Below the pieces are notes generated by a model. The model saw only the letters and a program-made list of their open reading frames with translations. It ran no database searches and was not told where the DNA came from. A stretch of DNA of 63,502 nucleotides, counting the filler, from Sphacelaria rigidula (lineage: Eukaryota), in NCBI GenBank assembly GCA_964200075.2. It is 8 parts of 8 records of this genome, joined end to end, with 100 filler letters (N's around TTAATTAATTAA, not from the genome) between each part and the next. Parts side by side here need not be neighbours in the genome. Positions count along the whole stretch, not along the records: positions 47,703 to 55,552 come from CAXNAA020013237.1; 7 more parts are not named here. One strand, 5' to 3'. The translations under genes were made by a program, and so were the position numbers. Each line of letters starts with the position of its first letter. Position 1 is the stretch's first letter. This document shows, piece by piece, positions 1 to 63,502 of the stretch.

Positions 1-1659
1 GAGAATGTAGGGTGGGTGGAAATCCTACCACACCATAGGGACAAAAACAAAAAGACCACCCCCCCCCCCCCCCCCCCTGAAGATGGGCAGTCCTATCGAG
101 TGTGCGTGGTCGCTGGTCTGAAAGCGGAGACGTATAGGCATGAAGACAAGCATAAACGACTATAACAAGTTTTTGAATTATCAAGTTACTTCAGGCCTTG
201 AAATAATAGCCAGACGGGTATCAATTTTGTTTTTCACCATGCATGATTGTATCTACCGTCGTTATTGCTTTTCCTAATCTCATGCGTCTTACTCCAAAGT
301 TGTCGTCCAAATTTTGCTCTGTCAACGCCATGCTTGGTGCCCAAGGAGTGATACCATGATGAAGGAAATGGAGCGTTTGATTGCGCGAAACAGGGGGGGC
401 TCATCGGTGTAAATATGACCTCTTTCACACACTCGCCATGGGCTTTTTTGTGGGTGAGACTTCGTCAAGCGGTGTGTATGCGTGGATTTGTGCTGATAGC
501 GAGAGCATTCAAAAGAAAGATGCTACTTGCATCTACCCTTCAAAGTGGTTCCCTCGTGCAAGAGTTGGCTCGACCCCCGCGCCCATCCAAATACATCGTG
601 CGTTTACTCCAAGGGTAGGTTACGTCTCATCGACTGTAGCTGTCTTTGCCAGTACGTCGCCCTCTTGGTTTGTGCCTCGATATGTCTCCCTCTCCAAGAT
701 GAATCCTCGCGATGGCGTAGAGCTTGCACGAACTGCGTGTAGTGCTGTGTGCATCCTTGCTTCATATTTTTAGCGGCACCGCTTCACCTCTTGGTCGCTA
801 CAAAACGTCTATGATCGAGGTTATTATTTTCTCGTTCGCCTGCCCGTTCGTCTTTTTTCAAGCTGTCAGGAGGGCCCCAGCCCTTCCAAGAGTTGAAAAG
901 ATTACTCCTAGAAAAACGACGAACTATACCGAGAAAATTCCCGGGTCCAGGAATCTTATTTTCTTCAGTCATCGGAGAATCGTATTTGGCAAGAGATGGG
1001 AGGACCTAAGAGATACACGAGATTCGACCGCGATTCAGAGAAATCAAGCTGTCAGGATAACGACAAGAATCGGCTGAGTTGCGGATTCGTCGAGAGACCG
1101 TTCCACAATCCCACGAAAGCGGACAGGAACATCTCAGGTCAGCTTACTATCGTCTATATATTGTACTAGTATCATTTCTGCAGCTAATGCAGATGCTTTT
1201 CGGTCAATGATTTTTGTCCTGTTTCCGGTGCAAAAACCGCTGTGTGAGGGGTGGAGATGCAACTGAGATATGCGACAACCTCGTGCTGGAACGTCACAGG
1301 GGCAGTCATAAATAGCTTAACGTGAATGAACTTGATTGATGGACGACGGTCTTGCCACCACGAAGAGCACAGTCAAACCACGTGGGAAAGCAAACTCTCG
1401 AAATGTCACGAGCTCATCCACGGGTCTACGAAGGCTGAACAAGAAGTACGCCCCTCTTTCCAGGCGAGGGAGTCGTACGAGCGTCCAAACGAGGCTGTCG
1501 TCGAACAGCTTTTTTCGACAGTGCAGATTTAGTGTGATATCATGTTTCGGTAGAAGCGAATCTGACTTTCCCTCCCCTCCCGCCCGCTCCTGCTCCACCT
1601 TCCCGCCCCTGTCACATCATGCCCACTCTGCTATCGTTGCTGTGGCATCGTATACCCAG

Positions 1660-4600
1660 CACATTTTACTCGTCGATATTGTTGCCCTCTAGACCACCGG
1701 GAACGGCGCTGAACGTCAAGGACACGCGCTTCCGAAAGATATCGAAATTTCTCCGGGAGATGGAAGAGAGAGGTTTCGTCATTCTGGCTGTGAGTTTTTT
1801 TCGTTAATTTTTTTCAAGATTTCTCGCGAATCATGTGATGTTCACGTGGCAAGTACGGGGAAGATATTATCTTCGTCGCCATTTGACTGGCCGAATTGTT
1901 GTTGTTGTCGTTGTTGTCTTCACATTAAAAAACGTTTCGATATCTGCGCGGTACATTCGTACTTTGCATCTGATGCGGACGCCTTCCGTGGTCACAGGCT
2001 GGGTAGTCTGGAAGATATTATCTTCGTCGCCATTTGACTGGCCGAATTGTTGTTGTTGTTGTTGTTGTTGTCTTCACATTAAAAACCGTTTCGATATCTG
2101 CGCGGTACATTCGTACTGGGCATCTGATGCGGACGCCTTCCATGGTCACAGGCTGAGTAGTATGTCAATTTGTGGGTCTGTCTTTTTTATATATTTTTAT
2201 CAAAATCGCGTTCCTCGCGGCGAGCTGTTTGGATCCGCTTACTTTCAATTGTTAATAGTGCCCTTGCCGTCGCACACCCGCTCTACGTTGTGCAGAGACC
2301 AACATGGATCGAGATTTTATACCATTCCGCCTGCATGTTCTGCCGCACGTGCATTGTATCTCCAGGCCCAGATGTGCTAAGAACGACTTTGTCGCCTTAT
2401 ATTCTGGTTTGCATGTGAGGGTTCTACGCTCCAGCGCAGCGTTGGCAACTGTCGCTGCCTCAGGGTCACTGCTCTATAGAGCTGTGACAAATTGTTAATA
2501 TTTTTGCTTTTGCATTGTTTTTTCCTCTGCGGCCACGTCAGGAGACGAAGGGTGTACAGTCCCTGGTCGGGGTCAACCGTACCCACCCAGAGCTCCGCGC
2601 GTTCAAGGTGAGCGCTACTGAGATACTGCACCGTTACCTCCTCGCTGTACTGCTGACTGTTATTGCAAGGTGAAACGTGCAAGTGGGTCGACTCTTGGGC
2701 AAAGTGAAACTCCGAGAACTGCACGTTCACAAAAGGAGTGGTGGTCCCACTACAGCGCGGTCAAGATCACTTGTCATGAGTTCGATCCGCTGTATACTAT
2801 TATCAAGCGATTGAACACTGTCCCGGTATAGTGCGGGGCTCTAGCATGGTAGGGTTATGCCAGGCGGGCGATCTACTGTGGAACTCAGAGGTACCGATAG
2901 TGCAGGTGGGGTCCTCGTAACCTGGTATGTAACGACGGGAGTGGAAATCGTGATACGAGTATGTAACTTCCAGCCCCCTCTCTCGTGCTATATGCCGTGC
3001 CGAATCACCAAATCACGACGTTGTCCAACCTGATGATGCCGACATCTGTTTTTGCTCGTTACACTTCCAAACTCCCCTGCCCCTTCCTCGGGACGAGGTC
3101 GTCATTTCAAGGGATCAACACGTCTATTTCTCGCGCGGTATACGCCTTGCATTTTGGCCTCGCGAATTGGATCGGCAGCCCCCCCACCATGGCAACTCTC
3201 ATCAAACAAGCTCCAAGTCTTTTTTGTCTACGCAAGTCCTCTCGCTTTAGCGGCGAAAGTAAGATGTTCAGAAGAAAAAATCAAACTTCATCCGGCGGGA
3301 ATGGAACTTACCTTCTCCCCTCCCTGATGTGGTCGGTTGAAGCACTAGATCACTTGGGCGCGGCGGCAAAAGTGGAGGAAGGGGGATTTGAACCCCCGAC
3401 ATTTCGCATGCAAAGCGAACACTCTAACCCCTGAGCTATACCCCCTTTTTGAGTGAATCCTTCAGTGGTTTGCAGTCTGATATAATGTCGTAATCCTTAC
3501 CCTCTCTTTCTACTCTTGTCTGCCCAGTCACTAAATCATGGAACTCCTGTGTACCCTCGATGACCACGCAGGCCACGACCGACACAACGGCGGCCCAAGA
3601 GGCAGCAGAAGCAGCCGCGATCAAGAAGGTCGAAGATGAGGCCGCCGGAGCACGGGGGGCGGGGGCAGGGGGTAATGGGGGCGAGACGACCGTGAAAGCT
3701 TTCGAGCTGTACAAGCTGTCGCATAATATCAAGAAAATGCTGGGTGCGTTTTTATTTTTGCTGATGCCATCGTCCTCCTTGTGGAAAATGATGGTTGATG
3801 TTTGCATACGATTATGTCTCGTGAGTGTAGCTCATTTCGATACCCTTCGAGATAGGCGTCAAGCAAAAACAAAAATCTGGGAATTTCTCTACCCTCTTGC
3901 TGTAGAACATGAGGTACATGCCACGAGATTACGTGCAGCCTTGGGGTTCCTCCGTGTCGCGTGCTGTTGGTGACCACCGACTCCCCAGCCTGCGACAGGG
4001 TCACCTATATCGTGGACACGGTTCTTACACCGTCCTGTGACAGAAGCACATTTACCCACGATACGAGCTGGGCCAGCCTAGAACCGGATTTGCAGGTTGC
4101 AGGCGGATTCTCGTTTCGAGAGCTGCACTTTGAAATTTGGTATGGAGAATCGCTAGGGCACGAGGAAAAAAAAAACTTTCACTTGGGTCAAAGGGAAATA
4201 ATAAGATCTAGATTTCACTGAACTCCCCTAAAACATGAAGAAAAAACTCGAGAAGCCGACGTTTTTTTAATACCACCCCCTGGTGATTCTCATATCGAAT
4301 TTCAAGGTGCAACTCTCAAAATTGAGGTGAGAATCCTCTATTTACAGCATGGGCCGGTCAATATTCGGAACAGTATTTGTAGGCCATTCCCCAGCCTAGT
4401 TTTGACCCTTGTTCTTTGATACTTTTTGTGGAGAATGGCAAGTGCCTGCAGGATTTGTTTTTCTTCCGTGAATTTAGGACTTGTTAGTATAGTCAGGCCG
4501 GTTTCTATGGAAACAAGAATAAAAGTCTGGAAAGCTGCCTTATTGGAGCTTCTGCGTCGTTTTTCATCCTGAACGAGAGCTAGGCGAATGTTGACACCTC

Positions 4601-7542
4601 GGAATGCCCTGCTGTAATCGTTGAGACGGTTCCAGCATACCTGTGCGTGTTTTCCGTTGGTCGCATTTTTTTCCTTGCCGAAACTTGCATTTTCCTCGGA
4701 GACCGCTCAAGTCCACACAGATTTCAGATTATTACTTTGATTTACAATAAGAAGCGACCACAGCACTTTTTTTTCATGGGAATGTCCTTAACTCACGAAA
4801 AAAGAAGAATGGCCCCGGCGGTTTCTTTCTTAGCGTGTCCTTGAGGTTCTCCACACAAAATATATAAGTACGACTCTAAAAACTGCGTCAAGAACCAAAA
4901 CGATGTTCAGTTCTCTAAAAAAGTGTCCTTAAGCCTTGAGATCGGAGTCGACTACCCGTAATTGTGCGAGTCATCGCACAATTACGGTAACTGCGGGTGA
5001 GGGCTCTCCGTGAATCAGCGCCATCACTGGAAACGACTGAAAATGATGCCGGCCGATTTCACTAGTGGACCCTGCGTGCAGACCGGGGGCACATATCTGG
5101 TTAGTGGAGGTGGGGCCTCGAAAGACTTAACTCATCAACGAAAAATCCCAAGCTCCTGAACGTTCGGTTTTTTACATCGTCCTTGCGATACTCCATGGGA
5201 CATTTGAATTTTTCAAGGCATAACTCTCAAAGCTGAGACGCGAAATCCAGATCCAGTGCATTTAGTGTCTGCTCGTAATATATCGAGTTTAGTATAGAAT
5301 ATTATGTGCGCCATATCTTTCGATGGATAACGAATGAGGTGAAGGTGAGGGAATTGATCATTTTCCTATGTGCCAGGGAGTACTCATACAAAAAATCATC
5401 ATCTGCTGTGCATATTGTTTAGGGCATCATATAGACTTCAGTATGGACCCCATTTTCCGTTCGGTATATGTTACTTAACATGACGTTTAATCAACGAGAA
5501 AACATCGAGCCAGGCTTTTGAGCAGATGAGCATCTTCCCCTTGACTAAACGATCAATGAGATATGCGGGTCACGGCCAAATTCGTCTGTGCCGATGAGAT
5601 ATGGCTGAGAGCTCAAATCCTTTTTTTTGGCTGGCCCAGGTCGTGTAAGACTGGTGTCTGTTGTAACCAGAAGTAAGGTTGGCATTGTGGTTGTCACGTG
5701 AGTGTCACGACATCGCTTGAATGTTGGGGTATGATCGTACTCGCTGTCCTCTGATTCTGAGATACCTTACTGTGCTGTTTGCTGCGCTGTTTGCTGTGCT
5801 GTGCTGTGCTGTGCTGTGCTGTGCTGTGCTGTGCTATTGGAAGCAGGGAGCGAGGCCGCTTCTACAACAGGGAAATATGGCGAGTGTCTCACCCCGGCTG
5901 AGGCGAGGAATTTGTTGTTCGCCTACATCCGTGAGGAAGGGTTGGAGCATCCGACAGTGAGTTCGACAATAAAGAAGAAGACAGGGCGGCATAGCGCCTA
6001 CCCGCGGACTTTACTACGCCTGCCGATTGAATACGAAGCAGATGTTTAGGGCGTACTAGCTGTTGAGTTCGTTGTGACTTGTTGGAGCATGTCGTTGCTC
6101 ACGTGCGGTGATGGCTCGGGGTCTGACCCCTTGAGTGGTTCATTTTTCAGTATTATATTGTTTATGGGGTAGCGTTTGTCCCTTGATCTTTTCATACGGT
6201 ATGTTCCTGAGGCAATGACCTCCGAATGCTCATTAGTTCAACCGTTGAAAAGTGAGCGTTGTTGTTCTTCTTGGGCTGGAGTTTGCGCAAGTGAGGCGCG
6301 CTGCAAGAGGAGCGATGCCAGTGCGCCCATCATCAGCACACCTCATCATTATCATGGGATCAAGAGCAAAAACAGGAAAATGCTTAAAAACATCCTCCGA
6401 CATGTTGGAACTGTCCAAGTACCGCCGACTGTGCCGGTTGCAAAGTTCGCCACTGGATCTTGACCCCACCGCGATACCCTGGATGATAGCGTAGATTCGC
6501 GTTTTGTGTCAATCTTGTCGGGATTTCGGTTGTGTTTGGCGCGTTTTTTGTGCCCGAGACCATGCTGACTCTCACCACCAGATCTCCGTTCACGTGTTAC
6601 GATCTTACCCGGTGAAACTTGGTGCAGGATAAATCTCTCGTGACGCTCAACGGTCCCCTGTGCGATAACCTGTACAAGCCGATGAACAAGAAAGCTCCAA
6701 GGGTGGAATATCCAACTCACGTACGTCCTGAGAAGATGCAGTTGCTCGTGCCTCGCCTCGGAAGTTTTACTGAGCATCGATTAGCGGTTTGAGTCTCTTG
6801 TTTTCCGAACGGGGCACGTGCTGGTACCATCCTCGTGCTTTCAGATGAACCGTTTTGTGTGTGTGTGTTTGTTTGTTTCCCGCGAGTTTTGTTGGCTCCT
6901 CATCTGCGGCAGAATTTTTTTTCTGAACGGATTTGCATGTGCGAGTAAGGTTTGAGATTTGTGTTCGAGTTTGGAGTGTCGAGTGACGGAGCACGGTGGG
7001 CGCGACGCTGACCAACATTTTTTTCTACTTCGGGCTCTGTAGGGGGAAGGCGCAGTACTTGTGTCATGTCCTTCGCGCGAGCGCAACGCTACATACACGT
7101 CCCTGTCAAAACAACTGGCAGAGCTGTCGTTCCCATTGATGATATCGAGTGTACGTAGCCCTGCCGAAACTTCTAGTTTGTAGAAATTCAGTCAGATGAA
7201 GATGAAGACACGGGCAACTACATATGATTTCGCTCCACTCTGTATTGACGAAGGGGTTGCTGGTGTTGTGTCGGCAATTCAAAAATTCCACCGTGCAGGT
7301 CCTTGCATCCGACCAATCTATTTGGGCATTTTCCTCGGTTTTGCCCCGTGTCTTTCATTTTCGGCGTATTCCTCGACAATTTCTCTTTTTTTACAGGCCA
7401 AAAAGGCGGATCTACCGAAGCGATTTTTGGACAGATTACAGTTGCATCACGCAATCGTGCTTCCCCGCACCGACCGACCGCTGATTGGACGCGGCGGGAT
7501 TCCTCTGGTGTTGATCGAGGTTGAGAAACGTCAAGGAAATAG
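1660..7542 (+). CDS. EIF2D: Eukaryotic translation initiation factor 2D (ligatin), internal portion: winged-helix and SWIB/MDM2 regions up to the start of SUI1. Six exons; 5' and 3' exons lie outside the contig.
   Basis: GT-AG exons 1660-1789, 2542-2607, 3572-3743, 5847-5956, 6628-6720 and 7397-7542 join with compatible phases. They give (S)TFYSSILLPSRPPGTALNVKDTRFRKISKFLREMEERGFVILA|ETKGVQSLVGVNRTHPELRAFK|ATTD...ELYKLSHNIKKMLG|SEAA...LTPAEARNLLFAYIREEGLEHPT|DKSLVTLNGPLCDNLYK...|AKKADLPKRFLDRLQLHHAI...IPLVLIEVEKRQGNR. This matches the eIF2D motifs LDIKKSSYKKLSKFL, KGVESIVAV..HP, the SWIB-like segment and the I.I..E.R.GNK entry into SUI1. Confidence 0.88.
1859..2163 (-). repeat. Tandem duplication (~151-bp unit) containing a SINE-like or 5'-truncated LINE 3' end with an (AAC)n tail
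   Basis: Two near-identical units start at 1859 and 2010 (ggaagatattatcttcgtcgcc...). A related copy lies at ~15561-15660 in the opposite orientation. Confidence 0.8.
3073..3205. repeat. Dispersed repeat family copy
   Basis: cccttcctcgggacga...aagggat...cggtatacgccttgc...cgcgaattggatcggca...aactctcat aligns with the reverse complement of 22691-22825. A partial copy lies at ~16235-16290. Confidence 0.65.
3373..3445 (-). tRNA. trnA-UGC: tRNA-Ala (anticodon UGC), inside an eIF2D intron, antisense to the host gene
   Basis: Minus strand reads GGGGGTATAGCTCAGGGGTTAGAGTGTTCGCTTTGCATGCGAAATGTCGGGGGTTCAAATCCCCCTTCCTCCA. It folds as a cloverleaf with the G3:U70 Ala identity pair, anticodon arm TTCGC-TTTGCAT-GCGAA and T-arm GGGGG-TTCAAAT-CCCCC. 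No CCA is encoded, and a TTTT Pol III terminator follows. Confidence 0.93.
5795..5835 (+). repeat. (GTGCT)n pentanucleotide microsatellite just upstream of an eIF2D splice acceptor
   Basis: Run of gctgt repeats visible directly. Confidence 0.9.
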
Positions 7543-7851
7543 GTGAGCCCTTTCTGGGAGCGGGTATTCCGCTACGCTGTGGCGGGTGTTTGCAGTTCAA
7601 AAGTGGACACTCTTCGTTAGGTACCGAGAATACTCACCAGAGTATCCACGTGGGCAGGGAGGGGGGGGGAAAGGGGGGTGCACTTTCGGCGTGTGATGCT
7701 GCTCGAGAATGATACACGGTTGTTTGCACGTCGATGTAGGATCGTGTTGCGAGGCACCCACGATAGTAGAGGGGCATTGTGTTGTGTGTTGTGTTGTCGT
7801 CCCATTTATTCTGGGCACCAGTCTACACCTTTCGGTATATGTGGGCGCATC

Positions 7852-7951
7852 NNNNNNNNNNNNNNNNNNNNNNNNNNNNNNNNNNNNNNNNNNNNTTAAT
7901 TAATTAANNNNNNNNNNNNNNNNNNNNNNNNNNNNNNNNNNNNNNNNNNNN
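7852..7951. other. Artificial contig spacer (N44-TTAATTAATTAA-N44). Identical spacers at 15803-15902, 23753-23852, 31703-31802, 39653-39752, 47603-47702 and 55553-55652.
   Basis: Six-frame stop linker flanked by Ns, recurring every ~7950 bp. Confidence 0.98.
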
Positions 7952-10900
7952 CACAGGTCCACGACCTCTATTTCATACAGACCCGCGCGCTGAGTACAAG
8001 ATTCAGCCCTTAGGCCGCGCATCCCTCCGGAGGCATTTCGGGGTGTAGGCACATGGCCGCGTGTGCGGGTGACTTGCCTCATGCATCGCAGCTTATATGG
8101 CGTTTGGTTTAATGGTGAGGAACATCCAGGCTGTGTGGGCGAGTCCGGCGGTGGCGGTGCCGAAAAGGGACACATTCCTTGTGGTCAGCGACTATCAGGC
8201 GGTGAACGCGCAAGCGGGACAGTTTCCGGGGGTGATGCCAAGCCAAGAAGACATTCGGTAGTTGCTAGGAGCCCAATGCTTCGGAAAGTTGGACCTGCTA
8301 CAGGGGTATTGGCAGATGCCCCTGGCGCCAGAGGCTCAGGAAATCTTCACGATCGTCACGCCGGACGGTTTATGTCTACTCGTGTCCCGTAGGGCGTGTT
8401 GAACGCCACGGCGTATTTCCAAGGTGTGCTGACTGATATTTTCGAGATCTAGATTGTGAAGTGTGGGTGGATGGCGTTTTCTATTTTGCTGAAAACGAAG
8501 AAGCACTGTCAGCTTTGCTTGACGAAATTCTTGGCCGCTTGGAGAGTGTCGATCTGTCCGTTGCTGCGCATCAGTGTACCTTTTTCGCCCGCAAAGTGGT
8601 TTGATGTGGTGAGGTGTACTCCAAGGGTACTGTTTCGCATGATCCCGTCCGTATTCAAGGTTTGAGCAATATGCGATGTCCTCAAAACGCTAGTGAGCTG
8701 ATGCAGTTTCTTCAGGCGGTGAATTGGTTGCGGACTTGGTCCCGCGAAGTAGTTGCTCCGCTTCGAGTATTTCTGGAACAACTCATGGTCGGAGCTTCGC
8801 CTCGGACCAAGCGGGTAGCGCTTAATCGTACCATTCCGGAGGACGCTCGGACGGAGGATCGTGTGCGGGCATGGCGTGCTGCGCAAGATTTGGTGGCGCA
8901 AGCGGTGCCGCTGTATCATCCTCGTCCAGGGTGCGTTGTCATCATCTTCCCAGATTCTTCGGATTTTCACTGGGGTAGATTTTAGACGCAAGTGCCTATC
9001 GCAGAGTTTGGTGGTGGCATCGCGCTCGAACACATGTCACACGAACCGTTGGCTTTTCTGAGTGGTAGGTTCAAGGGTTCACCGTTGCGGTGGGCGACAG
9101 TGGACCAGAAAGGTTTCGCGATAGTCAATACATTTCGAAGGCCAGAGTACTCGCTTTTGGGGTGGCATTTTCACCGATCATCGCAATCTGAAGTACATTG
9201 TCAACCCCGAAGCGTGTGTCACATCGGTGACGAAGGCCATGGAACAACGGCTTGGAAATGGAAAGGAGTACTAGGTCAATATCGGTATGCCATTGAACAC
9301 ATTCCTGGAGAGCGCAATTGTTGGGGAGATTTCTTGTCTTGCTGGGTGAAGGTTCCTACCGTGCCTGTTCATTCTGTTGCCGTGTACAACCCGTGTAATG
9401 CCGATGATTCGTTGCCCTCGTTACATGTCATTCGTACCGCGCAGCGCAAAACAATCGGCGACGGTGTTCATTCGTTTTCTACGACTTTCGGTCAAGATAC
9501 TCCGGGTGACGATGGTTTGTTTCGCATGCGTGTTGGCAGTAGTGATGTGTTGTGGATTCCGTCGGATGATAAGGCTCTACAAACTCGCTTGATGATGTCC
9601 ACTCACATGCGGTCGACTGGTTACCGTGGTGTAGCGTCGACTCTGTTTCGTTCGAAAGAATACTGTGTGTGGCCTCACATGGATTCCCACGTTCGCGAGT
9701 GTAGACACTCGTGCTGGTGAGATTGTACCTCGTCCGTATGGCGATACAGTGCATGGCACTGCGCCAGGTGAAGCTGTTCACTTTGATCTTCTGTACGTCG
9801 GAAGTAGCGGACCTGAAGGTGCTAATGGTTTGCCTGAGGAGGATGGTTTTCGGTACGCTTTCGTTATCATGGTTGATTCGTCCAATTTTGTTTGCTTGGA
9901 ACCGACCGAGGCTTGCACCGCCGAGGTTACGGTAAGCACTTGCTTCATTGGTGCAAGACTTTGGGGGTACCGCGTGTTTGGGTTAGTGATACCGCCACGC
10001 ACTTCAAGAATCGACTGATCGCGCAGCGGAGCGATGCGCTCAAGATGCAGCACCAATTTGCTGTTGAGTACAACCCTTGGTCGAATGGTGCTTGTGAACG
10101 CATGGTGAAAGGGGTTATTCGTGCGTTGCGGTCTATCCTGTCGGAACAGTGACGGCCGGTATCTGAATGGGTTAATGTTTTGCTAGCCACTCAGCGGGCG
10201 TTCAATACTTCTGATCGTGAACGCTACCGTAACACTCCTATTGTGTGATGTTTGGGTGTACGCCGAGTATTGCGCTTTCCGCGCTGGCTTCTGTCTCTGG
10301 CGGCGAGTGGAACATCGATGTCATGGATGCTGATTCGTTGCGTGACAAGGTTCGAGGCGTGGTTGACCAGCAAGTGCGGTTTTGTAACGAAGTGCAAGCT
10401 GCTGTCGCGGTGTCTCGCCAAACCAAACGCAAGCTTGGGCAGGGCCAGGCTGTGTTGCGCAAGTTTGCAATTGGCGATTTCGTTTTGTATGCCCGTGTTC
10501 GGAGGCAAGGTGTGACGCCAAAGATGATATCCACGTAGACAGGTCCGTGGCGAGTGGTCGGAGCCGATCACGCTCACGTTTATTCGGTGCAGAACATTGT
10601 TTCTGGCGCCGTGCACTCGGCCCATCCATGTCGCTCGTTTGCAAATCTATGCTGACTCGCAGTTACACATCACTGCGGAGTTAAATAAATGATGTATTTC
10701 AGCATTTGTATGCTCAAGGTGAATGTCGGATAAATACTTCGGTGCACGTCGCTGAGGATGACAATGGGTGATGTCATTGTTTTGGGCGATTGGGAAGGGT
10801 TCGGTGCTGAAGAACGTACGTGGGAATAATCTCTTCGCAAGATTCATTCTTCTGCGCCTGAATTTGTTTTGAAGGAACTGCGTAAAGTCGGTAACTGCGG

Positions 10901-10955
10901 TTGACTCGGGCGCTGACGACTAAATTAGCGTCGGAGTACGGTATTTCTTTGTGAT
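7952..10955 (+). mobile_element. Degenerate Ty3/gypsy (chromovirus-like) LTR retrotransposon pol: RT, RNase H, integrase and chromodomain; many stops and frameshifts
   Basis: RT motifs GKLDLLQGYWQMPLAPEAQEIFTIVTP, GVLNATAYFQG and WVDG (degraded xxDD). RNase H motifs FPDSSDFHWG, HEPLAFLSGRFKGSPLRWATVD and IEHIPGERNCWGD. Integrase motifs VHFDLLYVG, WVSDTATHFKN and PWSNGACERM. Chromo-like DWEGFGAEERTWE at ~10790-10830. Confidence 0.92.
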
Positions 10956-11032
10956 CTGGCGCATGCGATTTCACCTTGGTTTTTGTTGGTTGTCAAGCTC
11001 GTTTGTTTGTCTTGAACTCGCTTTGGGGGTGC

Positions 11033-11552
11033 TGCAGCCAAATAATGGTACCAAGCCGTAGGTTTCAGTATAATCGCATGTATGATTGGAGCAGTCGCAG
11101 GAGACAAGGGGATCCTGGATTGATTACCCTTATCTGTGTGGCCCCTTGCCGGCTGGCTCTTGATGTGGTCTGTTGAGGATCACTCCGTGATAATTGTGAT
11201 GCGTGAGAGGACCGCGTGCTTAGAGGGCCGCGCCGTAGTCCGAAACACCCCAGGGTCGACGTTTTTCGAAACCAGTCGGGCGAGTCCCTGCAGGTACCAC
11301 GCACCTGACCCTAACCCCAACCCTAACCCTAACCCTAACCCTAACCCTAACCATAGGGATTTTGAAATTCCGATGCGGTCCTCTAAGCACGCGGTCCTCT
11401 CACGCATTACAATAATAACAAGTGAGAAGAAAGGATTTGTCGAGGACGAGGCCAGTGCTACTGGAGGAGTCCCTCGTGGATAGTCCTCTTGTCCAGATCG
11501 TCTGGCAGAGGCTACAGAGCTTAAATCCGTTTTTAGGCTGGCCCAGCTTGCA
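11033..11552 (+). repeat. Probable 3' LTR of the gypsy element, interrupted by a MITE
   Basis: Follows a G-rich PPT-like tract (ttgggggtgc) after pol, with TGCAGC...GCTTGCA termini. Boundaries are inferred because no second LTR is available for comparison. Confidence 0.4.
11194..11412. mobile_element. MITE (PIF/Harbinger or Tourist-like) with ~38-bp TIRs, TAA target-site duplication and an internal (CCCTAA)n tract
   Basis: TAA|TTGTGATGCGTGAGAGGACCGCGTGCTTAGAGGGCCGC ... GCGGTCCTCTAAGCACGCGGTCCTCTCACGCATTACAA|TAA, with telomere-type repeats at ~11309-11352. Confidence 0.85.
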
Positions 11553-12729
11553 CGCCTTCGCTTTATTAGAGAGTTTCGGAAGATGTTTTTTTTTTTTCAC
11601 AGAGTCAGGGTGCAGAGTGGAAGCTTCGAAACTTCACAGTGGACGTTCAAACGTTCATAGCAGAAGCTGATGTGACGTGGCTTGACGTGATTGTTTTTGT
11701 CGCAGTGATCGGCCGCAGGTTGCCTCGCCAAATGAGCGACCGACCAGCGTCCATTTCGAAAGTGCATGGGCCGGCACAACACTGACTGTACCTTACGCAC
11801 CATACACCACGCTTTTTCACTGCACCTGCTGTGCTTCAATCCACTACGGCGCACTACAGGACACTGTAGTGCTGTGGTGCTATAGTTCTGTGCAGCGTGG
11901 AGCACAGGGCAGTACAGAGAGTGCAATACAGAACCCTACAACAGTGCATTGGGATGCTGTGAACTATTTTGCTGTACAGCGATGCCATACAGAGTCAGTT
12001 GTACAAGCAGTAGTACTGACAATACGGTACGCAGCACTTTCAAACAGCAGACCTCGGCCGCATTGCGATGATTTTTCCACATGCCACCCACAATGGTAGT
12101 GCAACACGTTATGATCTCCCACGGGATGGAAATACAGCAAGGTATAGTACTGCTTGTGTGCTGTAGACTACGAATGGTTCCAATTGTCTTCTTCGAGCCG
12201 AAGCTGGCAAGAGTGAGGAACTGCACCCAACGCAACGTGTACCCGTCGGGCATTTTTTGAATGCTGATACCATGGCGGCATCAGGGAGATCTTCTGATTG
12301 CGATGCGCAATCTTTTCTTCCTCGTGAATGGCCTTTTGTGATGAGCATGGCAGTTGTGATGGAGGATGAATGTCCCACTTTGCTTGTCAGGGTGTATTGA
12401 CTGTGAACGTGACGTGACCATGGTGGTGAAGGTGAGCGTGGTTCTTTTTCATTACGCTATGAACTCTGAAGAGGAACAACTGTCGCAGACGCAAAGATGT
12501 GTCTGTGTTAGGCACGCAGGGACCTTTACCTATCGGGGACACGTTTCACACCAGACTTCACTGGCTACCTAAATTACCGTGACACTTTCATCCCGATACG
12601 GTCAAACCTACGGTCGGACCACGCAACACAGAGTGGATCTTGCCTGTCTCAGTCCCAGTGCAGAAGTGAAGATGTGCGCAAGCACCTTGCTCAGCATGTG
12701 GGTCGATCCTTGGTGGATGATGCGTGTCG

Positions 12730-13908
12730 TTAGCAGTGGTCAGCAGATACGAAGTGCAATACAATAGTCGGGCGACGATTATCAGTTTTGCCTTCAGAAT
12801 TGGTTTGCTTTTGTGTGCTTTTCTCTGTGACCCGGTAGGGGGCGGAGTTGCACGATATGTTTCCCACCAAGTCATCATGAGACTGAAGAAGGTGTAGCCA
12901 TGATCCAATTGCTCTATAGTCCACTATACAGGGTCATTATCCACCCTGTAACACGTCCACATGTTCGAAGAACGGGTGCAGGTGGACTGCGAGAGTGTCG
13001 AGGGAATTATTGTTTCTACATTTTGGCTGATGCACGGATGGGATATGACGGTCCAAGATCCAAACGAAATATAGAAATGTCTGGGATTTTCTCGAAAACA
13101 AGAGTTTGAGAACGATAGTACCACGGGTGATGAATGATGGCGGAGGTCGAGGTTCGTTCGCCGTCGTTGGATTTATATGCATGACTTGAAAAGCGCTTTG
13201 AGCCATGACTTCCTTTGATTGTTATTTTGAAATGAAGGCAAGTTGAAGCATTGGAGCTTTGACGGCGGGGAGGCATGCGATGCATTCGTTTTTCACGGTA
13301 TTGCAGAAGCAAGAGATCAGGTGCGTGTTAGACGTGTTGGGTGCATTATTTCCGTCTAGCGTGAGGATGATGTATCATTTGGCTATTGCACTCCGTTGCG
13401 CAGGTGTTAAAGGTACAAAGAGTGCATTTTGTATGTTGAGAAGAACCTTATCTCGGATAAGAGAGGCGATGAGTTACGAATGCCCTGGAATTTGACGTTT
13501 GCTGACATTTCCGGTTTCGTGCCGATGAAGAGTCAAGAGACTTGTTTTGGGCGAAGATTTGAGACTTTGGCGCTAGCTATCGCTTTGTAACTCGAATTGG
13601 TGCAAGTAGCGTGATTGCATGTTCATGATGGACGATATTTTCTTGGAATCTCTCGCGAGTTGTTCGAAAGTGGGGCAAGCTTGTATGGAGCTGTTGTCGA
13701 AAGCAGCGAAGAGATTGCATTTCTTTGCGGGAAACGACGGTACTATCAGGCACCAATGATGTCTGAGTTTGTCAAGCTCTGATGTAACTACTCGTTGGTA
13801 GTAGAGAGCTTTGGGGGTGCTGCCTAGCCACCATTGTTACCTAAGGTCAGGGACATTGTAGGTGGAGTTGCGGGTCTGATTGCCGGACTCTGTGATGGTG
13901 ACCTCCAT
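12730..13908 (-). pseudogene. Decayed intronless reading frame of unknown family (~390 codons)
   Basis: A single frame from the ATG at 13908 (MEVTITESGNQTRNSTYNVPDLR*QWWLGSTPKALYYQRVV...) runs through the in-frame ORFs 12937-13206 and 12730-12924 with only about 7 internal stops. Confidence 0.4.
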
Positions 13909-15560
13909 GGCGAGTAGGCTTGGTTTTGCCACTCTGGTGGAGAGAGGCTATATGGTCCTGTTCTCCTGTACTATGCTGAGGGTTAATACATAATAAATAA
14001 CTAAAGCTGCTGAAGTCCATGTGCCCGTGATGGGAGGAGTCCACATGGCAATCTGATCTTGAGTGACAGAGGTCTATATATCCCGCCTTTTCGTGCCGAG
14101 AAAAGTCGCAAAACGTGGTGGGACCCTGGATTCTGTTCCATCATCTCACCCTCGATGGCAGCGGACCATAACAAATTATCTTGCACGAAGCCAATGGAGC
14201 ATCTCCCGTTTATGAGCTGCAGCAAATCGATTTAGCCAGGGACTCTCGCCAACCGCATCGGATTTCCGAAAACGCACTCAAAACATGTACCGACGGACCC
14301 ATTAAGAATAGCTCATAACCCATCAACACGGGAAAACAAATACTACTGCATCAGCAAATTAGCTGCAAAACACCGGGAACACTTGGAACTGGCTAACCAA
14401 AACAAAAACATCATGCTGTGCTGAACAGCAATCAACGGTACAACGAACACCGGACGCTGGGTTTCGGTAGACTCCAAGACCACCGCTCCTGCTCAACCTT
14501 TACCCCATCCGTGCCCTCCTCCTTGAGGGACAGTACGTGGCCTACACAAATCGCTGACTCTGCGCTATTTGATGTCATGCCGAGCGTCGACACTTAAAAG
14601 AGATGCGTCTTGCACGTCTTCTGCATGATCCTGCGGAAATGATTGATCGGGGGCAGCGGCAAAGGGTAAGGGTGATCGCAAGAGTTAATGGGGCAAGTTA
14701 CAGTCGATAGATCGGGCGCTTCAGTACAGCTGGGCGAATTTCAACAACTTCAAATTAGAAACTGGCGCAAACAGGACGTCCTTCTGTCCCGTGTGAGGAT
14801 GATGCTTCCAAACGTATCCATTTACTTGGCACCACGCGAGGACGATACCAACACATTCAACACTAGGCGGGTACTCACGATCAAAAAGACTTGGACTCAT
14901 AATGCCGAGCAGCTGGGCACTCTCGACTCCGGCGACATTAGACACGACATCCTCCAAGGCCTTGTCGAGCTCGATCGTGTCTCCGTCGAGGAGGTTTGTC
15001 TGGTGCGTGGAAAAGGTGCCAGCGACAGCGGGGGGAAAGAGACGGTGCGCATCAGGTAGGGGTGCGAGTCAAGAGCTATGACGCATATACATGGGTCGTG
15101 CACTCGCTGGGAAATCCGTCATCATTTGTGATACACACCCATATATTTTTTATTTGTATGTGGGATTCGCCATTTCCATTCGTAACCGTTGCGAGTCTGA
15201 ATGATGTTTGCATTGATTTCGCGGCGGAGAATCATTTCGATGAACTTTTTCCCGACCGTTGTCGCGTGTCATTTTCCAACGAGCAGAGCGTAGCTCTGGC
15301 TCCCTACAGCGACCCCCTTCGTATAAAATTCACCGCCCAAGCGCGCACTATCCCTCTGCGGAGTCTATTCTTCATCATTCGGTGAGTGAGGTTTGGACAA
15401 ATGAAGGTTGCTGACAGAGACGAACATTGAACAGCGACGTTGTAGTCTCACCCTGCTGGTTGATGGTACCCTCTAGTGATGGCCATATGTTTTTATTGTA
15501 TTATCGCGTTTCGTGACTTTTTGAATCTGGGTCTATTTTGTTTTTCATGGGTTTTTTGCT

Positions 15561-15660
15561 AGCCTTTGACGACGGAAGGGGTCCGCATTATATGCCCAGT
15601 ACGAATGTACCGCGCAGACATCGGAACGGTTTGTAACGTGAGGACGACAACGACAACGAT
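15561..15660 (+). repeat. Copy of the SINE-like 3'-end repeat seen at 1859-2163
   Basis: gacgacggaaggggtccgcatt...cagtacgaatgtaccgcgcagacatcggaacg...aacgtgaggacgacaacgacaac. Confidence 0.7.
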
Positions 15661-15902
15661 CTGCCGTCTCTTTTTACCGCAGGTGGCGCAAGCGCGAGAT
15701 GTAATGGATCCCACACGGGGAAGGCACGGCCTCAGCAATCGCGTGCGCGGACCGCTTGTGGGCATCATGCACTCGACAGGTATGAGGCACCCCTACAGCG
15801 ACNNNNNNNNNNNNNNNNNNNNNNNNNNNNNNNNNNNNNNNNNNNNTTAATTAATTAANNNNNNNNNNNNNNNNNNNNNNNNNNNNNNNNNNNNNNNNNN
15901 NN

Positions 15903-16130
15903 TATTATTATTGTTATTATTATTATTATTGTTATTATTATTATTATTGTTATTGTTATTATTATTACTATTATTATTGTAGTATTAATGATTAATATAA
16001 TTATGGTATTAATAATTGATATATTTATAATATTTGTAATGAATATAATTATTGCTATTATCATTATCATTATTTTTAAAATAATAATTATTATATTTCA
16101 TTAATATATTTAATCATTGTGTATAATTAT
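15903..16130. repeat. (TAT)n / AT-rich low-complexity microsatellite at a contig start
   Basis: Visible directly; it produces the spurious poly-Ile ORF. Confidence 0.95.
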
Positions 16131-18272
16131 ATCCGTCATATTAGCTCGATCTCTTGAACCCGTGGTCACAGTGCAAGGAGCATACCACCATATACCTATA
16201 ACCTACACAGCCCGCATGAAAATGTAAAAACGCGTGTACCGGGGGAGGGGTTGGTTGGTTCCTCAAGACCCCGGACTCGTCCCGAAGAAGCATCTACGTT
16301 TGCATGACCCGCTTGTCTGGGGGAAGCAAGGATCACATCCATGTAGCGTACAGAGAGATTTTACGTCAGGGGTGCACTTTTAGTCGAAATCATTTGTGAG
16401 GCTTCACACTAAGGCCCAAATGTTTGTCATCCAGAGGCTCCGACAGTACAGAGCCTCGAAAAAAATGTGTAACCCTACCGTAAAACCAGCCGCATGTTGA
16501 TTTGGCATGGCGATGTATCGTAGGAAGCAGTAACGAAGGCGCTCATGCCGTGGTAGATCGCTAAACTTTGTCGGGTCAGCGAATCAAAACGGAGTACAAC
16601 ATACATACGCTCCCAAGATGCAAATTGAGCATCGATTTCCGATGCAGTATGTGGACATGCACGCGCCAGTGTCCAACGCAATTTCGGACAGTACCATCTC
16701 AAGTATCCCAGAGTGTTGAATCGCGCAGCACGGAAACTATTCTCGCCATGGTCTTGCGCACGCCCACACGCGCGTGGGGATAGTGTTTCCTCATACTGTA
16801 CCCAGGAACGTTTTCCTCAGGAACGGATGATCTGTCGTTAGTCTATACCGTCACCGAACCACCGCCATACCAAGTTAGTGGACGGCTCACGACAGGCGCA
16901 CTTCTCGCATTCACCGGTGGTAACCTCGATCTCCAGCTCCAGGCAGACATGAAAACGGACACAGCTTCGTCCTGGTGGTACACGTCCATCTATGACCCAC
17001 GAGGCCATCACCACCGACGGTTGTAGGTGGTAGCTTGCGTATTGGCAAGTGGTCATGGAAGACGACCGGTGACATCAACATATGCATGCGGCATGCAAGA
17101 TGAGAGAATCTTGACTACAACATACCTAGTGTTGGTTTCACGCTCTTCTCGTATCGCCATTTTTGCACACTCAGTTGTCTCCGACTTTCGAGTAGTCGAC
17201 TTTTTTCGCTCTTTCAATACATCACACGTAAAAAAAGAAATGTATAATACTCTGCATCACATACTCTGCTACATTTACCCACAACCTCCACGGGCCCATC
17301 ATCATTTTCCTCCACGACTGATTCAGCCCTGCACGGAATCCCTCGTTCACGCATATCTACACGGACGCATCTATAACACGTCCCAATATGTCTACTGTAC
17401 TGCACTTGATACTTTTGACGTCCCTTCCCGGCCCTTCCTCCCTGCCGTACCCTCTCGCTCATCAAATCCAAATGCCACGTCCCTGTCACGAAAGCAGGTA
17501 CAGGTCGTGCTCGTACGTCACCAAAACACGTGGCGGCAACAATACACCCGAGAACTTGCAAATCAATCGAAAGGTTGCACACACACTCGAAGAAGTGGCG
17601 GTTTTGCAGAAGACGCTTGTACAAGAATGAATACCTTATTCCCCACCTGCAAAAACACAAAAAGTGATTTTGACCTCTCCCCCACCGGTGAACGACTCCA
17701 CCATCAAATTGGAAAATAATACCATTCGGTTACGGAAACAGACTTACCAAGGTAACCTGCAAGTAGTTGTCCACGCGGCATTACAGAGACAATATCACAC
17801 CCATATTCATGTGTAACCGGTCAGTAATTGGTAGCGAAAAAGGGCAACAGACTCCCGACCTCCACGTGTATTCGGACGTGCCGTGAAAATAGTAGTTGGG
17901 CAAACACAACAGTGCATTGCATTCACATACCACACGAAAAAACAACTGTACACACAAACCACCTCGGAGCACTCCCGCATTTCCGGCAGCGCTTCGCCCA
18001 CCGAGAAAAAGGCACAGCTCAGCAGTACCCCCGCACAAGTTTATTCTTCACGTTAGCCCTTCTGTGCAGACCCGTGCTCGAGAGATACCAGATAAACATG
18101 GAATGCTGACCACCATGCAGCACACACCAGAACCCATACAACACGAAAGCGCGGCGAAAACCGCACCAGGACGATTCCAAGAGCCGACGAATAAGTATGG
18201 TAACACGCATGGACGCAAACACGGACACATGCTGCGTGGATCCTTCAGCGCCCCAAGTGTTTCAGCTTGGAC

Positions 18273-21200
18273 TCAGTTTGCCTTGCGGTGCACCGATGCT
18301 GCAGCCGCGGGTGGTTCTCCGAGGCCATTGGTATGGCGTTTACTAGTGTGGCTCAGCCACAACTCCATAGCGCAAATGGACACGATCATTGAGCCCCAAA
18401 AAGCTGCACAGGTCACCGGCGGGTAACAAATCGAACAGCGCGGGGGGATCATTAGAGAAAACTCAGCACCGGCGACAAAGAGGCGTGCACAGTAGAAAAG
18501 AGTGCGCGGGAGACCAGATGTCACAAACGGACGGGCCATTCTCCATCATTCTCTTCAGGCGCCGCTGCTGCCAGGCGGTCAACCTGCTTCACCAACACGC
18601 TAGTGTAGACGGATCGCATGATTGTACAGGTTCGGACCCCAGAGAATACGGTCATTCCTTTCGCTCCTATCGTGCCAAAAACGCGAGAAACTTGGCAAAA
18701 ACGATCAAATTCGATTAATGCCTACGGGTTCTGGGGTCGCTCATCCAATTCTCGATTACAGAGTCCGAAACAAGCACCGGAAAGAGGGGCGAGTTGTTCC
18801 CTTGAGATTGCGTGCGAACCCATCCCGACAAAGGGGAGGGTCAGAAGTAGCGCAAAAAAACAAGAGTCGTGAAAGAGGCGAGTGAAGGGGAAAAAGTCGA
18901 CTGGAAGACAGGCTGTATTTGGCGCAAAAAGGGTATATTCCTTTTTTTACGCAACAGACCAGAACCAACCGGATCGATAAAAAATGGTCCAAAGTAGGAC
19001 GAGTTGCTCTTGGAATATGAAAATTCTTCGAAGCTGTGACTGCCTGCGCGCAATGTTGCGATGTTCGCTTTTCAACCGGTTCGAACAGAAATCGCTGTTG
19101 GTCACGAAAGAGCTGGCTATCGTTGCACGCGCTGCACAAGGTTGATCCCCGATTCAGGACCTTGGAATAGTGCCTCTGACGTGAGACGGGCAAAGATAAT
19201 ACGCTATAATTGTGACTAGCTTTGAGAAAACTATAGACCGTTGAATCGTCCGTTGATCTCCCCTCCCCATTTCTGAAGCTCCCCGAGTGAGACCAGCAGT
19301 AGTGGGATCATTGCTCTGTAATTAACCGACCGTGCGTACTTCGACGCTCAGGGGGGTAACTCACATACTCCGATGACGAAGACGCGCAAATCAGCGCCAG
19401 CCTGGGTAAGGTCGTTGTATTCTGGCATGAGCTTAGGCATCAACCCCCGCGGTATCAAGGCAAGGGCAACTCGCTGGAGGCTGACAGAGTACCCCGTTGC
19501 GACGTGGCGAAGTATCCACTTCCTGGTGATCGCAGAGAAGCACCGTAGCAGCAACACATGGACAAAGCGAGGAAAATGACATTTTTTTGTTTCTTGTTTA
19601 GCACCCTTTTCAGCTCCAGTACTTCCTCAGGACGAGCCCGTGGTGCTACTGTATCAAGGGGTTAACCCATCTATCCTGCTGTATACACCTTACATTTTGG
19701 TGTTGCGGATTGGATCATGACTATCAACACTTCCGCACGGGTTCGACTCTCGTAAAAAAGGCAATGATCCTTTTGTGCCGCCTACACCTTCACGTTGCTG
19801 TCAACCGCGGAAATCATACGCTCTTCACAACAACAACAACATCAAACAATGCACCCGCCAGGAACCGAACCCGTGTTATTCCTCCCGAAGTGTGTTTAGT
19901 TCGGCCGTTGTAGTTCTTGCATTTTACATCAACGGAGCGCGGCGGTACGTTGCACACGCGGCACTACTGTAGAGTAGAGTGCTCGAAACGCCACAAGAGC
20001 ACGGAAATACACCGGCGTTGACATCAACCTTTCAGGCGTGTGGACACTCGCCTGTGGAGAGCGTAATTCTTGTTCCTAGCATGTCGAAGAGCCAACAACG
20101 CGGCTACGAAGAAGTACCCCGTAATCGACAGTAGTGCTCCTCCGTGCACCACCTGCTTAAACGTTCACCGAGGAACACACATACATCGAAAACTTGCACG
20201 AGTTTGGCTGCTGTGGACTGCGCTATGCAGCGGGTCCGTAGCGTTCCGGACAGCGTCTATATGATGATAGGCAACGTTGGCGAGGTAATCGGAAGTGGTT
20301 CCTACTCTTGCATCAGATTGTGGACGTGCACGTCGTTTTGGTAAGGGTTTCCCGCGTTATGAATGTGCCGCCTGAAATGAAGTCGAGACATTGAGGAAGG
20401 AGAAATCGATGTCGAGGGAATAAAGAGGAACAATTCGAACGGAAGAAAAATATCAACATATATATATATACATATGAAGAGGGGAAGACAAAATCAACAA
20501 AGAGCAAAAAATAATATATGGATCAGGCTATGCTTTACAGCAGGTCGATACCACATCGATTGCCCCTCTACCCGAAAAGATAGGCGTCGCTTGGGCCTGA
20601 ATGTGCAGATTTCGACCTGTACAAAAACATTTTCGATGCGGGTTTCTGGCACCGTGGACGAGTTGGAGCGCGGTTGAAACAGACATGAACGGCCCCATTC
20701 AGTGGCATGAGGCTCCAATTTATCGAGAAGCAAATAGAGCTCGCCTTGTGATCGACTAGGTTGGTCGCACTCCAGTCGAGAGCACGAAACGGTGTTTTTT
20801 GCTCTGGATTAGCAAGTTTCACCACGAACCGAAATACCAAAAAAAAATAAAAAAAAACGGTACGTGATCAAAGTTAATGAAAGAAACAATAGAAAAAGGC
20901 TCTATTTTGAAATGAGAATACAGCGTGAACCTCAGGACTTCCCGCGATCATCCCCGTGATTAACTCGGGGATATTTACCCCGTCCCCTGGTTACAGCATA
21001 GTACCCTACACAAAGCACCAACCTTTGGTACCGAATATCAACAATTGGTGGCAATCGTGGAAACGGTCGTTATTCTTCTGGGTGTCCCAATGGTCCCAAT
21101 ATTGTTTTGGGCGGAGCGTTTGACGCTGTAACGGCCAGCCACTGTTAAAAAAGTGCCTCACAATTTTTGTCCCTTGCTTTTGCGTCAGACATGAACATAA

Positions 21201-22428
21201 CCATGGTGCCATTCAAGTCTTGATTCGACGTTCGCGTGAAACAGCGGTGGTTGATGCGGAAAACACTCGAGTGCGGCGAGAATCGCCGACGTCACGAAAC
21301 ACTATTTTTTATGTCACCACATCGCATTGGTTCTCGGAAGCCGCACTGTACTTCTTCTCGCAAGCTCACCAACACGCACGTCGGGCTCTCCCGTCTCACA
21401 ACCCCGTCTTACAAAACTCGTGTGGCGCTGTACTTTGCCAGTACTCAACCACAGCCCCGTCTCACCGAATAGTCAGTCGCAGTAGCTTTGCTCGTCAAAA
21501 GGCACGCTATCCCGACAGACATCGCTAGGCTCAGCGAGATGAACAGTCGCCCCATGCGTCGGTGGGCCGTGCGATGCTTGGATCTAAAGCTGGGGCTCAG
21601 CTGAAAGGGTGCAATGGTGATCCACAGGGCGGCTGGAAAGATGTGCAGAAGTCTTCCCGCTGTGTAGTACGGAGCATGCAGAGCACATCCATGGAGACAG
21701 ATTATAAAACAATGTGTTTGGAACGCACGACAGGCGCGCACCAAGTCAGGCGAAACCGGGCAAAACAGACCCAACGCCAGAAGGACAGAACGACAAAACA
21801 TGCACGTTGACAACACCACCGGTACGTGCGGATGCACGTGATTTGGGTCATGCCCCGAACAACTTGCGGCAGCGTTGACCGGCACTACTCCAACTTGCTT
21901 TTTGTTTTCGGGTGGCAAAGTCCTTCACTATCAATGTCGATATCAATATCAATATCGGCCCTCACGACAACAGAATAGGCACTGCGAGTTGATGTCTCCC
22001 TGCTCGCGCGATGTTGGCTTGAATATTGAAGTGTGTCTCCCATTTTCCGACGGGGATTTATGGACGGTTAGATAAGGTTAGAACACGGAGAACGAAGAAG
22101 CTGCCGTCAAAAAAGACGGGATGTGGGCATGTCAGGCACTGTCCGCTGGGTGCGACTGACGTGGGAATAGCTCGCCTGCGTGGCAAAAATACGACCACTT
22201 ACGACTGCGGGCTTAGCTGAGAGGTGGTTGTAATGGCGACAGAGGTGGTTGAGGGGCGGGTGTGTGTGCTCATATATTTGCATGCGTTACATCTGCCGGT
22301 ATAGGGTGGCGTCGGGGGCGTGTCTCTCACCGGGGGAGCGCGCATAGCGAAGGAGGGTTGGGGCTCCATCGATATCCACGAACGGATTGTCTTCAAATAA
22401 CGACTTTTCTTTGAATTCCAAGACGCGT
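18273..22428 (-). CDS. DUF2306-family predicted membrane protein, 3' five exons (5' exon not identified)
   Basis: Exons 22428-22331, 21659-21466, 20152-20052, 19522-19365 and 18403-18273 (stop) join in phase. They give RVLEFKEKSLFEDNPFVDIDGAPTLLRYARSPAGRLLHIFPAALWITIAPFQLSPSFRSKHRTAHRRMGRLFISLSLAMSVG...DYS|VVHGGALLSITGYFFVAALLALRHARNKNYALHRKWILRHVATGYSVSLQRV...VFVIGVSFWGSMIVSICAMELWL...KAN*. The HI..A..W....P.Q....R.....HR..GR and HR.W..R motifs are typical of DUF2306. Confidence 0.8.
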
Positions 22429-22690
22429 CTGTCGTCAACGTTACAGCGGGCAGAAGCAGGGAGCGAAACGCAATGACAAGATGAGCAGATGAATGGATAC
22501 CTTTTCCTTTTGGCCGTCGTACTCATCACCGTGCCCCGGTGGTGTCATGGTCTGACTATCGCCATTAGGGCGGAGAGAACGTGAGTTCCATTTTTGCCAG
22601 ATACGTTGGGCTTTTTCGTGCAAGTATCTAATTTCCACCATCGAAAGCGGGTGTACGTAAGTAGGTGAAAGGTAGTTGACTGGGTTTGAC

Positions 22691-22825
22691 AAAATGAGAG
22701 TTCACGCGGTGCGGGAGTGCTGACCCAATCCGCGAGACCAAATCGCAAGGCTTGTACCGGGGAGGGATGGCGGGGTAATTAATCCCTTGACACCACGAAG
22801 TCGTCCCGAGGAAAGGGGAGGGGTT
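22691..22825. repeat. Dispersed repeat family copy (inverted relative to 3073-3205)
   Basis: Aligns by eye with the contig 1 copy. Confidence 0.65.
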
Positions 22826-23287
22826 CAAAGAGTGACAGGAAAAAAAAAACATGGAGCGTGGGTACAGTACGTGAATCTAGAAACAATACCGAATCGGGAC
22901 TTCCCAGAGTTCGTTGGCTTGCTGATCGGTGCCGACGATCAGTCAGTACCATACTGTACTACTGTATTATGACTTGACTTCGTCCTCAACTGTTGGAAAA
23001 TGGCTGCCGAATGACTCGATGCCGACTCATGTCCTCATATTCCCGTGTACGGCCTGGATGATGACCGGAGCAAGTACAGCTGTTTGCACTCTTCCGCCCG
23101 GCATTTTATTTTTCAAAGCACTTTTGAAACACCGCGGTACTTTCGAAGATAAATATCGCGGGTCTTCAGGCTAAACAATGCACACCTAATCCCCTTTTTT
23201 CGTCAGGGTAAGCAAGCTAGCAGCACGCCACGTGGTTGACCGATTGCGACAACAGTTACATGTATTTCATCCGTGGGGGGCGTAGAC

Positions 23288-23480
23288 AGTGTTGTGAACC
23301 GAAGCTGAAAATGGCTCGGTCGGTTTTTCGGTTTTTCTCGAAAAAGTCGGTCGGTTTCGGTCGGTTTTTTGAAAAAAAACGAAAAAAACCGAAACCGAAA
23401 CCGAGCACTTCTCGGTCGGTTTTTCGGTCGGTTTTTCGACGAAACGAAAAAAAAAAAATGTTTTTTCGAATTTTTGAAGA
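23288..23480. mobile_element. DNA-transposon end fragment (hAT-like CAGTGTT terminus, TCGG/ACCGA subterminal repeats)
   Basis: cagtgttgtgaaccgaagctgaaaatggctcggtcggtttttcgg..., with many gtcggttttt/aaaccga motifs in both orientations. Confidence 0.5.
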
Positions 23481-24156
23481 GCTCGTTGCGCAATACGGGC
23501 AATTGGCATTATTATGTGACGAGTGACGAGATGGATCGTATGATAGCGGTGTCCAGTGGCCTTCCTGCCTGTACCTCCGGCCGCTGCGCCAGATGATATT
23601 AACACTCGACACTATAGTCTAGATATTGTGTAGATACAACTTCCGGCGTAGGTGTCATGAGGCTTCAAGTTGCTCGAAGCTGGAAATTGTTCCAAGGGGG
23701 ATGTGATATGTGAGCATGAATAAGCACTGTGAACAATTTCCAGCTTCGAGCANNNNNNNNNNNNNNNNNNNNNNNNNNNNNNNNNNNNNNNNNNNNTTAA
23801 TTAATTAANNNNNNNNNNNNNNNNNNNNNNNNNNNNNNNNNNNNNNNNNNNNACATGCTACACAAGTAAATGTTTCGTCTCATCATCGGAACCGGCGCAG
23901 CGAGACATGTTATGAATAAAACCTCACTCTCGATCGTACTTTCAACGCTCGATTTCACGGAAACACTGTTAGATTTGCCGGCAGGATTTTGCACCAATGT
24001 ACGAGGTAAGCGTTTTGTCCATTAATGATGCAGACACTCCCCGCCGCTGAAATCCATGAAAAGCCTACTTTCAATCGTATCGTAGATTCTCATTCTCACG
24101 AAAACATTGTGTAATGTAAAGTATACAAGGGAGGACGGGACCTGTTAGAGGGGGAA

Positions 24157-24305
24157 ATGCGAACCGTGAACGAAGGTGGCATGACATCGTTTGATGCATT
24201 AGACAGTAGTGAGAAAACGGTGGCTTTACTAAGAGATAGATGGTGGCCGCAGACGGCGAAACAGGATAGGGATAAGATATATAAAAGGTTTTTGTGCAAT
24301 ATAGA
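24157..24305 (+). mobile_element. Non-LTR retrotransposon 3'-terminal coding remnant
   Basis: FDALDSSEKTVALLRDRWWPQTAKQDRDKIYKRFLCNI resembles, from memory, a repetitive LINE C-terminal peptide of brown algae. It is isolated and has no splice context. Confidence 0.5.
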
Positions 24306-27300
24306 GATTGATCTGCTTCGCGTCGCGCCTCCAATTTTCTCATCCTTTCTTACGTGGGAATGGAATGGAAAAGGGAAAGAACACAGAGACGCCCTCACAG
24401 TGTTGTTCCTCTTTGATAATATGGAAGCTTTAAGCACGGTGAGGTGTACCGTCTACTAGTAGTTGAAGTCATGTTCCGCAGTTTCAATTATCTCGAGCTC
24501 AGACAGGAGGTCATCGCGGGAAGCGCACTGTTAGCTTCTCAGGTCGCTTTACGGGCGATGCCGCACATGGGAGAAAGCTGCATGACGCATGACATTCACA
24601 GCACACGTTGCAAGCGTGTTTTGCTGAAAAGATTCATGTATCCACAAGAACAGGGCGAGTGAGTGCAGGGTTCTCTGAATACGGGTCCCACTTTGTGCGC
24701 ATCGGTCTTGAAACACACATCCCCGTCTGTTGTATAAGAAGTATGCTGTTTTCTACTATGTGTTCGACACTGCGTATCAACCGCGACGTTACGCCTTCGG
24801 TGATACTACCTGCTCACTGCACAGCGGCAGGGTGCAGGGTGACAAAGCACACCACAGAACGCCACATCCTCAGCCTACCCCTATGCTGCATCGATTTCGC
24901 GCTGTCCTATGCAGCTCGCCACATCATGCACGCAACCGCTTGTATCTGCAGTCCACGTGCACGCGGGATACCATTTTCTAAAGCTCGTCGTGTTGTAGCT
25001 ACAGCGTGCATTTGCCCCAGGTTGCGCACGCAGGAGTGGAAGGCCGCCTCTGCTACTGTCATGGCTGCCTGTATCTTGGGCGAAGTTGTATGGCAACACA
25101 GTCGCTGTGGCGCGAAAGCTGCCTGTAGCATTGATGCCCTGGAGATTTTTACGCACTGCTGTTGTCTCGAAGTGTAGCGTTCCAGTTACCGTCTTGAGGT
25201 ACGAGTATTACACAGATGATAGTCGGCAATATATTTTATACTCCTGTGTGCGGTACACTTCTAACACCGTGTTCCTACCGACTGTAGAATCTTCGTCCAG
25301 TGTGATGGTAAATTACACTGCCTGAATTAAACTAATTCTTTGGGATTTGCAGATGGTCCCCAGAAACGACCGGCGGATATGAAAATATTTTAGTCGAACG
25401 TGTGCTTGTAAAGTAAATATGTAAGTGGTGTGTTTTTGGACCCGTCTTGAGGAATCTCTGGACTGGTCTGTGCATTCTCGGCCGTGCAACTAGGCACGTT
25501 TCCAAGGGCGCTTTGATTGGCCACAGCATGGCACGTCAAGCTGATTTTGTAGTTGGGTTGCTTGTATCGGATTGGCTGTATGGGGCACGCGCCTGCTCAA
25601 TGCACGCGCCGTCATGAGTTCGTATTATGGCAAATTGAAAGCGAGGCAGGAGGACGGAATAGCTGACCATGGCTGCTGCCACCCACCTCCCGCACTTGCG
25701 AACCACCTGCCAGAGAAAGACGTACTGTAGAACTAATCACAAGAAGGACCACCAGCTTTTCATCTGTTCTGCGCGGCGTCTCACCTTCTGGCCGGCAAGC
25801 CGTTCTCAAGAAGTGAGTAACGTATATCATAATCCCTTTGTATCGTTTGGGTTTTCCCTTTTACGAAAGAGCTCGATGCTTACTTTCAATAACAGCTGTC
25901 TGCCGTTGACGAGTGCCGTGTGCGAGAGAACCCTACTGCTTGAGTTAACAAGTCGAAAACAGGACCAGTGGGTCACATTCTCATTTACCTTGGGGTGTGG
26001 CTTGCTCTGCTAACGAATACCACGGCATTCATGGGGCTTCAGAGGTAGCTTGTTATATCAAGCTGTATGATTTTCTTTCTCTTCGGCTGCTGTGTACGCA
26101 TCAGCGAACCACAAGCTTCCGTTTGTTTGTTTTTTCAAGTCCTGTATTTTCGGTTTTTGATCTTCACTTGATTTTGTGTACACCGTTCATCGGGTGATCA
26201 GCTGATTTGTTTTCAAAAGGCAGCTGCTTCCTTTGATACTTCGAGTTGACGAACGCTCCGACTCGGGTCTAGCTTCAGGTCTTCGATGTGTCATACAGTA
26301 CCCACGTTGGTTTTAGGCAATGGCGACCGAACCACAAGGCGCTTCAGGTCCGAACGCACACGCAAGACCTTTTTTGCTACACAACCAAACACCCCCCAAA
26401 CGCCCCACGACCGCCCGTGCTCACTGTCCGTCGATCCTGTATCAACCGAATCGACCGATATGTGTCCCAACACACGCCGATTCATGCTTGCGGGTAACGA
26501 GTACGCGGCCTATTTCAATCGCCGCCCGCTGCGCAGACGAGTTTTCTTCCAAACACGGAACGTTGAGCCACCATGCGCACCGAACTATATCGATGCGACA
26601 TGATGGACCACGATTGAGAATGTTGTCTGTACACGAGCATGATTGAACACGGCGAGGCGCGAGGCTCATGTTACTTGGACACAAGCTCTTTTCACTTTCA
26701 CACGGCACCAGGGTACACTACAGTTTGACTGCCGCCCCACCAACACGCACTACAGTACATACTTGATCGTCCAGTAGGCCGCGTATCTTTCGCGTTGAAT
26801 TATTGTTCCGAACTGAAGTACTGACGCCAGTACAGCACCGTCTGAATTACAAATGGTCTCGGCAGGCAAAATGTTGCGGACGGTGAGGTGCCGTGCTTTA
26901 GCACACGTGTTACTGCTGCACTATCTGAACAAAGTCATGTATATTACATGGTGGATATGATCGGCACGGGTATTGCGGTGTGTTGGGTGTTCTTCGTGTG
27001 ATACGAACGACTTGACATTGGTCCTGTACCATCGACCCGACCCTCCGCTGCACCACGCGAAGATCATACGTACTGTACTATGCCACCCAGCATTTACTGT
27101 CCGGTACTTTGTGCGGTGCTGTTTGTACTGCATTACATATCTATATTGCTGTCGTACGTGTCCATCTTTTGGTTGTCTCACCGGTACGACGTACGTCACC
27201 AACACCCCAACTCGGCTATTTTTAGCGAACTAGGCGGTGCTGTTATGAGTTTCGCCAGCTGCGCTGATATTGCCTCTAGACATACGGCACCCGACAGTTG

Positions 27301-27781
27301 TTGTTTTTTTCTCAACCTCAACATGTCCTCATACAGAACTGAGCGGTTTGACGTTGCTGTTCGCTGCGCTCCATACGTATATCCCTTCATGGCATGCAGG
27401 TTTGTCCAATTCCCTATTCCGCTGGTGACGAGTCACTGTAAGTCTGTTGATTGTGACAACCTTCGTTTTCTTCTTGTCTCTTTGTTTCTACAGTTATTCA
27501 TCAACACACGCACATGCGGTTTGTTGTGCGCCTTAGACTCCCCCCCCCCCTTTCGTCTGCACCTGATTGAAAAGGTGATAGACCGCTACATGTGCGGACT
27601 GCATGGACCTCCATGTCGATCGAAAACTGTCGAAAGTACCCTGCCATTGTATTCATTTTTATTTTTGTTCACTCCGCCTTAGTCCTCAACAACTATGCTG
27701 TCTCCCACGACGAAACGTTCATTTTTCAACCCCCGCATCTCTACGTTAACGATCTGGCGCAATTGCGCAGGTGTACAAGCC

Positions 27782-28843
27782 ATGTCTGATATCAACCGCC
27801 CTTCGACTTCATCGGAGTACGTTGTCATGAAGAACGGGTCGCTCCCTACAGACAATGGTGGACAACCGTACAAATCAACCACGCGCAGTGCGCCGAGTGA
27901 CAAAAACGAACCAGAACGTTGTGACGTTGATGATAGCGTCGTTGCAGGACGTATTTTCAGGGACATGAGTGTGGATGAAGACAATCCTCCTCCACAGGCT
28001 CACCCTGACCCCGTTGATGCCCACTCCCCTGTACACCGACCAGCCACTCAAAGTGCTGACGGTGTTCCCACTCTTCTTTCTCAGATGGCACCACTCCACG
28101 TGAGCCCTGATGCTACGAAAACCTTCCCTGACGATGACCTCCGCACCCAAACCGGTGCTGAACCCTCTGATCGCCCCACTCTGGCTTTTGATACGTCGCC
28201 CAAATTGGAACAATACCTGCCCACGCGTGACGAAACACACGACCGGCTTCGGCAAAAGCGTCCAGCCTTCATTCCCCCGCGCCATTGGTATAACGTTTCA
28301 GAGGCTAAACAGACAGCGTGCTGGATTCAGATCCGCGGCAACGATCTAGCACACATTGAACTTGAGCACAGAGAGTTGAAGTTTGCCCGCCTACAGGTAT
28401 CTACAAGTGTCTTGGAGCCCCGTCAGGCCTCCCATAATGTAGATGTCCACCCCGAGAAGAAGCCAACGGAACAGAATGAACTAAAACGCGCGATACGCGA
28501 ATCCACGAAGGCTCTGGAAATTGCAGAGAAAGAATTTAAGCTGTTGAAAAAAAGACACTTGGAAGCTTCGCGTCATTTCGGGCTATGTTGGCAAGTCTGG
28601 CAATCACAACTGCGTTCGTACCGTCGCGGAGAAGCGACAACTGATTCACCGCCTGACCCACCTGACCTGGCACACTTTCAACCCCATGCACCGGCCCATT
28701 CACAAAACGGTAGACCTTTACATATGCATGGACCTAGTGCCGCGGCTGAACCCCGCCAGGGCGGTACCCACACAGCACTGATGCTCACCTCACAACTTGA
28801 CAACCTTTCGGGAACGTTCTACAAATCCGGAGATTCCAAATAG
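27782..28843 (+). CDS. Intronless orphan ORF (~353 aa; disordered N-terminus plus coiled coil), possibly a retroelement gag/ORF1
   Basis: Long uninterrupted frame (ATG at 27782). Pro/Asp/Ser-rich N-half, heptad region QNELKRAIRESTKALEIAEKEFKLLKKRHLEA, and it ends in a 38-bp tandem duplication (28811-28894). Confidence 0.45.
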   Translation: MSDINRPSTSSEYVVMKNGSLPTDNGGQPYKSTTRSAPSDKNEPERCDVDDSVVAGRIFRDMSVDEDNPPPQAHPDPVDAHSPVHRPATQSADGVPTLLSQMAPLHVSPDATKTFPDDDLRTQTGAEPSDRPTLAFDTSPKLEQYLPTRDETHDRLRQKRPAFIPPRHWYNVSEAKQTACWIQIRGNDLAHIELEHRELKFARLQVSTSVLEPRQASHNVDVHPEKKPTEQNELKRAIRESTKALEIAEKEFKLLKKRHLEASRHFGLCWQVWQSQLRSYRRGEATTDSPPDPPDLAHFQPHAPAHSQNGRPLHMHGPSAAAEPRQGGTHTALMLTSQLDNLSGTFYKSGDSK

Positions 28844-31800
28844 CATACGGTGGGGTGGAACGTTCTACAAGATCCGGAGATTCCAAATAGCATACAGTGG
28901 GGTAACCCAGGACGCGTTGCTTTGCCCAAAACCTAAGCCCCGCCACCTGCCTGTTTATTTTTCTACTTCTGTAATTTATTTCTCATTAGTTGGTACAATC
29001 CCACAATTAAAAATAAACTATGACCGGTAATTCACTGCAGAAGTATCCAACAATTTTATGTCAACCATTTTGTTTCGCTCGGCCAGGTCACACACATCAC
29101 ACGCGCTAATCAGCGGTGGCCGCCGCGGGTTCAACCATGTGGTGTGGGTTCCCTGGATATGCTAACACTACCTTGGAGGATTCCAAGGCAGTCGAAGCCC
29201 GTGCACCGTTGCATGGCTATCAATTGAGCAGTGACCAAACCCAACGTTTTAATCCTTGATTTGATCACCCAGTTTTACATTCACCAGGTACTAATCATAT
29301 AACAGAAAATTTTGCGAATTGAGGTTTAACTCTGAGATGAGGCTCAAGTGGCAACCCGACTTGCGAACTGTTTGTAGTAGAAGTACCGAGGACAAGCTCT
29401 TATTCGGAGGAAGTAACCTGTGGAGGTGAACCCGTAACGCGTCATATTCAGTACGTCGAAGAATCGAGAGAATTAAGTCGGGTGAGCACTCTTGTTACTC
29501 TACACCACAGGGAAAAAGGTGGCAGCGCACGGATCCCATGTCTTACGCGAGGAACAGCACCCCGATCATGCCCGACAGGGTGGGAGGGGGGGGGGGGTGC
29601 TCGTCAGGCACGCACGACTAAGACGGGCACCGTTCGTGTCTTGGTATCGATCAGCTTCAGGTTTGTGCTTCCCCCCTCAATCAAAAAGTCGGTTTCAACG
29701 CAACATGGATAGCCCATTGCCCACAAGATTCCGTCACGGAAACGACTCGGATACTCCTCTTCGAACATTTCCCTCTGGCGAGAAGAATGATGCATTGTCT
29801 TTAATCGAATTCGAGAACGCGAGTAGGTGTTCCACGCACGGTGCTACCATCGGTTGCGATCGACAAGCGTTGACGCCGTCTTTTCTCATCAACGGGTACC
29901 CCCGGAACAAAACCACGCACAACGGGACAGAACGGTGAACCACCCCTCCCGCCCAAGCCCCCTATCCCGACCCAACCCCACCAAAACAGACCCTCGTTTT
30001 CAGAACCGAAGCCGCAAACATTATATCCGTCAATCTCCCGCGCCGTCATCGGTAGCGTCTTCATCTTCATCTGCATCGTCTTCCTCATTATCATCGCAGG
30101 GACTAGCGGCTGGGGTTAATCCAAGCCACCTTTTCTTAAATCCAGGGCCCCGTACAAAAAGATCCCCGGCACGAATGACTAATGGCTTTTTCGCCGCTAA
30201 TCTACTGCTCCACACGTGAGGTGTTGGTACACAAGCAATGAGAGCGTGCTTATCTCCGCCTCCGCTGTCTACAGCGGCAGCAACGTAAGCGTCTCTACTA
30301 CCTATATGGGGAATCTGCGACGTTATGTCGATGGCCTCATCATCGACCGTTGCTTCCCAAGTGAGGTAGAAAAATGGGCATCTCTACGCCACTTCTAGGT
30401 ATAACGCCGCCTTTGCTTTACACGTCTTCTTGCCAGGCTCGAACATTTTCCTCAGTCGTTTGTTGGTTTAGCTACCAAAATAAGGTGGATAGACTGCTCC
30501 TCTACGACATGGTCGATAGAATAAAGGGCGTCCTCCGGAGTGTCGCATATTTCATACTTCCCCCAGACGTGAATGTCCGGATAGGCGACGTCTTGGCGTT
30601 GTTTCGCGATCACGTGCAGCCTGTTGACCTGATCTAGAGTCGAAAACTGTGACCAAATCTGATTGCACGCGCGGCGGAGGTGAATGCGCGAGACGCGGTT
30701 CCTAGTCACGTCGCGAAGAGGGGAAGCAAAAATGTGTAATAGACTTCACGCATTCACTGTAGACTTGTGAAAACAATGGTACGAGATCCCGCGACAAACG
30801 CCACCCCTCAGATTCTCAGCGATACACACTCTGCTTGATCCCAAACGAAGGGTTCGAAGCGCGATAGGCATTCCGTTTGGCATGCCATGCCCGTTTCCTT
30901 CGAAATCTCCGCGTCGCCACTAGAAGAGCAGGAAGTGACAAGACAACCCCCGAGTGATGGCCTTCTCACTCGCCTGTCCTATGATTTAGGGTACTGAAGG
31001 GCAATACGTTGTCTGGGTATAATGATCGTTGTGACGGCTTTACAGATGGGTTCGTGACGAAGTTAGAGAGCAGACTCAGCCGACGTAAAGATAGAATAAC
31101 AATTTCTTTACTTTAAATGGGCCGAAATATATCCGAGCATCGCACTTATTCTACTATTTCGAAGCACTCGTAGAAGGTTTTGGCCGTTGTCAAGCCGAAC
31201 AGCGCTGGTTTTACCAGCAAGGTTTGTCAGTGAAGAAGGCAGTGGGGTCCAACACACGGGAATACGTAAAACTAGTGGTTGATTCGCGATTGTGATTATT
31301 GTTCGTTGTTTTTTTATAATGTTGTTTCTCTCTGGAGTTTAGAAAGGGGGGTATGCGGCCATTTTCGAGCCTGAATATTTGTTTTCATTCGTACGAAGCA
31401 AGCACCAAACGTAGACAACATATGCTTTTAACCGAAAATTGACCAAAAGTAGAAGACGAAGATCGGACCAAAATCCGGGCAAGATGAAGGGCCCGTACAA
31501 TTTAGGGTATCCTCTTGTATGGTACAGGGGAAGTACATTTGACTCGCCAATGCGTCAAGAAATATGCGAAAAAAATAAAACTGGTGCGTAGGTGCCCGCT
31601 AGCCTGATCACCACCTTGTCCTCACTGTGCGACCCTCAAACGGCCAAGAAGCAAGTAAACAAGACTCGATATGAACACCGTTCGTCTCGCCCGAAGCACT
31701 CTNNNNNNNNNNNNNNNNNNNNNNNNNNNNNNNNNNNNNNNNNNNNTTAATTAATTAANNNNNNNNNNNNNNNNNNNNNNNNNNNNNNNNNNNNNNNNNN

Positions 31801-32119
31801 NNGTCATCGACACGCGTGGACACCGCATTCGTTAGGTGCACCTGGCCACAGCTGCTTAACTGCTGCGGACATTTGGGGGGGAAGATGGTTTCGCTCGGTC
31901 GTAAGTGTTTCGCATCATCCCTGCAAAAAAAAATGTCACTTAAACCTCATTTTCGAGGTGGACCCCATTTTTCAGGATCCGCTGTTTTCATGAAATATGT
32001 GAATACATAATATGCGAGATGTAAACCTTCATCCCACCATTCACGCCTCAAGCCGAAGCGTCGTATCCAAGCTCAGGCGTGTAGACATACGCTCGTAAGT
32101 AGTGCTTTTGATTCGTATT

Positions 32120-32852
32120 CAGCAAAAGCTGTTGAGAGTTCTATTCTTTAAACCAATTGATATATAAGTTGGGGGCAAGAGGATGAATATTTTCAACAAT
32201 CTTTGCTGCATCCCGGATCCCATCCGCTGGTTATGGTGCAGTGTGCGGAACTTGCACAGTAGAGGCTGTTCGCAATAACTTTTTTTTGCCCAATTTCTGG
32301 ATGAATCAGCGGGCAGAGTGGGGATTCATTTCGAGCTGGTCCTCCTGTATATATTCTACACCCTGGACAATATATGGTCAATATATGTCATAGACGAGAA
32401 GTGTGCTGCATAAAGTATAGGCCTATTGCTACTGTCGCCGGGATACAATAGTCGCAATAGGCCTATACTTTATGCAGTGCGTTTCTTGTCTATTGCATCC
32501 ATTGACCATATATCGTCCAAGGTGTGATATATTCCGAATGTGCCAGTGTGTATCGGATTTATGGAGCAGATGAAGCTGTTCAAAGCACATCCTTTTCTGG
32601 CCTAATTAAATTGGACAAAATATGATATATTTCGAACACTTTCATCTGCTCCATAAATCCCGTTAATGTGTACGGGACTTGTGTAGCAAATGAAGCTGTT
32701 CAGGATGTATCCTTTTTTTGCCCATTTGTTTTGCCAATTTAACTGGATCTATTCCGGGTAGCTTCTTTTGCTGTCCGAAATAATTCCTCTGTTTTCCTGT
32801 TTGCCCAATCAGAAATCGGGCAAAAAGAGGAATTACTTCGAACAGCTTCTTT
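32120..32852. repeat. Array of ~5 related palindromic units (AGCA.A.GAAGCTGTTC...TTTTGCCCAATT...GGGCAAAA...GAACAGCTTC)
   Basis: Self-complementary units at ~32120-32208, 32254-32347, 32555-32660, 32683-32773 and 32770-32850. Confidence 0.7.
32358..32525 (+). ncRNA. Candidate miRNA-like long hairpin precursor
   Basis: Ungapped 69-bp stem (32365-32433 with 32450-32518), 16-nt loop, 24-bp perfect core, and 6 G:U versus 2 A:C on the + strand. Confidence 0.4.
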
Positions 32853-33106
32853 AAATGAATAATTTTTTACTTTTTGTGAAAAAATCATTTGGAATTTTCA
32901 AATTGGGAGTGCCTCTTCAAAGGGTTGCTTACAGGGTTTCGAGAAAAACGCTACACAGAATGCTGGTAGAGGTACTAGGGTTTGCAAATGCTGTACAGAG
33001 GTTTTCACAAACACTGCGAAGGACCCTGTGCAGCGCGTCCTACAGGGTGCTATCTGTCCACGTGTGTAATTTCATCTCAATTCTGTATTCGAGAGTACAG
33101 TAGACT

Positions 33107-33565
33107 ATATTCGTGAGATTCAGAACGTAGTTTCAGATTCAGAGTGGATGCTTTTGCGTTCCTGACAGGCAACTTTTTTGTTTTTTTTGCTTGCGTAGAC
33201 GTGCTGTGCATGCAGCTACCGTACAGTACCCCATTCGAGGAATTCGGCGGTCTGGTTGGTGAGATACCGCACAAAGCATTCTTACGCCTGGGGGGCATTT
33301 CGGAACTGAAACTGTTTCAGGTACTAATCGTTTTTTTCTGAAAGAGGGGATCTTTTGTTGCAATGGACTGACAACGTCGTTGCGATCAAATGATGTGTTA
33401 AACTGATCGTGTAGGTGACAGCTTTCATTGAAGCCACCGCTTCACCAGCTGGGCGCANNNNNNNNNNTTACTCCTCGAACTGTGGCGATGTCAAAATCGA
33501 CGGGAAAGTCGATTGTTTCGGGTCTCACTCTGAATCTGAAACTACCCTCTGAATCTCACGAATAT
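33107..33565. mobile_element. MITE-like element with ~40-bp TIRs (contains a 10-N scaffold gap at 33458-33467)
   Basis: atattcgtgagattcagaacgtagtttcagattcagagtg ... cactctgaatctgaaactaccctctgaatctcacgaatat. Confidence 0.7.
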
Positions 33566-33899
33566 TGTGTTAGTACCATTTGAATTTTATCACCTACTGC
33601 AGTGAATAATCGCTTATCAATACAAACGCGGCCATTCGGCTACCTTGTAAAGGATTTTCCAAACGTCATCCTCGGTTCCGTCCAATTTGAAATCCCCGCT
33701 CGAGGATCTTGGGTATTCGCAATCCTCTAGAGGATTTTCAATGTTGGGGCCCTCGAACGTCTGCGTCAATACTCAAATTCCCTTGATTGTTTTTGAATGC
33801 ACAGGTTGTATGGAAATCTGGACTTCGTATAGCCTCTGCTGTTCGAAATCAATCCTAATTTCAAATTTGGAACTTGGTGGGCTTTGATTGTTGGTTTTG

Positions 33900-36800
33900 A
33901 TTGTCGCACTTTAACTGACCCCCCAGGGATCCAGCCGTGGCCTCGTGATAGACGTACCCAAAATCTCAGGCATATCAGAAACGTGCCTGCTGCGAATAAC
34001 GAAGATTCGCGAGACAATTTACTTCTGCCCTCATCACATTCATTCGCCATACAGTTTGCAGTATCCTTCACTTGGAGGATGCAACCGGCGTCCAACGCTT
34101 TGAAGACCCCAATTGGGTAGACGGCTGGTAGACCCCCTTGCACAAAGCATTGCATCGATCCATTAGCCGCCGCTCTCCCGACATCGCTGCTCCTTTAACA
34201 CAGGTCCTCGACGGCTTCCCTGCCGAAATAGATCCGGATCGTCCCAAGGGGAAGACAGGCCCAGTATTGCTCTCTGATCTGGAAAGTTTGTCCCCTTCGC
34301 GGGTTATCTTTGCGAATATAAGCTTCTAGTCTCTGGTACTACGGGTGTCGGACGCCAAAACGGACTGAGCGACGCAATGTGTCAGACTTACGTCGCAATA
34401 GCGTTGCCCAACAGTATCCGGCTCTGATGCCGTCGTTGTTTCCGGGTGTCTTGGCGCGTCGCGAGGTGCCTTACACCTCTGTTGATGCTGTGTGGTCTGC
34501 TTTTGTACCCCAAGTTTGGGCAATCTAACGCCCGCCATACGTGGCAAACCTTCTATGCCTCTGCGTCCACAACCTACGGTGTTGTGTCCTCCGCTCATGC
34601 TCAAGGATCTCGCGGCAAAAATTCCAGTTCATTTCGCGCTTAATGAACCCCCGACTCGGTCGCCGGTTCACTTATGCACGTTCAAAGCAACAGAGATGCA
34701 TTCAGTGCGAGTTTTGATGGCTGGCCGTTTTCGGAGGAAACTTGGGATGATGTTTATTTGACTTCAACAACGGCATTCATTACAGATGATCCCCATTTGT
34801 GGAACCCACTTCTTTCGTCTCCTGCTAGACGTAATGTCTTCAGCATTCATGCCAACAGTTGCATCAACTGTAGTATTCAAGGTCACAGTATGCGTGACTG
34901 CGACAGTCCATGCACCAATGCCTTTGATCTTATGAACCCTGAATTGCAGGACAATAAACACACGTGGCGCCGATGGCAAAAACGCATGCGCGACTATCGC
35001 CCACCAAATCGAAATCATAGCAATAATTCGAATCAACGTGGCCACAAAAGCTCTAATCGCGGTCGCCGACAGAGCAACAATATTGCAAGCCGTTGCCAGA
35101 ACGATCATAATTCTCGCGACAACAAACTATCCCCTGATGGACATCAGCGGATGGGGCTGACACACAACTCGAACCCCAACACCAGAAACCCTGGTACCTT
35201 CACCACGGATCGCGTAGACCCATGACGTGCCGACGCCGGCTTTCTCCGGTCTGCCGCGCCGCCGACAGCAGTAGCGAAGATTTTTTCAACACAGCCCGCG
35301 GAATACATGACTAAGATTGTTCACCCGACTCACCCGGCACTTTGCAGGAGCGCTACAGACGGCCGTTCAAATCGACCCCCGTCTCCAAACTCCACACCGT
35401 TTTCAACACAGCCCGCAGAACCCGCGACTAGGATTGTTCACCCGGTTCCCACGGCACTATGCAGAAGCGCAACTGACGGCCGTTCAAACCGACCCCCGTC
35501 TTTATCCCTGCACACATCGCGTAATAGTTGTGGTACCCCGCGACTCAGACCTACACGCGGCCCTGAACTTGGTCCTTCAGTGCCGAGTATAAGTCGGTGG
35601 TGTGGGAGGACCAACCGTCAGTCCCTGAGGCAAATGGAACTTCGTTGAGAGGCAGTACAAGATGGCTCTCGCCTTTTCTAACTCCGCACTGACGCCAGCA
35701 CGAACGGATTTGGAGGAGGTTTGAATCAACCTCAGGTTGATGGCTCCGTCCGACCCATCCTTTTTATCAGCCGTGCTAACCTGCCCAACGAGGCCAATTG
35801 GAGCCCGCTAGAACTATAAGGCGGAGTAATCACTTGGGCCATTAAGCGCCTTTGACAATATCTGTTTAACGTGTCCTTTAAGATCTATACTGTTCATGGA
35901 GCAGTCGAACAAATAGCCAAGGTTAGCGAACACAACCCGCGTGTACGACGATGGTTGGAGTTTTTCATAGTATATCAGTGTACCATTAAGCACCGTCCAG
36001 GCAAAACCAACGGGAACGCTGATCTTCTTTCTCACCTACCCCTGCCGCCTACGGCCGCAGATTTCAGCCTGGCTTGCCGTTTAACGACACCCCATGAACC
36101 TGCAATTTACGTGATCAGACGTTTTTCAACGTCCGTTTACGCCCTCGACTTCCAGTGCCCAGAAACTGGTAAACATATGGGAGGACCTCGCCCTCATATG
36201 ACGCCGTCTTGGGTGGGTTAGCGCCCACTAACTCCAATTTGTCGATTTCCGCACTTTCGGTACTCGCGTGAAGCTCTTCACGGAGACACCTTCGGTCACC
36301 CACCTAATCTCCGACAACACGCACTCCCGGTCTGCCGCCCGCACCACCCCGAGTGCCCCGCCGCCACCGATAACACCTGCAAATTGCACGAGCCACGCAG
36401 CACAGGTTCCGCGGACCAGCATGCAAAGCTCCGCAGAAACTCCTGCAACGTCCACCATGCGCCGCGGACAATCTTCGCCGCGCACTGACACAGTCCCGCT
36501 GCCCATAACGGCGCCATCAACATCCATCGCTCCTGAGCATGGAGCTGATGACTGAGCTCTTGCTCCCGGGACAGATATTGACGTCAGCATCTCTGCTTCG
36601 TCACCTATTCTCCTGCTGCCTACCCCACCATGTTTGGTCGGCTCGCCAGCGGAAGGCCAACTATGCGAGTGCCAGCTGCTCTCACCGCGATCGGGCTCGC
36701 GAATAAACCGTTATGTCGCGCAGCCATCCGGTACTTACAACTTGACTGCCCAGTCTCTTTTCCATCCGCCCTTCTGGCTCCAGTTGGCACTCTGCCACCA

Positions 36801-38938
36801 CCAGTTATTTCTGACGTATACGAGCTCGTGCGTAAAGGCACCCTTTTTACTACGGATGAAGGTGTGCAACTACTGGCGCGTCGCCCCACGCCTTTGACAG
36901 GCGTAATGTCCGTCTCAACCACGGAACGCCCCGCACGACTACTCGATGACGAACCAACGCGCATACATGTGCCATTATTTATGCGCCCCAGGGTCATGAA
37001 AGGTTGCGACATAGACTTGTCATGTCACCTTGGCGGCACCCGCACCCTAGCGCTCTTGGAACGCTTCTACTGGTGGGTTGGCATGGAAATTTCTAACCAC
37101 TTCTGGATTCGGCGATGCTTCAAATGCCAAGCCTGAAAAACTTCACGACATACAGTACGCTGGCCCGTCATCCCTATGGCACTCCCCGACGAGCCAGGCC
37201 ACCTTGTGTCCTTTGACTACTTTGGCCGTCTACCGACCACAGGTCGCGGCAACACCTACATCTTACTCTGCACTGACCGCTTCAGCCGTCACGCGTCCAT
37301 GTACGCGGTATCCGCCGCAGATTTTACTACCGCTGGAACTGCCGACATATTGGTTCACGACTACATGAAGCACTACGGTTGCACGAAGCGACGCTTTTCA
37401 GACAATGGTCGGAAATTTCGCTAAGAGCTTTCTGATGAGCTTTACAAGATCCTGGGCATCCGCAAAGTTGCCACGAGCGTTTACCACCCGAACGGTAACG
37501 GTGGTACCGAAAGAGTTAGTCACACCATGGCCGAGATACTCGCTATGGTCGTCAATGACAACCAAAATGACTGGGACCTATATCTCTCGCACATCATGTT
37601 GTCCTACAACAAGTCGGTTAATGCTGCCACAGGCCTTTCTCCGATCAAACTCCATCTTGGACGTTACCCTCGACTGCCCATCACCGTGTTTAAGCGACAC
37701 ACGTTCCTTGGCCATCAAGGGTTGGATCAGGATCAGATATCCTATCACGAGGTAGCGCATGCACGACGACGCGAAGCGTTTTCCCTCGTGCGCGAACAAC
37801 ACGCTATCAAGAGCTAGCGCATGCACGACAACGCAAAGCGTTTGCCCTCGTGCGCGAACAACACGCTAACAACGCCTCGCGCCTGGAGAGATCTAACACT
37901 GCTCTCTACAACCTCATGCACAAACGCCCAAACTGGAAAGTTGTTGGTGATTGGGTTTGGATCTACAACAGTTTGTCGACCATCCGCCGAAGCACCAGCA
38001 AGGCAGCCAACGAAACAGTTTTGAAGACAAAATTGTCCCTCAATTGACCAGGACCATTCAAGATCCTGACAGTTGGACCATCGCCGTCATCCTCGGATGA
38101 TAAACCCGTTGGTGACAAACTGCTCTATCTCGACTCGCCTCGCGACTTCCAGGGCAAGGGCACCAAACCCCGCGTCTCCATGCATAGATGCGAACCATGC
38201 ACGAACCCGCCTGATACAAGCGACATGCCCAAGTACCGGCCTGCCGGACTCACACGGTACGTTCTCAACAGCTGCTCGACCAAGTCCCCGCCCTACCACG
38301 TGACCACCGACGATGTGACGGAACAGCCCCTCCGATTGACCGTGTCCACCATCTCCGACCACCAGATAAACCGTGATCGAGGTGGCAAATTTGCTGTCAT
38401 GTAAAAGACCCACTGGCACGGTCTCCGAAGAGCATCTTGGGAACGCGAATCCGACCTTCAATTGCACCGCCGTGCAATCCTCCTGTACTGGACGCAATCT
38501 CAACATCAGCATCTTGCTCACAACAAGAAATATCGCAACATGCGTCGTGGCGCAGCAGCCCGCGAACTTCACCGTGATCAGGGACTACGCTTCGTCGCCG
38601 ATGGTTACGAACATGTACCCACCAAGACTTGTAAGACGAAGTTCTTTGCAAACCAGCGACTCCTGCCCAAGGGCAGCTACCTTTGGTTCAAAGGCAGCGA
38701 CAGCCTCCGGTGGTTGGGTCAGACCCACTCCGCTAACCTGGTCCCTGCCGACACATACATCGTGCGCTTCATCGATGACCCTGGACCCGTACAGCTCAAG
38801 CTCCGACCAGCACTATACATCACCAGCCCATCTGCACCGCGCGGATCCTGGTGCCTCCAGCGCCTTGAGTCCAAAGGACTTCGCCGCGGTCTCCTGCGCA
38901 ACATCGACCACACCCACGACGTCCATGCCCCGCTTTGA
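33900..38938 (+). mobile_element. Degenerate Ty3/gypsy LTR retrotransposon: gag (Zn knuckle), RNase H, integrase and chromo-like domain; protease and RT absent
   Basis: Gag knuckle CINCSIQGHSMRDC. RNase H LRTDASTNGFGGGLNQPQVDGSVRPILFISR...WAIKRL and HRPGKTNGNADLLS. Integrase HLGGTRTLALLERFYWW...CFKCQ, VSFDYFG...ILLCTDRFSR, SDNG and YHPNGNGGTERV. Chromo-like HWHGLRRASWERESDL. Many stops; the 5' boundary is approximate. Confidence 0.9.
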
Positions 38939-39204
38939 ACCACGCTCCTTCGCTGCAAATGTTGCCCCCTATCTGTAGCATTGTTTACCCTCCCTTCGTC
39001 ACTAGGATCCTCTTCCACGACATCCACAACAGGACCACTTCATCGGACGACGATCGAAGAACTGCTGAAGATACCCACCATCTACGACTGCTGGAGCTAT
39101 AGTATCCCCTTTCGGCTGGCATTCGATCTCGTTGAATCACCGATTTTCAGATTTTGCTTCCGACTAACATGCGTGGTCGCACACTGATCTTGCAATCTTT
39201 TTCT

Positions 39205-39350
39205 CTTTGGATTCCCCCAGGTTGAAGCTCTGCTCCCTGTTGTACCTTTGGATTCCCCCAGGTCGAAGTTCTGCTCCCTGTTGTACCTCCCTGCCGTTTT
39301 TTCCTCTTTGGATTACCCCAGGTTAAAGCTCTGGTGCCTGTCGTACCCCC
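39205..39350 (+). repeat. Three ~40-bp direct repeats in the gypsy 3' non-coding region, followed by a duplicated PPT-like gggtacgggagtgtt (~39505-39534)
   Basis: tttggattcccccaggttgaagctctgctccctgttgtacc, three degenerate copies. Confidence 0.75.
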
Positions 39351-39752
39351 CTGTTTTCTCCTCTCGTTTTGCTAGGACGCCGAAGCAATTTGTGCTTACT
39401 TGTTGATCGCTAGCACGCAGAAGCAACTTGTGCTTCCGCGTTCCGAAGCAGTTTTTCTGCTCTTCGAAGCAGTATATGCTTCCCTTCTTTTGAGGTGCAG
39501 GAGTGGGTACGGGAGTGTTGGGTACGGGAGTGTTTCCTTACAATGCTTTGAGGATAAATCTGTTGGGTACCGGAGCGTTTGCATAGGTAACAGTGTTTTC
39601 GTGAGATTGAGAGTAGATGATACGATTGAGAGTGGCTTTGATCATTCGCTTTNNNNNNNNNNNNNNNNNNNNNNNNNNNNNNNNNNNNNNNNNNNNTTAA
39701 TTAATTAANNNNNNNNNNNNNNNNNNNNNNNNNNNNNNNNNNNNNNNNNNNN

Positions 39753-39825
39753 GTTGGGAAAGCAGTGTTTTAGGCTTGAACCTCATCTCGGAGTTAAACC
39801 TCAATTCGCACAATTTGTTGTTAAA
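39753..39825. repeat. Dispersed repeat at contig ends (also 55488-55552 and 29305-29349)
   Basis: Shared aattgaggtttaact..gagatgagg.tcaag motif; this copy is the reverse complement. Confidence 0.75.
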
Positions 39826-40696
39826 CAGCGAGACGCAAACAATGCGGTAGCATTTGAAAAAAGAAGAAAAACAAAGAGGGACAAGGGAAGGAAAATGTAG
39901 ATAGACACGTCGGAAACTAGAACGACGGAGGGCAGACGGGAACCAAAAATGAGAAAGAACTCACAGAAGCACAGCTGAGAAACATCGTTGACGTCGCAAT
40001 TTAAGGGTGAAAGTAAGCAACCGATAGGATACCACCCAGGTAGAAGAGCGAAAATGTGGCAGCGAGATCTTCTCCCATTCATTGCTGTCACAAGAGGCGC
40101 ACTTGCGTGGGCGTCAACGGATACTCGTGGTATACAGCGCAGCACTCTGTGACGACCAGCACTCACTCTGCGATAATCCCCCGCGCTCTCTTTATTGAGC
40201 ACAGAGGCGCGATTAAAGAGACACTCATATTTTGTTCTTGCCCCAGTGGGTGTGATATCAAGGGGTGCTAAGGTGGGCTCTGCCGTAAGCTCACCAAGTG
40301 GGTACAGATTGATGACAGTTGGCGTGTGAAGATTCGAAACTCTGCAATATATGTTACAGCCACGTAGATGTGTTGAGGAAAAACTTTACGGGACGGTGCC
40401 CGCGACAGGGGTAGATTTCAGGCCGACAAATGGTTGTGTTCTGAAATCAACCTGGCAACAAACGCGAGGCAGTTCTCATGAACAGCTCGGCCGGAACATA
40501 CGACGACACCGTCGATTTTGCGATGATTCCATCGTCAGACCTGGTCAGACCGTATCTTCTTCACAACCAATCGTGTCCGATTTCGGATGTACCTCTTTCC
40601 ACGGACCGCTCACAGCCATCTTTTTTTCCTGCGGTGCTCAACTCTCAAGTGTAACCGCCCGCAAGAGCCTAGAGGCGCTGTACGCAGAGGACCTAC

Positions 40697-43600
40697 CCGA
40701 CGATCAGAGGAATGGAATTCCGCTGGACCCAGTTGGGCTCGAAGATGTTGTAGTGGCAGGTCATGAACCGATCGTCGTCTGACTGTATCCCCTCGTAGCC
40801 GCTCCAGCATCTCCCCGTACCGAAGGTGTAGGCGTCCTTTAGCACGTTTCGGTATCTTACTAAAGGATCCTGACGCGGTGGGAATGTGTGGGAAGCGGGG
40901 AATAGAGGGAAGGGGAGGAGGAGGGGGGGGGGGATAGAGCAACAGGTTACAGGAAAGAGGTGCGCTCAGTTTTGCGTCGAGGACAATCGTACAGCGTCAT
41001 TTGGGTTTCGCTCTTTGCAAGGTGACAGTCGTTTTTCAGACACGGATATGCTCATGGCTGAATGCTGAATGCTGAATGCGGGGTCCTAGGCACGAAGTTA
41101 GGCACGAATGGGAGGGAAACGCGGATTAATGTCATTACCTCGTTCAGAGGTATTTGGCACAAGACAACAGTGGTTAGGACTCTAGATCCACTGGAATGAG
41201 TGGGGAGCAGTTGCAAGATTCGTTGTCGCACGGTGTGGATCAACATGATGACACGGGTTGTACACGCTGACCACTATGAAACTCGCGAAAACAGAGTTCT
41301 GCTTCTCGATTGCTGCCCCGATGGGTTTCGATGGAGGTATTCTTCCGGTACCTTCCACATTTGTCGACAAACGACTGCTAGTCAGGTGCTTTGCGTTGCA
41401 CTCAATTTGGATTCCGGCGCACGGACTAAGGACGACGGACTTCCGAAATTATAGAATCCACGCACCCTGAAAGTCGAACAGACAATTTCTGACAGTAAAT
41501 TGGCAATTCGAATTATTTTGAGCCAGGCATGAGCTGGATTGGGGAATTCGCCATGCTTTAAAAAGTCGATTGGATGCTGGAGATCGACGGAAAAGAGGGC
41601 GGGGAAGCTGTTGGTTGATACCGCGTGGGTTGCATTCCTGCGGCAGAATCAATTGGTTGAACTCATCGGGCGTATCGCTCGTAGTGCCCGCTGGGTGGGA
41701 GGAACGCGGTGTCTGACGGCCGGTGAAAATTCCAAATGTTGCAAACCTTCCAGGGGTCTTCTTTTGCTTCACATCATCCGCACGGTTCTACAGTTTCACA
41801 CCATCCCCATTTCTGTTTGATGGTCTCAGCGGGCGTGAATGAACGCGGCCGAATGTCCCCGCCTGTGCCCGCTTTCTATTTTCAGATCCTCCAAATGTCA
41901 GTGAAAATGTAAATTTCTTGAGTTTTCTTTCAGCATGCTACGACCGAAAAGGAAACCAAATGGACCATGAAAAAAAAGTGTGAAAAAAAAAAAAAACTGA
42001 AAAAACGTGTCACGTAACCACCAGAACGTGTCACATGAACACCAAAACGTGTCACGTAAACACCAACTCTACCGCGAGGGAAAATGGGGCAGCCACGGCG
42101 TGTCTTCGGTGTGGGCAGCTCTTACCTGCCACGGGCCGTCGCAGTTGATCTGCATGGTTTCGCAGTCGTCCACATCAAACTCCTCCCAGCACATACACGT
42201 GCACTGGTTCGGCGCAGTGCAATTCCCCCTTGGGACCAACGGCAATCGCAAAAAAGAAGAGCAAGAGTACAAAAGTACGAAATGCGTATCTGAGTCATCC
42301 TCGATAGGGGGGGGGGGGGGGGGGGGGATTTGATTGCACGAAAAAAGAAGCTCAAAAGTGTGTCAGACGACCTACCACACTCACGGTGCCCTTGTATTTG
42401 GTTCAAAACGGTGTCAATCGGTATGAACGAGAATTAATTATATATCTATAACAAGCTTGTTCGAGCAACCGTTGCTCCTTTCAAGGACGATTTGGCTTGA
42501 AATTTCGTGCAAGAAGTGGCCCAAAATACCACCCCTCCCTATGGTAGGATGACATATCTGAGTTGGGGTACATTGTGTGCCCCCTTCGCATCATCTGTGT
42601 GGTGGGTGGGGCATGCGTCCATTTGATGCACCGTGGGATGGACACTGTCGTCGTACGCTTCTTTACTGGATGGAGAAGCTTGAAAAAATCACAGAAGTAG
42701 AGTGTAGGAGGTTACGTGAACACGGCATGGCTCCGCGATAACATGAAGGCAACCCCTCCGGCTGTCGACAGCAATGACGGAAAGCACCATACGACTGGTG
42801 AAACACTACTGGATGGTGAACAAGCTTCAATGTACGGGAGGGAGTGCTGCAGGGAAAAAGTAGCTCTGCAGTCTTTCGCAGGAACTTCTATTTCCCGGCT
42901 GGTGTACCCGAAGAAAATGGGTATCAGCACTGCGAGTCTTCGTCTTATTCGGGGTAGGAGATTATTTCGCTCCAAGACGACAGACAAGCAGAAAACGGAC
43001 AGCAGCCGTAGCCCCGTCTCTGACCGTCAATGAAAATATCACACAGGCTTACCATACCATGTACTTGTGCGAGGCTGCAAACCCAAAAACCTGGTGGATA
43101 CCTATTCCTTCGAGGTTTATTTGGCGTTTGCACACTGAATCTATAACAATACGTCGGTTTCCTGGAGTATGTTTGGCGAAGCTGGGGCACCTGAAGTAGC
43201 TCGCCCCCTCGTATTCGACGGCAGCGTAGCGTTCTTCCATCGCACACGGATCGGACTCGAAAGCTATAACCCGCTCCTCGTCAAGTGTAATGAGGTTTTT
43301 TCGCATGAGAGAGTCAGCAACAACCTGGAAGTTCATCAACCGACGAGAAGATAGGGGGGGTACGCGTGAACAAGTTGGATTTTGCTTCGCTCCAGTACTC
43401 AGGCGACAGCAAATGGACAGCGGCGTCACTCTTAGGGATTTCCTCCGGGGTCGTCGTTCTGAAACAGGCGGCAGAGGCTGCATGAAAGTTGGATTTTTCC
43501 TTCGGACTGACTGCGCGTTCAAGTCGATGTTCCCCGCACGGACGGAAAGTTGTCTAGGTCTCCACGTCCGCAAAACCACGCTAGCGTTGTAATTGAAAAA

Positions 43601-46600
43601 TAAAAAACACTTTGGAGTCATCCGAGGAACTCAGTGAATGACACGTTCCATTACAGTGGCTGAAGATTTTTCTTGACGACGGCGGTGGAATCCATTGAAT
43701 TTTCGGAGGCAAACATGCCCCACAGACAATTTTTTACGACGTTCTGGGATCTGCCTCCGTTTGCGCAGCGTCCGTAGCGCAGCCATGGGGCACTCCAAGA
43801 CTTCCGGACCGGCGGTGGGTACAGTGTACTTACTGGGTGCGTGTGCTCGATATTTCTGCGAGATGCGGAGCACGGGCAACCCGAGAGGGCATTCCGACGC
43901 TATACTAAAACCAAGTGAAAATAGGAAATAATAGCTGTATTTTTGCCGCCGCCGCCACGAATGGCCATGAGTTCTCGCAGAGTGGACATACCCCCTCCTT
44001 TGCAAGTATTGCGACCCTTTCTACGATTACCACCCACGGAAAAAAAAACAGCCCAAAACTGTCAAGAGGAAAATGGTCATACAGCGCCTGATGTTTGGGT
44101 TCAGGCTGAATGAAGCGCCTCATATGGGCGACATTAGCCGAGACGAACTCAAGCGTGGGATTTCCCAGCTGCTCATTGTGCTTGGCTTTTTACATTTCGA
44201 TTTTCGTGCAGATTTTGCATCCCAACCAGCCACTTTTTGGGGGGGGGAGGGCTATCTCAGAAAGGGCCTTGCGTATCCCGTTATACTCGATTACGTGGCT
44301 AGTTCCGATGCTGGAAGTAAGTACGGAATGCTCGGAGCAGTCTTGGTGCGTACATGACAGGTGCTCGATGAGTTTTAACTTCGGTGGGAAATCAGAAGGC
44401 GGCGGTGCTGAGGTTCGAAGAGACGGGGGTGGCTGCCGTGTCAGGTATCATGCTACCGCGATCCACTTTGGTAATCGGACACTCTAACGACAGCACCAGT
44501 TCCAAGCGGGTACTTTTAGACAGTGCTTCAGCGACTAGTTTTCGCACGACGTTGATGCAGCCTTGTACTTACACCCCGGAACGTTCACGATCTCATATAA
44601 ACTATCACGTGAGCAAAGTTGCAGGAGACCGGCGAGAAGAACAAGCTGTTAGGTTCGGTCGATGTCGTCGTGTCCCTCTTCGAACACAGCGCTTGGTCAC
44701 CAATATCTGCGCTTTACCGCAACTCAGTCTTCGAAGCGAGTGTATCGCCGATTCCTTCAGAAACACGAAGGAGTGACCCGACAGGGAATGATTCCCACCT
44801 CGCAAACCGGCGTTCTGCAGTCGTACCCGGTCCAGCCGTCGGGACAGTCGCAATGATCGGGAGCCGAACAAACCCCACCGTTCGAACATCTGAAGCATCC
44901 CTGTGGAAGTAAAACAAATAACACGCAGCTGTGGGTATAAATAAGCATGCTCCAAAGGACGGCTGCAAGAGTTCCGCCGAAGAAATAAAATATGCAAACA
45001 TCGACGCAAGGTATTATTGTGCGTAACACTGGTAACCCAAGGCACTCGCCGTAAACGTGATGATCAGGTGTTTTGGACCTTGGAGTGGTGCCGGCAGCTC
45101 CCCCCCCCCGCCCCGCCCAAGCGTAACTTTTGGCCGGAAATGGTTTGTACCTCGACACTGCTGATTTATCGTGTAGAAAATGACCCGGCGAATAGTTTGG
45201 CCACGTAGGACGGGGTATACTATCAAAAGCGCTGATTTGTGTGACGTCTTGCTCGAAATGATTGCCTTCCCATCGTCCGTACGCTTCGGAAGTAGCCTCC
45301 CTTGTAACGCGGTGATATGGTATGGTACAATTACATGGGTGGGAGAATGAGAGCAATGCTGTTTCTGGGTAGGAAGATGTTCACATAACAAGTTGCGTGT
45401 AGTCCGGAATATGACACGATGTATCCACCTGACAGGATACGGAGTAACACCAGCGGGAAAACCCAACTACGGTACGAATCGCGGGCTCATGGCGGAGATA
45501 TTGGGTAAAGGCTTAGCTAAGAGTTGGCATGTTTCTGAGTGAAAATGTGTATGTAGCGCGTGTCATATAACTTTGTGGGCCGGGCATGGCAGCAGCAGAA
45601 CCGGTTCATCCAAGCCCACCGAAGATGATACTTGAGCTTCCGTCCTGTTCCCAAATTGTGGGGAATAGCATACGCTTAGACCGACGACTCCTATGAACCA
45701 TAAAGCCAAGATGAAGAAACAGGAAAGTTTAGACCCTCAGGGCGCGTTTTTTCTCGAGTTCGAGCTGTCAGATCTATGATCTGTAAAGACACGGTTTTTA
45801 CGTCTAGCTCAGAGGAAACCACATCCGTTGTTCAACTCTTTGGGCATAGACGGTTGGGTTAGACACCATTCTGTTCGAACCTCGTGGGAAACTCAACTGT
45901 TCCCCTTGCGTAAGACATGTTCACGGTTCGGACGAATCATCGCCCGTTCGAATAACCGAATCTACGATCTCTTAGGCCTGATTGCTCCAAAGAGAAAAAA
46001 AAGTCGATATCTGGTCAAACAGGTCTCCACGCAACTTTTGCGCCATTCCACGTGCCTGGGCTACGCGTACCTGGCTTGCAACGCTGAAAACGAAGCCTGG
46101 GAATTAATTCGTACGGTACGCACCAATTGCACTAAAATCAAACAATATCTAGACAAATCGTCAATTCGTCCGACCCTTGGACATGTGTGGGGCGCAGATC
46201 GTTGTATTTGTACGCACATATATGGATTTTTCCGGACTCCCGCGGTTCGCCGACTTCATTGAACTGTTTCGCTCATTTTGTCTCTTGCTGACTCATGTTC
46301 TCGCACTTTCGGGAGATGGGGTATACAATAAAACCCCGGGAATTGATTTTACCGTCTGGGTTTGGACACTGCGGGTCGGTCCAAATTCGTACGTTGGTGG
46401 AAAGCGCCCGATTACGAGGGCGCAGCTGAAGCCGTGTCTTGGCACATCATTTTCCGATCGAAAACGTGCGACGGGAAGCAAAAATCTCGATCTGATAGAT
46501 CGTAAATTTGAACCATCTTCAAATCGACGACGATGGTTGAAATTACGACCTATCCGATCGGGATTTTTGTTTTTCGCCGCACAATTTCGATCGAAAACTA

Positions 46601-46936
46601 ATAATGTGCTAAGGCACGCCCTGAGTCGAGTAGAGATCTGACTCCCGGAAAAAACGCCCTCCGGAAGACCCAAGCTCCTCCTACTTGTGTGTCCATACAT
46701 GTGCTGCCGGATGAGCCAATCTTACAGTACCGTACAACCCAGTTAAAAAGTCGGTCACACTCAGAAAGCTGCAGGGCCCCCCTTCCTAGATTGCTGAGCG
46801 CGTCACCACGTACCTCGCCCCCGGGAGCCTGGGGTAAGTCTGTGCAGAAAGGATCGAAGAATCCCTGTGCACACATCGGCATGGAACAGTCTGTGCCCGT
46901 CCAGCCGGTCATTTCTCTGTTCGCGTCTTCATATAC
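40697..46936 (-). CDS. EGF-like repeat protein (probable single-pass cell-surface protein), five internal exons
   Basis: GT-AG exons 46936-46814, 44900-44799, 43324-43191, 42228-42126 and 40869-40697 join in phase. They give VYEDANREMTGWTGTDCSMPMCAQGFFDPFCTDLPQAPGGE|GCFRCSNGGVCSAPDHCDCPDGWTGYDCRTPVCE|VVADSLMRKNL...FESDPC...YFR|GNCTAPNQCTCMC...CDGPWQ|DPLVRYRNVL...GRCWSGYEG...FMTCHYNIFEPNWVQRNSIPLIV. C.NGG.C.AP..C.C..GWTG..C is a canonical EGF pattern. Confidence 0.85.
42004..42066 (+). repeat. Three 21-bp tandem repeats (aacgtgtcacgtaaccaccag-like)
   Basis: Visible directly. Confidence 0.8.
44070..44250. repeat. Dispersed ~180-bp repeat, with an inverted copy at ~56950-57126
   Basis: atggtca...ctgatg...gttcag.ctg.atgaagcg.ctcatatgg.cgacatt...gcgtggga.ttcccagctgctc.ttgtgct.ggcttttt is shared between introns of two different contigs. 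Confidence 0.8.
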
Positions 46937-49315
46937 CTGTCAGGCATACACATCCCGGAATTCAACATGCTATTGACGGCAGGAACAGGATGGCATGCGA
47001 GTAATGCTGTGGTGGTGGCAGTGGTGGTGGGGAGGTGTACTCATGATCATGTATGCCATAGTCATCTGACCATTGACGTCGCATCCCTACAAAGCCGGGA
47101 CGAAGCACGCCGGGTTTTCGCCGGACTAGGCTCGCAATCAATCACCACGCCGAAGCGCCGTGGTGTGTTTGGCGGGTCGTATCACGGGTGAACTGCATCC
47201 TGCTAAGACTGTTCGGCCCGAAGGGTGCTGATTATCTTGCATTCGGATGACAGCCTCCAATGAGTTGCTTCACTTTCTGGTATTGCCACTTCCAGAGACA
47301 GCCATGGCTTACACACTGCCTCATGGGTGTCTCACCATTTAGGCACTACGTAGTACGATCACCTTTGCGCGGAGTTGAGGTTCTCCCACCCCGCATAATA
47401 TGATTAAGCTCGACCACCGCGATGGTTACCGCAAGAAAAACGCAACCAAGCAAAATAAATCGACAACCTGGTTGCCTAGCTTACGTAGTGATTGGCGTGT
47501 TTTATAGCGTCATCGCTAACCGACGCCAACCCCATAGGGAGTGTTGGGGGGGGGGGGCGTCCTCATCTCTTGCTTGCCTTAGTCGTTTGACTATTGACCA
47601 CGNNNNNNNNNNNNNNNNNNNNNNNNNNNNNNNNNNNNNNNNNNNNTTAATTAATTAANNNNNNNNNNNNNNNNNNNNNNNNNNNNNNNNNNNNNNNNNN
47701 NNTCGCCCGCGATCGTTTGCGATCGTCAGCGTGTTAAGTGTTGGGTTGGATTTCCTCCTTTCATCAAGGAAAAAAAAACAAAATGTGGCCTTCCAGGGGG
47801 TTATGATTCAAAATATATATATATATATTCGCTGGGTCATCATTTGATTGTGTACATGCCGTACCTACGCACACTGCCTACCAAGTGTGCATCGCCGCTC
47901 AGTTGTTCAGCTGATGATATCTTTATACATGCACTACTGGTGATGAGAAAGCCGCCACCACCTTATCCGAAATTCGACTGTCGGTACGTGCCTAACATTG
48001 TGTACCGCAGAGTGTTGGGTTTGCCATCCCATACTGCATCGACTTGGGTAAACTTTCGTCGTTACTCACGTCTTTCACGGTGCTACCAGTAAAGGTCAGG
48101 CATGTCCATAACCCGGAACCGACCCCGGAACCTACCGTTTATAGCCCGAAGTCAGCTTTTGGCGGAACCTACCGGTTATAACCGCAAAGAACAGGGAATG
48201 AAAAACGCCCATCCCCCGGGATTCCAACCCAGTTTCTTCCATTGGCTTCATACTGTATACCGCTTTTGATGCGGGTGGACCATCTTTAAATGGGGCGTTT
48301 TGCCGTGGTGACTGCCAGTTGTTTGCGATGTGATGGTTCCTCCACTGTTCAAGTGAAGGGAGTGTGTGTGTGTGTTTTATTTTTTGTCGCCCCAGAAAAA
48401 AGTAAAGCACGCTCGTTCAGTGTTCCATGTTTCATAATTCATATTTGGGTAGGGTAGGTTGCGCGTATGGCTCATACCACTTCACTAGCTCCATCGCTCG
48501 CCAGCATTGTCTGGAAGTATACGCAACCAAACAACAAACAAGCTGATCAAGCCCCACAGAAGTCAACGCGTTTTCCTTCGCTAAAGCCAAGGGCGCAAAC
48601 ATCCTCCTTCTCCTCTCCACCCGTCCCAAGATCAAAGAGCCCGAGAAACCAGATGCTTTGCGCCCATCAGTAGGACCCTCCAGAGTCGAGGGGTTTGAAA
48701 GCGATCCCCACACGGGTGAAGCCATGTGGTGTGCTGTCTGGTGTGTAGGTCCATGTGTCTATGGTCTGCTGCGGTGGGAGACTGAGCACCGCAGAGCGCT
48801 GTGTGTAGTACGTAGAAGCCTGCAGTGAGGGGGCCCCGCGAGTACTCGAGGGGGCCCCGTGAATGAGGGGACCCTGCAGAGTACAAAGTAACCCCAAATT
48901 TAGGCGGAACCTACCCTGGTAAAAATGTATGGTTCATATAATTACCCGAATGTGATGGTACCCTACCTACGTGATGTGCGGGGGGTAATCCGCTCGCAGC
49001 AGATTTACGGTCGCGATAGCTAGCACCACACGACGCTGTTCAATTCACATTTCAATCGCTTCTGGGCAAAACTCTCATGCCTCACCGGCAACTGGAACAG
49101 GGCCTTTTGGTTTCTTGTGGATAGGAAGACGGATGGTTCAGCCATACAGGCTGGTTCACAGGGGAAAACTCAAATTCTGTCACCAGCAAATGCCTCTTGC
49201 AATACGCATCCAATAGTCGCATACATGGTATCATACTGACCGCAATGAACAGACGAAGAGGGTGACATAGCCGGATTCGTGCTTAAGGCAATAGCGGTGG
49301 CGCTATGGACAAAAA

Positions 49316-49506
49316 TGATTGATTGATTTATTGATTGATTATCTCACATTAGCTGATTGCAACAATCCAGCCCGTGGTCAGGAGCAGCAAAAATAGAACA
49401 TAATTATAATTAAAAAAAGAAAGAAAGGAACAGAAAAGCGACAGAAGCAACGGTCTCAGAAAGGAAAGGAAGGGGGCAGCGATAAAAACAACCTAACACC
49501 ACCACC

Positions 49507-49538
<32 letters not shown>

Positions 49539-52500
49539 CAACAAACAACAACAACAACAACAACAAACAACAACAAACAACAACAACAAACAACAGGAAC
49601 GAACAACAACAGCAGAAACAACCAAATAACGACAAACATAAGCACAAACACAAGCACGAACAAATACAAAAAAAAATGATGATCGCGCATTACGTAGCTG
49701 ATTGCAACACTCCAGCTCGTGAGCAGAAACATAAAGGAGAAACATGAGGGAGAAACATAAACGAAAAATCCAAGAAAGAAAAACCAAAATAATACTAGAA
49801 CGTGAGAAAAAACAAGGAATACAATAGACAAGAAGACAGAGCCGGGCTCGTTCCCGCGGCGGGGGGAGGGGGGGGAAGCACAGACGAAAAAAAATAAAAA
49901 GGGAACCACCAGGAACAAAATATGAACAAAGCAGAGATGGGGACCAAATACAATGCCCTGCGTATCTGGCATAGGCTTGGGTGAGTTGCTGTTGGTACTG
50001 TCGGTCCCAGGTGCTGCCGGTGCATCTTGGCTGGCAGCTCTCGCGTGCCGTATCGCAGCCGCTGCGTCATCCTTTTGGTACCAGTCCGTCATAAACATTT
50101 CTGCTCCCTGTTCAACACAGCTGTGCCACTGTACTGCATTCAAGGCTCTGGTAGTCCACCCCTGCCATTCGATACCGAACGCCTTCATGTCTTTCGCTAG
50201 GCAGCGGATCCAGTCCTTGTGCCTGCCGTTAAACCCTCTTTCTTGCCCCCTCACGGCTATAATTTCACCGAACATGACGTGTTTCGGTACCCGTCCGGGT
50301 GATATGCGCGTGACGAAACCGGCAAAATGGAGTCTCCTCTTCCTCACCGTCATCTCGATGCTTTCGCACCCTGTCCTCGCGAGGGTCTCTCGGTATGACA
50401 GAACGTGGTCTGTGCGATCGCGCTTGTGCCATCCAAGACAGCGTCTGAGCAACGCATGGTGGGCCGTGCGCAGTGTACTGTAGTGACCGCTGAGAGTGGT
50501 CCATGTGACGCACCCGTACAGGAGTGCTTTGACAGCCTCGGCTTTGATCATGCGGACCTTGAGGTGGACGGCCGCGTTCGGTCGATTGTATAGTTGGACT
50601 TTGTACTTGTGGTAGCTCGACCATGCCCCTCGTACGCGCTTGTTGATTTCCACCGAGAGGTCGCCACTCTCCGTAATCGACCCCCCCAGGTAAACAAAGC
50701 TGTCTGTTCGTATACCTGACCAGCCGCATCGATGTCGAGGTGCCCCGCCTGTGAGTGCAGTCGCATGGTCTTCGTCTTTGCTTCCGACACGGTCAACCCG
50801 ACCTCTCCGCAGATCGCCAGAGTCACAGTCATCATCTTCTCGAGGCTCGATGGTGTCCGCGAGACGATGCAGGCGTCATCGGCGTACAGCATACTCCATA
50901 GGGACCGTTCCTCTTCCTCCGCTATTGCTGTGGCCACATCTGGCTCGACCCATGCTATAGCACATTCCTGGTGGAAATCTCCCTTTTCGCGCTTCCAGAC
51001 TCGCACCAGGTCCCCCGAGATGTCAGGGTCATCGCGGAAGACTGCCAGGGCCACCGTGAGAACTGCCGTAAAAAGATGTTGAACAGCAGTGGTGCTAGGA
51101 CGCATCCCTGTCGGAGGCCCTGGTCGATGTCGAACCATTCCGAGTATTCCTCGTCGTTCGTGCGCACCCGAGCTTGCATGCCAACGTGGAATTGGCGGAT
51201 GATCGAGAGCATGATGGTTGGGACGCCATAGCGTTCCAGGACTTTCCACAGCAGTGGGCGGTCGACAGAATCGTATGCTTTCGTGAGGTCGACGAAACAC
51301 ATGTAGAGCGGCATTTGTCGTCTCTGGCCAAGTTCCCGGAGTCGTCGGACGGTGAACATCATGTTGACGGTTGAGCGTCCGGGGCGGAAGCCGCACTGCT
51401 CTTCAGGCAGAATTCCATTGTCCTCGCAGTAGGTGCTCAGTCGGCGAGCGATTATCTTGAGGAGCACCTTGCCGGCGTGTAACACGAGTGAAATTCCCGT
51501 GTAGGTTCCGCATTCCGTCCGATCGCCTTTCTGGAGCATGATGATGGTGGCATCCTTCCATTCTTGTGGTACGGCTGCTCCGCCCCAGATGTCAACGATG
51601 ATAGCGTGGAATCTCTGCAGTCGGTTAGTGTCGTCACCGTCGAGGAGTATCTTCAGCAGTTCAGCCAGCACTTCATCTAGGCCAACGGCTTTTCTGTTGG
51701 ACATAGACCGTGTGGCATCCGCTCTCTCGATTGTAGGCATCTCGTCTAGCGATGTCTTCAGAAGTCGCGCCTGGAGTTGGTCAATGATTGCTGGGTTGAG
51801 GCGGGGCCACTTGGTGTTGAGGAGGGTGTGAACCACTGTACCCACCGCGGGCGGATGAGCTCAACGTCTCTGAGCAGTTGACCCTTGTCGTCGCGGATAT
51901 ATTGCTGCTGTGAGCTACATAGTTTTCTCCGTCCGACATCGATTCCCTTCAGGTGTCGGTAAAAACCGCGTTGGTCACCTCTCGCGATGTGCGCTTCAAG
52001 TCGGCTGACGTACGTCTCGAAGAATCTCTCCACCGCATGTGCTCTAACACGACGAAGTTCCTTGTCGGCCTTCTTCAAAACTCTCTCAAGGTTGGTGTCA
52101 GTGGGCGTTGACATCGATGCCCTCCGTGCTTCTTCCTTCGCCATCCATTCAGCGTGGATCTTTGCCTTGGTCTCGGCACTCGCGCACCAGCCGTGGGAGC
52201 CTCGTTGGTTTCTCTCGTGGGGGGCGGTGTCTACTGCGGCGGATATCAGTATCTTGGTGAGGCCTGCAGCCATGTCGGCGGCGGTAGAATCTATGGGCAA
52301 GGGATCGAGAGGGAAGGCCGTTTGCAACGTCATTGCTCTCAACGTCGGGTCAGCCATCAGCCTTTCAAGGTCGGCCGTTCTGCGTCTGGATGCATATTTC
52401 CGTAACTTGCGATTGGGCGCAAAGCGACCACGGAGCCGGACCTTTGCAGATACGAGGTTATGGCCAGACTCGCGTTTGCCGGGTGGTGGGCGGCGGACGG

Positions 52501-53960
52501 AAATGTTGCGTACGAGCCTTCCGTCCGTCTGTCTTGTGAGGATGTAGTCAAGACGATAGCGTCCCTTCCCGGCGTTGGGGCTTCGGAAAGTGTACGATAT
52601 GCCCCGCTTGGGTGTTCTGAAGAACGCATTTAGCACAGCGAGGCGTTTATCCTCTGCAAAGGCCAGTAGCCTGCCACCGTTATTGTTCAGTACATCCCGC
52701 CCGTATTCGCCAAGTACCTTGCTATCATTCTCTCCACTCTCCTCCCCTCATTTTCCAGTGCGGGCGTTGGCATCCATCATGACGAATAGATGTTCCTTGC
52801 TAGGTACTTATGGGACGGTATCGGATACGTCATCCCCAAACTTGTTTTTGTCGCGCAGCGGAGCGGTCTCCGTCGGGGCATACCCAACTACAAATGATAC
52901 TGCGTTGGATTTACCGTGTAGGTCAAGTTTCTTTCACCTTCATAAGTCGAGCACTGAGGTATTCGATTGTGGCACCTTTCCTCCCATCTCCTCCAGGATT
53001 GACTCCTTGATAGCGATCCCTACCCCATATTGTCCTGCTCTTCCCTTAGCCCCGCTTGTATCACCAGAACAAAATACCGTGAATCCCGCCGCACTGAACA
53101 CCGATTGACCATCTCTCCTGGTTTCTTGTAACCCTACGATATCGCATCCCAGATACTGACAAGGTTTCAGGACAATTTCACTGTGGCCAATGCCCTTCAC
53201 ACCTTTGAAAGCGAGCGTGCGAACATTGTAGGTGCCGACAGTAAGCTTGCCGATCCTGGCCCTCGCCCTCGCATTCTTTTTCCTCTTATCGGCAGCCCTC
53301 CGATCTGCTCGTCTCCTACGCCTCTTTCTCCTTGCGGCGTGTTTTTTCTTCTTCTCCGTCCCTTTACATACAAGTATATATTTCTGTTCCGAAATGGACA
53401 CTGCTCCGTGCGTGCTTGTTATCAGACATGATTTCGGAGGCAGCATTCCCGACATGCCTCGACCGGTTCCACCACCGCATCGTTTCTTGTGCTTACACAC
53501 CTGTAGATACCTAGCAACTCTACTCTCCTGCTACGTTTCCCACGCTTTCGGCGACCGTTACCTGGTGTCGCTGCCGCGGGCTGTGTAGCCGCGGCAAACT
53601 TTGCCGTTGGGAAAACCTTCGTCGGGAAAAATTCCGCCGCATAAGGATTTAGTGCCGTCATCATCGTCGAGCGTAAGCAGCAGTTAGGGTAGCAAGACGG
53701 TTGCTACGCTATTACTGTTGTTGCTGTTGTTACTACTGCTGTGGACGACGACGTCTTTGCTACACCTCAGGTGTGTGCGTGCAGGTTCGCAGTTCACACA
53801 CCCGCCCCAGGCCGGGCAGCCCGGGGAGGGAAGCGGCCATACGCGACATCGGACGTTGGGAGGTAAACACTGCAAAACCGAAGAGAGGAAAGTTTGGCTG
53901 CTGAGACTTCGAGTCGAAGCGCCAGATAGGTGCTTCCGGTGTGCATGTTTGCGGCGCTCC
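49316..53960 (-). mobile_element. Near full-length RTE-clade LINE (APE endonuclease + RT) inactivated by several frameshifts, with a (TCAA)n 3' tail
   Basis: Endonuclease motifs LTVGTYNVRTL, DIVGLQETRR, QYGVGIAI and YRLDYILTRQ...SGHNLV. RT motifs [45 protein letters not shown] and MLYADDACIVS. RTE C-terminus ALLYGCVTW...SIEMTVRKRRLHFAG...VPKHVMFGE. The coding region is split over ORFs 53664-53422, 53500-52940, 52636-51758, 51845-50955, 51396-50548 and 50653 onward. No TSD was found, so the 5' boundary is approximate. Confidence 0.93.
49496..49630. repeat. (CAC)n-(CAA)n compound microsatellite in the LINE 3' region
   Basis: Visible directly. Confidence 0.95.
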
Positions 53961-55171
53961 TGAGTACCAGGGTTTCCGGACCAGCACCCTAACTCTAACC
54001 CCAAGCTCAGCCCTAATCCTAAGGAAGATGCAAAACGTGACGGTTTGGGATTTTCAAAAGCTAGCCATGTGCGACCCTTTGTGGAAGGCGTCCTTATCCG
54101 TGCACCTCGTACTCACCATGGCTTGCTGAATGACGCGTTAAACTGACAGAGGTGAAGAAGGTGAAGTTTCGCTATGATGGGCCTGTACGTCCGCCCGAAT
54201 TGTGTTGCACGCCCGACGCCGTTTTCCCAGTCCCATGGCCTTGGTGTCAGACTCGAATGGGCAAACCGCTGTTCTGGTACGTCCTCTTCGTAGCATATTA
54301 GTTGTGAAAATTTAGGCTTACCGCTTCACCAATGAATGGCCTGGGTGCAGATATTTTAGTTTTCGCGACCACTGAAGCTGTGGTCAACGCCCTGGCTCTT
54401 ATCGTTCGTGTCGATGTACTTTTTCATCGTAAAGTTAGAAACGGGCTGCACAGTAGTGCCCACGTGTACAGTGGTAGTCCGGCGAACTTCGAGAGTTGTT
54501 GAGGATGGCTAATGTGAGCCAGTAGCTTAGTCCTCATTCTGTGCATGCTCCTGAGGAAATGTCGACTACGTAGTAAAGCTTCGCGATAGAGGGTTGAAGT
54601 CATTTTCTGGATACAGAGCAATTGGTTTTCACGGAACACAGTCCTCGACTCAGCAGCTGTGTAAGTTCTATCTGAAGTATATCAAGGTGACACCGTAGGT
54701 AAATTTCACGACGGCAGCGCCCGGCGGGTTGTGGGTTGGTACGGGCGGGCAAATGAATGTTGTGCTTGCAAACCGTCGGAGTGGTCCCTATAGTGTTACA
54801 TCGCCCATGAGCACGGGAACTTCGTTCGTCACGCGCTAATTGAATTTCTTGCTGTGCGAGCTGGGCCGGCCACCAGTGATTTTCAAACCAAGAGTGGAGA
54901 TGCGTTTGGCAAATCGAAGAGTTAGGCGCTGAAATTTTGACACAATATTTTCATCATCAATCCGCGCAACACTCCGAGTGGTGCAAAAAATAAACAAACG
55001 AGAAGTTAGAGCTAGTTGAAGTTTCAGCAAAAACAGGGAGAATGCTATAACTTCCTCAAAAATGTTTTGAACGATGACAACGCTCGGGTACATACGAGCA
55101 CTCGCGTCACCCACTTCCTTGTAAAGTTCCAGTCAAAAATACTTAAAATTGGCGTTCGCGTCGCGCTTTTT

Positions 55172-55262
55172 GTGTGACCCCGGTGGTCAAACTGATACAA
55201 CAGCTTCAAAACGCACAGGTCATGAGTTCGAATCCCGGCATGACCACTTCAGTTTTTTTTTC
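55172..55262 (+). other. Degenerate tRNA-like or SINE-head sequence
   Basis: A-box-like ggtggtcaaactg, B-box gagttcgaatccc, then a poly-T tract. No clean cloverleaf. Confidence 0.3.
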
Positions 55263-55788
55263 AACTGGCATGACCACATGCATGATGCCATGCCCATATC
55301 ATCAGTTGCGGTATCCGCGTCCTAAGATACAGCCATGCACGCGCTGCAGGAGCTGCACGGCGCTGTTGCTTCGACCAGTTCTCATGTCGTGCACGACCAA
55401 CAAACTCTTATCGCAGAGTGTGGCCATGTTTTTTGTAGGAGCATGAAGCGAGGCGGAGACAGGTGCGATTTCGCTCGGCAAACATGTCTTAACAACAAAT
55501 TGTGAGAATTGAGGTTTAACTTCGAGATGAGGCTCAAGCCTAAAACAGTGCTNNNNNNNNNNNNNNNNNNNNNNNNNNNNNNNNNNNNNNNNNNNNTTAA
55601 TTAATTAANNNNNNNNNNNNNNNNNNNNNNNNNNNNNNNNNNNNNNNNNNNNAAACCGTGGATGGGGACACGGTCATTATCATTTCTGCACTTTACGAGT
55701 CAATTTTTTTGTGGTAACCCCCCCCCCCCCCCCCTCTTCCCCCCCGCCCTCCTGCCTGCCCTCTTACCCCTTCGCTGTGAATCATTAG

Positions 55789-58700
55789 GTAGAAACCTCG
55801 AGCAATCTGGCGTCCATCACCTTAACGCCTACCAGCAACGACCGGAACAGAAAAACGTTCGAGATTTTATGTTCCACGAGGTCGTCGCTAGGTCCGTCAC
55901 TAGAGACGGTGCGGCGGCAGATTAAGACGGCGGCGAAGCTCTGCGGTGCGAGTGACGTGGATCTGAGAACCCCGTATCCCGGTTGGAAGCCTGACCTGGG
56001 GTCGAACGCCCTCCAGGTGTGTGCGTGCGCGCGCGCCCGGGGAGGGGGGGGGGGGGCTTTATGTATATGTGCGCGTCGGCGTATGTACAACTGTAGCGGC
56101 GGTTTTGTGGACGGGAAAATGGAAGCATTACGCATTCAACGAGTCATGATACAGGGTGATTGCCGTGTCGACCTGTCACATGAAAGAAATTGGGGCGAGT
56201 CTGACTCGAGTTCTGTGAGTCGCGTTTAGTAAAGAATGGGGACGAGTAGGACTGGAGTTCTACCAGGCACCCTGGAAAAGCGAGGACGGGTGGGGCCCGA
56301 TCGTCGACCCGTGTCCCCTGCCGTGGGGATGCGGGTGGTAGACCTTGTTCATGGATGGCTGTTGTTGTTCGTTTTCGCCTTCGTTAGCGCACACGACAGA
56401 AGCAAGAATAGTGTGTGTGTGTGTGTGTGTTTGCGGATGAAGCAAGGTTACAGGTGAGTACCAAACATCAAATGGCGACATGAGCACCATGCTCTGGACA
56501 TCCCCCCAGAGGTGTCACCCGCCAGGGGCTGGCTCTCTGTCGCTACTCTCACCTCTTCCGCGGGATGGTCTCGTGTGTTTGACGATTTGCGCGGGCGCCT
56601 CTTGCGCACGAGGTCATAGAAAAACAATCGATGAGAGCATGCGGTGATCTTGGCTTAGTATACAGGTGGCACAAACTGATATAACGATGTACACATCCAC
56701 ATATGAAGAAGTGGTGAGTCCTCGACAGACACTACGGAGGATTTCCCCCCTTTCACGCGTCGCGCCCCGATCGTCTACACTAAAAATGGTACACCGTAGG
56801 ACGGGTCAGGGCGAAGTAGGGTGTTCGATTGCCAGCGGATGCAAGTACATACATTTGTTCTTGGGAGTGCCAGTAGTATCTTATTTCCGCCCTTGAATTC
56901 GTGAGAACGTCGATGACAAAGAAACCTGGGGCACTTCCTACGGTAGTTCCCCCCCAAGAAGTGCCTGGTTTGGGCAGGCAAAATCTTCACGTAAATCGGA
57001 ACGGAAAAAGCCGAGCACAACGAGCAGCTGGGAATTCCCACGCTCGGGTTCGTTTTCGCCAATGTCGTCCATATGAGACGCTTCATGCAGTCTGAACGCA
57101 ATCATCAGGAGCTTTGTGACCATTTATTTCGTAGCACGTTTGGGTGGTTTTTTTTGGGGGGGGCTATCGTAAAAAATGTCCTGGACAAAATTCGACGCCG
57201 TGCCTGAGTGTTGATCATGATCCAATCTGCGGTACCAAAATGTCAGACATACACCGGTGGAGGAATACATCTCGACCCGTTGAGACCCAGGACTCGTTCC
57301 GATGAAGGGTAGAAATTAGAAGTGAGGACAAGAAGGACGGCGTATGGTGGTATCCATTTCATTTTCCCCGCCGGTTCACAAAGGTTTTTTGCCTGTTTGT
57401 CACGGTCCTGGTGAAACAGGACATTGTGATGTGCCCAAGCGCGCAGGGTTTTCAAGTCGAGCTAATCTAGTCGTTCCGCTGTTTCGATGCTACTCTGATG
57501 TACTGTGTTGCCATGGACGGTAACGTGCTCCAAGGTGGCTCGAGATGCACTCCGGGAATTGTTGGGTGGAAGAGAACCCGTGGTGACCGCTCTTCATGCC
57601 GGGTTGGAGTGTGGAGTCATCGGCGATAAAGCCCCTGGAATGGACATGGTGAGGTTTGCGGGTTCCTCCGATGTTACCCGTGCTGTGCGATATTGCTACC
57701 AGGCTGTACGGTGGTTCGACCTCCGTGTAGATTTGTTGTTGTACACGCGGCAACACGATAGTTGCTGTACGGTACGGAGCATTTTCGCGGAATTCCGCTG
57801 TGTTTACCGCAGACACGATACAACTGACTTAGTCCTTCGACAATATATTGTATTTCTTGAGTCTATTGGTGTCACTCTCTTGCGTATTTTCGCCAACGTA
57901 TTAGTTTTTCTTCTCCCACCATGTATCTTTTTCAAACTTTAGAAAAAATACGGAGGCACCCCTTGGCACTTTTTAATTTTTTAATTTTTGCCCTGGGTAC
58001 GCCTATCTCACCATCGCGACTGGGTTTCTCGGAGATCAGTTAATGTGGAACAGTCAACCCGTCAACCAATCAACGTACGGCGTCAGGGAACACGTTCTTA
58101 GCGGCAATGACCCAACCTTACGGGTCTTTGACCTCGAAATCATAGAGGCACACCCCTTCCTTGATTCACCCTTCCGCGAGTTATATCCCTTAGGGCACCC
58201 AGAATTTCCTGGAGGTGGTTTCCCCTGTGATTCGATGGCCGGTCAGCCTTCTTGGGTCCTTGTGCTACCAACCGTCCGAACATGGTGTCCTTCGAGAGGC
58301 GTGTTTCCTCCCGCCGAACGGAGAGCGCCCCCCCGCGAATCATGGTTGACCCATGCGAGTGGTCGTCTCGAAACGCTCGCATTTGGACATGTGGAGCACG
58401 ACTCTTTTTGAAGAGTGCCTGTGTCCACTGCGATCCTTTTTTTGTGTTCCTGATTTCCTCCATCTCAAGAGTCTTCTGTGGCGTATCTTGGATAAGTTTG
58501 TATTCTATTACGTCACTGCACTGTACGAGGCACGTTCCATGTTGATGGTGTTCTGAGTAATCGTTCCAAGGCGGTGATCCTGCTTTTCTCCCCTCTCTGC
58601 GTTGCTGTACAATACTGCTGCCTATGTTGTGGGCTGCACAACCACGAACCGGATGAGACTTCGTGATAGCAAGCAGGGATTCGCAGTTGCGGGTGTCGAG

Positions 58701-61143
58701 GGCGGTCAACTCGATGCGGAGGCATCAATCCCATTGGCACCTTGCTTGTGGCAGCCACAGCTACACAGCAGGAGTTCCCGCACACAAAGAGTATCTTTCA
58801 TCCACTTGATGCGGAATGGGGAGTCGGGCACGATGTCAAAACCGACGTACGGAGAAACGTAAATCGTCCTGGGTTGGTCTCAACGAACTCAGATTTCTCC
58901 CCGAGAAAGTGTGCTCGCGAAACCTCGACCTCTGGAGGAATAACGCAAAAGTGCTGAAATATCCCATTTTTTTACAGGTTGATTTCAGGTCCCGTCAGAA
59001 CGTCTCCAATCGTTGTTTTCACATGCAAGAAGGTCGCATTCGAGGTCTAACATCGGAAATTTCTGCGAGGGACGAGCAAGGCTGATGCACCACATGAAAG
59101 TCCAATCGGCTCTGTGGACAGAGCGACAACTTGTGATCCCTGGGCTCGATCGTAATTCTCGAAACACCAAGCCACCGCGCACAGGTGGTGTGGGCAAGGT
59201 GCAAGTGGACGTAGAGAAACCAGTATAATGGGGATTCCACTTCCTCTCCCTGTGCAGTACAACTGATTCTGAGCACAGCTGGTCTTGTACTGTGCTGTGA
59301 ATGTGACCCGAAGCGGTCCCGTAGACAAGTCAGTCTTTCTGCTATACTACGATATCTCCTTGCTGGGGGAGGGGGGGGGGGGGGAGGGCAACGGCAAAGT
59401 GCCTTACAAGGTAGCTTGTAGCTTGTTGTGGTAAAATGGCAATTTCAACACGAAACCACGAAATGGGTAGTTGAGCAATCCATCGAAACAGGAAGCACGA
59501 AGATTCGGGAAATTGCCGTGGATTAGTGGTGGCAAAGCCCCGACCCCTCCCCCCCCCAAAAGTGTTCTGGTGACCCCGATCCCCAGGAAAAGAGAAGGCA
59601 CACTCCGAGAGCCGGCGTACCCCATTTCGTGTGATGCGATTTTTGGTCGCAGAAGAAATGGTCTTATTGGGAGACCCGCTCGGAATCACGGAATATTACC
59701 CTTTCGGGGTGGTTCTGAAGTTGTGAGCGGTCGACCCAGAAACGTCACTTCCGCCAAATTTTGAGCACGAGGTGGAGAGTATCTTGTGAGGCAGTTCTGT
59801 CATGACAAAACAAGGCTGCCACGTACTCTTCCATTTTTTCACCACCATGTAGCTTTGCCGACCTTCCCTGCTCCGCCTTGTACGGGACGAAGAAACCCAC
59901 CTACAGAGATGAACGCAACACGCAAGGCGAGTCGACGACGCCATGCTACTGATTAGGGGGGCACTGTGTGTTTGGTTTGACGGAGAAATCGTTCGGCAAT
60001 GAGGAAGTAGCAGCAAACTGTGCGACGTTGTAAAAATGTTTAGGAACACGTCTGCGCCTGCTTGTCACCTTTTTCTTGTTCACGCAAGCACAAAAAAAGC
60101 CGTCACTTCATTACTTCTGCAGCACGCCCTGGTGCGCTGGGGGCCTTCCCTCCGGGCTGACGCGTATCTTACTTGTGGTCCCGCAGTTGTCTCTGTCAGC
60201 CTAAGCCATCTAAACAAACCATCGAGGGCGATAGCCCATGTCGATATTTCGTGACTTCGCGAATGCGTTTGAAATGCGGGCCTCGTTCGCGACGCAACAA
60301 AATAAATCATGAGCTACACAACTCAGAACGAGAACAAAACAAACACGATGCTGTTCCATGCTCATAGAGTGGTGCTTGCTTGTTGCAAGCTGTCGAAAAC
60401 TGGTAGCGTCGTGTGTCGCTGACTTCGTTTCCGCGAGAGGAGCCGGTCTGTCATAACCAGTAGAGTTCACCGACGTTGGGCTACAAATGTCCAGGGTTGA
60501 TAATTACTTGATTGGAGTCTTGACAACGAGAATCGGATCTTCAGTAGGGCTGACAGTCCCGTGTGCTCCTCGCGTGCGCAGAACGCGTTTTCGTTGAAAT
60601 CGGCGCCACAGGCGCCGATCTGTGGTCTACCAAGGCCGCACTTTGCCTAGGAAATGCAATGTACCACCCTTGCCCGAGGGTTCTCGGTATGCGTTGGGTC
60701 GGGATTAGGGTTTTCAGGGGTAGCGACGCTTGTAAAATTGTGTCAACCATGGACATTTGCAGCCCAACGCCGGCTAACTAGCCTCGTGATAACAGGCCGA
60801 TTCGCTAAGGTGTGACTGCCCTTGGTGGGCACATCACAGATACACAAAATAGAGGTGAGTCCTCGCGCTTGAAAACGCAGCCAGACACTAGCTGGGATTA
60901 TGGCCAATCCTGCAGTCGAGGTGCATAAAGATGTTTCGGTGTAGAAATGATCCCGCAGAAAGGATCCAGTAACACGCCACGCTCACCGTCTGTGTTTTTG
61001 TCGCCGTCGGTCGCTCGGTGCAGGTGAGCTTTGGACCGACAATCAATGGTGCACATTCTCCAGACGAAAAAGTGGAGATCCCCTCAGTGGAGAAGTTTTG
61101 GCGCCTGGTGTTGGCCACGCTGGAAGGCTTGACGAAGGAATGA
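55789..61143 (+). CDS. pepD: Aminoacyl-histidine (Xaa-His) dipeptidase, peptidase M20 PepD-like; last three exons
   Basis: Phase-0 GT-AG exons 55789-56016, 57535-57648 and 61024-61143 (stop). They give VETSSNLASI...ILCSTRSS...PYPGWKPDLGSNALQ|VARDALRELLGGREPVVTALHAGLECGVIGDKAPGMDM|VSFGPTINGAHSPDEKVEIPSVEKFWRLVLATLEGLTKE*. VETS.N, YPGW.P, HAGLECG and SFGPTI.G.HSPDE are PepD signatures. Confidence 0.92.
58080..58900 (-). mobile_element. 5'-truncated, degenerate RTE-type LINE fragment inside the last pepD intron
   Basis: GALSVRREETRLSKDTMFGRLVAQGPKKADRP resembles the RTE C-terminal RL.K.VMFG.L..G.R..GRP motif (compare VPKHVMFGE in the contig 7 element). Confidence 0.65.
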
Positions 61144-62651
61144 CAAAGACACAGTGGATGAAGTTGATCGTGTGTAGGCTGTGCGTTTTTTTTATTGCAT
61201 CTATTTCCATGGCTGTGATGAGCAGGCATATCGGCTTCGCCGTTGGCTATGGCGAAATAGTAGGCTGATCTGCCGATGTTTTCCTGTAGGTAATGAAGAC
61301 AACTGCGGTGGATGACACGCATGGGCTGTTGCGCTGTATTGAGATGTAATCTAGCTACTCATGTAGCATGTGCGTTGGGCAGCAAATATCCTGTCGCGGC
61401 AACCATTAGACGATACCGCACAAGGGTCGCGTGTGAAAATGCGACTTGCTGAAGAGTACGTCATCAGCTCACCAAGTCCTTCAACGGGAGTTCCCGTTTT
61501 TGTTTTACAGTGCTTGGTCGCATTGCAAGAGATAAACGGCCGTGGCACGGGTTCCTGATCGCATGCCTGTTGCTGACCGGTGCTGCGGCAATACTGCTGC
61601 ACTGCCGAAGAGTGCACGATGTGCTGTTTTGTTCTGCCGCCTGGCCCTGCCTCTGCCCTCACCCGTTCCGTTTCGGTACTGGCCCATAATCGGTATGTTC
61701 TACATGTGGGTGCCGCTGTAACAAGTCTATCACCGAGATAATACACAGTTGGTCACGGGCGCCCCGGCGCCCGAGCCATCTGAAGCTCAAATCTGAAGGC
61801 CATGTTTGAATCGATAACATGAGATAAATGTCGTACTCCACTTGATGCGATGCACAGGCGGAGGGTACTACCTAGACCAGCCCATGTCATACCCTCTACC
61901 GCGTGGTGGCTGTGCTCGTATCGGGCCCCACACGGGCTGTTCGAGTTTTTTTTTCTTGTTTTTTCCTTGACTGTATCACAATCAGCATGCGAATTAAGCA
62001 CCATAATTATTCCACATACGCCTGATGCTCTGTACCGGAACAGAAGTTCCCAATTTCTCCCCGAACAGATACCGCCGCTATCAACCCGATCGCCACCCCA
62101 CCACTAATGGCCGGTTCGCTTTCTTTTTTATATATGTAGAATAATTCATATCGGTCAACAAATACAAACATGGAACGTCGAACGATGATGAGAATGGGCA
62201 CAAGCTGGGCCGGCCAAGCAACACATTACTTCGTCAGATTGGTCAGACTTTTTGAACGCACTGGAGTCAGGGCAAGCTGAGCATATCACTATAGTTGCCT
62301 AGGCGACGCGACCACGCGGAACGGCCCAGCTTGGGAATCCGCGACGTTGGGGCCGTGGAAATCCTGTCTCCTTGCTGGCATTATTCTAGCATAAGGTTTT
62401 TGTACGGACTTTCTAAAACATTTCCCCCCTAAAGTATTCCAGAATTTGTTCTGCCCCACTCTTTTGCCGTGAAACTTTCTAGGCGAGAAGCAAAGCGGTG
62501 AAGAAGGTCTATTTGTCATACATCGACGTACAGAAATTAAAGTCGAAATCTTGAAGCTCTGTGTGTTGTGTAACTTTGTTTGCAGAGCGATCGTGGTGCG
62601 AATATCGCAAATGTGGCCACGCTGGGCTCAATTTTTCGAGTTGGGACGAGG

Positions 62652-62879
62652 AAATTCCGACACGCGTTTTGAAGTACATTCGCCAACAAATTCACACGAA
62701 CCCCCCCCCTCCCCCCCACACACATTTTTTCATATTTTTCGCCGAGATTCTAGCGACCAGAAGTTCTCAATGGATGGAAAAATGAAGGTCGGCCGATAAA
62801 TGGGCAGTAAAAAATGACAGCAGGGGGGTTGTCCTGCAAATTTGTTGGAGAGTTATCTGCGAATCACGTGTCGAATTTC
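62652..62879. repeat. Imperfect inverted repeat (MITE-like remnant), followed by cacagggat motif repeats at ~63030-63110
   Basis: gaaattccgacacg...cgccaacaaatt pairs with aatttgttggag...cgtgtcgaatttc. Confidence 0.45.
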
Positions 62880-63502
62880 AGGCCCCAACTTTGAGGTCAG
62901 CCTGGCGATATTGGCGAATCACGGGTTTATACGTGAGCAAAGGTCTTCCCAGCGGGAGACCTGCGAAGGCCCTGCGCAAGAACCTATGTATATGTCCCTG
63001 TGAAAACGCTGACCGTAACAGGGGCTATCTCACAGGGATACACCTGTGAAGTAGGTACCTGCACAGGGATGACCATGCCACAGGGATGAGGGATGACTTT
63101 TCACAGGGATGTTCCTCTAACATTCCTGCGCAGGGCAGTCACGGGTATGTTACAAGACACCTAGCCATGCAGCCGGATGATGTGGGAGTTCACAGGAACG
63201 CAACTGAGCTCAGTGTAGCAGTGAGCGCCTGATAACATGGGTGCATATACTATGTCTAAGTCGAGCAGCCAGCCAAGTTTCGCGGAAACCCCGTTGTACA
63301 GGCACACGCCTGCTGGGGATACTCAAGTATGTATGGTCGCACACATGATGAAGATATGTATCGATTGATCACATATTTTCGACAGATATATTCCAGTTCC
63401 AATTTCCAAATTGGTTGCTGTCTCAGGCTATTCCAGATTTAACAGCCGATCCAAATTTTTGGGGTTGAAACATAAAATGAGGTTGAAGTCCCATTCCTCC
63501 AT

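What the first reader, a model, noticed from the sequence alone, without database searches (positions are those of the whole stretch)
53422..53664. PAM2-like (PABP-binding) motif at the very N-terminus of an RTE LINE ORF
Seen in sequence: the first ORF of the RTE element starts MMTALNPYAAEFFP (53664-53623). Removing one TG dinucleotide at ~53497-53500 (AGG TGT GT AAG) fuses it in frame with the Arg/Lys-rich leader and the endonuclease (…YRCKHKKR…KLTVGTYNVRTL). Established: LNxxAxEFxP is the PAM2 consensus that binds the MLLE domain of cytoplasmic poly(A)-binding protein, and PABPC is a known host factor of mammalian L1. Inference: this LINE lineage may use a PAM2 peptide, which would be translated first, to tether nascent EN-RT protein to PABP on its own mRNA (cis-preference or RNP assembly). 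This is notable because the element ends in (TCAA)n rather than poly(A). I do not know of this being described for RTE elements.
Basis: partly seen in the sequence, partly recalled or inferred. Interest (0 to 1): 0.75.

Follow-up and report, generated by a model that had tools for sequence, protein, structure and literature searches.

The report
PAM2-like motif heading an algal LINE
A jumping gene of a brown alga begins its single long protein with a short peptide that closely resembles the motif many proteins use to grip the poly(A)-binding protein, which hints at how the element might hold on to its own RNA, but binding has not been tested.

Summary
The motif is real. On the minus strand, 53664-53623 reads MMTALNPYAAEFFP at the first AUG of a decayed ~4.5-kb RTE-like LINE (49316-53833).

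Four other copies of the family (P0002, P0004, P0005, P0007) all change frame relative to the window at 53527-53530. There, 44-83% of contig depth in four runs carries one extra base. With that base the motif, a basic leader, the endonuclease and the RT form one ORF (P0007, 695 aa).

Four of five copies keep L-N-P-x-A-x-E-F-x-P and vary only at the x positions. The fifth (P0004) has lost three core residues.

Pfam PAM2 scores 14.0-16.1 bits in 3 of 5 copies, under its 20-bit cutoff. The best PDB match of the N-terminal profile is a PAM2 peptide, at a non-significant E-value.

I could not test MLLE binding, whether the host has such a PABP, or whether other brown-algal RTEs carry the motif.

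Five literature searches found no PAM2 in any LINE. Human L1 ORF2p was recently proposed to bind PABPC1 through a different motif, so this would be a new variant of a known idea. Odds that the motif is functional: about 0.5.

The parts
49316..53833 (-). Whole decayed RTE-like non-LTR retrotransposon (about 4.5 kb)
   Evidence: 5' boundary: contig depth falls after 53835 and the loose ends behind 53833 diverge. 3' tail at 49316-49340. The EN-RT reading is spread over three frames and has stops. No target-site duplication of 6 or more bases was found.
53665..53833 (-). 5' UTR, 169 nt, without any AUG
   Evidence: An in-frame stop lies at 53706-53704, upstream of the start codon.
53623..53664 (-). 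Start codons and PAM2-like motif (M1-P14); the core L-N-P-x-A-x-E-F-x-P is 53652-53623
   Evidence: Pfam PAM2 14.0 bits, E 0.041, cutoff 20. Family majority has D at codon 8 (53643) and V in about two thirds of depth at codon 4 (53654).
53422..53664 (-). The 80-codon ORF as it stands in this copy; codons 47-80 are out of frame relative to the family
53528..53529 (-). Place where this copy lacks one base that about half or more of the contig depth carries; this is the true frame junction between the motif and the leader
   Evidence: table 4. tblastn frame change at 53527-53530 for 4 of 4 N-terminus-bearing copies. Alignment A1.
53246..53527 (-). Leader between motif and endonuclease: a Cys/Gly segment followed by an Arg/Lys-rich stretch
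   Evidence: Frame-0 translation, conserved 70-88% between copies. The basic stretch is predicted as a long helix with pLDDT 60-90 in an otherwise poor model.
52480..53245 (-). AP-type endonuclease domain (approximate end), interrupted by stops in this copy
   Evidence: Pfam Exo_endo_phos in the window piece, P0005 and P0007; mapping.
50600..51530 (-). Reverse transcriptase domain (approximate), split over two frames
   Evidence: Pfam RVT_1, E 3e-22. Nearest solved chain is human L1 ORF2p, E 6.1e-18. Frames.
49316..49340 (-). 3' tail, imperfect (TCAA)n in element orientation
   Evidence: TRF finds TGAT x 6.2 on the + strand; sequence read.

Best explanation
This is a dead copy of a single-ORF, RTE-like LINE of a brown alga. 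In working copies, translation starts at the element's first AUG and first produces a PAM2-like peptide (L-N-P-D-A-x-E-F-x-P). Next come about 150 residues of leader that includes an Arg/Lys-rich stretch, then the endonuclease and the reverse transcriptase. Shown here: the motif, its place at the first AUG, its continuity with EN-RT in other copies, and its retention in 4 of 5 copies with change only at the consensus's free positions. Inferred: the peptide binds the MLLE domain of the host's cytoplasmic poly(A)-binding protein as soon as it leaves the ribosome. This would tie the nascent EN-RT protein to the 3' end of the RNA being translated. That favours action in cis and RNP assembly in an element that has no ORF1 protein. 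It would be analogous to, but mechanically different from, the PIE-RRM1 contact proposed for human L1 ORF2p.
For: Motif present and rarer than chance in this window: 1 site against 0.08 expected for a loose pattern, and 0 of 200 shuffles for the strict one. First AUG: the 169-nt 5' UTR has no AUG. One ORF: P0005 (318 aa) runs from the motif into the endonuclease, and P0007 (695 aa) runs on to the start of the RT. P0002 and P0004 cross the same junction. All 4 change frame relative to the window at 53527-53530. The extra base is in 44%, 45%, 83% and 63% of contig depth in runs X1, X4, X2 and X8. Conservation: in the 4 copies that keep the motif, the 10-residue core varies only at the three x positions (Y/D; A/V/T; F/L/Y/H), while 28 of 45 N-terminal columns are invariant. 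By my arithmetic, the chance that 3 variable positions out of 10 fall exactly there is 1/120, or 4/120 if the P position is also counted as free; the copies are not independent. Likeness to proven PAM2 peptides: of 177,635 PDB sequences, the best match of the N-terminal profile is 'superPAM2' (8smo_B) and the fifth is the Paip2 peptide of 1jgn_B, each identical at L,N,P,A,E,F,P. Pfam PAM2 is the only Pfam hit of the window's 80-residue ORF and of P0002. Precedent: L1 ORF2p PIE-PABPC1 (PMC7617806).
Against: Pfam PAM2 stays under its curated cutoff of 20 bits in all copies. It gives 14.0, 16.1 and 15.7 bits in 3 of 5 and no hit in P0004 and P0007. The PDB matches have E 0.75 and 1.5, and the other 3 of the 5 hits are an unrelated receptor. 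P0004 has lost 3 of 7 core residues. The N-terminal extension as a whole changes faster than the endonuclease, 70-79% against 90% identity. Of 7 listed majority differences in the first 135 coding bases, 0 fall in the 21 core-codon bases where about 1.1 would be expected, which is not significant (186 further rows were not shown). The more distant relative P0008 shows no such motif in its predicted N-terminus, which may be incomplete. Only five N-termini could be seen, all from one family. 17-56% of contig depth lacks the joining base. The fold is too poor (mean pLDDT 48.9) to show disorder. The tail is not poly(A), and the RNA's real 3' end is unknown. The host's PABP and its MLLE domain were not examined.
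Confidence: 0.5

Rival explanations
1. Look-alike without function. The N-terminal extension is a fast-changing, low-constraint leader, and its likeness to PAM2 is a family-specific accident. It appears in several copies only because they descend from one recent master.
For: All Pfam scores are below the cutoff. The PDB E-values are not significant. P0004's motif is broken. No homologue of the N-terminus exists outside the family: only 3 hits among 1.84 billion proteins, 2 of them family copies and 1 spurious. The leader evolves faster than the endonuclease. The first-stage scan read very many windows, so a rare 10-residue pattern will turn up somewhere by chance.
Against: All seven defining residues match, at the first AUG of the element. 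Two subfamilies about 75% identical in this region keep the core and differ only at the free positions. The best PDB match of the profile is a PAM2 peptide.
Confidence: 0.33
2. Two-ORF organisation. The frame arrangement seen in the window is the working one: a short PAM2-bearing first ORF overlaps a separately translated or frameshift-translated EN-RT ORF. This would match what I recall being described for C. elegans RTE-1 (recalled, not seen in a paper here).
For: 17-56% of contig depth across the junction lacks the joining base. In the window the two frames overlap by about 100 bases.
Against: 4 of 4 database copies with the N-terminus read straight through. The window's out-of-frame tail (codons 47-80) has no family homologue, whereas the other frame is 70-88% conserved between copies. 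The window copy is dead anyway, with several further frame breaks and stops. Gene callers may favour long ORFs, so this count is biased.
Confidence: 0.07
3. The motif is functional but serves another end: it binds an MLLE domain outside PABP (a UBR5-type HECT ligase; recalled), or recruits PABP to stabilise or translate an RNA that lacks a poly(A) tail, rather than to enforce cis-preference.
For: The tail is (TCAA)n, not poly(A). Nothing here tells these uses apart.
Against: No evidence bears on it. The host's MLLE proteins were not examined.
Confidence: 0.1

Closest known systems
PAM2 motifs of PABP-interacting proteins (Paip2, ataxin-2 and others; Pfam PF07145)
   Same: The same ten-residue core, L-N-P-x-A-x-E-F-x-P. 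It is identical at seven positions to the Paip2 peptide solved with the PABP C-terminal domain (1jgn_B) and to an engineered superPAM2 (8smo_B). It probably sits in an unstructured stretch.
   Different: It sits at the extreme N-terminus of a retrotransposon's EN-RT protein rather than in a host regulator. It scores below Pfam's cutoff. Binding is untested.
PIE element of human LINE-1 ORF2p, which binds PABPC1 (Ghanim et al. 2025, PMC7617806; passages read)
   Same: A peptide in the N-terminal part of a LINE's EN-RT protein is proposed to contact cytoplasmic PABP co-translationally and so give cis-preference.
   Different: PIE lies in the EN-RT linker (residues 272-297), is predicted to bind RRM1 and is not a PAM2. 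L1 has a poly(A) tail and an ORF1 protein. The present motif would bind the MLLE domain, precedes the endonuclease, and belongs to an element with a (TCAA)n tail and no ORF1.
RTE-type LINEs of brown algae, such as RTE-1_Ec32 of Ectocarpus (PMC12477816; supplementary file 1 part 1 read)
   Same: A single EN-RT ORF, about 4.5 kb (4584 bp in Ectocarpus) and a short microsatellite tail.
   Different: The tail is (CAA)n there and (TCAA)n here. That paper's main text never mentions PAM2 or PABP. Its consensus FASTA files could not be read, so I do not know whether they carry the motif.

Membership tests
   Present in the window and in P0002, P0005 and P0007, so 4 of 5 copies; broken in P0004. Aligned residue by residue with two solved PAM2 peptides.
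PAM2 (MLLE-binding linear motif, Pfam PF07145) | Score at or above Pfam's gathering cutoff (20 bits) | tested here: not met
   14.0 bits (window), 16.1 (P0002), 15.7 (P0005), no hit for P0004 and P0007. I therefore call it PAM2-like, not a Pfam member.
PAM2 (MLLE-binding linear motif, Pfam PF07145) | Lies in an accessible, disordered region | tested here: inconclusive
   Residues 1-89 of P0005 have pLDDT below 50, but the whole model is poor (mean 48.9, 7 sequences).
PAM2 (MLLE-binding linear motif, Pfam PF07145) | Binds the MLLE domain of PABPC, and the host has such a domain | not testable with these tools
RTE clade of non-LTR retrotransposons | Single ORF with an AP-type endonuclease before the RT and no gag-like ORF1 | tested here: met
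   P0007 is continuous from the N-terminus through Exo_endo_phos to the start of the RT. RVT_1 in the window. No other ORF with a Pfam domain inside the element.
RTE clade of non-LTR retrotransposons | Short simple-repeat 3' tail instead of poly(A) | tested here: met
   Imperfect (TCAA)n at 49316-49340. The family's 3' boundary itself was not checked with other copies.
RTE clade of non-LTR retrotransposons | RT falls inside the RTE clade in a phylogeny | not tested
   No reference RTE sequences were at hand. The nearest solved RT is L1 ORF2p, which does not decide the clade.
L1-type PIE element (binds PABPC1 RRM1) | Conserved segment in the EN-RT linker that contacts RRM1 | not tested
   Considered only as a functional analogue. 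The motif here is of another kind and at another place.

The most novel reading that the evidence does not exclude
A LINE lineage with no ORF1 protein and no poly(A) tail has independently acquired a true PAM2 peptide as the first thing its ribosome makes. The nascent EN-RT protein then grabs PABP by its MLLE domain on its own RNA. This would be a second, convergent route, beside L1's PIE-RRM1 contact, to co-translational cis-preference. It would suggest that tethering to PABP is a general need of LINEs.
Probability: 0.3. Interest if true: 0.75.

Novelty: new variant of a known kind. Interest (0 to 1): 0.55.

Why it matters
How a LINE protein picks the very RNA that encoded it (cis-preference) is an old open question. 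A direct ORF2p-PABPC1 contact was proposed for human L1 only in 2025. A textbook PAM2 peptide at the N-terminus of an unrelated, ORF1-less LINE in brown algae would be independent, convergent support for that idea. It is also easy to test, because PAM2-MLLE binding is well understood and a single Phe change should abolish it. It would add retrotransposons to the list of PAM2 users as well. If the motif turns out to be an accident, the result is still an ordinary decayed RTE copy, now with its frame breaks mapped.

Tried and rejected
- Whole-genome search for copies: no genome is held for this window. The window holds only this one copy.
- Database copies: two of the three word-index searches returned a single useful protein each and the third only the query itself. 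The exhaustive HMMER search gave 3 hits, one of them (P0003, a repeat protein matching the out-of-frame tail) judged spurious.
- Two JGI metagenome scans found no relative. Two earlier tries failed because the alignment was not conserved enough.
- phmmer of the 35-residue N-terminus against the PDB: 0 hits at E up to 10. phmmer of P0007: 0 hits at E up to 0.01.
- ESM Atlas with residues 1-45 of P0005: no usable feature hit, and all structure rows had TM below 0.4.
- Earlier notes of this scan: nothing by place, sequence or words.
- No RNA holder is listed for the stretch. Four runs are only guessed to be RNA, so nothing can be said about expression.
- Pfam scan of 111 other open frames of the window found no PABP or MLLE gene.
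- The Ectocarpus RTE consensus FASTA supplements cannot be read here.
- TAL-effector rows have no matched stretch and were ignored.

Full report
**What is in the window.** Read on the minus strand, 53664-53422 is an 80-codon ORF that begins MMTALNPYAAEFFP. It is the 5' end of a decayed non-LTR retrotransposon.
- Pfam finds an AP-type endonuclease remnant just downstream and RVT_1 (E 3e-22) further on.
- The nearest solved reverse transcriptase is human L1 ORF2p (E 6.1e-18).
- The EN-RT reading is spread over three frames and has several stops, so this copy is dead.
- The 3' end is an imperfect (TCAA)n at 49316-49340.
- The 5' end lies at about 53833. Contigs of four public runs laid at 80% likeness lose depth after 53835, and their loose ends behind 53833 diverge.
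- The 169-nt 5' UTR (53833-53665) has no AUG, so the motif ORF starts at the element's first AUG.
- I found no target-site duplication of 6 or more bases.
- The window holds no second copy.

**Is the motif more than chance?** A loose PAM2 pattern matches once in the six-frame translation of the window, at this site. 200 Markov shuffles gave 0.08 matches per window, and the strict pattern gave 0 in 200.
- Pfam's PAM2 model is the only Pfam hit of the ORF, at 14.0 bits and E 0.041, against a curated cutoff of 20 bits.
- The first-stage scan read very many windows, so a single rare match proves little. The weight has to come from other copies.

**Other copies and the reading frame.** No genome is held for this window.
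- An exhaustive HMMER search of the ORF against 1,835,955,588 proteins gave 3 hits. P0002 is listed by NCBI as a partial protein of the brown alga *Sphacelaria rigidula*. P0004 is a family copy. P0003 is a repeat protein that matches only the ORF's tail, and I take it as spurious.
- The cluster of a further copy, P0001, yielded P0005 (318 aa) and P0007 (695 aa).
- P0005 runs MTVLNPDAAEFYP, leader, endonuclease without a break.
- P0007 contains MTVLNPDATEFHP and continues through the endonuclease to the start of the RT.
- P0007 also has 28 further residues upstream of the motif, from an upstream AUG that the window lacks.
- By tblastn, all 4 copies that bear the N-terminus change frame relative to the window between 53530 and 53527.
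- At that spot the laid contigs carry one extra base behind 53528: 27.5 of 62.6 depth units (X1, 1 contig), 1138.2 of 2548.9 (X4, 6 contigs), 21.5 of 26 (X2, 3 contigs) and 517.5 of 826 (X8, 5 contigs).
- With that base, the motif frame runs into the frame of the leader and endonuclease.
The GTGTGT there encodes the V-C that P0002 also has. No indel at that place is among the 12 indel rows shown; 10 further rows were not shown.
- The working element is therefore most likely a single-ORF LINE whose protein begins with the motif.
- The share of depth without the extra base (17-56%) leaves some room for a two-ORF form. Against that, the window's out-of-frame tail has no family homologue, whereas the other frame is 70-88% conserved.

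**Conservation of the motif.** Five N-termini could be compared.
- Four keep L-N-P-x-A-x-E-F-x-P.
- Within those ten positions, these four copies vary only at the three x positions: Y/D, A/V/T and F/L/Y/H.
- Across the first 45 columns, 28 are invariant in these four.
- Given three variable positions among ten, the chance that they are exactly those three is 1/120, or 4/120 if the P position is also counted as free. This is my arithmetic, and the copies are related, so it overstates the evidence.
- The contigs agree. The family majority has D where the window has Y (53643: 2397.4 of 2474.7 in X4, 1469.7 of 1501.3 in X8). About two thirds have V at codon 4 (53654).
- Against the reading, P0004 has lost three of the seven core residues (MTVRNPDAAALCP).
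- The N-terminal extension changes faster than the endonuclease: 70-79% against 90% identity between the window and P0005.
- Of the 7 listed majority differences in the first 135 coding bases, none falls in the 21 core-codon bases, where about 1.1 would be expected. That is not significant, and 186 rows were not shown.
- Pfam PAM2 gives 16.1 bits for P0002 and 15.7 for P0005, and nothing for P0004 and P0007.
- A profile of the five N-termini, searched against 177,635 distinct PDB sequences, has as its best hit an engineered 'superPAM2' peptide (8smo_B, E 0.75). Its fifth hit is the Paip2 peptide of 1jgn_B (E 1.5). Both are identical at L,N,P,A,E,F,P. The other three hits are an unrelated receptor. 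These E-values are not significant, as expected for ten residues.

**What could not be tested.**
- A more distant relative, P0008, has no such motif in its predicted N-terminus, which may be incomplete.
- Two metagenome scans found nothing.
- The consensus sequences of the Ectocarpus RTE families are in FASTA supplements that cannot be read here. The annotation sheet says only 'single EN-RT ORF; (CAA)n 3'', 4584 bp for RTE-1_Ec32.
- So whether the motif exists outside this one family is open.
- No host PABP was available, so neither the presence of an MLLE domain nor a complex model could be checked.
- The fold of P0005 is poor (mean pLDDT 48.9). Residues 1-89 are below 50, and the Arg/Lys-rich stretch is a helix at 60-90. 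This fits a disordered N-terminus but does not show one.
- No listed run is on record as RNA.

**How it most likely works.**
- Shown: the motif, its position at the first AUG, its continuity with EN-RT, and its retention with variation at the free positions.
- Inferred from what is established about PAM2 peptides (recalled; the Pfam model and two PDB entries were seen): the peptide binds the MLLE domain of cytoplasmic PABP.
- Because it is translated first, it could tie the nascent protein to the PABP-covered 3' end of its own RNA, close to the 3' UTR and tail where reverse transcription must start.
- The basic leader may add RNA binding or nuclear import. That is inference only.
- I put this at about 0.5, against about 0.33 for a functionless look-alike. 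The rest goes to a two-ORF form or another use of the motif.

**Comparison with what is known.** Five full-text searches found no paper that describes a PAM2 motif in a LINE. The term sets were PAM2 + retrotransposon; PAM2 + non-LTR; MLLE + LINE-1; 'PAM2 motif' + 'transposable element'; and PABC + retrotransposon + ORF2 (listings and abstract starts only).
- The last search led to Ghanim et al. 2025 (PMC7617806; passages read).
- That paper reports that human L1 ORF2p has a 'PIE' element at residues 272-297, predicted to bind RRM1 of PABPC1. It reports that alanine substitutions disrupt activity and proposes that the contact sets up cis-preference co-translationally.
- The present motif would be a different peptide, at a different place, binding a different PABP domain, in an element without ORF1 and without a poly(A) tail.
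- I therefore rate it a new variant of a known kind.
- RTE membership rests on architecture: single EN-RT ORF, size and simple-repeat tail. No phylogeny was made.

**Verdict.** The functional reading is plausible, has a fresh precedent and is cheap to test, but rests on five related sequences and sub-threshold motif scores. Interest 0.55.

Noticed in passing
window 53728-53830 (-), the 5' UTR of the element: One contig of run X4 (record 23) holds this ~102-base stretch twice, with 46 other letters between (a 'goes back 103' joint). Some copies may therefore carry a tandemly duplicated 5' UTR segment, reminiscent of the promoter monomers of other LINEs.
   Followed up: no
P0007 residues 1-28, which correspond to window ~53665-53750: In this copy the 5' UTR is open in frame from an upstream AUG, so the motif would sit 28 residues inside the protein rather than at its very start. 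The window has a stop (53706-53704) and no AUG there.
   Followed up: partly
window 53246-53400 (-); P0005 residues 90-140: The Arg/Lys-rich stretch before the endonuclease is predicted as one long helix with the highest confidence of the model (pLDDT 60-90). It could be a nuclear-import or RNA-binding segment that stands in for the missing ORF1 protein.
   Followed up: no
window 49497-49662: A long run of triplet repeats (CAC, then CAA on the + strand, i.e. TTG-type in element orientation) lies in the 3' region, between the end of the RT-side coding remnant and the (TCAA)n tail.
   Followed up: no
window 8986-9717 (+) and 36582-37133 (+): Two open frames carry the integrase zinc-binding domain Integrase_H2C2 (E 4.9e-06 and 2.4e-08). 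These are remnants of LTR retrotransposons, so the window is repeat-rich and has few recognisable genes.
   Followed up: no
window 7852-7951, 15803-15902, 23753-23852, 31703-31802, 39653-39752, 47603-47702, 55553-55652: Pairs of 44-base N blocks recur every 7950 bases. This looks like regular masking of the record rather than assembly gaps.
   Followed up: no
window 53836-53950: The DNA just outside the element's 5' end also has depth above one contig's worth and majority differences in runs X4 and X8, so the insertion may itself lie inside another repeat.
   Followed up: no
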